DNA from: Paraphysomonas bandaiensis | Lineage: Eukaryota > Protista > Chrysophyceae | DNA length: 64,000 nucleotides | Direction: 5' to 3' | Assembly (NCBI GenBank): GCA_965644295.1 | Contig: CBFFRP010000078.1 | Location: 186,001-250,000, forward strand | Part shown: positions 1 to 64,000 of the stretch, piece after piece | Numbering within the stretch: the first letter of the stretch is position 1 | Layout of the letters: each line of letters opens with the position of its first letter | The notes under the pieces: model-generated | Seen by the model: only the letters and a program-made list of their open reading frames with translations | The model's database searches: none | What the model was told of the DNA's origin: nothing | Program-made: the position numbers and the translations under genes

Positions 1-1
1 T

Positions 2-814
2 TCAGGTGAATACGTACCCATAGGCCATGAAGATCAATATTATCATCATGATGTTCAAAGTGATAAGTCCGTCCACCACGATGACAATGAGCCGCTGGTG
101 GAAGAGGAGGGACATGGCGATCAATACAACCACTTCAATACACGAGTACGGGTAGACTCCATTCCCACAGTGAGTACAATAAGTGAAGATCCTACTCCAC
201 TTCCTTCTCACCCACTTCTTGCCCGCATAATCTCAGAGCGTAGAGAACAACAACATCGCAATCAAGAGTACTACATGCAACTTCATCAACAGGAGCAGAT
301 CATAAAGAATGAAGAGACCACTTTTTCTCGTGACCTTTGTCATAGTCTGAGCGGAGACTTATCGCATACATCACGGAGAGAGAGGAACGAGTACGGGTAC
401 AGACTTGCTGAGCGCATTGAACTGAAACGCAAAGAGCGTCAAGAATTAAAAGGGGTTGCGAAAAAACGCAATTCGAGCACACGCCTTCCTGTGGCAGTTG
501 AGCCTACAACTTTCGTGAACGGATACCCTGAGTACGTGTTAAAAGTATTTCCCCACCTCAAACCACGTCCCGAAAATAAACACGAGCCTCGAATGGAGTC
601 ACGCGTTTGCCCTTCTGGAATTAACGTGATGCTGAACATATATGATGAGAAAGTGAAAACCGATATTGATAGTACTTGTGGTAGTGATGTCGTTTTAGAA
701 GCAAACATGATGCCGCCAAAGGTAAAATCGAAAACGACACCTACATTTCATGTTCAAGCAAATTCAATAATTGGTGGTCGTTCGTCCCCACGTATTGCTA
801 CTGCTACTGGCTAA
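2..814 (+). CDS. 3' part of a hypothetical low-complexity protein (runs off the window's 5' end)
   Basis: The frame of ORF 98..814 stays open back to position 2 (GEYVPIGHEDQYYHHD...) and ends at TAA 812-814. No recognisable domain. Confidence 0.55.
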   Translation, partial: SGEYVPIGHEDQYYHHDVQSDKSVHHDDNEPLVEEEGHGDQYNHFNTRVRVDSIPTVSTISEDPTPLPSHPLLARIISERREQQHRNQEYYMQLHQQEQIIKNEETTFSRDLCHSLSGDLSHTSRRERNEYGYRLAERIELKRKERQELKGVAKKRNSSTRLPVAVEPTTFVNGYPEYVLKVFPHLKPRPENKHEPRMESRVCPSGINVMLNIYDEKVKTDIDSTCGSDVVLEANMMPPKVKSKTTPTFHVQANSIIGGRSSPRIATATG

Positions 815-1492
815 TGAAGCGGAGCAATATTTTACGTCGTCACCGTTTTTGTATTAAAATAATATGTCTATGTAATGTAAATATTAAAAGTTGAGTTTTG
901 CTCGTTTGATTGCTCTAGTGCTACATGTAATATGCTGGGGAATTCACCCACAACCCACAGGTGGTGAGGCACATGACTCTTCTCCTGAACAGAAATCTAG
1001 TTGGTATTAGTATTAATATAAATAGTAGCTTGAGTTGAGTTTTACTTATTGGGAAGCGAGTGAAAGCTGTAGTTTAAACGTTTTGAATTAGAGCCGTTAC
1101 TTGTTACTTTAAAAATACGTTTATATTATTATACTATTATAAAAAGACAGTATTATATAAACATCAGTGATGTGATATGAAGTAGCTTAGCTAAACTGAA
1201 AATATATTGACTGTACAAGATCGTGACTACCTATGTGTAGCAAAAATAGGGAGTTATGAAGCTATTATGGCACAATAGTAGTATGAGATGAGACGTAGAA
1301 ATAGTAGTCATTGATCAGAAAATATCAGTATAAAAGCCAGAAAATTGCTAATCATTCTTCATCATTCATTGTCACTCACCATATTGATGTTGCCACTACC
1401 ACCAACCAATATTTCACGACCTTATACAGTAATATAATATACAAGTTTCATTAGCCTAATTCAACTTCTTCGTTATCCTTGTCTTTATTATG

Positions 1493-1880
1493 TCATACAT
1501 AAAAAAAGTAGTCGTCGTCACTCATATCGGGATTGTCATGAAACCAGATACAATTTCTTTCCAATTCAAACTCATCGTAATCGTCGTAAGCCAATAGCAG
1601 ATTATGCAGACTAGCACAAGTCCTTACAATGTCGTTAACGAAGACTCTGTTCCGGTATATGATTGAATTCATCAACATACAAAAACGTAGTTTCAGAATT
1701 ATAAATGTACGTTTCACATCCTTTTTAATGGATTCAAGAAGTTCAGATGAGTACATTGATATCGCGTCATATCTATCAGCCCATGCGTCTATTGGAGAGT
1801 CAACTTTCTTGTAACCATCATTGACAATATCTTATGCACCGGGTACAGTAATAGACATATCACTCTATTTGAAACATCAG
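1493..1880 (-). mobile_element. Degraded PIF/Harbinger-type DDE transposase, C-terminal fragment
   Basis: The minus strand reads PGA*DIVNDGY...SELLESIKKDVKRTFIILKLRF...IVRTCASLHNLLLAYD. This resembles the Harbinger motifs YLIxDxGY, ESxRKDVExxFGILKxRF and CxxLHN, but has an in-frame stop and an eroded catalytic Glu. Confidence 0.7.
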
Positions 1881-1941
1881 TCTCATGATCATCCACTTAG
1901 AAATGACTCAACTATATAGTGATATGTCTGATACTTCAATT

Positions 1942-2177
1942 TATGGATGGATGGATGTATGTATGGATGTATGTATGTATGTATGTATGTATGTATGTAT
2001 GTATGTATGTATGTATGTATGTATGTATGTATGTATGTATGTATGTATGTATGTATGTATGTATGTATGTATGTATGTATGTATGTATGTATGTATGTAG
2101 GTAGGTAGGTAGGTAGGTAGGTAGGTAGGTAGGTAGGTAGGTAGGTAGGTAGGTAGGTAGGTAGGTAGGTAGGTATG
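1942..2177. repeat. Compound microsatellite (GGAT)n/(GTAT)n/(GTAG)n
   Basis: Tetranucleotide runs are directly visible; they explain the spurious MYVC/TYIH/TYLP ORFs. Confidence 0.98.
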
Positions 2178-2376
2178 TGTACATGTATACCAACTATACA
2201 TACTGCTGTATAGAAATATTCAAATTTAAGTTAAGTTGTAGTACAGTACAGCACTGTATACCATCCACCGTATACCCAGCAGTTCATATGGTTGTAGTCA
2301 GTTGTTATGTACATACATATCGATATACTGGAAGTCTATCTGTATAATATTCCTCTAATTCTACTCAACTAACTCC

Positions 2377-2409
<33 letters not shown>

Positions 2410-2502
2410 CACATATATATATATATACATCTAGTCCTCTTGGAGAATATATTATCACTTATTACCCTTCTAGAGGATTAGTTAATGCGGTAATTGATCT
2501 CA

Positions 2503-4828
2503 ATGGACCGGCCGAGATCTGATTCCGCTGATTTATATCAAATATCTCTACTAATTGATCAACTACGTCATGATGATCCACAAATTCGTATTAATGCTAC
2601 AAAATCATTAAATAATATAGGTAGAATATATATAAATATGTATTCTGTGAATAATACAGAAATACAGCGGAAGCATTGGGTCCAGAACGTACAAGAAATG
2701 AATTGATTCCATTTATAAATGGTTATTCCATACATATTATAATATAATGGATCTTATGATATTATATTATAGAATCAATTGATGATGAAGATGATGTTCT
2801 TCTTGCGATAGCAGAGAATATTGGTTAATTAGCTTTATGACTATTTTTATTGGTTTCTTAATATCGTTTTGCAGGAAATTTGAAACGTTATGTGGGCGGC
2901 GCCGAATTTTTGTACACATTACTTGAACCAATTGAGCTTCTTGCAGTAGTAGAGGATGGATCTGTCAGGGATGTTGTACGTATCGATTGTAGTCGATTTT
3001 AAGTAGTGTAATGTTGTCACAGGCCGTGATGGCAGTTGTATCTATTATAGAGGAAATGCCAAACGACCATCTACTCAATTATTTCGTACCTTTTGTATTG
3101 AAATTAGCTTCAAAGGATTGGTGAGTATGTACACTTGCATGTATCTTAATCTGTTTCTAAGATATCATTCCATTTAGGTTTACTTCTAGAATTTCTGCTA
3201 CCGCCCTCTTTCATATTGCATACTCTCGACTTCCATCAGACACGCAGCAGGAATTCAGAGCTATGTTTTCACGGCTCTGTGCAGATGACACCCCTATGGT
3301 CCGGCGAATGGCTGCAAAGCACTTTGGAAGCTTAGCTGCAGAAATGACACGTACGGAAATACAAGATGAGCTGTTAGGCCCCTTCAAGAAACTAGCTGCA
3401 GACGAACAGGTGTGAACTTATCGATATTTAGAGTGCAGCTCATGTTACCGCCATCATTATACTGTGCAAACATGAATATGACTTTGTGTGTGTCAACAGG
3501 ACTCTGTCAGAATTCAGACTGTGGGAATCTGTATTGCACTCGCCGGTGCTCTCCCGACAGAGTTGCAGGTGATAATCTGGTTCCTATGATTGTGAGCAAA
3601 CTAAATACAAATTTACAGATTAGTGAGGTACTTCCAGTAGTGCTGAATATTGCATCCGATAAGTCCTGGCGTGTACGCTGGTCTCTTGCTGCCAAGATAT
3701 CTGAGGTGGGAAATGTGATGGGAGAGCAGGTTACCAATGGCTCCCTGTGTGAATGCTTCGAGAACCTGCTACGTGATCAGGAGGCCGAAGTGCGCTCCGC
3801 GGCTGCGGGAAATATAACGAAGATGTGTAGTATAATACGCAAAGACATCACTATATCACGCATATTTCCAGTAGTGAATCTGATCGTTACAGATTCCTCT
3901 GACCATACTCGCGCTTCTTGTGCATCAGTAATAAACTATCTTGCGCCACTTTTAGGACGGGACGATACTGTAGAGAACCTTCTACCTATGCTACTTCAAT
4001 TGCTGCGAGATGATTCATCTGATGTGAGTACCAAGATGTATTTTTCCATTTTGTGTTCTTCTTTCGTTTATACATCTGAGCACTTAAATTACGTTATTTA
4101 ATGGTTATGCAGGTACGTCTTAATATCATCGCTAGTCTAGATGCAATCAATGCGGTTATTGGAGTGGAGTTGTTGAGCCAGTCACTACTTCCGGCGATTG
4201 TCGATCTTGCTGAAGACTCAAAATGGCGTGTGCGCTTCGCAATCATTGAGCACATTCCACGCATCGCCGGTCAACTTGGGTGCACATTTTTTAACGAGAA
4301 ATTGATTAATCTCTGTATGACTTGGCTCGGTGATGATGTTTACTCCATCAGAAGGGCTGCTGCAAATAATCTGTGCGAATTGAGTTCTCAATTCGGTGAG
4401 GAATGGGCGAAAGAGCAAATCATTCCTCGTATAGAGCGCATGCACACGCATACCAACTACTTACAGCGCATGACAGCTTTATACGGCATTCAAGTGCTGA
4501 TTTCGAGCCTCTCGCAGCCCACTGTAGAGGAGGTTATTGTTCCCCTAATAATTCAGATGGCTTCAGACGCAGTTCCCAACGTACGCCTGACAGTTGCTAG
4601 GACATTGAATGACATCGTTAGGTCAAATGGAAAGAAATTCCGCGGAAATTTTTTGGCCACATGTATTCAGCCTGCCCTTGAGACGCTCCTAGTTGACAGC
4701 GATCGCGACGTGAGATTTTACACAAGACAGGTCAGCAAAAGCCACAGTTTCTGCAACTATCGATTATTTGTAATATATTCTTGCAGGCTTCGGAAGGAGT
4801 GGCTGCTGTGATTGGAGGAGCGCAATAA
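2503..4828 (+). CDS. PPP2R1A: Protein phosphatase 2A scaffold (A/PR65) subunit with HEAT repeats, multi-exon
   Basis: Spliced translation gives LYQISLLIDQLRHDDPQIRINA..LGPERTRNELIPF..DDEDDVLL..WFTSRISA..DDTPMVRR..DKSWRVR..DQEAEVR..VRLNII..LLSQSLLPAIVDLAEDSKWRVR..DAVPNVR..DSDRDVRFY. Introns are GT-AG; stop TAA at 4826-4828. Confidence 0.95.
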
Positions 4829-6570
4829 TGATAGATAGTTTATAATATCAGTACAGACTGTTATGACAGATACTAAAGTTTTACCTGTTGTACCTTCTTA
4901 TTATTGTGCGGTCTCTTGCCCATGTGATTTAACTATTAAAATTGGAATGAAGTTTATTTTTCGAGTTGGATAACAATACCAGCTTGAGTTGCTACATATC
5001 TTCCGGTGAGCCCCTTATCTGATTCGTGTAGAATTTCTTCACACGTTAACATTCGACTATAAATGAGTAGAGCACAGGCCTAGGGAATAGGGAACAATAT
5101 ACTGACTTCTGATTTGTCTATGAAAACTTACAGGTAGGGAATATATAGATACTGTTTGAATTATTAGCAATTTACACATAAAACTAATGAGCATCACATG
5201 TACGATAACCGATAAATTGTATGATGTATGATAGTAGCGTTGCTAAGCAATAAGTTGCCAATCATCTCCTTTGTTGTTAAACATTGTGGTTATAGTTGAT
5301 TTACAAAGTGAGTAGAAGACAAAACTATACCTCCAATAAAGAGGTAAACACCGTTACAGTATTACGTATACGAGTTGTGCACATTAATCCTAATCTTATC
5401 AACACTTTAGTGTACTGGAGTGCACTCCATTGGCAGTTCTGTTATAAAAATCGTTAAAGCAATACTTGCATTGCACATATACACTCACATGATGACCTCT
5501 GCGCCTCATCCACTCAGAACGTCCCTATCAACAGCGGATAGTAGACACTGAGAAGAACCCCAGAAAGTTATTGAGAATTCTACACCACGCAGTTAACTTC
5601 TTGTCAGTTAACATGTCAATAACATACCATTTCCGGTCCGTATAATGTATATTGCTTCACACATTCCATTTAGATTAGATGTGCAAGTACCAGATACAAC
5701 AAAGTCATTGGTGCATACAGGAGCACCCATTAAATACTTAAATACATACCAGATAAAAAAGATTTGTTATCATCTGTTAAACCAGCTATGATGGGCTCAA
5801 ACCCATGGCTTAAACCTAGAAGAAACATCAACCGCTTTCAATATATATTGACTTGATGCAATTAACGTTTATTAAACGGTCGATTTCGTGCTAATTCTAA
5901 ACCACATTATACATTATTATATTATACAGTTCAGTGTGCTATTATACAGCTCAGTATTGTGTAGTACAGTGTATTTATAGTCTAGTGCTCGTTATCGCCA
6001 TATCTTCATGGTGTCTAAAAGTGTCCATAACTATAGCGGTTAACACACTATCAGTATTACGCAAGTTGAGCTGTTTCACATTTCAATTGAATTATGGAAG
6101 ACTTGTGCTTGGTAGTGCAAGGTCAGCAGGAACGAAATATTCTAAATTCTTCAATGAGAGACTACTTGAGCCGCTTCCAAACTATGATCAGACTCATCAA
6201 TGACATTGAGGGGTTACGTGAAGTGGCTCTTGATATCGATGACCTGGAGTGGCAAGGAAACATACTGGAGTAGCCAAAGATGTTCTCACACTGAAACTTC
6301 CGATGGCAGTACAAACAGCTAAACTATTGTTCGCAAAAATTTCTGTAGACACCACATTACCAAATAAGCAGAAAACGGTGGGAAAGACACAGTAAAGAAC
6401 CTTGATGATCCTGCAGTGGTGGACACTCACAACCCTGCTGCAAATAAAGTAACAATCGTCCAGACATGGACAAAATATGATCCCCATGGCCAGGTAGAAT
6501 GGACGAAGCTCTAAAAAATCTATATTAAGTTACAAACGAGACATAGCAGGCAAGAAGAGAGAGGGAGATA

Positions 6571-6808
6571 CTGGTTTAGGAATGACTTGCTCTCGAAATC
6601 GTTCAGGGTACATATAGTAGTCTGGTATATTTGACCATTCCAGGGTAGTTTCTATGTATTGAAATGTTTCTATATCAAAATATAGTGACAGAATGTCAAA
6701 CTCATTGACTGTAAACTTTAATGGAGCAACTGTTCTTCAACATTGCAATATATAGAAACTACCCTGGAATGATCGTACGATTTCGAGAGCAAGTCATTCC
6801 TAAACTAG
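6571..6808. mobile_element. MITE with long terminal inverted repeats, flanked by TA (Tc1/mariner-like)
   Basis: The left end TA|CTGGTTTAGGAATGACTTGCTCTCGAAATCGT matches the reverse complement of the right end ACGATTTCGAGAGCAAGTCATTCCTAAACTAG|TA. A second inner inverted block lies at ~6633-6668 versus ~6739-6774. Confidence 0.85.
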
Positions 6809-6854
6809 TAGCATCCATATATATATCATCATAAGCATGGTGACCTTTAAAAGA

Positions 6855-7149
6855 CAGTCAGCATCTTATTTATCGGAAATAAAATGAATTAAGAATACTC
6901 TATATTACTTACATACAACTACGGCTGTATTATACATGTAATTGTTATCTCAATATTAGAGGCATATGTGAACTAAAATATACACAGAATGCCGATATGG
7001 TAAGATGCTTCTATATATATATTTTTGTTCAAAGATGCCTGTATTATTGAGATAACAATTATATGTATTCCAGCCGTAGTTGTACTTTAGTAACGTACAC
7101 TATATTTACTTCAATTTATCTCCGAAAAATAAGATGCTGACTGCCCATA
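6855..7149. mobile_element. Two inverted copies of a ~145-bp short-TIR element, forming a palindrome
   Basis: 6855-6997 and ~7005-7149 are diverged reverse complements (CAGTCAGCATCTTATTT...TCTCAATATTAGAGGCAT...ATGCCGATA). Same family as 13487, 36098, 60479 and 60816. Confidence 0.8.
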
Positions 7150-8624
7150 CGGTGGAACTCTGTATATCCAGTATCCAGCATCCAGCAAATGTACAGTATT
7201 ATGGAAAAAACTGATTTTTATGTAGTGAAAAGTGGATTTTTGTCCAGTAGTGAGTATACCTACTAGGATTGCCGCCGCTTTTTTGGTCATTTTCAGATGT
7301 CCATTATTCGACACACAGATCATCAATTGAAATACAAATTATATCAGAATGCCAAGCATACTCTCGACTTTGTGTCACTATAATCGACTTTGTGCTCTCA
7401 TGAACTCATTGTTGTGTTATTTAAGTTTCAAATGAGTGCCTTAAGCGTTTTTTGACAGTTTTTTTTTGGAGCTCACGATTACCGCCGCTTTTCAACCGCC
7501 TGACTTCCAACATTTCGACCTCAAAATCATTGTTTGGCTGAATATGTCTGCGCACACTGCATTGTTAATGGAGATAATAATACCGTTAGACTAATTCAGA
7601 GGTGCTGGACTCGAATACGTCGTCAGATTCTTATATTTCGTTGAGTATCAATAGTTATAGCATGATGCACCACTCAACTCACATTTGTACATTACCTGCA
7701 ATATTGACACGACCTGACCAAATTGGGCTGTATTGACAACAGTCTAGGTCGTTTATACAGTATGCATTGTCAAACGGTAATCTACGATATCAGCGTTAAT
7801 GAATAATGTACACTTCTTGTGTCTCTAATTCACTTTTCACAGTTTGGGGACCCGGACCAATCAGTGTGATGTCAATGAGAAAAGTTTAAACACAAGTAGT
7901 AAACTTCACGTTTAGAATGGGATGAGGAATTTGATGCCACCTAGGCATTAACTCAGCGATATCATTCCTCTATTTTCAATATTTCCAGAGCGTTGTGGAG
8001 GCTCATTTAGAAGAACTTATCAGTGTCGAAGAATTTAGCTATCGATCTTCAATAATGAACCAGCAGTGAACCTTATGTGCTAAGCATTCTACCAGAAATC
8101 TAACAGACTTAAGAAGTTTGGGTTACTAAGTGTTGTGAGTGCATGATATGGTGCAACCAAGATGAGTGTTAAAAGTTAAAAGGTGTGTCACTGGGTGGGT
8201 ATCTTTACGAGGGTAAAGATATGCATACTTTTTGCGACTTTTCTCTATCAATAGTGGAACATATTTGTGCTTAGCTATTTAAGTGTGATAGATTATGCAA
8301 TTGGCAGGGCCAATTATCAATTAACCACGACCATAATTCTAATACATAGATACATAGGACTTCAGTCATGTGCCTAAGTAGCTGATTTGGTGATACCTAG
8401 CTAGTTATATATTGATTGCTATAAAGTAATTATTTAATATAATCGAAAATTCGAATGACAGGCTTTGGTAATAAAGCTATAACAGCTCAACGTGAAGGCA
8501 ATAACAAATGGAAAATGTGTGATAGAAAATGAAATGAACACATTAATAGAGAGTAGAATAACAAAATAGATGGTTGTCTCGGGGATTGTTGTAGTGAGCG
8601 GACATTGGTTCTTCTAGTATTGCC

Positions 8625-9580
8625 ACATACCACGCGTTTGTGGTAGTATTGATCCCTGGTGCCACCTCTGCTGACGGTGTTGGCATATGGTCACCAGCTC
8701 GTTCAGCGGGGGGCCTGCAGCTACTTTACTTCTACTTGCTTTGTTACCCGTTCTCCCTGCCCATCTGGAGTCCAACTGCAAACTTCTTATTCTGCTGCTC
8801 TTATTGTCGCACTCGTTCAACCGGGTTATATAGAGCACACAGTGCCCGTGTGTCAGTCCTACCCGCAATAGTGTTCTCCAGCTGTCTTCGGTTGGTGGGT
8901 CGGCGCAGAATGCCTTCAAACCGAAGTGTTGTCAAACCCCACACTAGTGAAATGGAGAAGTTCAAAAGAAGTTCATAAGGTAGCTCGCTGAAGTTCATTG
9001 TTGCATGAACTACCTTTTGAACTTTCACAGTCCACACTTTTTTATGAACTGCCTTTTGAACTACCTTATGAACTACCTTTTCAGCTTCCTGATTTCACTA
9101 GTGCCAGGCGAGTACGGAGAGTAGACTTATCATCGCGCTGGGTGCGCAGAAACACACTATAAACTTTGCAGATGCTTTCTTGGGTTGATGAGGTGCTACT
9201 CCCTTAAGCAAGGGGGCCTGATATACACCCATAAAACGCATGCATTTATTAAGATTAATATACGCACTTTACATTCTTCAATTGTGTACTTTCGATGCAC
9301 AGTGGGGCGTTCCACTTAAGAACACCAACCTATAGCTTCAACAAGAGCCCTCTCTCTGGCCATGGACGGCATTATGGGCCTTCCATTGTCAGTGCTGTCC
9401 AGCACAGTCAAGTGCTTCAACACCGTATTTATAGCCCGTTTCTGGTGTACGCATGCTGGCAGGGTGCTGCTAGAGACAGCTTCAAGTACTTCTCCAGTAA
9501 TTAGAGTGTGGCTCTATGGATTCAGTCGCATTCCGCTGTTTGCAGTATTATTCGTAGATTTCTGATTGGATTGCTTTAGC
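8625..9580 (-). pseudogene. Degraded intron-containing gene fragment interrupted by a CACTA MITE
   Basis: GC-richer, codon-like segments on the minus strand (HTLITGEVLEAVSSSTLPACVHQKRAINTVLKHL...ERALVEAI, then a GT...AG-bounded gap) with in-frame stops. Family not recognised. Confidence 0.35.
8942..9103. mobile_element. Non-autonomous CACTA (EnSpm) element, 162 bp
   Basis: TIRs CACTAGTGAAAT...ATTTCACTAGTG; 3-bp target duplication CCA (8939-8941 and 9104-9106); oriented subterminal repeats AAGTTCA on the left and TGAACT on the right. Confidence 0.92.
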
Positions 9581-10156
9581 ATTCTCTAACTAATGCAAAC
9601 TACCATGAAATTTCAAATGGAAGACATCATGTAGTCAATAGCAATCAGTTTAACGTATGTGTATAGTTTCATATGATAGAGATGCTTATGGCGGGAGCTG
9701 AGAGCAGATCAAACTCCTTAAAACAAAAAAAATGAACTATTTTGAGGTGACTTCAGTTCGAAAAGCGGCGGTAATCGTGAGCTCAAAAAAACAAAGCGGC
9801 GGTAATCGTGCACCGACTTCCTACTTCGCACGACGTACATGTAGTGATGTAGGTATTCCATGGGTATTCCTACTACATATTGGTACCGTACAGGAGAATT
9901 CACTGACGGCCATTTTATGTACATATATACCAAAAAAAAATATTGGAAGTGTGTGGTGTTAGTCTACAGCAATTCAACCATACATAACAACACCACGAAT
10001 AGACTACCCTACATATAATACATACATATATGTACAGTACATACCACAGCATTCATATACATGTATATGACAAGTCAACGCATCATACATACTTAACACC
10101 CTCAATATACATACATATTCAATTCAGATTATCAATTAAATAGTTTTATAATTATC

Positions 10157-11829
10157 ATGACACAATGTGCATCACCAGGATGTGAAAATACGGCTACATT
10201 AGCCTGTCCAACATGCTTAAAGATAGGTATACCTCCTACTAGATTTTGTAGTCAGGAATGCTTTAAAAATAACTGGACGAATCATAAACAACTTCATAAA
10301 GCTATTAAATTAGCACGTCAAGAAGTGAAACAAGATCCATCTGCTGTTCCTAGTGAGTTTTATGGGTTTCAGTTCACTGGTCCACTGGTACGATACACAC
10401 ACACGTAGACATACACATACATATATACACATATATATATATATATGCTATACTTACATCATGTATATAGCGTCCAGCTATGGTTACACCTAAACGTGAA
10501 GTACCCCCTGAAATTCCTAGACCAGATTATGCGAATCATCCAACAGGCATTCCTGAAACTGAAATGCAAGACAGGCGTACGAATAACTCGATTAGAGTAT
10601 ACACACCAGAAGAAATTCAAGGTATTAGGGAGGCGTGTAGAATTGGTCGGGAGGTATTGGATATAGCGGCTGCAGCTGTGCGTGTTGGAGTTACATGCGA
10701 TGAGATTGATAGAGTGGTGAGTTATAATAATTATGCTCATTCTCGAAGATGTGTGTTTTCTATATATGTTCATCTTATCCTATTGTGTAGGTGCACGAGG
10801 CCACAATTGAGCGCGGGGCGTATCCTTCTCCTCTCAACTATCACCAATTCCCGAAATCAGTGGTATGTGCCTTCACTTTCCGTTACGACTTCTGTATTAC
10901 GTGTGCTGTGCCGTATACCATGAACTGAACACTACACGTATCTGACTGGTTTCATTGCTTAGTGTACATCTGTAAATGAAGTGATCTGCCATGGAATCCC
11001 AGGTACCGTATTGATTTGAACTGGTTCGCAAGGGACGATCACATTTATGTCATTGCTTGTTTTTGTTGTTCATTGGGTATTAATGTTACATTGTTTTTTT
11101 TTTTCTTTATTTGCTGCACTGTATGACATGACAATTATTACGTATATTGTCCCTCATATGGACATCACAACTCTCTACACTTTGTTGTATGATCGTATGT
11201 TTCGTTGTGTAGATATGCGCGAGCTAAAGGACGGTGATATTTTGAACCTAGACATATCCGTGTATTACAACGGCTACCATGGTGACTTAAATGAAACCTT
11301 CTGTGTGGGTAATGTGGATGAAGAGGGTCGTAAGCTAGTGGAGACAGCATATATGTGTCTCGCTAACGCAATTTCAATGGTCAAGCCAGGAACCCTTTAT
11401 AGAGACTTTGGGATGACCATTGCTAAAACGGCGAAAGCGAACAACTGCTCTGTTGTGCGAACTTATTGCGGACATGGTATTGGTACTCTTTTCCATACTG
11501 CCCCAAATGTGCCACATTACGCCAAAAACAAGGCCAAAGGTGTCTTGCAGCCGGGGCATGTGTTTACAATTGAACCAATGATTAATCTTGGTAAGTGCAA
11601 GTTATGGACATGAAGAACATATCCAGTATTTGATTGTGTATGTTATATAGGTGGCTACCGTGATGTCCTTTGGCCTGATGGCTGGACAGCCGTCACTGAA
11701 GATGGATCCAGGTCCGCTCAGTTTGAGCATACAATGGTAGTCACAGAGACGGGGTGTGAGCTTCTGACCGCACGAATTGGGGAACCCACTGACAGATTAG
11801 TTTGGAATCCGGAAACATTTTCGAAGTAG
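10157..11829 (+). CDS. METAP1: Methionine aminopeptidase 1 (zinc finger plus M24 domain), copy 1, 6 exons
   Basis: N-terminal [28 protein letters not shown] zinc finger, then [70 protein letters not shown] and SAQFEHT. Stop TAG at 11827-11829. Confidence 0.96.
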
Positions 11830-13486
11830 ATGTATGTGAGACCAAATCTTTATTACGTTTTTGAGTGACCATGACCTATGAGTACTTCTTAGCTATCTCA
11901 TTCTTAAAAATTTCTTCATGAACAATTATTTAAAGCCATCACTCCGCTGCTTTGATTTGACCCAAAAATAGCGAATTCTAGTAAACTGTTGGCTGATGAG
12001 CGTCAACTATTTCATAGTCAGTACATAGTGATCACAAATGAAAACAGCAGCCTTCATAATGTTGTAGCTGATGTGAATATAAATTAGCTAAACTTCAATG
12101 TTGAGTATTTTCAGGAGGGTATCGTTAAAATACTGAAGTTTTTATTGACAGTTCAAGATACTATCACTATCTACTCTAATAGTTAACTCTTTCACTGGAC
12201 GGTCATATTTCTTTTTATGGCAGAAAGCGGCTATTGAACGACTCAGTAACACTTACTTCTATTCACACTTAGTAATACTAAATTTTCTATTATGGTAAAT
12301 ATATCATATATCATATCGTACAGTACAACTCAGCAAGTTTCATTTCTTGAAGTAATTGATTTATAACATAATAGTATTACCACAAAGAAAGACAGACGAA
12401 ATAAGTATGGTCCAGCTTCACCTTCCAGTAGCAGTAGTATTACTTTAAAATGACAATTTTCTGTTTCGATTTTTGATTGGCCACTTTCATTTTTTTGCTT
12501 CTCAAATGATATCACTATCCCAGATACTATTGAAACCTGCCTTGGTGAAATCCCATGAATCAGAGGAGTGTATAGTTGAGGCTTCAGCGAATGAGAATGC
12601 TGCAGTATTGGTAAATGAGCACGGTGATATTCCATCAAGAGGGGCTAAACGTAAATCAGGTGGGCCGAGAACAAGTTGGTGCAATCAGGTTTCCAGCTGT
12701 TGTTGTTGACGTCGTCTTGAAGACTATGAGAACTGGAGAAATTCGAAGACTATATCAGAGAGGAAAGCTGCACCTACGTTTCTCCATCCCTCGGACAGTG
12801 GTTTAGTAAATGTAAGTAACATAAATCTTATTCGCTACTAGTGATGTATAAATCGTTATTAATTAATATCATCAGCACATTAGTTCTAAGTATATTAATC
12901 GCTATTTACCTTTATATGTGTGCACTGTCTGCAGATGATGATATAGCACGGCCTATAAGGCGTATCCACTGTCATCATATATGTAATGAATAGAGTGTAA
13001 ATGATGTCTTATTCATACTTTATCTTGATACTGTAGACTGGTATGTTGGAATAGCATCTTGTGAGCTAATGGATCAGGAGCTCCTGGGCTGTGATTGTAG
13101 TTATGAGATGCTGGTATCTGTCTGTGGGCTGGGAATATGCCGATCCACAAACAAATCCAGGCTTTTTTTGATGCATGTTGCTTTTTGACGAATATATTTC
13201 AGAGAAATAACAAAAAAAGGTCGATTATTTGCTGGATCTGACAGACAGATATCATACTTGAATGTATTTTCTATATATCGTGTTCAATTTCTATACAAAA
13301 AAAGCAAACACACACACTTCCAAAAAAACTTCAGACGTAGCATGTAGCATGGAATTCTGTACTGTTTTTTCATCCAATTTGGAATTCGGAATTCCAAGAA
13401 GGCCCCAACTTTTTAGACCAAGCCGCCTGAAAATAATTTTCAGCAAGTCCGCAAAATTCTGGGCCAGCATATATATACATACATGA

Positions 13487-13633
13487 ATAGGCATCCTTTG
13501 TATATTTTTGTTCATAGATGCTTCTAATTTGGAGACAAAAATTATCTGTATTCCAACCGTAGTTGTATATTAGTTATATAGAGGACTTTTGCTTCAATTT
13601 ATTTCCGAAACAATATGATGCTGACTGCCGATA
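13487..13633. mobile_element. ~145-bp short-TIR element upstream of MetAP1 copy 2
   Basis: GGCATCCTTTGTATATTTTTGTTCA...GATGCTGACTGCCGATA is homologous to 36100-36246. Confidence 0.8.
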
Positions 13634-13752
13634 TGCATACATATATACAGACATGCATGTATATGACAAGTCAACGCATCATACATACTTAACACCCTCA
13701 ATATACATACATATTCAATTCAGATTATCAATTAAATAGTTTTATAATTATC

Positions 13753-15416
13753 ATGACACAATGTGCATCACCAGGATGTGAAAATACGGCTACATTAGCC
13801 TGTCCAACATGCTTAAAGATAGGTATACCTCCAACTAGATTTTGTAGTCAGGAATGCTTTAAAAATAACTGGACGAATCATAAACAACTTCATAAAGCTA
13901 TTAAATTAGCTCGTCAAGAAGTGAAACAAGATCCATCTGCTGTTCCTAGTGAGTTTTATGGGTTTCAGTTCACTGGTCCACTGGTACGATACACACACAC
14001 GTAGACATACACATACATATATACACATATATATATATATATGCTATACTTACATCATGTATATAGCGTCCAGCTATGGTTACACCTAAACGTGAAGTAC
14101 CCCCTGAAATTCCTAGACCAGATTATGCGAATCATCCAACAGGCATTCCTGAAACTGAAATGCAAGAAAGGCGTACGAATAAATCGATTAGAGTATACAC
14201 ACCAGAAGAAATTCAAGGTATTAGGGAGGCGTGTAGAATTGGTCGGGAGGTATTGGATATAGCGGCTGCAGCTGTGCGTGTTGGAGTTACATGCGATGAG
14301 ATTGATAGAGTGGTGAGTTATAATAATTATGCGCATTCTCGAAGATGTGTGTTTTCTGTATACGTTCATCTTATCCTACGGTGTAGGTGCACGAGGCCAC
14401 AATTGAGCGCGGGGCGTATCCTTCTCCTCTCAATTATCATCAATTCCCGAAATCATTGGTATGTACCTTCACCTTCCGTTACGACTTCTGTATTACGTGT
14501 GCTGTGCCGTATACCATGAACTGAACATCTTTGCTTAGTGTACATCTGTAAATGAAGTGATCTGCCATGGAATCCCAGGTACCGTATTGATTTGAACTGG
14601 TTCGCTAGGGACGATCACATTTATGTCATTGCTTGTTTTTGTTGTTCATTGGGTATTAATGTTACATTGTTTTGTATTTTTTTCTTTATTTACTCGAGAT
14701 GCAACTTCCATTATACCTGAGCTGCACTGTATGACACGACAATTATTACGTATATTGTTTTCGTTTAGACGTTGCGTGATCGTATGTTTCATTATGTAGA
14801 TATGCGCGAGCTGAAGGACGGTGATATTTTGAACCTAGACATATCCGTGTATTACAACGGCTACCATGGTGACTTAAATGAAACCTTCTGTGTGGGTAAT
14901 GTGGATGAAGAGGGTCGTAAGCTAGTGGAGACAGCATATATGTGTCTCGCTAACGCAATTTCAATGGTCAAGCCAGGAACCCTTTATAGAGACTTTGGGA
15001 TGGCCATTTCTAAAACTGCGAAAGCGAATAAGTGCTCTGTTGTGCGAACTTTTTGCGGACATGGTATTGGTACTCTTTTCCATACTGTCCCAGATGTGCC
15101 ACATTACGCCAAAAACAAGGCCAAAGGTGTCTTGCAGCCGGGGCATGTGTTTACAATTGAACCAATGATTAATCTTGGTAAGTGCAAGATATGGACATGA
15201 AGAACATATCCAGTATTTCATTGTGTATATTATGTAGGTGGCTACCGTGATGTCCTTTGGCCTGATGGCTGGACAGACGTCACTGAAGATGGATCCAGGT
15301 CCGCTCAGTTTGAGCATACAATGGTAGTCACAGAGACGGGGTGTGAGCTTCTGACCGCACGAATTGGGGAACCCACTGACAGATTAGTTTGGAATCCCGA
15401 TACATTTTCGAAATAG
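13753..15416 (+). CDS. METAP1: Methionine aminopeptidase 1, diverged tandem copy 2
   Basis: Same exon structure as copy 1, with intact splice sites and all five metal ligands. Variants include [22 protein letters not shown] and WTDVT. Stop TAG at 15414-15416. Confidence 0.93.
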
Positions 15417-16599
15417 ATGTATGTGAGACCCAATCTTTATTCGTTTTTGAGTGACCATGACCTATGAGTACTTCTTAGCGATCACATTCTTAAAAATTTC
15501 TTCATGAAAATTTTTTTATTTCTGCTTGATTTGACCCAAAAATAGAGAATTCTAATAAACTGTTGGCTGATGAGCGTCAACTATTTCATAGTCAGTACTA
15601 AGAGATTAGATATGAAAGCAGCAGCCTTCATAATAATGTTGTAGCTGATGTGAATATAAATTAGCTAAACTTCAATGTTGAGTATCTTCAGGAGGGTATC
15701 GTTAAAATACTGAAGTTTTTATTGACAGTTCAAGATACTATCACTATCTACTCTAATAATTAACTCTTTCACTAAACGGTCATATTTCTTTTTATGGCAG
15801 AAAGCGGCTATTGAACGATTTAAAACGTAATAGTATTATCAAAAAAAGACAGGCGAAATAATTATGGTCCAGCTTCACCTTCCAGTAGCAGTAGTATTAC
15901 TTTAGAATGTCAACACAGCAGCATTTTATTATATGGTAACGCGGAAGCAAGCACATCTTAACAAGCAAACTAGATACCGTAGAATTAAACACTTGCATAG
16001 CTACGCTACAGAACCAATCAAGTTGAAAGAAGCGAAAGTTGCAGAATTATTACTTGCTGTCTCAATTTCAATTATTGCAATTAACTGCATTTATGCTTAG
16101 TCTGTAGCCTCTCCTCAATCAGATGTTGCCTCTTTTTCACCATATCACACTCCCTCTCGATTTTTGTTGCTGGACACACCAGATGACCCTCATATCCCAC
16201 CCCTGTCCAGCTATACACTATCTTGCATGTGCTCTCTACCGCTGGCTAAGACAGCAAAAGAGTCGATTTCGACGCTTCTTTACAGTAGGCCATAACCTTT
16301 TGCAAGACCTTCATCCACATACCTCCGAGCCACTTGGCACAATGCCTAAAGGAAGGCCACCAGATCGCCAAAATCTCAGCAGGGTATAGTACTGTTTCCC
16401 CTGGTTGCCGTGAGGTACATAAGGCAGTCCCCGAGGCAAATTGCACACAATGTATGTGTAGTCTTAAGCGTACCAGTGTTGTAGTGTAGTAGACTTAGAT
16501 CACTGCTTTCACTTATCATGCTGTACGTTGCACAACGTGTCCCCTACTACACATCTATCATATAGCGCCGGTGAGTCCCAGGACGCACGATCATGGCGA

Positions 16600-16810
16600 G
16601 CCTCATAACACACACTAAGAACGGAAGTGGTCGCATCTTGGTGCTTGCGGCGACGCAAAAGCAGCTTCTGTAGCGTTAAATAGTAGGATAAAAGAGTTTG
16701 TATTGATTAGTTACGGGTAGAGGTCTAAATAGTTTGTCTTGCATTCTTCTAGCCACTAATTGGTGCAGGCTTTCAACGCCTATTGCTAAATAATTAGACA
16801 TTCAAAAAGT
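16600..16810. repeat. Dispersed repeat (also at ~20406-20616, inverted at ~30610-30790, partial at ~46545-46650)
   Basis: GTGGTCGCATCTTGGTGCTTGCGGCGACGCAAAAGCAGCTTCTGTAGCGTTAAATAGTAGGATA...ACGCCTATTGCTAAATAATTAGACATTC recurs in diverged form at those positions. Confidence 0.7.
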
Positions 16811-17307
16811 CTTAATTGCAATTTGTTGGAATACGTATGGTTCTCTAAGATAGTACTGTAGAATACGTTAAATACAATGTGAAAAACAGTAATACGTAGT
16901 CAATAGTCAAAGGTGCTATATATGAATATGAAGTAAATTATCATCTTGTTCACAATAATGACATGTTAATATCCGAATCACGAGAGGCGAAGACTGGTTC
17001 GAATTAGATTAATCAAAGTATGCGGAGAAAGTGATTCAGAAGTTCGAATATATGTCATGGGGAATAGTAGCAAGAATAAGGACGCTCCGTTGCCATCGAA
17101 TGCAAGAACTACTAGCTGCAGAACGGGAACTTACATCAGAACAACAGGAGGACTAAGTCTCAAAGTTTCCGGACCGTAGTATTATTGGGGCAATCCTGTA
17201 TCTCGCACTACATACAAGACCAGATCTCGCTAATGACATTGAACTACTATAGAGATACGAGATACGTATGCATCTTGGCGGCTAGCAATAATTCATTTAT
17301 TGAATTA

Positions 17308-17400
17308 CTTAGTAACACTTACTTCTATTCACACTTAGTACTTAGTAACACTTACTTCTATTCACACTTAGTAACAACTTAGTAACACTTACTTCTACAT
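17308..17400. repeat. Short tandem repeat TTAGTAACACTTACTTCTATTCACAC, about 3 copies (duplicated at ~21114-21206; single copy at ~12244)
   Basis: Directly visible in the sequence. Confidence 0.85.
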
Positions 17401-17928
17401 TAGTATAGTATCAATTAATAATACTTGAGAGTTGATATGAATGAAGTAAATTATCATGTTTTACATGACAACGCAACATACATACAATTGTGTATGCAAT
17501 TATAATAAAGAGTCTATATCTAGTTTAATTACCATAAACTTTTCTCAACGATCGTAATTTTTAAAATGATCAATAGTCTATACAGTTAATAGCAATTGTT
17601 TAGTACTAAACTTCATTAACTGCGAATACAGCTACTTCAACTGTCCTTTCATTCCAGAGGCAACATTTCATGCGTAAAACATAAGTAATACTCTTGCGCA
17701 TATACTCATTACGGCTTTACCCTCAACTGAGAACAATTGAAGATCTTGATATTGCGAGTTTCATTGTACAAGTCCAAAAAAATCTAAAGAATTTACCTCA
17801 CTTGTTGTTATTACGCTACTCATGGGAACACTTAGTCGCAAGAGAGCTTTAAATATGCAATCGCTACCACTCAATCATGTACTGCACGAGAAAAAACTAC
17901 TAACTGGTACTTGAAACAGACAGCACAA

Positions 17929-19228
17929 TTACATCGCGTCACTATCATGTGCCGTGGCTGTGTTTTCGGTCAACAAACCACTTCCTTCAATATCACCCTT
18001 AGCATAGTCCTTGTATGTGATGTCACCCTTCCAGTACTTCTCGTAGCAGTACCAGGAAATAGCGATACCAATAATTACGGGAATGAAGCCATAGTAAAAG
18101 TGGTCCCAGTCATCATTACCAGCGATAAGAGGAGCCACGGTGAGGGAGATGATGCTCATGAGTTTAATAAGAATATTAAGGGCAGGGCCAGAAGTATCTT
18201 TGAAAGGGTCACCTACTGTGTCACCAACAACACAGGCTTTGTGAGTGTCAGTACCCTTTCCTCCGCATGCCTTCTCGATCTCAATGTACTTCTTGGAGTT
18301 ATCCCAAGCACCACCAGCGGTACTCATCATAATGGCAAGCATGGCGCCAGATGCAATAGATCCGCCAAGAAGCCCAGCAAGACAACGGGGTCCAACGAGG
18401 AATCCAATGAAGAGAGGAGAGAGAATGGCGTAAGCTCCGGGGAGAACCATTTCCTGAACCGATGAAACGGTACAGATCTCAACACAGCGCTCGGAGTCAG
18501 GCTCAGCGGTGCCTTCCATCAAACCAGGAATTGTATGGAACTGGCGGCGGACTTCCTCGATAATGGCAGCAGCAGCCTTTCTAACAGAAAGCATGGTAAG
18601 AGCAGCGAAGAGATAGGGAAGCATTGCACCGAAGAGCATTCCAGAAAATACAATAGGATCCCCCATGTTAATCTCGCCCTCAATATCGGCCTGCTTTTCA
18701 AACGCAGACAGAAGAGAAACAGCAGTGAGAACTGCAGAACCAATAGCGAAACCTTTGCCAGTAGCAGCAGTGGTGTTGCCAAGAGCATCCAGAGCATCGG
18801 TGGTGTCACGCACACGCTCGTCGAGCTCAGCCATCTCAGCAATACCACCAGCATTGTCAGCGACAGGTCCGTAAGCATCAGTTGCAAGGGTAACAGCCAG
18901 TGTGGAGAGCATACCGACAGCAGCAATGGCAATACCATATTCACCGGCGAGAGCATTGCAGCAAATAACGGTGAAAACAATCACAAAGATGGGTCCAACG
19001 CAAGAGATCATACCAACACCAAGACCCTGAATAATGACAGTGGCAGGACCGGTGAGACCAGCATCAGTGATTGACTTAACAGGCTTATAGGAGTAAGAAG
19101 TGAAGTATTCAGTCAACTCGCCAATGAGAACACCACAGAAAAGACCGAGAATGATGCATCCAAAGCACCTCCATCCGTCAGACTGACGGCCAGGGAAAAG
19201 TCCCCAGCAGATGAAGATAGAGAAGATA
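17929..19228 (-). pseudogene. 5'-truncated duplicate of the membrane pyrophosphatase (C-terminal ~430 aa only)
   Basis: Identical to 21735-23034 but begins at the duplication junction. It lacks [11 protein letters not shown] and DNVGDNVGD. The track start is a TTG; the first in-frame ATG is at 19011. Confidence 0.85.
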
Positions 19229-19231
19229 GAT

Positions 19232-22200
19232 AGACCCAATCTTTATTCGTTTTTGAGTGACCATGACCTATGAGTACTTCTTAGCGATCACATTCTTAAA
19301 AATTTCTTCATGAAAATTTTTTTATTTCTGCTTGATTTGACCCAAAAATAGAGAATTCTAATAAACTGTTGGCTGATGAGCGTCAACTATTTCATAGTCA
19401 GTACTAAGAGATTAGATATGAAAGCAGCAGCCTTCATAATAATGTTGTAGCTGATGTGAATATAAATTAGCTAAACTTCAATGTTGAGTATCTTCAGGAG
19501 GGTATCGTTAAAATACTGAAGTTTTTATTGACAGTTCAAGATACTATCACTATCTACTCTAATAATTAACTCTTTCACTAAACGGTCATATTTCTTTTTA
19601 TGGCAGAAAGCGGCTATTGAACGATTTAAAACGTAATAGTATTATCAAAAAAAGACAGGCGAAATAATTATGGTCCAGCTTCACCTTCCAGTAGCAGTAG
19701 TATTACTTTAGAATGTCAACACAGTAGTATTACTTTATATGGTAACGCGGAAGCAAGCACATCTTAACAAGCAAACTAGATACCGTAGAATTAAACACTT
19801 GCATAGCTACGCTACAGAACCAATCAAGTTGAAAGAAGCGAAAGTTGCAGAATTATTACTTGCTGTCTCAATTTCAATTATTGCAATTAACTGCATTTAT
19901 GCTTAGTCTGTAGCCTCTCCTCAATCAGATGTTGCCTCTTTTTCACCATATCACACTCCCTCTCGATTTTTGTTGCTGGACACACCAGATGACCCTCATA
20001 TCCCACCCCTGTCCAGCTATACACTATCTTGCATGTGCTCTCTACCGCTGGCTAAGACAGCAAAAGAGTCGATTTCGACGCTTCTTTACAGTAGGCCATA
20101 ACCTTTTGCAAGACCTTCATCCACATACCTCCGAGCCACTTGGCACAATGCCTAAAGGAAGGCCACCAGATCGCCAAAATCTCAGCAGGGTATAGTACTG
20201 TTTCCCCTGGTTGCCGTGAGGTACATAAGGCAGTCCCCGAGGCAAATTGCACACAATGTATGTGTAGTCTTAAGCGTACCAGTGTTGTAGTGTAGTAGAC
20301 TTAGATCACTGCTTTCACTTATCATGCTGTACGTTGCACAACGTGTCCCCTACTACACATCTATCATATAGCGCCGGTGAGTCCCAGGACGCACGATCAT
20401 GGCGAGCCTCATAACACACACTAAGAACGGAAGTGGTCGCATCTTGGTGCTTGCGGCGACGCAAAAGCAGCTTCTGTAGCGTTAAATAGTAGGATAAAAG
20501 AGTTTGTATTGATTAGTTACGGGTAGAGGTCTAAATAGTTTGTCTTGCATTCTTCTAGCCACTAATTGGTGCAGGCTTTCAACGCCTATTGCTAAATAAT
20601 TAGACATTCAAAAAGTCTTAATTGCAATTTGTTGGAATACGTATGGTTCTCTAAGATAGTACTGTAGAATACGTTAAATACAATGTGAAAAACAGTAATA
20701 CGTAGTCAATAGTCAAAGGTGCTATATATGAATATGAAGTAAATTATCATCTTGTTCACAATAATGACATGTTAATATCCGAATCACGAGAGGCGAAGAC
20801 TGGTTCGAATTAGATTAATCAAAGTATGCGGAGAAAGTGATTCAGAAGTTCGAATATATGTCATGGGGAATAGTAGCAAGAATAAGGACGCTCCGTTGCC
20901 ATCGAATGCAAGAACTACTAGCTGCAGAACGGGAACTTACATCAGAACAACAGGAGGACTAAGTCTCAAAGTTTCCGGACCGTAGTATTATTGGGGCAAT
21001 CCTGTATCTCGCACTACATACAAGACCAGATCTCGCTAATGACATTGAACTACTATAGAGATACGAGATACGTATGCATCTTGGCGGCTAGCAATAATTC
21101 ATTTATTGAATTACTTAGTAACACTTACTTCTATTCACACTTAGTACTTAGTAACACTTACTTCTATTCACACTTAGTAACAACTTAGTAACACTTACTT
21201 CTACATTAGTATAGTATCAATTAATAATACTTGAGAGTTGATATGAATGAAGTAAATTATCATGTTTTACATGACAACGCAACATACATACAATTGTGTA
21301 TGCAATTATAATAAAGAGTCTATATCTAGTTTAATTACCATAAACTTTTCTCAACGATCGTAATTTTTAAAATGATCAATAGTCTATACAGTTAATAGCA
21401 ATTGTTTAGTACTAAACTTCATTAACTGCGAATACAGCTACTTCAACTGTCCTTTCATTCCAGAGGCAACATTTCATGCGTAAAACATAAGTAATACTCT
21501 TGCGCATATACTCATTACGGCTTTACCCTCAACTGAGAACAATTGAAGATCTTGATATTGCGAGTTTCATTGTACAAGTCCAAAAAAATCTAAAGAATTT
21601 ACCTCACTTGTTGTTATTACGCTACTCATGGGAACACTTAGTCGCAAGAGAGCTTTAAATATGCAATCGCTACCACTCAATCATGTACTGCACGAGAAAA
21701 AACTACTAACTGGTACTTGAAACAGACAGCACAATTACATCGCGTCACTATCATGTGCCGTGGCTGTGTTTTCGGTCAACAAACCACTTCCTTCAATATC
21801 ACCCTTAGCATAGTCCTTGTATGTGATGTCACCCTTCCAGTACTTCTCGTAGCAGTACCAGGAAATAGCGATACCAATAATTACGGGAATGAAGCCATAG
21901 TAAAAGTGGTCCCAGTCATCATTACCAGCGATAAGAGGAGCCACGGTGAGGGAGATGATGCTCATGAGTTTAATAAGAATATTAAGGGCAGGGCCAGAAG
22001 TATCTTTGAAAGGGTCACCTACTGTGTCACCAACAACACAGGCTTTGTGAGTGTCAGTACCCTTTCCTCCGCATGCCTTCTCGATCTCAATGTACTTCTT
22101 GGAGTTATCCCAAGCACCACCAGCGGTACTCATCATAATGGCAAGCATGGCGCCAGATGCAATAGATCCGCCAAGAAGCCCAGCAAGACAACGGGGTCCA

Positions 22201-23034
22201 ACGAGGAATCCAATGAAGAGAGGAGAGAGAATGGCGTAAGCTCCGGGGAGAACCATTTCCTGAACCGATGAAACGGTACAGATCTCAACACAGCGCTCGG
22301 AGTCAGGCTCAGCGGTGCCTTCCATCAAACCAGGAATTGTATGGAACTGGCGGCGGACTTCCTCGATAATGGCAGCAGCAGCCTTTCTAACAGAAAGCAT
22401 GGTAAGAGCAGCGAAGAGATAGGGAAGCATTGCACCGAAGAGCATTCCAGAAAATACAATAGGATCCCCCATGTTAATCTCGCCCTCAATATCGGCCTGC
22501 TTTTCAAACGCAGACAGAAGAGAAACAGCAGTGAGAACTGCAGAACCAATAGCGAAACCTTTGCCAGTAGCAGCAGTGGTGTTGCCAAGAGCATCCAGAG
22601 CATCGGTGGTGTCACGCACACGCTCGTCGAGCTCAGCCATCTCAGCAATACCACCAGCATTGTCAGCGACAGGTCCGTAAGCATCAGTTGCAAGGGTAAC
22701 AGCCAGTGTGGAGAGCATACCGACAGCAGCAATGGCAATACCATATTCACCGGCGAGAGCATTGCAGCAAATAACGGTGAAAACAATCACAAAGATGGGT
22801 CCAACGCAAGAGATCATACCAACACCAAGACCCTGAATAATGACAGTGGCAGGACCGGTGAGACCAGCATCAGTGATTGACTTAACAGGCTTATAGGAGT
22901 AAGAAGTGAAGTATTCAGTCAACTCGCCAATGAGAACACCACAGAAAAGACCGAGAATGATGCATCCAAAGCACCTCCATCCGTCAGACTGACGGCCAGG
23001 GAAAAGTCCCCAGCAGATGAAGATAGAGAAGATA
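19232..23034. repeat. Tandem segmental duplication, unit 2
   Basis: Starts AGACCCAATC, matching 15426, after a 3-nt GAT filler. Identity with unit 1 ends at 23034, inside the full PPase gene. Confidence 0.97.
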
Positions 23035-24167
23035 ATAACCAAGAATGAAGCAGAGTGAACGGCCTTGTGGAGAGCATGCAGAAGGTCCTTCTGAGACGCG
23101 TCATCCTTGGTAGACACAAACCAATATCCAATCCAAGAGGAAAGAACACCAGCGCCAGCAAGCCAGAAAGGAAGAGCCATGAGAGCAACATCACCCTCAG
23201 CAAGAGTAACAGTTGCGATGATAGAACCAACGAAAGACTCGAAGAGATCAGCTCCCATACCAGCCACGTCACCAACATTATCACCGACATTATCAGCAAT
23301 GACAGCAGGATTACGGGGATCGTCCTCAGGAATACCCTGCTCAACCTTACCAACAAGATCAGCACCTACGTCAGCTGCCTTGGTGTAGATGCCACCAGTG
23401 ACACGGGCAAAAAGGGCAATCGAAGAAGCGCCGAATCCAAAACCAGCGAGAGATTCAGCAGCCCATTGGTACGTAACAGCTTTGTTAGGATAAGTGGCTG
23501 CATCCTCAGAGCTGATGTCGTCAGAGTCGCGACCGTAGCTCATAAGGATAAGGAAAATGGACACTCCAAAAAGGCCAAGTCCAACAACACAGAATCCCAT
23601 CACAGCACCTCCAGAGAAAGCAACACGGAGAGCAGCGTTGAGACCGAGTTTGTCGGCGGCATGGGTCGTACGTGTGTTGGCATCGGTGGCAACAATCATA
23701 CCAACCCAACCAGCAGTTGCAGATAAAAGGGCACCAGCAATAAAGCAACCTGCAACTCTGATACCATCCGTATCATCCGTACGAGTAGAAGATGCAGAAA
23801 ACATCAAGAGAAGAATAGCAGCAACACAGAATACAAAACCAGTAAGATATTTGTACTCTGTAATAAGAAAAGAACGTGATCCAGATGCAATAGAATCAGA
23901 TAACTTTTGCATCTTTTCACTTCCACGATCATATCCTTTTAATTTTTGTGTAAGGTATACACACATAAGTATAGAGATGGCTGCACCAACTAAAGAAAGA
24001 GAAACAATCTCATCCACACCCATATTGCCTGCAAGTTACATATAATAATATTAGAAGATTATAACAATATTAATACTTAGATTATACTTACAGGGAAATG
24101 TATCATAGTTCTCCTTTGAGCAGAAGTCTGACTTGGAGTCACCAAGTCCATCAAGAGTATATGTCAT
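21735..24167 (-). CDS. hppA: Membrane-integral ion-pumping pyrophosphatase, K+-dependent, with Na+-PPase-like gate residues (~789 aa, 2 exons)
   Basis: Contains [81 protein letters not shown] and [14 protein letters not shown], plus many hydrophobic helices. An upstream exon 24167-24092 (MTYTLDG...) splices in frame via GT-AG to 24028. Confidence 0.95.
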
Positions 24168-24958
24168 AGTTCAATCAGTATCTACACCAGATATTTCTAT
24201 GACAAACAATAATATTTTGCTAAATAAGATGCAAATATATAAAATAGAGTGTTATATAATATCTCGTTGCATAGATTGCATATATATACACAATCTATTG
24301 CACTGAAATCTAACAGCCACAAGATTTCAGATCCATGACATGCAAATGTGTGGTTTGGAATATGGCGATAGTATCTTAAAGAGGTAGAACTTTCTTCGAC
24401 ATGAAATTCGAATTTCGGTAGAGAAGAAAAGGAATACGTTGTATATATACACTGTATATATCTCTATATACATACCATCCAACTACGTATATATACTACA
24501 GCAAGCACTACCATATGCATGCTCTACATACACTGTAGAGGAGACAGTAGGAATTCCTATACCCCCAACACTACGAGTATACAGGCCGGTTGATCATCCG
24601 GCCTAGCCGAATGGGGCGAACTTAGATCGGCCTAAAATAGCCGAAGCTGGCCGGAACATCCAACACACTTCAATGAAGTATTTTTAAAAAAAAAATGAAG
24701 TGTATTTTTTTTTGAAACGAAGTGAAAGAAGTTGAAATTTAGATCACTTCAAAATTAAGTATGTATATATAAACGATTATATTGTGCCTACATTATACAG
24801 CAGTGTTTTAAAGGGTTATCTACCTTAAATATTAACTAGCTGTTCAATACTTACATATTCATATAGATCATACTAGCAAATACATGGTATGTATGTGGAC
24901 CATGTGGATTTGAATTGGAATTTAAAGTTCAGTTAATCATTACAAACTTATTATAATA

Positions 24959-26701
24959 ATGGAAGAACTTGTAGAGAAATTTAATGATGGAGAAGATGCT
25001 GTTATTCTATTGAATATTGAATCCATTACAAAATTTTCATATTATGAAACTAATATTAAAACAATTACTAAACTATGTCCACGTGTTTCAGTAATATGTC
25101 TATATAATTCCATGTCTCATGAAAGTGTACCATCATCTAATCATATCATTTTCCTTGATTTGACATATCATACACGTTCATTATATATGGAATATTTATT
25201 GGAACATACTAAACTTATATTTCTTGTTAATATGTCATTATGTGTATTCACTGAAGGCAAATATTCAAGTATATCAGAATGTATATTATCAAATTTATTA
25301 AAAGATTCAACGGATGTATATTGTTTACATTCAGTTGAAAATCTTTGTGCAATATTTAATACTGGTGGATTAACATATAAACATTCTGATGAAAAAGATT
25401 TATTATATCTAAGATCTCATTTGAAAGATATCTCTATTGTTCATATGGTACTCAATTATATATATATTAAATTGATATTATTAATATCTATGATCTATAT
25501 AGATTGGTGAACCTACTCAGGTTCTTTCATTGATGACTTGGGGATTAAATAATCTTAATTCATTAAAGTATGGCACTATGGTAAGCCCTGATATGTGCTA
25601 GTGATATGGGTTAATGCATCACTATTCAGATGAATACGAAACCTGAGCCAAGGGTCTTACCACACACGGAGACAAATGCGCTCGACAAGGCTTCCATTGA
25701 CAGGGTAGAAAGAGAGCACACTTTAATTAATATGTCTGAAATATTTGCACCACTATTTGCGAGTGTAAGTACTGGCTCTGTCATCGTGCCCAACTGAGTA
25801 TATACATAGACATTTGCGACGGCTAGAATAGAGGAGGAGTCTCACTCCGGATCAGTCAGCGAAGGTACAACAGATCCTTCATGTTGTGTTTGACCACTAA
25901 CATGAATGGTTTAGTACGTGAGGAGGGAGAATGGTCGAGATTTTCTCCTCATGCGAGATTTTCTCCTCATCAGAGTGGTAACTCAGACACTCACGTTGAT
26001 ATAAATGACGATAATGATGTGCCATTGCTGACTCTGCTGCCTGATGCCGCGGAGAAGCCCCGACCGCGGGCCCGTAAAAGACAAGCGGCGGAACCTCTCC
26101 ATCCTCCGAGACATCCTCGTACTCAGAAATATGGATCCTTTCTTCCTGGGCGGGTGGATATGTATATATTTTGTCTCAATAATTTCTTAGCTTTACTAAA
26201 CTCCTCTCTTTTAGGCATGATGAGAACTCTTTAGAAAGCACAGACTCAAGGGTGACTGGTGCGTGTACCCTAATATCTGTTTTGATCATCTAAGTTGGGA
26301 TCAGGTGTGCCTGTTGAGGAATCGTCCCAGTCATCGATGGCAACACTGGCTGACATTGCTGTGCATGTATCATCCACCCCGGAAAGGCCTTTTCAGCATA
26401 TTTTTGCAAGTACAAAGAATGTATGTGAAATATTATGCAATAGATATATATTGTTGCCTGATAATTTTTGTCTTACCAGTTGATATCTTCCCCTCAACGA
26501 GGCACTACATCTGCCACGCAATTATATAGTCAAGAGAGCGACGGAGAGGGTAGTTTTCCTCCGCTAAGTCAGATCAGTGCATTAACAGGCGATATAGATG
26601 GAATGTCTGAATTGGAAAGAACGAGTTCAACTGTTTCTCAAGGGAAGGAACTGAACCGCAAGTTTAGCTTTTTGAGTGGATTTTCGCAAGATAGTGTGTA
26701 G
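24959..26701 (+). CDS. Hypothetical multi-exon protein
   Basis: Successive plus-strand ORFs (24959, 25881, 26295, 26468) are separated by plausible short GT-AG introns. No domain recognised; exon joins are approximate. Confidence 0.5.
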
Positions 26702-27876
26702 ATGGGAAAATATTCCGCAATGCTATTAGTTCGTTGTATAGGAATATTGTGTTGTTGCAGTTTGTTAGATAGCTTGTGATACTGCAAGGATAGATTATAA
26801 TTGATGACATAATGGATTGTGTAGGAATTATTGCTAGTGGAAGTGCGTAAGTAAAGAACAAGGAGTACGTAATCATTGACGATTCCAATTGTTTTATATG
26901 ATTTACGAATACAACGTGACTATATTATATATTATATTCTTTTCTGTATACCACCCCACTCTACATATAATTACAAATATAGAACAACAATTCTATTTTT
27001 ATGAATGGGAGAGTAATCTACCACTGTACGTCATCAACTACGAAATTCTAATATTAAAGTTAATATTCTAAGTTCAACTTGCACTGTTGGCTCCTTCAGG
27101 CGCTATGTTACTCTGGTTTAAACTCGTTTCCATGATTAATCTCTTAGTCATAGATTAGAAATTCAAGATGCTAATGTGTGGCTTCAGAGATTACTCGAAC
27201 TTTCTGATTTGGGTACTGATATTTATGGAGCGCTTCTTGGGGTTAGTTTCATTATCTTTGAGTAGTTATAATATATTGTAGCAATGATACGTAGAAGCAA
27301 GATCAATAGTAGGCAATTTGTTGTTCCTGAGCTTGGATCTTGCAGTGATACATAGTAGACTTACAACTACTTACTGAATTATCTTTCTATCGTACAGAGT
27401 ATATGTCATAACAATATGCTTTGCACTAAGAATAGATGTTACGATGAGAATTACCGTTAGAGAAAGTGCTATGGATTAATTTGTTCTGCTACAAGTACAT
27501 ATGTAACAACAAGCAAGCAAGAAGGTTGCATTGATCAAATGCATCCATATCGGGATATAAAAGTTACTAGCGTAGCCCGTTGAAATAACATAAAATATTA
27601 TGTAACCCGTCCAAATGACATCCGGATATACAACCAGTCCGTGAATTATTATCCAAGAACTTTCCTCAAGGGTCTGTAAGTATACATCCACTCGTACTGC
27701 TATAGCAGTGCTGTGGATCTACCATTATACATACATGTATATATACACATCTACATCTCTATTACTCTCATAATTCAGAGCCATAATATCCATCTATAGA
27801 TATACCATACATTTCATCATCTACACAATCTCTTCATTTCATTCATTCATTCTATTAAATCCTCATATAACCAACA

Positions 27877-30405
27877 ATGTTACAAGAGATCTTACATAAT
27901 GAACATATCGATAATGATATCTCTGAATATATCATTAATATATTAAATAATGATCCATCTGATCTATCCTCTATACAAGAATTACTTGATCATACAGATG
28001 TTAATACAGATGATATTATGAAGAAAATAAAGAGTGTATTGGGAGATCATACAGAGCCGGAAATGGAATCAGTTGAGTGTGATGTTCGTATATTGAATGA
28101 GTCAAAGACATTAAATAGTCGAGATATCAAAGATACACCTGTTATAAAGCCATTAGCTGCTATGCAATCAATGGATGATAAGGGGTTATTGAATGATAAA
28201 GAACCATTGACTGAAAGTGCTAATGATGAGGTGTTTCAAGATGATAGCAATCCTACTAATTGTTATATGGATGATAATGAGGAGGAAGCTGCTTTGCAGG
28301 CTGCTTTGGATGATACGGACGATTTCGCTAGTGCTTGGCAAGAATGTAAAGCTGAAGGTAGAGTCTGGGGTGGGAGGGGATATGGTGGACGAGGAGTCGC
28401 AAGAAGGTACCAGTGTGCTTCGAAAGGTTTCACACGCGACGTCGTGGTCGATGGGGTGACACTTGCATTCGCTGGGAAAGAGCTTCTTTCAGTGACTACC
28501 TTACGATTGGTGTCTGGACGCAGGTACGCGTTGCTGGGACGCAATGGAATGGGAAAATCAACGCTCCTGCGACGCATCGCTGCCGGTGCACTTCCTGGGT
28601 TCCCTCAGCATCTAACTGTATCGTACCTAGCCCAGGAACCCCGACCTCCAGTAGGAGAAGCTGCGCAGAGATCATCCATTGATGCATTATTGCTAGGTGC
28701 TTGCAAAAAGCGGAAAGCAGTTCTGGAAGCCGAGAGAGAAGACCTTGAGGCTATACTTTCTGGAGACTATGCCATCGATAGTGAAGGTAATGGTGCTGAA
28801 GAAGATGAGACGGATCGCATTGAAAGAGAGGCAGCTATTGCAGAACGTTTGGGTGAATTGGATGAGGAGTTGGAAGAGATGTCCTTATCTAACGGTGGGG
28901 CTAGAGAAAAATGCTATAAAATGCTTTCAGAGCTGGGATTTGACGAAAAGCTTATCAATACGCCAGTTGGAACATTATCAGGCGGATGGAGAATGCGTGT
29001 TGAACTGGCCTCGGCACTCATCGCTAAAGCCGATATACTTCTGCTGGATGAGCCGACTAACCATTTGGATCTGAGGGGTGTTTTATGGCTAGAATCTTAC
29101 CTACTAGAGACAAGTAATAGTAAGGCTTATGCCCCAACTATGTTGATTGTCTCACATGACCGTGCGTTCGTGGCTGCAGTAGCCACGGACATTATTGTTA
29201 TGGAGGGCGCCCAATTGAGATACTTTGATGGCGGATTGGAAGCATTTGAGCAGCGCGAGGAAGAGCGAGCGGTTGCTCATGAACACAGACTGGATGCTCG
29301 CGTGAGACAAGAAACTGCTGCGAGAGAAGCAGCGGCGAAAATGAAGCAGCGTGCAGTCAAAAGTGGGAATGATAATGCTATGCGAGCAGCTAAACAACGC
29401 CTGAATAAAATTGATCGTGTGGGTCTATTCAGAGACGATGGAAAACGTTTTAAAACACGAAGTCTACAAAAGCTTGATGAAAGCTATTCTCTTTTACCCA
29501 GTAGAGTTGAAGCGCGAGCTGTGTCGAAAAATGATACTTTTATATTTCCATCCCCACTATCATGTGAGAAAGGTCGGGCCTTAGTTTCTCTAGACAGCGT
29601 TACTCTCGTGAGGGGAGAAAAAGATATTGTAAGGGGTGTCAATGCATTTCTTTATCCGGGCACACGAGCGGCAGTTGTTGGGGATAACGGTGCGGGGAAG
29701 ACCACACTACTGCAGGCCTTAGCAGGTGCCCTTGAGCCATGTGAAGGGACACGTCTGACATCGCAGGGGTGCAAGATCGCATTTGTTTCTCAGCATCATG
29801 CGGACGAGCTGATGCATAAATGCATATCTCCTCGAGAAGGGGCCGCTGAGATGCTCGCGCGCCTGTACTCTGTGTCGGAATTAGAATCTCGCGCACGGTT
29901 AGGAAAGTTTGGTATATCTGGTAACACAGCTCTACTTCCGCTGAAGAGCTTATCTGGTGGACAACGTGTCCGCGTTTCACTTGCTTCAATAACATGGGAT
30001 GCGCCGGATGTACTTTTACTCGACGAACCGACGAATCACTGTGATATGAGTGCTTTAGACGCTCTATCAGCCGCCCTATCTGAATTTCCAGGAGCTGTTG
30101 CTGTTGTAAGCCATAACCGAAGTTTCCTTGCTGCATGCTGTACCGAATTATGGATTGTTGAGAACCGTTCGCTTCGAGTTGAGCGCCCACCTCCTGGTGA
30201 AGAAGGATCAGATGATGCATTTTCGTTACTCTTTGCGGAATACGCCACGAGAGTGCTAGGACATGGTACGGGAGGTGTGAAGACATACGTAGGTTCTAAC
30301 TCTCGGGCTGCAAGGACCGCTGCTGCGATTGATAGCAGCAAATCCAAACGCCGTGGTAAAGACAAAAAGAGTGGGGCAGCTAGTGAACGCTCTGGGTTTA
30401 TTTAA
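27877..30405 (+). CDS. ABC-F family soluble ATPase (ABCF3/GCN20-like), intronless
   Basis: Two ABC domains with no TM segments: GRNGMGKST/LSGGWRMR/LLLDEPTNHLD/VSHDR and GDNGAGKTT/LSGGQRVR/LLLDEPTNHCD/VSHNR. Confidence 0.93.
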   Translation: MLQEILHNEHIDNDISEYIINILNNDPSDLSSIQELLDHTDVNTDDIMKKIKSVLGDHTEPEMESVECDVRILNESKTLNSRDIKDTPVIKPLAAMQSMDDKGLLNDKEPLTESANDEVFQDDSNPTNCYMDDNEEEAALQAALDDTDDFASAWQECKAEGRVWGGRGYGGRGVARRYQCASKGFTRDVVVDGVTLAFAGKELLSVTTLRLVSGRRYALLGRNGMGKSTLLRRIAAGALPGFPQHLTVSYLAQEPRPPVGEAAQRSSIDALLLGACKKRKAVLEAEREDLEAILSGDYAIDSEGNGAEEDETDRIEREAAIAERLGELDEELEEMSLSNGGAREKCYKMLSELGFDEKLINTPVGTLSGGWRMRVELASALIAKADILLLDEPTNHLDLRGVLWLESYLLETSNSKAYAPTMLIVSHDRAFVAAVATDIIVMEGAQLRYFDGGLEAFEQREEERAVAHEHRLDARVRQETAAREAAAKMKQRAVKSGNDNAMRAAKQRLNKIDRVGLFRDDGKRFKTRSLQKLDESYSLLPSRVEARAVSKNDTFIFPSPLSCEKGRALVSLDSVTLVRGEKDIVRGVNAFLYPGTRAAVVGDNGAGKTTLLQALAGALEPCEGTRLTSQGCKIAFVSQHHADELMHKCISPREGAAEMLARLYSVSELESRARLGKFGISGNTALLPLKSLSGGQRVRVSLASITWDAPDVLLLDEPTNHCDMSALDALSAALSEFPGAVAVVSHNRSFLAACCTELWIVENRSLRVERPPPGEEGSDDAFSLLFAEYATRVLGHGTGGVKTYVGSNSRAARTAAAIDSSKSKRRGKDKKSGAASERSGFI

Positions 30406-30609
30406 CATGATGGTTGCATTTACTACAGAAAAACAACTATTTCTATGCGTAACAAATGTGTGGAGCACTTAGATATGGTGGTATTTCTTCATATTTAGTC
30501 ATCAGATAAAAATATTTTCGTAGTCTTACCAACATATGACGGCAAACTTAATAATATAGGGAGAATTATAGACACAAGTACGCGCATATATATATTTCAT
30601 TGAGTAGTG

Positions 30610-30790
30610 AATGTCTAATTATTAGCAATAGACGTGTAAGAGCCATAACTATTAGGTGCTACGAATGTTAGCACTAATGTAGCAAAACAATTCAACTATC
30701 TAGTGCTTAAATCTGATATCCTACTATTTTACGCTACTAAAGCTGCTTGTGTGTCACCGCAAGCACCAAGCTGCAACCACTTTCGCACTA
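30610..30790. repeat. Inverted copy of the dispersed repeat at 16600-16810
   Basis: ATCCTACTATTTTACGCTACTAAAGCTGCTTGTGTGTCACCGCAAGCACCAAGCTGCAACCAC is a diverged reverse complement of ~16627-16690. Confidence 0.7.
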
Positions 30791-31238
30791 TCGATCAGAG
30801 CAAACGCAGTGAGCAAGCAGAATGTTGATATACCTATAGACCTTGTATCTGCTGACTTCAGGTATATTTCATGGATAAATTGTCACGGGAAGTCAAGTGA
30901 ACAATAATATTACAAGTTAGCTTCACCGGTGGGCCATATTAGGTATCTATAAGTACATATGTACTGAGACCCACCAATGCTCCAAAATGTAATATTCCTA
31001 TACAGCACACAGCACATGTTGCAGCAATTCTATATATTGCTTTCTAGCCCTGACATTGTTCAACAATGCTCTCACTCAAGTCCTATAAATCCATATGATA
31101 TATATTATATTATCTACACCTTCACAGTGAAAGTACAGGGGGCAATGAACTGTTGCAGACTATATATATAGGCCACATAACAATAGTCATCATCAAATGG
31201 GCGCTGTGCTATCACTACTCTAAATCAGACGTACATAA

Positions 31239-33324
31239 CTAGTCCATTGAAGGCCCATCATCAGCTTCCGTGTACGAGTATTCCCCTGATAGTTTCCTTA
31301 GTTTGGCCCATGAATAAATATATGACACTGACCTGGATACATTGTGTTTTCATTTTCATCATCTTCACCAAACTCATCGCACATTCCTCTCAGCTGCTTG
31401 TACTCCTCGTCCAGGTAAGAAAAGCCCTCGTAGTCCAAAACGGAGGCTTCCGGTGCAGTATTTGGTGCATCTTTTACACTCATCTTAGTGAATTCTGAGT
31501 CGAAGTTCCTCGTGTCTGCAGCATCTGGGCCAGAAAGTGGTACGAAAGGTGGCCTCACTTGACCCTTCTCCAGTGCCTCCCAATCCAGCTCATCAAAAAA
31601 TGGATGAGTTTGTAGAACACCTAATCCTCCAGACTTTCGTGAGCCGAGTCTACTGTTGGGATTCCTCTCTAGAAACCCGCGAATCAGCTGCTGCGCCTCT
31701 GGAGAGATGGAATATTTTGCGGGAAAACGTATAGGCTTCTTGAGGATCTTCTCACACATCCTGTCAAAGTCTTTGTCGAAAAATGGTGGCCAACCAGTCA
31801 AGAGCTCAAATGACACGATTCCTAATGACCACCAATCAACATCTCTGCAAAACACAGGGGCAGATAGGTGAGGGTAAGGGGAAGTAACATCTAATTTGGA
31901 CTCACATGCTATATCCAGTATTATGTCGCCTATGCTGGATGAGTTCGGGAGCCAGATACTCTGGTGTACCGCAGAAGGTGGTCGCATACAGCGCTTTCTT
32001 AGTCCCATCAGCAGCAACTTCAGATGAGAGGACCTGCAGAACACGGCTAACACACTACATGTGGTACATCATCTCTCCGCTACCTTCGATAAACCGAAGT
32101 CAGTCAGTTTGACATGTCCAAATCGATCTAGCAAGACATTCTCAGGCTTCATATCACCTACAATCCCCGTTACAGGACTCACAAAACGATAGAGTCTTAC
32201 GGTATATAATGTTTCTTGCGTGAAGGTGGTGTAAGGCCATTGAAAGCTCGGCGGTGTAAAACCGCATCATGCTCTCTGAAAACCTCCGCATTTTCTTGAG
32301 GTGGAAAAAAAGTTCACCACCGGAGCAGTAATCTGTTACCATATACAGCTTGTGGGGGGTTTGGAAGGCGTATCTAAGACGCAGCACAAAGGGACTTGTC
32401 GTCATGGCCATTATTCGTCGCTCTGCCATTGTGTGATCGACCTGTTTTCTCTTTTCAACTTCTGCTTTCTTGAGAGCCTGCAAAAATGGCAAAGTGAAAC
32501 AAATATATATGAAACGGGCATCTCACCTTCATGGCATACACTTCTTCGGCTGGCGCTCCCACTGGGCGTACAAGAAATACTTTCCCGAATGAACCCTGTC
32601 CCAATACCTTTATAAGGTCGAAGTCGTGAATAGAAAGGGCGGCGGAAAGAGATCCCATAGAAGCAGATCGCTTCATTCCATTTTCGATACCAGCAGCATT
32701 ATACCGCAAATTCTACAAGGGGGAAAAGAATAAGACTAATGGTATACAAGTTAAATATATACCTGAGCAACATTCAGGAAGTAATTCAATTCAAGAGGAA
32801 TGGGTTTCATTGCGAGAATTTCAGTTAGGTATGCTTCGAACTTCTCCTTGCGCTCCACCAAGCAATCCTCAGAAAAATTAAAAAACCAACGCTTTTTCGG
32901 GAACTCAAGCTCCCGTGGCTTCTGGAATACTCTACAAAGCTCTTTGTGAAGATCAAGGAATTCAGAATACCGCTGCAGCATACAGATATTATATGTTGCA
33001 ATCAATAACACAAAGGCACTGCCTCTCTACCTTATCAACAGTCCAATGCAATCCACTTTTCATAAATACATGAACCGGATATATGGCATATACACCTCCT
33101 TTTTTAGCCTTCATAAACTTCCATGATGATATACGTATGTAGTTTAGGTCTCTATGATCATCTAATGACCTGTATATATACATATGTACGTATTAAAACA
33201 TATACATTACAATATAATTATATATAATCTACCATGATGTTGAATTATCATTCTGTGATGTTTCCATTCTTGGTGTTGCACTATTTGATCTTATTAATGC
33301 TGAATTATCATCACATAAAGACAT
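31239..33324 (-). CDS. PX-domain AGC Ser/Thr kinase (SGK3/CISK-like architecture), multi-exon
   Basis: PX motifs [26 protein letters not shown]. Kinase motifs [41 protein letters not shown] and DWWSLG. AGC tail PPFVP..NFDSEFT..YEGFSY. Last exon ends GPSMD* at 31239. Confidence 0.9.
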
Positions 33325-35152
33325 GTAATCCAATATCTATGTATATACCCTCTAGAGCTTATGATCTATCTAAATAACAATACACAAACACTTCTATTGA
33401 ATAAAGAACACTAAAGGCATACAAAGTAATATTGTTCTCTATATTCTTATCCTTTAGATTGCTTATATATGACTTATAGTGTAATGTGACTGTCATGTAC
33501 ATAAAAATACATATGCATATATATATACTTACATATATATATATGCCTAAACCCAGTGACTCACTTCTACTACAGTGTATTCATAGATTATCACCCCATT
33601 AATCTCAGTACGATGGAGTACGATAATAATGTATGGAGTCGACTGTATAGGTGTGGTACGTACGAAAAATATACTATCAGCAGTGTGACAGTATTATGAC
33701 AAGAGCTGTTTGTCCCAATAACTGGATGAATAGAGTACGATGCCGTTTGCCCCAATAGTCCTTACAGCTGTGCTGTCTATGTATACGTATATATGGGCAG
33801 AGAGGTACATGTATATATTTGTCCACGTATAGGCATAGACAGCCATGTGTGTAGTAATTGAGGATATGGGTGAAATTATAATGACTAAACTCTATGGGTA
33901 TATGAGCTTTGCTGCTTCGGCTAGTGGTGCATTACTAACCAATACTGACTGCTAATACCGTTTGAACCTTACTTAGAAGTAGCTACATCTGCCTTGTGAC
34001 ATCCACATGCCTAAACGTACATACACCATCTCAAAATCTTCATATTCAGCATGTCATTTCGTTACTACATTATCTCAATACGTCCGATAGTAGAACCCTT
34101 CTCTGGCGCTTAGATCTCCTCTACTTTTTAGAGTATAGACAATCATACCCGAATTATATATTGTTGATCTATAATACTATAAGGTAAGAAATAGTTAAAA
34201 ACCAATAATTCTATTCGTGGCATTCAATGTGCCATACTATTGTTGTTGGGCTTGTACATTTTCAGGAAGTACAACTCCAACCACTTCATTCAATTTTAAT
34301 TAATCAATATCTTTCTTTTATACGTGCTAAAATATTATTGTCTATTAAATTATAATGTTTTTTAGCATTGATACAGACACCACATAGCTGTATCTTTAAA
34401 CCATATCAGAAGTAGATTTTTTTCCTTTTTCGTGTTGCACTATGAATGAATATACTATGTGCTCAATGCATGACGGAGCAATGTTTTGAAGTGGTTATGC
34501 GTTGCAGATGAATCCAAAATAAAACTTGATAGCTTCAGAGATATGTGCACTACATTTTTATCCAAAGTGGCTTGACTAGTATATCATTTGTTTCTAGTAC
34601 TTGCGAGCATATCATTGCCATGATGAAACTCATTTTCATGATTAATATTATCTCAGCTCAGAAACTTTTAGTATGAAGTGGTTGCTATACACTATAATAT
34701 GTATGAAATAGCTCACAGTAACAATATTGGTGGATCAAACAATATGTTGTTTCATAACTCTGCAATTTCTCAGGAACATTAAAGCCTGATATAATTTAGA
34801 AGTTTAGCCTTAAACTTTAACTCAAGCTATTCAGTCATGATCACTGTGTTTTTTAGACAGGTTGCTTCCATATTTCTGATTTCTGATACAATTCCTTCAT
34901 TGCAATTACAAAAAAATCAAAACTATGATATTTGGTGTAGGTAATATTTGAATGTGTGTTATTTACTTCTCACGAAATCATCATAGATGCATATTGAATT
35001 ATAGGTAGTAGATAGTAGATAGAGCCTAGAATTACAAGTAGCAGGCGCGGAGTGATGCATTGATAGCCCCTTTTGTATAATTTAGACGACAGAATACATA
35101 TATCACGAATTAGATAAAATGAATGATTTGTTGACATATATTTTTACTCTCA

Positions 35153-35745
35153 CTATGCAGATTTCATGTTGTATCTAAACGACTCAAGGAGTTCCGTGTC
35201 ACTTAACAAAGATGACATATCTTTATCCACATAGAGTGAGACTAATATGGACCCTAAATCTGCAAAAGGTATCCAGTACAGTAGTAATACGTCAATCTTC
35301 ATCTCCCAAAACACGTATGACCATGCCACACTTATCGCAATGCTGCAGAGCAGAGCACTGATCCAAAGTACCTTCGGGATGTTCTTTTGTCCAAACTAAT
35401 ACAGAAATAAGTAATGCGAATATAAATTTTACAATTCTAAACCTTGCAAATAGCTGCACTCGTGCAAAAGATGAATGCCGACATGACATAATACGCTACA
35501 AATAATTCTCTTTGTACAACATTTTCAAATCGGAGTTGGTGAATCATATTCCACGGTCTGATAGTAAAATCAACAAAGCAAAACGCAAATATAGCTGCTA
35601 CAATACTAAATGATATTGCAAATGCATTTCTTGTCCATTCATTCTGTTTTCTTGCATCACGCTTCAGACCATTTACAATTTCTTCTTGTTCCTCATTCTC
35701 CAGAAACTCCACACTCTCATTGTTCCCAGATTTCACTCGTTTCAT
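35153..35745 (-). CDS. Small multi-pass membrane protein, 2 exons
   Basis: MKRVKS..EFLENEEQEEIVNGLKRDARKQNEW followed by hydrophobic helices; one GT-AG intron (~35442-35396); ends YVDKDM..RYNMKSA*. Confidence 0.7.
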
Positions 35746-36097
35746 TGATACACGTTGTTTTCTAATATATAGATGATAGGTAAAGTGTTTTTGTATTGAT
35801 CTTCTTCTCTTTCTGTTGTATATATGATGAGATATGTGCTTTATTCCTATCCTCTTAAACATACCCGTGCAATCATAGTATGGAGAGTACAAAAGAGTTG
35901 ATGCCAAAAGTAGGATTTTGTAATAAATTGGACGTTTTCAATTCCAAAAATCATGGAAAATTTGAGTTTTATACAAATCATGCATGCATACAGCTGTACA
36001 GCAGTACTGAAGTACATTGTACTGCGCGAGCAGAGTACATAGATATATGTACTGGGGTACATCTATACAACAGCAGCAGTACATGCATGCATTTATG

Positions 36098-36248
36098 CGT
36101 ATCGGCATCCTTCGTATATTTTTGTTCAAAGATGCCTCTAATATTGAGACAACAATTATGTGTATTCCAGCCATAGTTATACTGCAGTTGTATAAAGTAT
36201 ATTTGCTTCATTTTATTCCCGAAAAATAAGATGCTGACTGCCGATACG
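36098..36248. mobile_element. Best-preserved copy of the ~145-bp element, with perfect 10-bp TIR CGTATCGGCA
   Basis: CGTATCGGCATCC...GATGCTGACTGCCGATACG, located in the divergent promoter region between the membrane-protein gene and the NBAS-like gene. Confidence 0.82.
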
Positions 36249-36391
36249 TGTATGTATGATATAAGATGCCTATGCATTCACTTGCAAACATCTCCATATT
36301 ACACATCATTAATATACACTTAGAATTAACTAACTAACCCTCATATATCTATAACTATCACATATGTATATACGATTAAACTAATATCTAT

Positions 36392-39300
36392 ATGATGGAT
36401 AATAAATTAATATTTGAATTTCGTGTAGGAGGCTTCTATTCAGATAGTTCAATACAATCTATAGAAGATGATCAGACTATAGATTATAAGAAATCTAATG
36501 AGTATAATAAATGGTCAGTTAGTTCAATGATATCATCAATATGGGGGAAATCAGAGACCATATCACGACCATGGATGTATAGATTATCACAACGACATGT
36601 TGCATTATCTCCTGATGGAAATAGAGTTGCCTTACTTGATGTTCGTATATATGCATATTATATAGTGTTGTAAGTTCACGTTTCTTGTTCAGGTGGGTAC
36701 GATATCAGTCTTGTCATATGACAGAGAAGAAATTCATCAAAGTGATCTTCCTGCTGCATTTCAACAAAATCCTCGGAATCGTAGCGTTGTGTGGTGTCCT
36801 CAGTCTGAACAAGTGGTTGTTCTCTCGGATGACGGCTCACTGTTGGTGCTCTCTTGCCAGTGCAGGGTGCATGGCTTTATCGCTCACTCCAGTATTGGCA
36901 AAGAATCTAGAGATAGAGTAAGCTTCTGCTTTCCATTTTCTATTCGAAATAGTGAGAATTTGTGGTGCATGGATATGCATCTTGTATGTGTGTCTGGTGA
37001 TATGGTGGCATTGCGCTGTGAATGGGAAGAAGACAATGAATCGTCGAGCGATATGACCGTGCAGGTACGTGTAGTAACCCTTGTTTTGGTCGTATTTTTT
37101 CACAGGGATGTTGTATTATCCCTACAGGTTATGTGCAGGTTTAAGGCTCCTACCCTGGTAACAGTTGATATCGCGTTATTCCTTCCCAATCGAAGTGCAA
37201 TACTTCTTCTGTTATCTTCTCGATCCGCCCAGCATGAAGGAGAGTTGCGGTATGTGCAGTACAAAGAGGCTGGAACTCCGCCTTCCATGTCTGTATCGTA
37301 CTCTATGTCGACAGGGTTTCTTGATCAATCGTTGTCCCTCATAGCGCCAGGGGCATCGTCAGCATTACCGTTCATTAGTGCTTCTTGTGACCCAACAGAA
37401 AGGTGAACAGATTTTGCAGTGATATGTTGCGCCATGTTTACATGTTTCTATTGTAAGAAAGTTATATAAATATGCCGGAAACGACATTGCGTACTCGCTT
37501 TTAGATCCTGTTTATTCGTTTGGTGTTTACTGGTGTATGTAGGTTGGTAATCGTGCTACATGCATCTGGCAAGGCCACCGTTCTGTGTTTGAGCACGAGC
37601 TCTGATTTGCCCTCTGTAAATGTTGTCTCTGAAATGATCGATATCCCTCTGGATTCGCACACTGATGATGAGCGAAGTGGAGAGGTGAATCGGACGATAT
37701 CTTCGCTTCATTTTTTGTCTCCCTCACAATTGATATGCCTAACGAACACTGGTGAGGTAAACACAGTACAGATTACTGTCTCCCTATCCGGTGGAGTTGC
37801 TATCACCTTGGCAGATGCTGATGCAGTACCACCGCCTTTGGGGCCATGTGTGTCTTCAGCAACTACTTTCTCATCAGCATTGATAAGCAAGAATTCTGAT
37901 GACGGCTGTAGAGTGCATAACGGTTTACTATCACGCGTTGCCATTATTCGTTCTGTTGACCATTGGACTTGTCAGCTGTTCACACTAACCTCTGTTTCAG
38001 CTGACAGGGCATTGAGAACTAAAATGAGGGAAGGTCTTTTCACTGCAGCCTACGAACTAGCGGATAGGGTTGGGGAGGATGCAGATACAGTGGCCATCGC
38101 AGAGTGGCAATACCAGTGCTCTCAGTACCACCACGTAACTTCAGATTGTCAATCAAATCTTTCAAAACACGGCATTGCTTCCTACCTAAAAAAGATTCGC
38201 TCTGATACGTTGGTCTTGAACGAAGTGAGAAAATTTGCGTCAGACGATGTCGGACTGTGGATAGTTGTGCTCGAAGAAGGTATGCGAAGAACGCAGTGCG
38301 CTGCAGAGACAATTATGCAAATCCTAAAGAAGAGCAGCCGCAGTTTTTCTGGTCTCATGGATGACAGTGCACGTGAAAGTTTTATGGAGGAGCTCAGAAA
38401 CACACTCCGTGAAAGTGATGTTGCTATGGATATTGACACTCTGCGCCAGCGCATCGAGTTTCGACAAAGCTTTGTGCACCGTCTCCTGAGGATCACAACC
38501 TATATGACCCTGAAAGAATTCGATGTAGACTTTATTGCTATGGCAACTTATATTAAGAAATTTTGTGTGCAAGATTTGTTTGGTGAATATTCTCAATTCG
38601 GTGCGATGGAGTATGCAGATGATGGTCTACATACACTGATGATGTTACCAATAGTATCAGTAGCGAAATATTTGGCGGCACACTGTTTGGTGCTTGAACT
38701 TAAGGCTCTTCTTTCTCTTCATCCACGCGTGTTGCTGCCCAAGTGGTTTGAAATTCTCTCAGTTATTCCTGTATCTTGTCGTCCATTTGATTACTCCAGT
38801 CTGATTCCCATTCCTATTGATGATTCAGTTGATCAAGAGCTGAGTGGACTATTGCGTGTATATACTATTGACGATGAGGCATTTCAGGTTCCTCCAAAAG
38901 TAGTCCCCATAGTCGATTTTTATGATAATAGTGATGATCACGGTATAGGCTTCGTATACAGTGCCCCTCACGTCAGTGTACAAGATGTATCTTGTTGGCG
39001 CTGCGTGCATAATTTGTTTAGTGAAAGTGACAAACTGGTACCAGAACGTGAAAGAGAGAACACAATCAAACATATATATAGCTGGAGTAGTATTGCTAAC
39101 TGGTGTGTTAGTCGGATATGGCACATGGAAATGTACGGACAATCCTCGTGCTCGTTGAGCCTACTCAGTGTGTGCCTTGACCGTTTACTATGTCAAGATC
39201 CTCGCGCTGCAGCGTGTGGTGAACAACTTGGATTACTGAATGAGCTTAGAAATCACTTAGCGGTGTATTGTGAACTACTGTATAAAAATATGTTGGATCA

Positions 39301-42300
39301 AAATTTAAGTTTTGCGGAGTGGGCACTGCTTCCGTTGGAAAGTAGAATACGCGATATGCTGCGACGATGCATTCAAAATTCAGTTGGAGGTGTTGATGAT
39401 ATGGATTTTCGTCGTCTTATTTCCTCTATCATTAATCCCATGATAAGTGGGAAAGAGAAATTGTTTTCGAATTATCCCTGCACTGAATTTTTGGCCAATG
39501 TGTGTATGTTTGGGTTGGATGAGTCGGACCCACGACATAAATATGGTTCACAGTTTTATGCAAGTTCAACTAACTTGCCCCCTGCGTTTCAAACCGTTAT
39601 TGATGGAGTAGCTCCTCGAGACTGGATGGGATGTTTGGTGAAAGAGCTTGCAGATGTGGTGGATATCTCGGAATACAAAGATATTGCAATGGAAAATATA
39701 TGTCAAGTAGCTGAAGATAGCTTGCACACCATGGATCGAGAGGACAGATGTATACGAGATACCGAACGAATTATTCAGCTTGTTGTCAAGGCATGCAGGC
39801 AATATGACGATATTGGACGTGGCTTAGCATTTATGTGGCGATTAATAGAAAGTACCCCAGCGCCTGAAACTTCTATGTATACACATTCAACGGAGTCTGT
39901 AATGAAAGAACTGGACAGCATTCAAAATGCACTGTCAGCATGTGAGATAATTAAAGAGTACATCTTCGATAAACCGATGCCAAGCCTTAGCGTACTTCTT
40001 CCAGTTACCAGTCGACACAAGACTATGAGACGCCAATACACGCGAACACTTCTGTCTGGGGTTGGTGGTTTTGCTACAGGCCTAGAGCCGTTACTTACCA
40101 GTACTGATAGTGATACGTCCGACCCGACATACATACCCCTACAACTAGAGCATGCCGTTGTGCTTTGTTTTTGTGAACGCGTTGTCAGTAATGCAGCCGA
40201 TGCAGGTTGGTTAAAGCTATTGTCGGATGCAATGGAAATAAAGAAATTCTTATTTCCAACGCTTTCTCTTGTTTGGGTCAGCAATGTTGTCCTTCAAGGC
40301 ATTTTGCACTGTCATCGAAGTGATATGTTTGTTCAAATTGCAACTGAGATATGTAATCCATTGTCCAGAATAATGAATACTTCTGCGAAGAAAGGCCCGA
40401 GTTTATCACAAAAAATCGTCGATTTCGGTGTCACTCCACAGCATGTGCGCCATATTGTAATGCAGAAAGCGCGAGAGGCCTTTAACTCTGCTTCGTCCTG
40501 TGCCGATATGGAAATTCTGGAAGCACTGCGCATTGTCAGCATAACTATACCTGTAGCACGAGAGAATACCCACTTTTCTGCTGAAAATCATATCGACGAT
40601 GACTTAGTTCAGGAGAGGAATCTGTTAGATGTTGTGAATTTTATTGCAATGTTAGGAGTTGAGTTGGTAGACTTTGTTCCTCTTCAGTTGAGGGCTGTGC
40701 ATCCTGTAGATGCTGCCAAGTATATATTGAAGAAAGTACCCAATGCTTACAATTTGCTTGAAGACGGTACCTACTTGGACCAGACTAGTGCTGATGATAT
40801 GTCACTGATGGGTGAGAGTGGAGGTGGAGAAGGTGAAGAAAGCGAAGATATAGAGGATGCGGTCATGAGACAGTGTAGACTCAGTACCCGTCCTCGTCCT
40901 GGGCAATACTTCATAAACACAATGATGAAATTGCCTGAGAGTCGAGGTGAATTTACCTGCCGGATAGGACTTTTTGAGGCCGTTATTGAGGCGGCTATGC
41001 TTCGTGGTGAGGTCTTCGATGCTGTGGATGTGTCGACCTCTTTGCTTGATGTGTGTCAAGGACAGACATACTTCGGACACGGCATAGAAGAACGCATTGT
41101 ATATGCTGTGTCTCAAGTCATCACTGGGCTGTCTAAAGAGTTGCCAATTCAGAGTGTACTTCATATTGAACGAACGTGCGGAAGCACCATTACCGACTTA
41201 AAGCGAAATATATGTTTCTCGTTAGTGAGTAAGTGCCCCAGTCGCGGTTTGTTAGCAGCCTGCAACTTGTGGGAAGAGTGCTTACGCTCTGAAGGCATAT
41301 TGCCTGTTTCTCCGCGTGTATCAAACGGAAACGATGAAGTTAAGACTTGTGAAGAAACTACAACCGAAGAAATGCAGAGCTGTCAGTATTTAGAAGCGGC
41401 CCGAACTTCTCTTCTTCGAGTGATTGGAGATGTGCTGTACCATCCGACTGGAGTATGCGCTCTCCGGGCTTCATTGTCCGCACCATTTGATATCGTGGCC
41501 AGTGCGTGCTCTTACGGGGAATTGTCATCGATCATAGGATACCTCATGTTAGTCGAAGACCAGGATTCTGTTAATAGTATGTTCCACTCTATCCTTCGTG
41601 ATCTGAAGCAGAAAATTGCGAAATGCATTAAAGTTTCGGGCAAGAAAGTTTCTAGTTTTGAAAATAACGTAACTCCAGATGAAGGGTTGGTTGAGCAAAT
41701 TGAAACCATGGGATTTAGTCGAAACGGTGCAAAGCGTGCAGTGATTGCAACAAGAAATGAGTCGATGGAGTCCGCGCTGAGGTGGGCGATACAGCACGCT
41801 CAAGAGAACGATTTTGATGACCCCGTCACGTCCACATCTGTTGTCGGTGCCCTTCTACCTGATGATCCTAAACCAGCAATGGCTCTTGCAGACTTGAACC
41901 GAGCAGCAGAAATTGTGTCGAATTTAGCTAATACTTACATATCGGTTTGTGGGAATAAAGTCGCATTAGACTGTGTGGATGTGTTCGATTCACATGCCGT
42001 GTGTCCGGACCCAGATGTCATCGAAGCCCCAACTTCCCTTTCAAGTAAGTTAGTTATTAACTTCTGTATGCACAGTGATTGTAATGGCGTTGTACTAGGT
42101 TCTGATTTTGAACCTAACGTGGGTGTGTCTGCTCCTACTTCCACGGAGAGTGCAACGAATCGATTTGCGGATCAGATTAAGGAATCTACAGTTAGTACTG
42201 CGGATTCAGAGACCTCTGTTTCTGAAGGTGACGTGTTACCCCAAGTCAATGTGATAGAAACATCGTGCTATTTAGAGAGAGATTCCGATAATTGTCAAAG

Positions 42301-45300
42301 CGTTAATACTGGAACCATGAAACACCCTGTCGATATTCCATTGCCGACAGTAGTGGATCCCTTCATTGAGAGCCAAGCATGTGGGGTTCAGAGTGGCACG
42401 TCTGTCCAGTCTTCCCACTATATGGTTGGAACTGAAACCGAGAAAGCTGACGAATACTGTGCAATTACTGGAGCGACTTCTAGTGATGAACTGCGTTGTC
42501 GATATGATTCCGATAGTACGTTCCCTTCTGATGAAGTGGGTGCCATTGCGAAGGATGTATTACATTTAGGAGAAACCAATGAAGATGAATCCGATGATTT
42601 GAAAGTCCAGGATAGACCAGTTGAACTGATAGCAATTGAGAGTGTGACAAATAGGAGTGACAAGAAAGATACAGTTGACGTACCAGGCTCAGTGTTGGCT
42701 CTACTTGCGAAGGCCACATCTGCTGTGGACCGTATGAGCGAAAAGATAGCCAAGGCAGAGGCTTTGGTACACTGTGGCGTTAGTCCGATGGAGCTAGCTC
42801 AAGGTATAGTATTTACAGGCGATGCTTCGCTTCAAGACATCGTCGACGAAGATATGGACGACTCAGGCGTGAGTGCGCGGAAGCAGCTATCGAATATTAT
42901 CGAAGACGATCTTGTCCCGTTGTTAGACGCACTCGTAAGCCATCGCAGTGACCATGCATTTAATTTTGTCATAGATATTGTCAATGACATCCCACTGACC
43001 ACCCTTAGACTTGTTACTGATATTATGACTGCGAATATATCTCATGAGTATAAAGCACTCAGTGAAATTGTTGCGAATCTTACGCTATTTTATGACAACG
43101 AGTATCTACGCCGACTTGAGGAAAGCTATGAACAAGTGTCATCGTCTCATGACGACACACAGCGGGCGGTACATGCTCTGACATTAGTGTTAGCCGAAAG
43201 GAGATTTTCTCGTTTATTCTACTGTGTATGCGATGGTTCCGTGGATGCGTCTAAAACCACTGCGTATCCTGTACTGGACGTGAAGAATGAGGCAATATAC
43301 AAGTTTATTCATGTGTTTTCGAGAACACCATTGAGGTAATATACGTATGCGATGTTTATTGGACTGACATATACAGCACAGGCTGCTGAACTTGCTTAGG
43401 GCTGCGTATATTGCTACCCCAGGTGTATGTGCAGATAATTTAGAAGTGATCAAGCGGTGTGTTATTGAGTTGTTTGGATTTCACACCATTGGTGGAGATA
43501 ATGATATGGAGTCGACATCGATGAGTAGAGATCGCAAACAAACAATTAAACAGCAATTATTGGATGATATTGCTGCTATTCGACGTATTAAACGCATACA
43601 GACAAATGAAGGTGTTGACGTCAAGAAGCTCCTTCTCTCAGGTATTTTTGCGCAGCCTTTAGAATATATTCCGCGTAATGTCTTGTGTACAAGATGAAAT
43701 TCTACCATCGTCTTTTTTCGTCCACGAAAGTGACAATAGCAAAACACGTCGCATGATTGCGTTGAAAGAAATTTCGCGTCATCTCGCAGCTGACACGATA
43801 TCTCCCTGGAATCGAGCTGTGGGAAGGTAGTTAGCGCTTGTTTTTTTCTGGTTTTTAAGCTGTTATCTATACATAGGTTGTTGGATACAGGACCTTCAGA
43901 GCTCGGATTTTACTTTTGCCTCTCGAAGCTTCTTGTCTTGCATTGGTCTATATCGAATAAAACTCCTGATAGCGAATGTCTTAACACATTATCTGAGGAG
44001 TATTTACAGACAATTGGTTCTATTGTGCAGAAATTGAGACCCGAATACATCCGAGTACTGTCACTTGCTGTAATTTCTGTTGATCCCCGTTCCGAAGGTA
44101 TTGAATTGCTGCCGTACAAATACATTGAGGATGAACAAGTGGCTGATTTCGATGTGGGTATCGGTAGTGATGTGGCTGAGCATATTTTGTGTGGTATCCT
44201 GTCAACTGTTAAGATGAGTGATTCGGTGGGAGGATCTGATCGCAGTAGACCATCTAGAGGAATAACTAAACCAAAGGGACTCTTGGTATCATCAGTTGAT
44301 AGCACAGAATCCTCTGAAAATGATAAAAGTAGACAATGCTTGACTGAATATTTGTTATCTGTGATTGCTTTCAATAAAATATTACAGTGTTTACCTCCAT
44401 CGTTACATAAAGAAACGCGGCGAGCGTACAACGATATTCAATCTGCAGCAGATTTGATTCAGGGATGCTTATTATCGTCTGAGGTGGACTGTGAGACAAT
44501 ATGTACTGTTGTTGAGCAGTTAAATGCGCACTCGACTCAGAGGTTTCGAGAACCTATCCTTGTAACTCCAATTGCGACAGCTTTTATATCGAACATGGTT
44601 ACAGTTCAAGAACAAACAGAATCTTCTAAATTTGAACATGCTGATATTGTTAATCGTTTTAGGAAAATAAACGTACTCATCGCCGAACACAACCGTGATA
44701 AGTTTTGGCGCAGTTACGCTGCGACTTTATGTTCATTGAATGATGATTGCGGATTCGACAGACAAGAGTATCTTGAAATGTTGATTTATAGGTCACAACT
44801 TGCCAGTGCGCTTCAAAATGTTTACCCGTCTGCTATAGACGTTTCTATGCTGCGTTATTTTGAAGTCAACATATATCTTCTATCGGGGCATGTGTTTCGT
44901 AACTTACAACTACTGTGTCAATCGACAGCTGATTGTCAGTTAAGTGTTGGAGTAGTTCCACTGCAATTAAATCGTTTCGAGAACATAAAAACGAGATGTG
45001 ATATTGTGTCTGACCTGGTGGACCATGTATGGAGTATTCATCATAATGAGAGTGTGCAGAAATGTGAGATTAAAATTGTTGTTCGCGTCATGCGGCTGTT
45101 GCGGCTAAATCCCTCCACTGATAATACAGTAAAAGACACGATTGAGAGGTGGTCACAGAATGATATGACGAGTACTACTCAAGATTTATTTTCTGAGGAA
45201 ACGTCAACTGATTTTGAGTTGTTTCCTTTTTATCTTAGGATTTTAGAGCTGTGCTCCTCTGCGGGATATTGGGAATGCTTTGTGGACGTGTTGTTGCGCG

Positions 45301-46086
45301 ATATGTTTCCTTGTGCCCCGCAGGGAAGTGAGCAGGATAGGATACTGGCTGTTGCCGCACTCATTGAGAGTTTTTCTCCTGTGCTTGTAGCCACGGTAAT
45401 TGTATGAGTTTTGAAAGAAATGCTGCTAAACGTTATTTATGTCCAGATACGCATCTTGCTTAATAGGATATGCCAAGGCTGTAAAGATGTTAACTCTTTG
45501 AATAAAGAATTTGAAGAGTGCTTAGATATATTGAATGACAACTCTCTAAATGGACTTGATGACTTTGTCGTATTCGTCATATTATTCTGTCGTGTCCCTG
45601 TACATATGTACGTGCCAATAAAAACTATTTATCCACTTGTTGTTGGCCGATCAATGGATTGGCTGCATAACAGGTAAATATTGTGATGTGTTTCTGAGTA
45701 ATAACTCACTGTACGTTCCCAGAGTAAGCACTCTTTCGGAGGAAGGTGTGGTCGAAATGCAGTCCTACCACGACGGATCACGATGCATTGCAGACTTCGT
45801 GCTTGAATTAGGTTCTCCCACTCGGTGCCCAGCACTCGCATTTCTGTTGTCGCCACTCGCTCTCACACTGTCTCTCATTGAAGTTCATCACTACAGTGAA
45901 GCCGCCCATTTGTACTGGGCTCTGGCGGCTCTACCATCAGCTGCATTTCGAAACGAGCATGCCTACCATATCATGGAAAGCAATCTAGTGACAACGTCGC
46001 GACCTAAACTTCCTTTCTACTTTTCATGCCTACCAGAGGTAAGCGAGGGGAGCTATGGATGGGGCCAATTGTGGGCCACTAGTTGA
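36392..46086 (+). CDS. NBAS: NBAS/Sec39-like ER tethering protein with an internal UBA domain, multi-exon, roughly 3000 aa
   Basis: N-terminal propeller-like ALSPDGNRVALL, then NBAS-like blocks AYELADRVGEDADTVAIAEW..YLKKI, LLRITTY, IVSVAKYLA..LLPKWFEILSVIPVSCRPFDYSSLIP, IANWCVSRIWHME..GQSSCSLSLL and AREAFNSASS. Built from ORFs 36392, 36693, 37520, 43392, 43878, 45411 and 45637 joined by short introns; C-terminal joins are approximate. Confidence 0.8.
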
Positions 46087-46544
46087 GTTTGATAGGGATA
46101 TAAGTCTATGTGTACTAAGCATAAACTATCCATAGAGTGTAAATATAAATATGTATATTGTGAACACAAGTTGTGTTTTAGACATGTTAGAATCGAAAAA
46201 ATAAAGTACGGAAGTACCCAGGGCTAGGAAACAATATATTGCAATACTATTGTTAGAGAGCGTTCCATCAATACTATCGATGGAGATTTTAAACAGGCCC
46301 AACAATACAAGTACAATATATTGCAATTCAATATATTGTTTCCTATCCCTGGAAAGTACGTATACAGACGAAAGACGAAAGGTATTACAATCTAATTTAT
46401 ATCTATAATTTTGGCCAGTAAACAATGTGATTACGATGAGGGGGGGTAATACGTTTGCCCTACTGATACTCACTAGTTGATGTAAGCACATATATTTAGC
46501 TACAACCATAAAAACAGTGTCAACTGAACCTCGCCCACGTGTCT

Positions 46545-46650
46545 CAGTTAGTTATTGGTAGAAGTTTAGTTAGCGTGACTAGTTTTCCTTTAGCTACTTA
46601 TCTGGTGCGAATTCTTGACGCCTATTGCTAATAATAAGACTTTGATATAT
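46545..46650. repeat. Partial copy of the dispersed repeat at 16700-16810
   Basis: TTAGTTATTGGTAGAAGTTTAG...GACGCCTATTGCTAATAATAAGAC resembles TTAGTTACGGGTAGAGGTCTAA...AACGCCTATTGCTAAATAATTAGAC. Confidence 0.55.
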
Positions 46651-47549
46651 ATATTTTGCATCATATTGCAATAAAATATATTGTTACCGAACCCTGATAT
46701 ATGGTGCCACCTAAAATACTCCAGGCGACATCCACCCCAAGAATTCTATCCTCTCAAGAGTCCGAACCCGACAGAGGCAAGCGCAACCACTCCGGAAACA
46801 ACTTCTCCTTACTTATGACCGAAACCCCACCATCTCCGCCACCGACTTACACTCTCATATACATCTCGCCCCATCCACTCCTCACATAACCCATGGCACA
46901 GGCCCGCCAGACACATTGCCAAAACGTAGACCCCCCGACTAACCTCACTACAAGGGACGGTTGCACCATGGTGCTCGCAGCGATGCACAAGCAGTCCCGA
47001 GACGGTTGCCCGCCACTAGTAGTATAGCAATTCCAGTCATTAGTCAGTCTATAGATGTAAAACTAGTTTCTGTACACAACCGTTCTCATGTACTAATCAG
47101 CAGACACTCTTTTATATGGTGCACTATGAGTAATGAGTACTAGCCGTACTAGCTAACCCTCAGATTGAAATGTTGGAAGAATGTAATAATGACTCAATAT
47201 AAGTGAAAGTTGGTAACTTTATATTATTATATTGTCATTAGCCCATTGCGTAAATAGCAACTGCTAAGTCGCAAGCAGCCACTAGCTAAGACAATCAAGA
47301 GCACCAATGTAATAGATTACATGACAAGATCTGCACATCAACACACTTCTGACTTAGCATATCTCTTTCAGAGATTACAACACGTAAAAATCACTAAAGG
47401 TACCATTCACTTACAAAACAATCTGAAAAAAAACACACAATGTGATTGAAAGAAATTCTATATCATGGTACTGGTACACATACTTATCAATATATACATA
47501 TGCAGCTGTTTGGAAGGGAAAACTACAACTATCTTTATATGGAAAGAAC

Positions 47550-50500
47550 CTACACATCAGCATACCGCACAGGCTTCTTGCACTTTGGGCTATATTGCTT
47601 CTTTGTCCTCGGACTGGTCTTGACAACAGTTCCATATCCTACTCCAGTAGAGCACTTCATTTCCGCAGAAAGCTTTTGCTTCTCCCGTCCTGAAACACTT
47701 GCTATATGTTTATTTTGTCTGCTGTGCGGGGACGGAGTCGCTGGTGGAGGTGGCTGCGGAGGCTTCGCGATTTCACTAGAAGTCCCGGAGCCACCGAGGT
47801 CTCTACCACTATGTTGCGCCACTTGCACATGTTTATTTTGTCTGCTGTACGGGGACGGAGTTGCTGGTGGAGGTGGCTGTGGAGGCTTCGAGGTTTCACT
47901 AGAAGTCCCGGAGCCACCGAGGTCTCTACCACTATGTTGCGCCGCCTGCACATGTTTATTTTGTCTGCTGTACGGGGACGGAGTTGCTGGTGGAGGTGGC
48001 TGTGGAGGTTTCGCGATTTCACTAGAAACCCCGGAATCACCGAGGTCGCTACCACTATGTTGCGCCACTTGCTCATGTTGATTTCTTCCTGCAACACTTG
48101 CTATATGTTTATTTTGTCTGCTGTGCGGGGACGGAGTCGCTGGTGGAGGTGGCTGTGGAGGCTTCGCGATTTCACTAGAAGTCCCGGAGCCACCGAGGTC
48201 TCTACCACTATGTTGTGCCACTTGCACATGTTTATTTTGTCTACTGTACGGGGACGGAGTTGCTGGTGGAGGTGGTTGTGGAGGTTTCGCGATTTCACTA
48301 GTCCCATTATTAAAGCCGTCAACATGACTACGTGATGCGTGAGAAGTATGAGAAGATGTGTTAATTCGAGGTGGAGGAGGTCGCGGCGGAGGGGGTGCGG
48401 ACTGACTCCTCGTCAAAGGTTGCGGTAGAGCTACACCGTTACGCCTTCCCGTACGGTGGGTTGCTGCTTCATAGGGCGCAGCCCGTAGAACGGTATACAC
48501 TGGATGGCGGAGACGGTACTCCGGCAACGTGCCGCGGTCCCTTTCATGCAGCATCTGGTGAAACTTTTTTTCTACACGGTGCCGCCACTCCTCTTTGACT
48601 CCATTGGGATCATGCTCATTTGGATACTTCTCTGGTAAAACAGCAAAAATTGCCCCCGTCTCAACTATGTCGAGGTTCTGCCCTTTCGTGCAGTATGGGC
48701 CACGCACCTCACTATCTGTGAGATTGAGAATCTCAGAAGATTTCAATTGAATTATCCATAGACTTCGTTTTTTAAGAATTCTTTCGGCAATACAGTCTGC
48801 CATTCCTCTATTGTCTATTAGCTCATCCTCAGTTACAGTAAATACGTCAGATGGAACAATATTGCGCATAGTCTGTAAACATTCCAGGGCGTATGGCATA
48901 ACCTGACTCCTCCAAGCCTCCTTTTTTTCTTCATGGGTTGCCGCCCTTTTGATGGTCCCTCTGCTACTTACAGCCTTAGTTTCCAAAAGGCCAGACGCAT
49001 GCTCGCCGTATGCTGTACTTTTGGACTTATCTGAAATAATTTCAGCGTTGTTCCTCATTTTCTGGGTACTGTACTGCTCTACTTTGCGTTCTTTGGGTGA
49101 TATTTGATTAATATAGGCTCTGTTCATGTCTATCCTGTGTTGAATTCGGGCTAACTTGTTTTCAAGAAGCGGTTTAATTAGCTCACTCTTTACTTTCTCG
49201 TACGACTCACGAATCATCTCATCAGTGTTAGTACTGCTTCCACCCGCTGCATATATAACCCCATCCACACTTCTCAAACGCAAACGTATCTCCGAAGCCT
49301 CCTTCATTAGTTCTTCGTTTTCAATTGCAACCTGAGAACAATCGGCGCTTACGACACACTGGAAACCGTGCTGATCTTCACTGTTGTATAGCTCCAAGTC
49401 TGTTACCAAATATATTACTCGTGGCTATAAAAATTGTGTCATACGACCGCGGAAGACACACACATACAGCATATCTGGTGAACATGCACCCCACACAAGC
49501 AGTAGTCGAAATCACACTCATATACAGCTATACATAATCATGCTCATATATAGCTATACACACACTCATCTACAGCTACACACCCACACATAAACAGCTA
49601 TACACATCCTCATATATACACACTCACCTACAACTATACATACCCATCTTCATATATACACACTCATATACAGCTATATACGCACTCATCTATAGCTATA
49701 CACGCACTCATCTACAGCTATACATACACACTCATCCACAGCTATATACACACTCTCATCTACAGCTATGCACACACCCATATACAGCTATACACATTCT
49801 CATATACACACACTCACCTAAAACTATACATACACATCTTCATATATACACACTCATATACAGCTGTACACACTCATCTACAGCTATACACATCCTCATA
49901 TACACACAGTCATCTACAGCTATACATACACTCATATACATCTATACACACTCATCTACAACTATACATACACTCATATACATCTATACACACTCATCTA
50001 CAACTATACATACACTCATATACATCTATACACACTCATCTACAACTATACATACACTCATATACATCTATACACACTCATCTACAACTATACATACACT
50101 CATATACATCTATACACACTCATCTACAACTATACATAATCAACAAGCTTAATAATATCAATCATACCTTTTAAATCTTGTAAGACATCATTCCATTGTA
50201 CAGAATACACATATTCCTACATACCAAGCACTTAATCAGTTCTTCATCTCAATTACATTAAGTTACAAACCATCACACTTGTTTGATTATTAGTTTGTCC
50301 AAGTAATAAAACAAATTTCTTTGCTTCATCCATCGAATCAAAGACAATATCCATATTACGTGAATCTATATGAGTTGATAATATCATTGATATACCATAA
50401 GGATTTTTACATCCTGATTTCTTTATATTCCCATCTGGTCCTCTACTTAAAGTGATATCTGCTATATGTAAATATCCTTTAGGTATATGTGTAATATGAT

Positions 50501-50663
50501 CAAAATACAGTAATGTATTATCATCTTTAATAAAATATGAACGTTGTCTCCATGACCATAATTGAGAACCTTTTTTACGAAATGTTCCACCTCCAATAAT
50601 TTCAGTTTTTTTATTTGTATATTTTTCAAAATATTCTTTTAATGATGCTTGTCGTTTGAGCAT
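47550..50663 (-). CDS. PH-domain protein with a central globular region and C-terminal proline-rich repeats, 3 exons
   Basis: Exon 1 is PH-like (GTFRKKGSQLWSWRQRSYF..LLYFD..PKGYLHI). A short exon EYVYSVQWNDVLQDLK ends in phase 1 and joins a phase-1 acceptor (ACAG|ACTTG, ~49400) into the 619-aa ORF. Confidence 0.65.
47690..48305 (-). repeat. Coding tandem repeat, 5 copies of a 123-bp unit (SEIAKPPQPPPPATPSPYSRQNKHVQVAQHSGRDLGGSGTS)
   Basis: Near-identical units are directly visible in the DNA and in the ORF translation. Confidence 0.95.
49510..50140. repeat. Intronic CA/TA-rich minisatellite: about 5 near-perfect 42-bp units at 49921-50137, degenerate upstream
   Basis: Unit TATACATACACTCATATACATC+TATACACACTCATCTACAAC. 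Confidence 0.9.
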
Positions 50664-51389
50664 ATTAATATCTATATAATCATATACATAATGAAGTGAA
50701 GTGAATCAGATTGATGTATATATGAATATGTATATGAAGTGAAGCAAGAAGAACTTATATAAGAAGTTATTGAAGAACATACATACTGCCTGTATGTATG
50801 GATGTACAGCACAGTATACATATATATGTATGCAGACCGGTGTACATATTCATATATTTAAATCCCAACTAGCGATAGATTTCATATACATTCTGTATAC
50901 CATGTATACGGTATACTACTATTGTCTGGTTCTTGTATAATACATAGAGATATACAATGTATTCTTGCCTGTGCATGGAATATTCGACACTCCACTTCTA
51001 CATCACCTAAACTGAGGATTTCCAATGGATATTACAACTTTTCTCCAATTTTCTATACTTTCATAATATTTTCTAAATTTTCTAGTTGTGGAATCAGTTA
51101 TCAGATATAATCCCCTGTATCTGCTATAGGAGAGTATAGAGAAGTACGACACACTGCTCTTCGTACGAGATAGCATGGTATGCATATATACATACATACA
51201 TGTATGGACATACCACATCTAGCTATTCTTATTATTTAAACGAGATCATTACACTATCATATATACCATACAACGGGTATAACTATATCCTATTACATCA
51301 TCGAATAAACTCATTTACTATCTATTTCATTGTCCAACTGGCATTATATTCCAGTTAGGTTATATCCGACCAATTACTATATTAGCAAC

Positions 51390-52924
51390 ATGGCGGCACG
51401 TTTACGCCGTGGGCTTTCTATTGCCATCAATGATGCTACTGAAGATTCATTTACTGCAGATGGTAATCATTATAAACATTATTTTCGTAAGATATTAATT
51501 TTATTTTTTTAGGGGATATGTTTTTAAAAGATAATCTTATGATTGATGCTAATGGCATTGAGATGAGGAACAACCCTAAACGATTTAATATTGACTATGA
51601 TGAGCTTGATATAGGGGATACAATTGGAAGAGGATGTAGTAGTGTTGTTATTCATGGATTGCATGCTCCGACTGGTACCCCTTTGGCGTTAAAAATTATT
51701 AATATGTTTGATAAGAGCAAACGTGATCAGCTCATACGCGAAATATGCTCACTCTATGATGCACAGTGTCCTAGGTACAATCGATGTGATTTTTGCAATA
51801 TCTGTCCTCTTATCCTCTTTATGTTTCTTTTACAGTTTAATTACATTTTATGGATCGTTTTATCGCGAGGGATCCATTACTATTGCTTTGGAATTTATGG
51901 ACGGTGGATCACTCGCCAACGTTCTTGCCCAGGTTGGACCCATTCCAGAGAACGTACTGGCCAGTATTGCGTTTCAAGTAAGTTTACACATCTGTGAGTG
52001 TAAAGATGGTTGCCGTAAAACTTCTGCTAAAATGGCGGTTTTCTGTGGTTTAAGCATACTTACATTTTTATGTTCTTGTTAGATTCTTTGGGGGCTTGCG
52101 TATCTTTATCATGAGAAGAGAGTTCACAGGTATCTATTTATGCGTAGTTCACTGAGACAATATATATGCTTATATATGATTGTCGACGCTGATTACCGAA
52201 ATCCTGCTTCTTGTCTGTTTATGGTTATATTTTTAACAATTCTCTTTTTCCCAGAGATATAAAGCCATCGAACCTGCTCATAAATTCTCAAGGACAAGTT
52301 AAGGTAGGTATATCTCATGTTTAAAGTATATTGGGCAGCTGGTGTGTTTGAATTGTGTAGTAGGTTCTATTTTTTCAGCTTATTGATTGTTATGAGTAGG
52401 TGACAGACTTCGGAGTGTCGGCCGAACTGCAGAGCACGATAGAGATGTGTGGTACCTTTGTGGGTACTTTTAAGTACATGTCTCCTGAACGTATCCGGAA
52501 CCAACCATACAGCTACCAGAGTGATATCTGGAGCTTCGGACTTGTCATGATGGAGTGTGCAACCGGGAAGTACCCGTTTAGTGAGTGCTCGAACTGCATC
52601 GATATGGCCCAGACGATACTTGATTGTGAAGTACCGCCTCTATCTCGAAGAATATTCTCTGCTGAGTTCATCGACTTTGTGGGAGTGTGTTTACAAAGGG
52701 TGCGTTGTGGTACTGTTTATTGTTGTTGTTATTCATTCTTTCAATGTTGTACTACATTTGGAGTAATTTGAAATATAATTAATTGGTGACAGGACCCAAA
52801 GCATCGTCCACCTGCAGAAGTACTTCTGACAGCTCCTTGGTTGAGACTTCATGGTGTTCATTCCTACGATGATGCTGTCAATGTCGTAAACGACTGGATT
52901 GTACACGGCCTCTCCAGGAAATAA
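51390..52924 (+). CDS. MAP kinase kinase (STE7/MEK family), multi-exon
   Basis: N-terminal docking-like RLRRGLSIAI, then IGRGCSSVV, ALKII, LEFMDGGSL, HRDIKPSNLL, DFGVSAELQSTIEMCGTFVGTFKYMSPER (T-x5-T) and SDIWSFG. Stop TAA at 52922-52924. Confidence 0.92.
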
Positions 52925-54261
52925 CCAATGATATGAGATCAGTTGGTTGATATGGTGGGAAGATATCTCTCTTCGTTGCAGTATATGATGCCAGAGACAT
53001 ATAAGATATGTACATATAAGTTTTTTGATGATGCATGCACTTTATTATCGTTTGATATATAAATGCATTGATATGTATATGAATCTCGTCCTTGTGACGC
53101 AGGCTACTTTCAAAGTGTGGTAATACAGCTGGCGTCAGAAATTGTAGACGAAGGCTTACTAGTTTCTGTAATAACCATGATTATATAATTGTAATTCTGT
53201 CGTCGTCTGTTTTAAATTTCGGAGCTATTCTATTTCTTTGAGTTAGACACCATTGTGTGAATATACTCAGTGATATTTTACAGTAGATAGAATATTCGGA
53301 TCACATTATCACGAGAAATAAGTGTAGCTCTATATTTCAGGATATATGGATATATTGTTTTATTATTTGTTTTCATTTTTGTTTCTTTGAATTGCTCAAT
53401 CATAATGGGTAAAAGAGTGGTATATTATTACGCAAAAGCATTATTAGAGTCAAATGCTTCGTATTGATATATATTTTCAAATAGTCATCCAGACTCCCTT
53501 ATCTATGAAAAATTCAGAAGGAAGTAGTAGACACCAGGTCTTCATTTTGTGGTCTTCATATGAAAAAAACAGATGTACACTCCATAGTTTACAGGGGAAG
53601 ATATCACATTGATATATTTAATAAAATAGAACTATGTAATGAGTTTTGAATCAGAGATGAAACAACTAGTTTTATTGAACACAGTAAGCTTGAAGCCTTC
53701 GTCATCTTTAATCATGAGCCTCGAGTTACCTCTATATAGTCACAATCTTGAGATGCATGGTGACATCAGCCATACAAGTGGTAATCTTATGTATGCACCT
53801 TTTGTACATGTATATCTACTTCAAACAATACTGTATTATAAGTAAAACATGATATCCTCATAATCTATTGCATATATTCTATATCAGTGATATATAACTC
53901 AGTGGGACTGCATCAGATACTGCCTATATGTCCAGTAACTGGCAAGTAGGTCATTTTACAGAGCAGTGTACAGCAGAGTGTACAATATCTACCATTTATA
54001 GTAGAAAAGTGAAAATATGCCTGATTTTGACACTGAAAACTTGGATAAATTCTCTGTGCCACTCTGTAGAAAGTAAAAAGTCAATAGGTTTAAAAAATCC
54101 AGTTTTTTTGTTGTTGTATGTTGTTTTTCAGATTGCACAAACAACAAAAAAGCCTGAATTTGTTTTGCCATATTCCCATAAACACACTTCCGTTGTACGT
54201 TTTTTACACTGAAAAATCTATAGAGACTTGAGAGTCTATATATACATACGTAGAGGTAGGT

Positions 54262-54312
54262 GTATGTATGTATGTATGTATGTATGTATGTATGTATGTA
54301 TGTATGTATGTA
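54262..54312. repeat. (GTAT)n microsatellite upstream of the second MAP2K gene
   Basis: Directly visible in the sequence. Confidence 0.95.
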
Positions 54313-54518
54313 CTGGTGTCAGTTATGTATGATATGCTGCGTATATATACATAGAGTCATATGAGACACTCTATTAACAAGAACATCTATAAAGAAACAT
54401 TAAAACTCATATAAATATATCAAAGAAACACAATAAAAACAATGAAAATAATAACTCTTTCATCACTATCATATATATGACAGTATAATAATATATATAT
54501 CTATATATATATACTCAT

Positions 54519-56688
54519 ATGGGTGCTACTGTATCTGTAGTAGATAATCATACATATTATATCAATAATCATATAAATAATGATATAATAGAAGAATTTA
54601 TACATGATCGTATTCTATCTGTATCACAAAAAATGATTAAAAGTAAAAGTGCCCCATATAAACCTGATAAAAATATATATCAAAATGGGACAGTGAAAGA
54701 AACTGTTAGTTTAAAAAATTTAGCTACACGACATCATTCTCGTCAAAGAAATACATATGTTGATTCAACATCTATATGTTATATGGGAAAAAGTGGATAT
54801 TCTCTTAAATTACAGACACCATATGAACCGAATAATACTTCCTTACATGCAATTTCAGAGAAGCCACAGAAAAAAACGAAACCTACTTTAAGGTTACAAA
54901 TTAATGACGATGAAGACTGGATTCAAGTATATATTATGTTTCTTTTGAATTGAATTTACAGTTGATGTAGGTCTCAGATGACGAGCTGGATGCCACTCTA
55001 TCACCACACAATTTTAAGGGGGTTTCATTGGGAAGCCCGGACATGGTGCTGGAGCAGTCGTACATGGCGACCCAGTCCGGTGAGTGTGTTTGTTACATGC
55101 GTGTTTATTTTAGTGGTCTTGCAGGAACGCTGTTCGTTAAGGGCTTCTGTGAAGGTATTGGGATGTATGGGCTTTCGTCAGACGTACCTTCAGTTCAGTT
55201 GACCATGCGAGAGCGGTTCGTTGTTCTGTGCACACTAGGGAAGGGAGCTGGTGGGGTAGTCTACAAGGCTCTTGATATTGTAGATAATAGACTCGTAGCG
55301 CTCAAGATGGTACCACTCTTTGAAAGGTGTGATGCGGTGTTGGATAAGCACGTCTTTATGCATTTTGTGCCTATATTAGTATATGTATAGCGGTGCCAGT
55401 GTAACAATGAAGTTTTGTAGGGATAAACGACACCAATTTGTAAGAGAGCTTTGTACATTGTTTGGGCTGCTACGTGCCAAAGAACAGGAGTACCAGAGTA
55501 CAACTGACAGCTCTCGGATCAACCTTTTGAGTGCAGTCAAGTCCACCGCAAGTGGTGTTGTCAAGCCTGATTCACTATGCGAGAAGATTTCTCCTTCGGG
55601 TTCGGAGCCATTGTATCCACATCACTATATAGTTGACTTTTACGACGCATACAGGTGGGGATAATTTGGCAATTAGGATAGTTCACTATTTAAATTTGTT
55701 TTTCAGTGATATGGAGGAGGGTGGTGTTGGGCTTGTGATGGAGTACATGGACGGTGGGTCCCTACAAGATGTTGTTGAGAGTGGGGGATGCCGGAGTGAA
55801 ACCGTCCTTGCCAACATAGCTCTGCAGGTGCTTGTAGGCTTAGAATTTTTGCATAGTTGCAATCAGATTCACCGCGGTATGTTTTTGTGGGGCTTTATTT
55901 CCATGCTAAAGTTAATACTAACAGATATCAAACCTGCAAATCTTTTGATAAATCAAAATGGTGAAGCTAAAATCTCAGACCTAGGAATCCTTCGCCAGTT
56001 GTGTCCTGAAGAGATTACTGATAAAATGCACCGCGCGAACACCTTTGTTGGCACAACGGTATATATGTCACCTGAACGCATGGAGGGCATTGAATACAGC
56101 TACTCCAGCGACATTTGGTCGTTTGGACTGTCACTTCTAGCAATTGCTACTGGCGAGCTCCCGATCGACTTAGGGCGAGACTTTTTTCAACTGCTTCACA
56201 CTATCCGTGACGGCCCCGGCATTAATTTGCCGCCAACGGAGGATTGGAGCGGGGAATTCAGGCACTTTATATCTCAGTGCCTCCAACCTGACCCAGATCA
56301 GCGTGCAACAGCGACAGAACTTCTGAAACACCCCTTCATACTTCTCGCTTGTCCCGAGGAACCTGAATATAATCAGAAAGTATTGAAGTCGGAATTACAG
56401 TCTATTATTCACTCCTTATGCTCACATTTAGAAGCCTTGCGCTTAGAGTCTATTGAGGTGTTATCCCGATGTGGGAGCTCTCAGGATCAGAAACATGAAG
56501 ATGTAGAAACTAAATCGGTTTCAGAGATAGCGCGTGAAGTATTACTTGGTGTGGACACAAAAGATACGAGCGGCTCGGTACGATTGAATCAATTAGCCCA
56601 TCAGTTACACCTTACACCAAATGTAGCCTATGAGATAGTTAATGATAGTTTGACCACGTATAGGTCAACTAAACATGTAGAATCGTAG
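54519..56688 (+). CDS. Divergent MAP2K-like kinase with a long N-terminal extension, multi-exon
   Basis: LGKGAGGVVYKA, VALKMV, RHQFVREL, MEYMDGGSL, spliced IHRDIKPANLL, DLGILRQL..NTFVGTTVYMSPER and SDIWSFG. Starts MGATVS. Confidence 0.85.
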
Positions 56689-58300
56689 CTTTCTGTGCAA
56701 TTTGGCAGTGTGGCTTTTAGGCGCACGAATGTAAATATAACCATAGAGTGGATGTATACAATGCTTCAGATATCAGAAATGTGACAGAAGGTAATTGACT
56801 AGATAAATGACACCAAACAAGAAAGCAAGCTATGTAGATATAAACTACAGGCCACAAGTGTGAGCGTGAAATGAGTAAACGTAAACACTCTTCATACTCC
56901 TAAGGTCATGTATATAATACTTGCGCGAGGAACCAGTACCTGAATGAACATGACTCAGCCGTAATCTTGTAGTGCGTGTCTGTACTCAACGTATCTATCC
57001 TATACAACACAGATTAGAGTTTCTTCGGGATATAAAGGAAAAACTATATCCTATATCTCAAAAACTCTTAACTTCATATATTATAGTATATATCAAATAC
57101 CAGTAACACCTCATGAATGCCATTCCATTAATGGGTGCCCAGTTCCCGGAAATTATAATAATACCATCAATGATTAATGGCTCACTACTAATTATAAGGC
57201 TAATAGTATATCGTCCTGCACTCAATTTTTAAGCGAGGCGAAGAGCTCGAGACTAGGGGCGATCAATGGGGTCTATACATACAACATGATCAATGGGAAA
57301 GGCAATTGTACTAGATTGACTAAACACAATAAATCTCAAAATTTCTAAAATAGCTACAGCAACCAATGTACCCCTACTACCAAAAGGTAGTGAGGTATTG
57401 AAATTTGTACATAAGTATTATGATGAATGTGAAAAATTGTAGTCATCCGAGATTTCTTGTTGTCATTTTGGCGTCATCACATTTATGTACATCAAGCTTT
57501 ACATTTATGTAAATCACAGTGCGCATTTGTGAATAATATGAGGCACATAATCCTGACAAGCACGACGTGAACCAAACCTTGAAGGGATTGGGTGTCCCTG
57601 CCCGTTATCGCCTTAGTGTACAGCATCAGATGTGCCATTTGAATTCTCCAGCAAATTTCTTGACGTATTGTTTCGAAGTCCAGGTTAAGAAGATATATAC
57701 ATCATATATCACTATCATTTAGCTTACATGATAGTTACGTCCACCTCTCCACACCCCAAACGGCAGTAACATGTATAGATTGCGTATAAATGATAAACAG
57801 TTTCTGAAGAATTAGGAGTATGGAAACTTAAGTAGTCAGCCTACAAAGAAAGCGAGGAGACATTTGACAATTAATGAATATGCCTCGACAACTATAATGG
57901 TCATTAATGCTAGATAATAAATATTGACAGTGTATAAGATCGTGCCTATCTAAGATCGTATATGAATGATAAGTGAGATTCATCATAATTTATAATATAA
58001 GCATTGAGTACACTGTAGATACGCAATGCTGCAATAATTAGTGGTAACAATCACGAGACATATTATATGTATCACGAATAAGCTAGTATACGACTAAATT
58101 CCTAAATGTATAACTCTGTACTCTGAGTACCCTTTGGGGTGTACCACCACACAGTTTCATAATATTATTCATAGAAAATATAAACATTATGTGATACTAA
58201 TAGCAATATTTTTCCCCAGCAGAGCATTTAATCTTCAGCGTTAATTAAATTGTGTTGAAACTACAACTCAACATGATAAACTTGCTACAACGTCAGATGG

Positions 58301-60257
58301 CTATGGAAGAAGTAAGTACGAGACCATTATGCGGTCGTCAGTAGTCGCCAGAACTGTCAAGACATGTTCTCCTACAGGCAGTTGATCATCAATGTCAACA
58401 CATAGCCAAGATTGGGAGTCTTTGGGATGTTTCTGCGTATAAGTCAACCTCCTTGCAGTTTCCTTCTTGAACGAAAACGAGTCCTTATCTTTGACATTTT
58501 CAGTCAGATAAAGTTCAGTATCACATTCCCAGAAATTCTTAAACCCCTTCGGAACTTTACCCCAATTTCCTGGTGGTTGGCAAATAAATGAATTTCCTGG
58601 CGCTGTGACCTTCGCTGAAAGGGAAAGCGGACCACTTTCTTTGTTACCGTACAACATGTATTTGAAATCGCGATACCCTTGAGATTTTGCTTTCTTGATG
58701 ATATTAGGGTCGGTGAGCATCTCAAATATGGCCAACTCAAACCCCTTTGACCCATCATTGTTGCGTAAAACCAAACTCTCTAGAGAAAAGTCATCATTAG
58801 CCCGAGGCTGAAAAGATGTGTAACACTGTACACCGTTATACGGGGACGGATATATTGGTGCGGGAGGAATGTGATGAACCTCGGCTTTGATGTGTTTTTC
58901 GACCAGCGCCTGAAACCCTTCCAGATTTTGATCCGAGTGCGAGAGAATTGTGTTGATGGCGTCTTTGAATATAAGCAACCAAAAAAATGAAAAATGAGCT
59001 GCGCGTAGTTCATGTCCCAGTTTACTAGGGTGCCAGGGTGCAGAACAACACCCCCAGTCTGGGATATAAGGGCCATGACACTTATATTCTTCGTAATGCC
59101 CATGATTCCAGACCTTGACACAAACTTAACTTTAATTCATATTATAGAATAAATATAATACTATATTTAATATACATACATTAACTATTTCATAGGACCA
59201 TGTATATTGTCAATGGAATCACATAAGTAGATAACATGGAATACATATTATCCATCTTATACATTGCACATACCTGAATTCCAGCCCCTCTATACTTATC
59301 AATAACATCTACTAGTACGTTCCAATGTTGTCTAACAGCACCTTTGTTGACCTCAGCCGCTATATCCTATAAATATACAATGATAAACTCGGAAAAGGTG
59401 CAAAAGTAAACTGGGAGCATTATATAAATACAATAGCACAATATATTAGAAATATAACAAACCAACATGTGCTATCGGGCGGTAAGTGTGCTGCGATTTA
59501 CATACCTTTGGCACAGTCTGTAGCAATTTGAAACTAAATTTATCTTCATCTGTTACCTTCACTGGCTTCTTCTCTTTGCATTTGTCTTCACGCCAATTAG
59601 GCATAAAAGAATTTGAAAAAACTACAACGGGACGAGATTTTAATTTCATTGCTTGGCGAACAAACTGTTCAAAGAGGTCTTTCTTTCGGAAGTCTCCGGC
59701 ATCGCAATTGAAACTCTGTTCCCAATGGACGATATCCGCATCAGAACCCGCAAAAGCATTAACACATAAATCATAGGGTAAGCACGGATTATTGCCAAGT
59801 GCAACATTGCGTGAGTTGATTTTAATATTCACTGCTTCAAATGCAGGAGCCATTAATCGACCAGTACGTTCAGTAAATGTAAGATTGAATGGTGTATCAT
59901 GTCCAGCAGTAACAGAGGATCCCATCCAACTAATTACCAATTCATTATTGTTATTCTTCAATAATCCTTGAAGTATTTTACTTTGAAATTTTACTCTATT
60001 TATATCACATTCTTCTATTAATACAATCTATAGATAGATAAAGGGACATACCTGAGAGTGTCCCAACTGGAATGAGGCATAGCAACACTTTTTAAAAATT
60101 TTGGATAGTCTTGAATTTTCCATCTATTTGATATCATATCAATCGTTTGATCAGTCATATCTAATGCATGTTGTAACTGATTAATAATATGATGATCAGT
60201 TGCTATGATAACATAATTAAATATTAATATATATAATAGTGTATATATAGATATCAT
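58301..60257 (-). CDS. Secreted or membrane-anchored SGNH/GDSL-hydrolase-like protein, multi-exon
   Basis: Hydrophobic N-terminus MISIYTLLYILIFNYVIIA; block I WMGSSVTAGHD; block II RNVALGNN; block III DIVHWEQSFN; block V SAPWHPSKLGHELRA, read in frame with the 58301-58978 ORF. Confidence 0.75.
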
Positions 60258-60478
60258 GAAGATGAATAGATAGATATATATACAGGTGGAATATAAGAGT
60301 AGAGTGTATTGAGATCAATGGATTGTATGAGATTACAGGGGTATGGATATGAATGATTTGTAATAGAGATTAATGTGATATCATAAGGGTGATTAGGGTG
60401 ATATCTCTGTAATCGTGAATATGGTGGCTTATATGCAACAAGTTTTGTGACAAGTGGTAGGAATTATAGGCATATATA

Positions 60479-60616
60479 CGTATCGGCATTTTTCGGAAAT
60501 AAATTGAAACAGAAAATTCTATATATTACTGCAATGCAATTACGGATGGAATACAGATAATTATTGTCTCAATATTAGAGGCATCTTTGAACAAAAATAT
60601 ATAGGATGCCGATATG
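60479..60616. mobile_element. ~145-bp short-TIR element copy, flanked by TA
   Basis: TA|CGTATCGGCA...GTCTCAATATTAGAGGCATCTTTGAACAAAAATAT...TGCCGATATG|TA. Confidence 0.8.
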
Positions 60617-60815
60617 TATATATATATACAGTATGTATATGTGTGTATATGGATGTGTGTGTATACGTATACTCTATGTTGCATATGTGTATGTCGTATG
60701 TCTGTCTGTACAGTGGTATATGGTATATGTAGATGTGTACACACTGCTGTATATATAGTATATGGTATACCTCTGGTTCTATACAGCAGCACCAGCAGCA
60801 GTGCAAATCTCTATA

Positions 60816-60939
60816 CGGGAATAAATTGAAGCAAAATTCTTCTATATAGCTACAATACAACTACGGCTGGTATACAGATAATTATTGTCTCAATATTAGA
60901 GGCATTTTTCAACAAAAATATACAAAGGATGCTGATACG
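60816..60939. mobile_element. 5'-truncated copy of the ~145-bp element
   Basis: CGGGAATAAATTGAAGC...GTCTCAATATTAGAGGCAT...GGATGCTGATACG. Confidence 0.75.
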
Positions 60940-61137
60940 CTTGTTAATATCATCCATCACACAACTGTATCCATAACAAACACTCTCTCTATATATACGG
61001 ATTACAGATCTTAATAATTCACATTACAAGTCTTCTATATACCACACTCTTAAGTATACTCTACACTGTCTACTGCTCCACTGTACATACATATGAGGGT
61101 TACTACACTCTATAATATACATACACATACAAAGCCA

Positions 61138-61169
<32 letters not shown>

Positions 61170-62497
61170 CATGACTAGAGTGTATATATAGAGAGTATAG
61201 CAGATCACATTACTTTGTTTTTCTCAACTAATCTTCATTAGGGACTCCTGTTGAGTGTATGTATCACTTTACAGTCAATTGAATACTACTATATAGAAGC
61301 TTATATCGATGTGTATTATGTAACTGCAATGCGAAATAGAAGACGGAAGGTAGTTTCCGACGTAGCAGATTTTATATACAATGTGCTGTATATACATGTT
61401 GGCTGGTTGTAAAGGTGCATTATTTCTATTGAGTTCATGCTGTGAGAATTTCCAGTATATATAAATAGTAACTTTGTGTTACGGTTAATCCCCTTCTTGA
61501 GGCAAAACCTCTCAACCTATCAACTTGATTTGGTTAAGGGTATCACTGACCCCTTCAACAACAGTCCTCTTCAGCAGATTCAGACTGAGGATCACATTGG
61601 ACCGACATGGAGACTGCTGAATGACATTGATAAGTCGATCTTATATGCCCAAACCAATTGGTGTAACAAATATATGCAGTGTCACTGTAAATAGTTATCA
61701 GTATACCACGCTTAGGGCTAAAGTAGAAACTACACGAGGCAATGACACTAAAGATGAATCGTCGAAAATAATGAAATGGACGGAATGGAACAAAGAATCA
61801 CACTCCTCGCCCACACTCCTCGCCCACGTTTGATGATATATTTGTGCTTTGGTAGTACCTCTCGTGGATTGTCAAAGTATGTTGATGAATATAATATGAA
61901 TTTGTGAAAGCAGATAGTGTGGAGAAAGTTATAGTATTTCAGGGTTAAGGGTTAAGATAGTGACCCTAATGTACTATTGTACTATTCCATAATAATTTTT
62001 TGGTTTTTAAGGAAAAGGTGATAACTTGTATATTGAAAGAAATGCTTTGTTTCATATTGCAACTTTGATTACAAATTAATCCATTCTACACATCAAGCAA
62101 TAGAAGTTCGGTATTCTGTATTCTCACTTAGAATACTTCAATAATCATCATATAAGGGATTATAGCATTAATAAATACTTCGATATCAACTTTAGCCATT
62201 TAGTATGAAAAAAATATCATAATTTAAGTGGGCATTGTTACATAACTAAACTACCATGAAGCAGATTTACTATTTCCGACAGGTTGCATTATATCTTATG
62301 TCTTATCTTGACTTCTACTTCCATGAATCAGTTTCATGAAATTAGTCACAAAATATTTCTCTTCTTATATAGTTAGTATTTAGTATAACACACAGTGTTC
62401 AAAATATACCACGGGGAATGGTGCTAATAAATAAGAATAACAAAATACTGGCCTAGAATTGCGCATTTCATCTAACTAGCAAATACAAAGCATGTAG

Positions 62498-64000
62498 TTA
62501 ATATCTCAGATCAATGTCAACAACAGGAATATCATCATCTTCATCGTCCTGCTCATATGAGTACTGCTGCTCTTCCTCACCATATTCATCATCACCATCT
62601 TCTGATATTCCTTGGCTTGGTGTTCTCATCAGAGAAGGGTTTTGATTATTACCTTGTATTCCTGCGTTCGACACGCTACTGTGAGACCTTAACATGCGAT
62701 TTTCTGGCAATTTATCGTCATGTACACTCATGCTAGAAGCTTGACGACGAAAAGGTATAGAACTACCACCCATAGTAGCATTACCGGAGCTGTTGGTAGA
62801 AGTACCATTAGTAACATGTGTACTACTGTTGTCATATACTTTGCTATAATACGGGTCGTAAGCATCATCGTAATAGTTGTTGCCTTCATACCCATGTGGA
62901 GGCGACTGGGATTGCGAGAAGTGATTTTGATGTGGTGTTTTCAAATTCCGTTGTTTTCGCAGTGAAGTGGTGAAATCGTCATTATCTGAAGTTGCCCTAA
63001 GTATACGACATTAAACGTAATAGGTTCCATAAATATGTAACCATAGAGCGAGTATAGGGACCAAACTATACAATCTGCAGTGCATGAAGCGACCTAGATG
63101 CCTACATAGCAGGTACTGTATATCGCTACACCAGCGCTACCTTCTCATTATTTCAGAAAATGTTGGGCCTGCGAAAGACTTCTCCGTTGAAGGGACACCT
63201 GTCCGTCCTACAAAATTATACCTCAGTTCATGTTGCTACAGAAAGCATGGCGGAATCACCACTACAGGTCGTACCGTTGCGTTGAGAGACTCTATTGAAT
63301 GATTCATTAATCGCCTATTCATTAAAGGCGATAGATTAGAACAGACTAGAATAAAATACAATTTCACCTTTTTCGCACTCAGTTTTTGCTTGTTATTCGG
63401 AGAAGCTTTGAGCGCGTTTAACTTCTTGTTGAGCGAGGCTACATGATCTAATAGATAAAGAGGTTAAATATATAAGAATATCAATACAGTAGACAACAAA
63501 AAAGCCAATATAAAAAGACAAATATTCCTATTCATCTTCATTGTTGTGCAAATACAAGCCTCAAATACACATACTTCGTAGTTTAGCTATGACGTCATCA
63601 GATCTATCCTTTTGATCAACTAATCTCTCTTCCAATTCTCGTTTTTCTAGTATCAGTTGTTTGTTAGTTGCCTTCAAACGTGAAATTTCTTCACTTAATT
63701 GCTGAACATGATTCTCTAACTCGATTCTTACATCTGGCCTCTCAAATTTAGGTGCTAATGTTGCAATATTAGGCTATATATACAGTATATATACAGTTAG
63801 TAGTTTAATGTATAATAAAATATATAATATTACTTTAGTTGACATATATGCTGATGATATATCACTTGATTGATGTCCATATGAGGATCTCTTATGACTA
63901 CTCTGATGGGATTCATTCTCTGATCTTGAGGGTATATCAGGTTGTTTAGAGGCTTGACCACCTCTAATCTTCATTAGAAGTGAATGTGGATCAAATGAGT
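62498..64000 (-). CDS. 3' part of a multi-exon coiled-coil/low-complexity protein (runs off the window end)
   Basis: Minus-strand exons, including VRIELENHVQQLSEEISRLKATNKQLILEKRELEERL (heptad-like) and the acidic terminal ORF 62498-62944, are separated by short GT-AG introns. Confidence 0.6.

Follow-up and report, generated by a model that had tools for sequence, protein, structure and literature searches.

Is primary Na+ pumping by a membrane pyrophosphatase (mPPase) confined to prokaryotes, or could a eukaryotic cell carry such an enzyme as well? To our knowledge, only bacteria and archaea have been shown to possess pyrophosphatases that act as primary Na+ pumps. The question is raised by a gene in a 64,000-nucleotide stretch of genomic DNA (the window) from Paraphysomonas bandaiensis, a colourless, phagotrophic chrysophyte, whose product carries a Thermotoga-type ion gate. 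Judging from its sequence, a K+-dependent Na+-transporting pyrophosphatase is its most likely function, a reading that we hold with slightly better than even confidence.

Gene structure and expression

The features of the locus are collected in Table 1. The open reading frame at 21735-24023 (reverse strand) encodes 762 amino acids, and an upstream ATG at 24165-24167 is joined to it by splicing. The RNA of a culture run (X3) and that of a marine polyA metatranscriptome (X12) yielded contigs that skip 63 nt between 24027 and 24091, and a DNA contig (X4) runs unspliced across the intron stretch. The spliced product is identical to the MMETSP Paraphysomonas transcript protein P0121. Together with the RNA contigs, this identity confirms the single intron that an earlier reading, made from the letters of the sequence, had proposed (the sequence-only reading). 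Transcripts of the gene were present in culture RNA as well as in marine polyA metatranscriptomes of several studies.

A contaminant or a non-functional relic is a very improbable account of this gene. It is favoured by a truncated tandem copy 3.8 kb downstream of the gene and by a degenerate AVP1-like copy (C412) elsewhere in the genome, but is contradicted by the intact family-invariant residues, the spliced polyA RNA and the exact match to the Paraphysomonas transcriptome, and the flanks of the gene are AT-rich and eukaryotic.

Table 1 Features of the mPPase locus, in window coordinates.
Feature	Position	Strand	Remarks
mPPase gene	21735-24167	-	Two exons, 63-nt GT..AG intron, 789-aa spliced product
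Exon 1 (76 nt)	24092..24167	-	Start codon 24165-24167; 25 residues and first base of next codon
Single intron (63 nt, GTAAGT...GCAG)	24029..24091	-	X3 and X12 RNA contigs show the joint 24027/24091
Exon 2	21735..24028	-	Entire PF03030 domain, extra helix, tail and stop codon 21735-21737
Approximate mRNA span with 5' and 3' UTRs	21606..24247	-	RNA contig coverage (X3 records 20-22, X12 records 4-7)
Ser227 (S5.43), helix-5 partner of gate Glu	23424..23426	-	Family alignment
Helix 6 gate segment, 19 residues	23214..23270	-	D286 (6.50), E289 (6.53, codon 23238-23240), S290 (6.54), G293 (6.57)
GNTTAA, K+-dependence determinant	22569..22586	-	A511 (12.46), then G514 (12.49)
Helix 16 gate segment ALNILIKL	21966..21989	-	N708 (16.46), K712 (16.50)
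Extra hydrophobic helix, 17th TM, residues ~734-756	21837..21905	-	AF2 helix 734-756, block pLDDT 82-94
Hydrophilic C-terminal tail, 33 residues	21738..21836	-	YKDY and E-x-x-x-L-L motifs
Truncated duplicate of the gene (3' 1.3 kb)	17929..19239	-	436-aa ORF, identical C-terminal half

Family membership and fold

The window protein scores 848 bits against PF03030, the match spanning positions 2-644 of the 645 in the profile, and all invariant Asp, Lys and Asn columns of a 46-sequence alignment are present. Along with the spliced intron, these results uphold the earlier identification of the product as a eukaryotic membrane pyrophosphatase. Among the NCBIfam models, NF001960 ranks first with 847 bits, 78 bits above the V-type H+ model TIGR01104 (769 bits), which is itself the first-ranking model for the genome's own AVP1-type paralog and for P0203. 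NF001960 is also the top model for the Clostridia-type mPPases, which share 50-53% identity with the window protein.

The AF2 model of the window protein (pLDDT 89.7, pTM 0.91) adopts the mPPase fold and matches both the Vigna radiata H+-PPase (4A01) and the K+-dependent Na+-PPase of Thermotoga maritima (4AV3, 5LZQ), with which it has the PF03030 fold in common. The TM-score is 0.83 for Vigna vs 0.81 for Thermotoga (range for Thermotoga 0.80-0.81), and the bit scores follow the same order, with 552 bits for Vigna, the best of the PDB matches, vs 512 bits for Thermotoga. A Foldseek comparison with the PDB did not tell Na+ and H+ templates apart for this protein, the ESM Atlas returned generic H_PPase clusters only, and an Rfam search of window positions 15000-25000 gave no match.

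Residues of the ion gate and the K+ site

In the family alignment, the window protein carries the nine-residue string S5.43 D6.50 E6.53 S6.54 G6.57 A12.46 G12.49 N16.46 K16.50. The motifs quoted in the sequence-only reading, namely the helix 6 segment, GNTTAA and ALNILIKL, all lie where it had placed them, and a 13-residue segment and GFGFGAS are likewise present in the open reading frame 21735-24023. The segment GNTTAATG supplies A511 and G514, the Ala at 12.46 and Gly at 12.49 of the K+-dependent subfamily; K+-independent enzymes have Lys at 12.46 and Thr at 12.49. All elements of the Na+-PPase gate (E6.53, D6.50, S6.54, K16.50, S5.43 and Asp or Asn at 16.46) are found, as E289, D286, S290, K712, S227 and N708. 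The AVP1/Vigna-type gate, which has its Glu at 6.57, is not: the window protein has G293 at this position and its Glu at 6.53. The gate is thus of the Thermotoga type and not of the plant type, as had been proposed. E289 aligns with E246 of T. maritima through the family alignment and P0212, a close Thermotoga-type relative that served as a proxy (824 bits to 4av3, with the alignment reading GADLLES).

Of the 207 proteins in the eukaryote clade described below, 205 keep all nine of these gate and K+-site residues, and the string is therefore not a product of chance. The T. maritima Na+-PPase shares A12.46, G12.49, D6.50, E6.53, S6.54, K16.50 and S5.43 with the window protein at an overall identity of 39-40%. 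The two differ at 16.46, which is Asp in Thermotoga and Asn in the window protein; the string of P0212 reads SDESGAGDK, that of the window protein SDESGAGNK. The Clostridia-type enzyme of an Anaerostipes MAG (L015) has a gate and K+-site string identical to that of the window protein, and the A. caccae enzyme, from the same genus, has reportedly been characterised as a Na+-PPase. However, the Clostridia-type enzymes end 14-27 residues past the gate Lys of helix 16, without an extra helix, and in the tree another branch lies closer to the window protein. The Vigna/AVP1 type (4A01; 43-44% identity) resembles the window protein in being K+-dependent (A12.46) and in having N16.46, but it differs in its Glu at 6.57, its Gly at 6.53, the lack of a 17th helix and its membership of a separate 100/100 clade, to which the AVP1-type paralog on contig C451 belongs.

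Phylogenetic position

The main maximum-likelihood (ML) tree comprised 54 rows, with the window protein represented by P0001, which differs from it at two positions outside the gate (I358V and E542Q). The window protein falls inside a eukaryote clade (100/99), apart from the AVP1-type clade (100/100), the two being separate at 100% bootstrap each. A constraint placing the whole eukaryote clade inside the AVP1-type clade was rejected (dlnL 91.5, AU p=0.0003). The sequence-only reading had named this very placement as evidence against itself, and the tree leaves it standing in this respect. AU tests that moved just 14 rows of the clade in an 83-row quick tree did not reject a grouping with the E6.57 enzymes (p=0.39 and 0.17); they are superseded by the tests on the whole clade. 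The window protein also lies outside the E5.43 branch, in a tree whose K+-dependent backbone is unresolved and in which characterised enzymes are present by proxy only (P0212 for Thermotoga, L015 for Anaerostipes; Carboxydothermus hydrogenoformans is absent).

The sisters of the eukaryote clade in the ML tree are bacterial E6.53 enzymes (96/80, 91/93). The AU test, however, also allows the AVP1-type clade as the sister group (p=0.093), and the single intron, on account of which the sequence-only reading had hinted at a possible prokaryotic origin, is a weak argument for it. A word search with P0227 found Deltaproteobacteria and no Carboxydothermus, and cluster look-ups gave mostly metatranscriptome or MAG proteins. 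Scanning prokaryote genomes with peptide patterns yielded 80 loci, many of them K+-independent, which do not make up a fair sample of nearest neighbours since probably only the AEMAELDE pattern is shared outside the clade.

The hosts of the clade are stramenopiles, cryptophytes, Ancyromonas and other marine protists. A profile search with A2 contributed nothing beyond Rhodomonas, a bicosoecid and an amphipod transcriptome. Diatom proteins of Cylindrotheca, Seminavis and Nitzschia share 66-70% identity with the window protein. A branch without the gate Glu sits within the same clade.

An extra C-terminal helix

Beyond the T. maritima enzyme, the window protein is eukaryotic, with an ion specificity that is predicted only, and possesses a 27-residue N-terminal extension, a 17th helix and a 33-residue tail. 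An extra hydrophobic C-terminal helix was found in all 21 scorable representatives of the eukaryote clade and in 195 of 206 further members; the bacterial, Thermotoga-type and E6.57 relatives that were sampled all lack it. This helix would place the tail in the cytosol, where a role in sorting is conceivable. We tentatively suggest, at somewhat less than even confidence, that the clade may form a family of primary Na+ pumps that are driven by PPi and occur across the eukaryotes, in which the 17th helix puts the tail on the cytosolic side for possible sorting or regulatory signals. Many marine protists would then run a PPi-powered Na+ circuit beside their H+-PPases, and the Glu-less branch would represent a further undescribed functional type.

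Predicted ion specificity

Since the gate is of the Thermotoga type (D286, E289 at 6.53, S290, N708, K712, S227), Na+ binding and export are the most likely activity. The enzyme would be a homodimer, each subunit having 16 helices and the extra one, and would hydrolyse Mg2-PPi at the cytosolic face. Na+ bound at the gate would leave the cytosol, either for the lumen of an endomembrane compartment or for the outside of the cell, and at very low cytosolic Na+ the enzyme would carry H+ instead, as bacterial Na+-PPases do. The transported ion, the activation by K+, the dimer, the cytosolic tail and the target membrane are all elements that we infer. Transport of Na+ or Na+/H+ is what published models expect of a K+-dependent enzyme with E6.53 (PMC9408878; PMC10897367). 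Na+-PPases carry H+ below ~5-10 mM Na+ (PMC9408878, PMC10897367), which may be relevant to the eukaryotic cytosol and weakens the Na+ reading.

Observations on the window protein and its clade also count against the Na+ reading: N16.46, as in Vigna, the slightly higher Vigna score, the Glu-less branch and the AU tests with 14 rows. The literature adds the enzyme of C. hydrogenoformans, a K+-dependent H+-PPase with E6.53 (Li 2016, PMC5150537; Holmes 2019, PMC6882861, Table 1). Moving the Glu from 6.57 to 6.53 does not yield a Na+ pump (PMC6882861), so other determinants of selectivity must exist, and Strauss 2024 (PMC10897367) argues that selectivity arises from how S5.43 and E6.53 act together with helix 5 and not from the position of the Glu alone.

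The window protein could, with a lower probability that we still take seriously, be a K+-dependent pump for H+ only despite its E6.53, acidifying a compartment other than that of the AVP1-type paralog, for example an acidocalcisome, food vacuole or contractile vacuole. Such E6.53 K+-dependent H+-PPases are listed in PMC5150537 and in Table 1 of PMC6882861. E6.53 is also found in K+-independent H+ pumps, with helix 5 geometry setting the selectivity (PMC10897367), and every eukaryotic mPPase characterised so far is an H+ pump (PMC11486809); the Asn at 16.46 and the permitted sister relation to the E6.57 clade point the same way. However, the K+-dependent E6.53 examples that the consulted papers name are T. 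maritima, which transports Na+, and Bacteroides vulgatus and Clostridium leptum, which transport Na+ and H+ (PMC6882861 Table 1; PMC10897367 Table 1). The strict conservation of the gate string and the presence of E6.57 and K+-independent H+ pumps in the same genome also argue against an H+-only function.

A pump that still moves H+ along with Na+ when Na+ is high, as the enzymes of B. vulgatus and C. leptum do, is improbable in our estimate. Dual pumps are recognised by a four-residue signature of Thr, Phe, Asp and Met or by falling in one of two known clades. These dual Na+,H+-PPases share the A12.46, G12.49 and E6.53 pattern (PMC10897367 Table 1), and a metatranscriptome relative within the clade (P0148) is labelled at its source 'Na+/H+-translocating membrane pyrophosphatase', an automatic name only, but the clade does not adjoin the sole Bacteroidota group sampled (P0183/P0176) in the trees.

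The Na+-transporting reading, which we prefer, is less new for eukaryotes than the sequence-only reading had assumed, since putative Na+-PPase orthologs of marine protists were already mentioned in 2011 and 2020-21 (PMC7438732, PMC8034386, PMC3237598). For these published candidates, which include prasinophyte sequences, the prediction and the kind of evidence are the same as for the window protein; the colourless, phagotrophic host of the latter is unlike theirs. In the papers searched, we found no report of a eukaryotic enzyme of this kind tested for its transported ion, nor a biochemical validation of any of the published candidates. The window gene is well suited to such a test, being expressed, full-length, interrupted by one intron and derived from a cultured marine protist; close diatom orthologs exist in transformable species, and the AVP1-type paralog of the same genome offers an internal control. 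If it does pump Na+, eukaryotic cell biology would gain a primary Na+ pump of a new kind, and the result would bear on the salt handling and PPi economy of abundant marine grazers and algae. If it transports H+ only, the rule that a gate Glu at 6.53 predicts Na+ pumping would have a counter-example among eukaryotes.

Paralogs and a tandem copy

The genome of P. bandaiensis further encodes the AVP1-type (E6.57) gene on contig C451, K+-independent genes, which read GNVTKAIT, and a Glu-less gene. With E6.57 and K+-independent genes beside the one described here, its pumps need not be redundant. The truncated copy downstream of the gene was created by an apparent exact tandem duplication of 3806 bp (15408-19243 = 19214-23049).

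Gene structure and expression

The pyrophosphatase is encoded by a two-exon gene on the minus strand at 21735-24167 of the window. Every residue of its spliced product (789 aa) matches P0121, a transcript protein from MMETSP1103 (taxid 36769), the source of which, Paraphysomonas, is a colourless chrysophyte. RNA contigs from culture run X3 and from X12, a marine polyA metatranscriptome, skip the 63-nt intron, while a DNA contig across it is unspliced. RNA contigs span about 21606-24247, and the gene's stretch is found in marine metatranscriptomes of several studies, indicating that the organism is marine and expresses the gene in the sea. In searches and trees, the window protein was represented by P0001, which differs from it at two non-gate positions (I358V and E542Q) and probably derives from a near-identical gene copy located on C108.

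Features of the pyrophosphatase gene and of the other family loci in the assembly
Feature	Location	Strand	Details
Long ORF	21735-24023	-	encodes 762 aa
Start codon ATG	24165-24167	-	upstream of the long ORF; opens a 76-nt exon ending at the GTAAGT donor
Intron, 63 nt	24029-24091	-	GTAAGT donor, GCAG end, in-frame join
Near-identical copy of the window gene	contig C108
AVP1-type gene	contig C451		helix 6 GADLFGSFAES; K+ determinant GNTTAA
Two K+-independent genes	contigs C182, C275		GNVTKA; many introns
Degenerate AVP1-like copy	contig C412		segments missing
Short fragment	contig C146
Glu-less, K+-dependent gene (L003, L093)	contig C150:394838-396770		no Glu at 5.43, 6.53 or 6.57; helix 6 GADLFSSFVGS

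A 3806-bp unit is repeated in tandem (15408-19243 and 19214-23049, 99.3-100% identity), copying the 3' 1.3 kb of the gene and leaving a truncated 436-aa ORF at 17929-19239 on the minus strand; this exact duplication may be genuine or may stem from the assembly. Over about 19735-21230, contigs of a DNA run (X4) reach a summed depth of 10^4-10^5, against about 50 over the gene, and X3 RNA contigs match 20296-20856 within this region. It lacks both an Rfam match and a long ORF, and is probably a dispersed high-copy repeat.

Gate residues and predicted ion specificity

PF03030 matches the whole length of the protein (848 bits). In an alignment of 355 family members to a profile, nine positions were compared under the Ballesteros-Weinstein scheme customary for these pumps, with T. 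maritima as anchor through its close relative P0212 (824 bits to chain 4av3). In the printed alignment of these two, which reads GADLLES, the Glu is numbered nine beyond the native position, as expected for a tagged chain. The window protein carries S227 (5.43), D286 (6.50), E289 (6.53), S290 (6.54), G293 (6.57), A511 (12.46), G514 (12.49), N708 (16.46) and K712 (16.50), and all strings quoted in the sequence-only reading were recovered at their coordinates.

In K+-dependent enzymes, as seen in TmPPase with imidodiphosphate, the Na+ site is formed by E6.53 together with D6.50, S6.54 and D/N16.46 (PMC5150537), and, according to the model of Strauss et al. (2024), K+-dependent pumps combining E6.53 with S5.43 should transport Na+ or Na+/H+ (PMC10897367). 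From these residues and this model, we predict with moderate confidence that the window protein is a K+-dependent, Na+-transporting pyrophosphatase. Overall similarity does not discriminate (Vigna 552 bits, TM-score 0.83; Thermotoga 512 bits, 0.81). The C. hydrogenoformans enzyme, absent from our trees, is listed as a K+-dependent H+-PPase with E6.53 (Li 2016, Holmes 2019; PMC5150537, PMC6882861), and Vigna also has Asn at 16.46, both of which would fit a pump for H+ only. Conservation of the nine residues in 205 of the 207 eukaryote-clade proteins, which shows the pattern to be under selection, speaks against such a pump, and we regard it as unlikely. The reverse mutation, moving Glu from 6.57 to 6.53, did not create a Na+ pump (PMC6882861). 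Na+-PPases transport H+ once Na+ falls below about 5-10 mM (PMC9408878, PMC10897367). That the window protein is a dual Na+,H+ pump appears improbable. Glu occupies both 6.53 and 6.57 in the prokaryote-type, K+-dependent P0195, P0228 and P0278, with the strings SDESEAGNK and TDESEAGNK.

Other pyrophosphatases in the genome

Searching the 62.5-Mb assembly in six frames revealed about eight membrane pyrophosphatase loci, whose types were assigned from motif scans and stitched exon models (outside the window and C150: L001, L004-L012 and L094-L098, on contigs C108, C451, C182, C275, C412 and C146). The retention of a plant-type proton pump beside the window gene argues for different jobs. The Glu-less C150 gene falls, with the relatives P0165 and P0241, within the same eukaryote clade as the window protein; we are aware of no Glu-less membrane pyrophosphatase that has been characterised.

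A eukaryotic clade with an additional C-terminal helix

We combined the window clade, 150 representatives of 50%-identity clusters, named prokaryote loci and the genome's own paralogs, and built three trees, which agreed: FastTree on 269 rows, IQ-TREE in a quick run on 83 rows and, with more care, on 54 rows (LG+C20 by PMSF). In the 54-row tree, the K+-independent enzymes form a single clade (100/99), as do the E6.57 enzymes including the C451 paralog (100/100). A third clade (100/99), of 16 eukaryote rows, contains both the window protein and the C150 gene. The maximum-likelihood sister of this clade is an Anaerolineae MAG (96/80), and the next branch out is a set of bacterial E6.53 enzymes that includes Spirochaetaceae and Poribacteria (91/93); the remaining K+-dependent backbone is unresolved. 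In agreement with this separation, NF001960 is the top-scoring profile for the window protein and further clade members, as for the Anaerostipes enzyme, and TIGR01104 is the top-scoring one for AVP1-type proteins.

Placement inside the AVP1-type clade, named beforehand as an outcome that would overturn the Na+-pump proposal, was rejected when the whole eukaryote clade was forced there (cost 91.5 log-likelihood units, p-AU 0.0003). Forcing the two clades to be sisters cost 30.1 units and was not rejected (p=0.093), and earlier AU tests shifting only 14 of the eukaryote-clade rows were non-significant (p=0.39 and 0.17); all tested groups were named after the first tree had been inspected, which weakens the formal p-values. 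The clade may have arisen by bacterial transfer or by old eukaryotic paralogy with AVP1. The single intron, previously called compatible with a prokaryote-derived origin, is real and says little on this point.

The extra helix, being independent of the substitution model, also supports the clade. The chain runs 57-200 residues past the helix-16 gate Lys in all 21 scorable clade representatives (195/206 in a larger set), first as a strongly hydrophobic stretch and then as a hydrophilic tail. No such stretch was found in the sampled bacterial sisters, Clostridia, Thermotoga-type or E6.57 proteins, and all of these but one end at most 31 residues after this Lys. An AlphaFold2 model (46-row alignment; pLDDT 89.7, pTM 0.91) places a confident helix at residues 734-756. 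Both termini of the solved 16-helix pumps are non-cytosolic, so a 17th helix should put the tail in the cytosol, where its YKDY and ExxxLL motifs might act in sorting. Reviews quote 15-17 helices for the family (PMC6882861), so that a helix count of 17 has precedent.

The clade is eukaryotic, because its contigs are metatranscriptome pieces of mRNA size, the Glu-less P0165 adjoins a VPS13 gene, and the named members are eukaryotes (diatoms, Triparma, Paraphysomonas imperforata, Rhodomonas, a bicosoecid and Ancyromonas).

The idea of eukaryotic Na+-PPases is already published, with Chan et al. among the sources: probable orthologs were described in prasinophytes, with validation under way (Perez-Castineira and Serrano 2020; PMC7438732), and a 2021 editorial credits marine photosynthetic protists with Na+-PPases (PMC8034386). 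In the searchable literature, no eukaryotic member turned up that had been tested biochemically. The window gene belongs to a known kind that is itself still only predicted. What our analysis contributes is a heterotrophic chrysophyte in which such a gene is verified and expressed, a single genome that sets it against three other pump types, and a 100%-supported eukaryote clade with a 17th helix and a Glu-less branch.

Three close relatives are filed under Symbiodinium microadriaticum (P0050, 89% identical, partial), Mesodinium pulex (P0129) and the amphipod Hirondellea gigas (P0525), but more likely come from prey or contaminants than from the genomes of these species.
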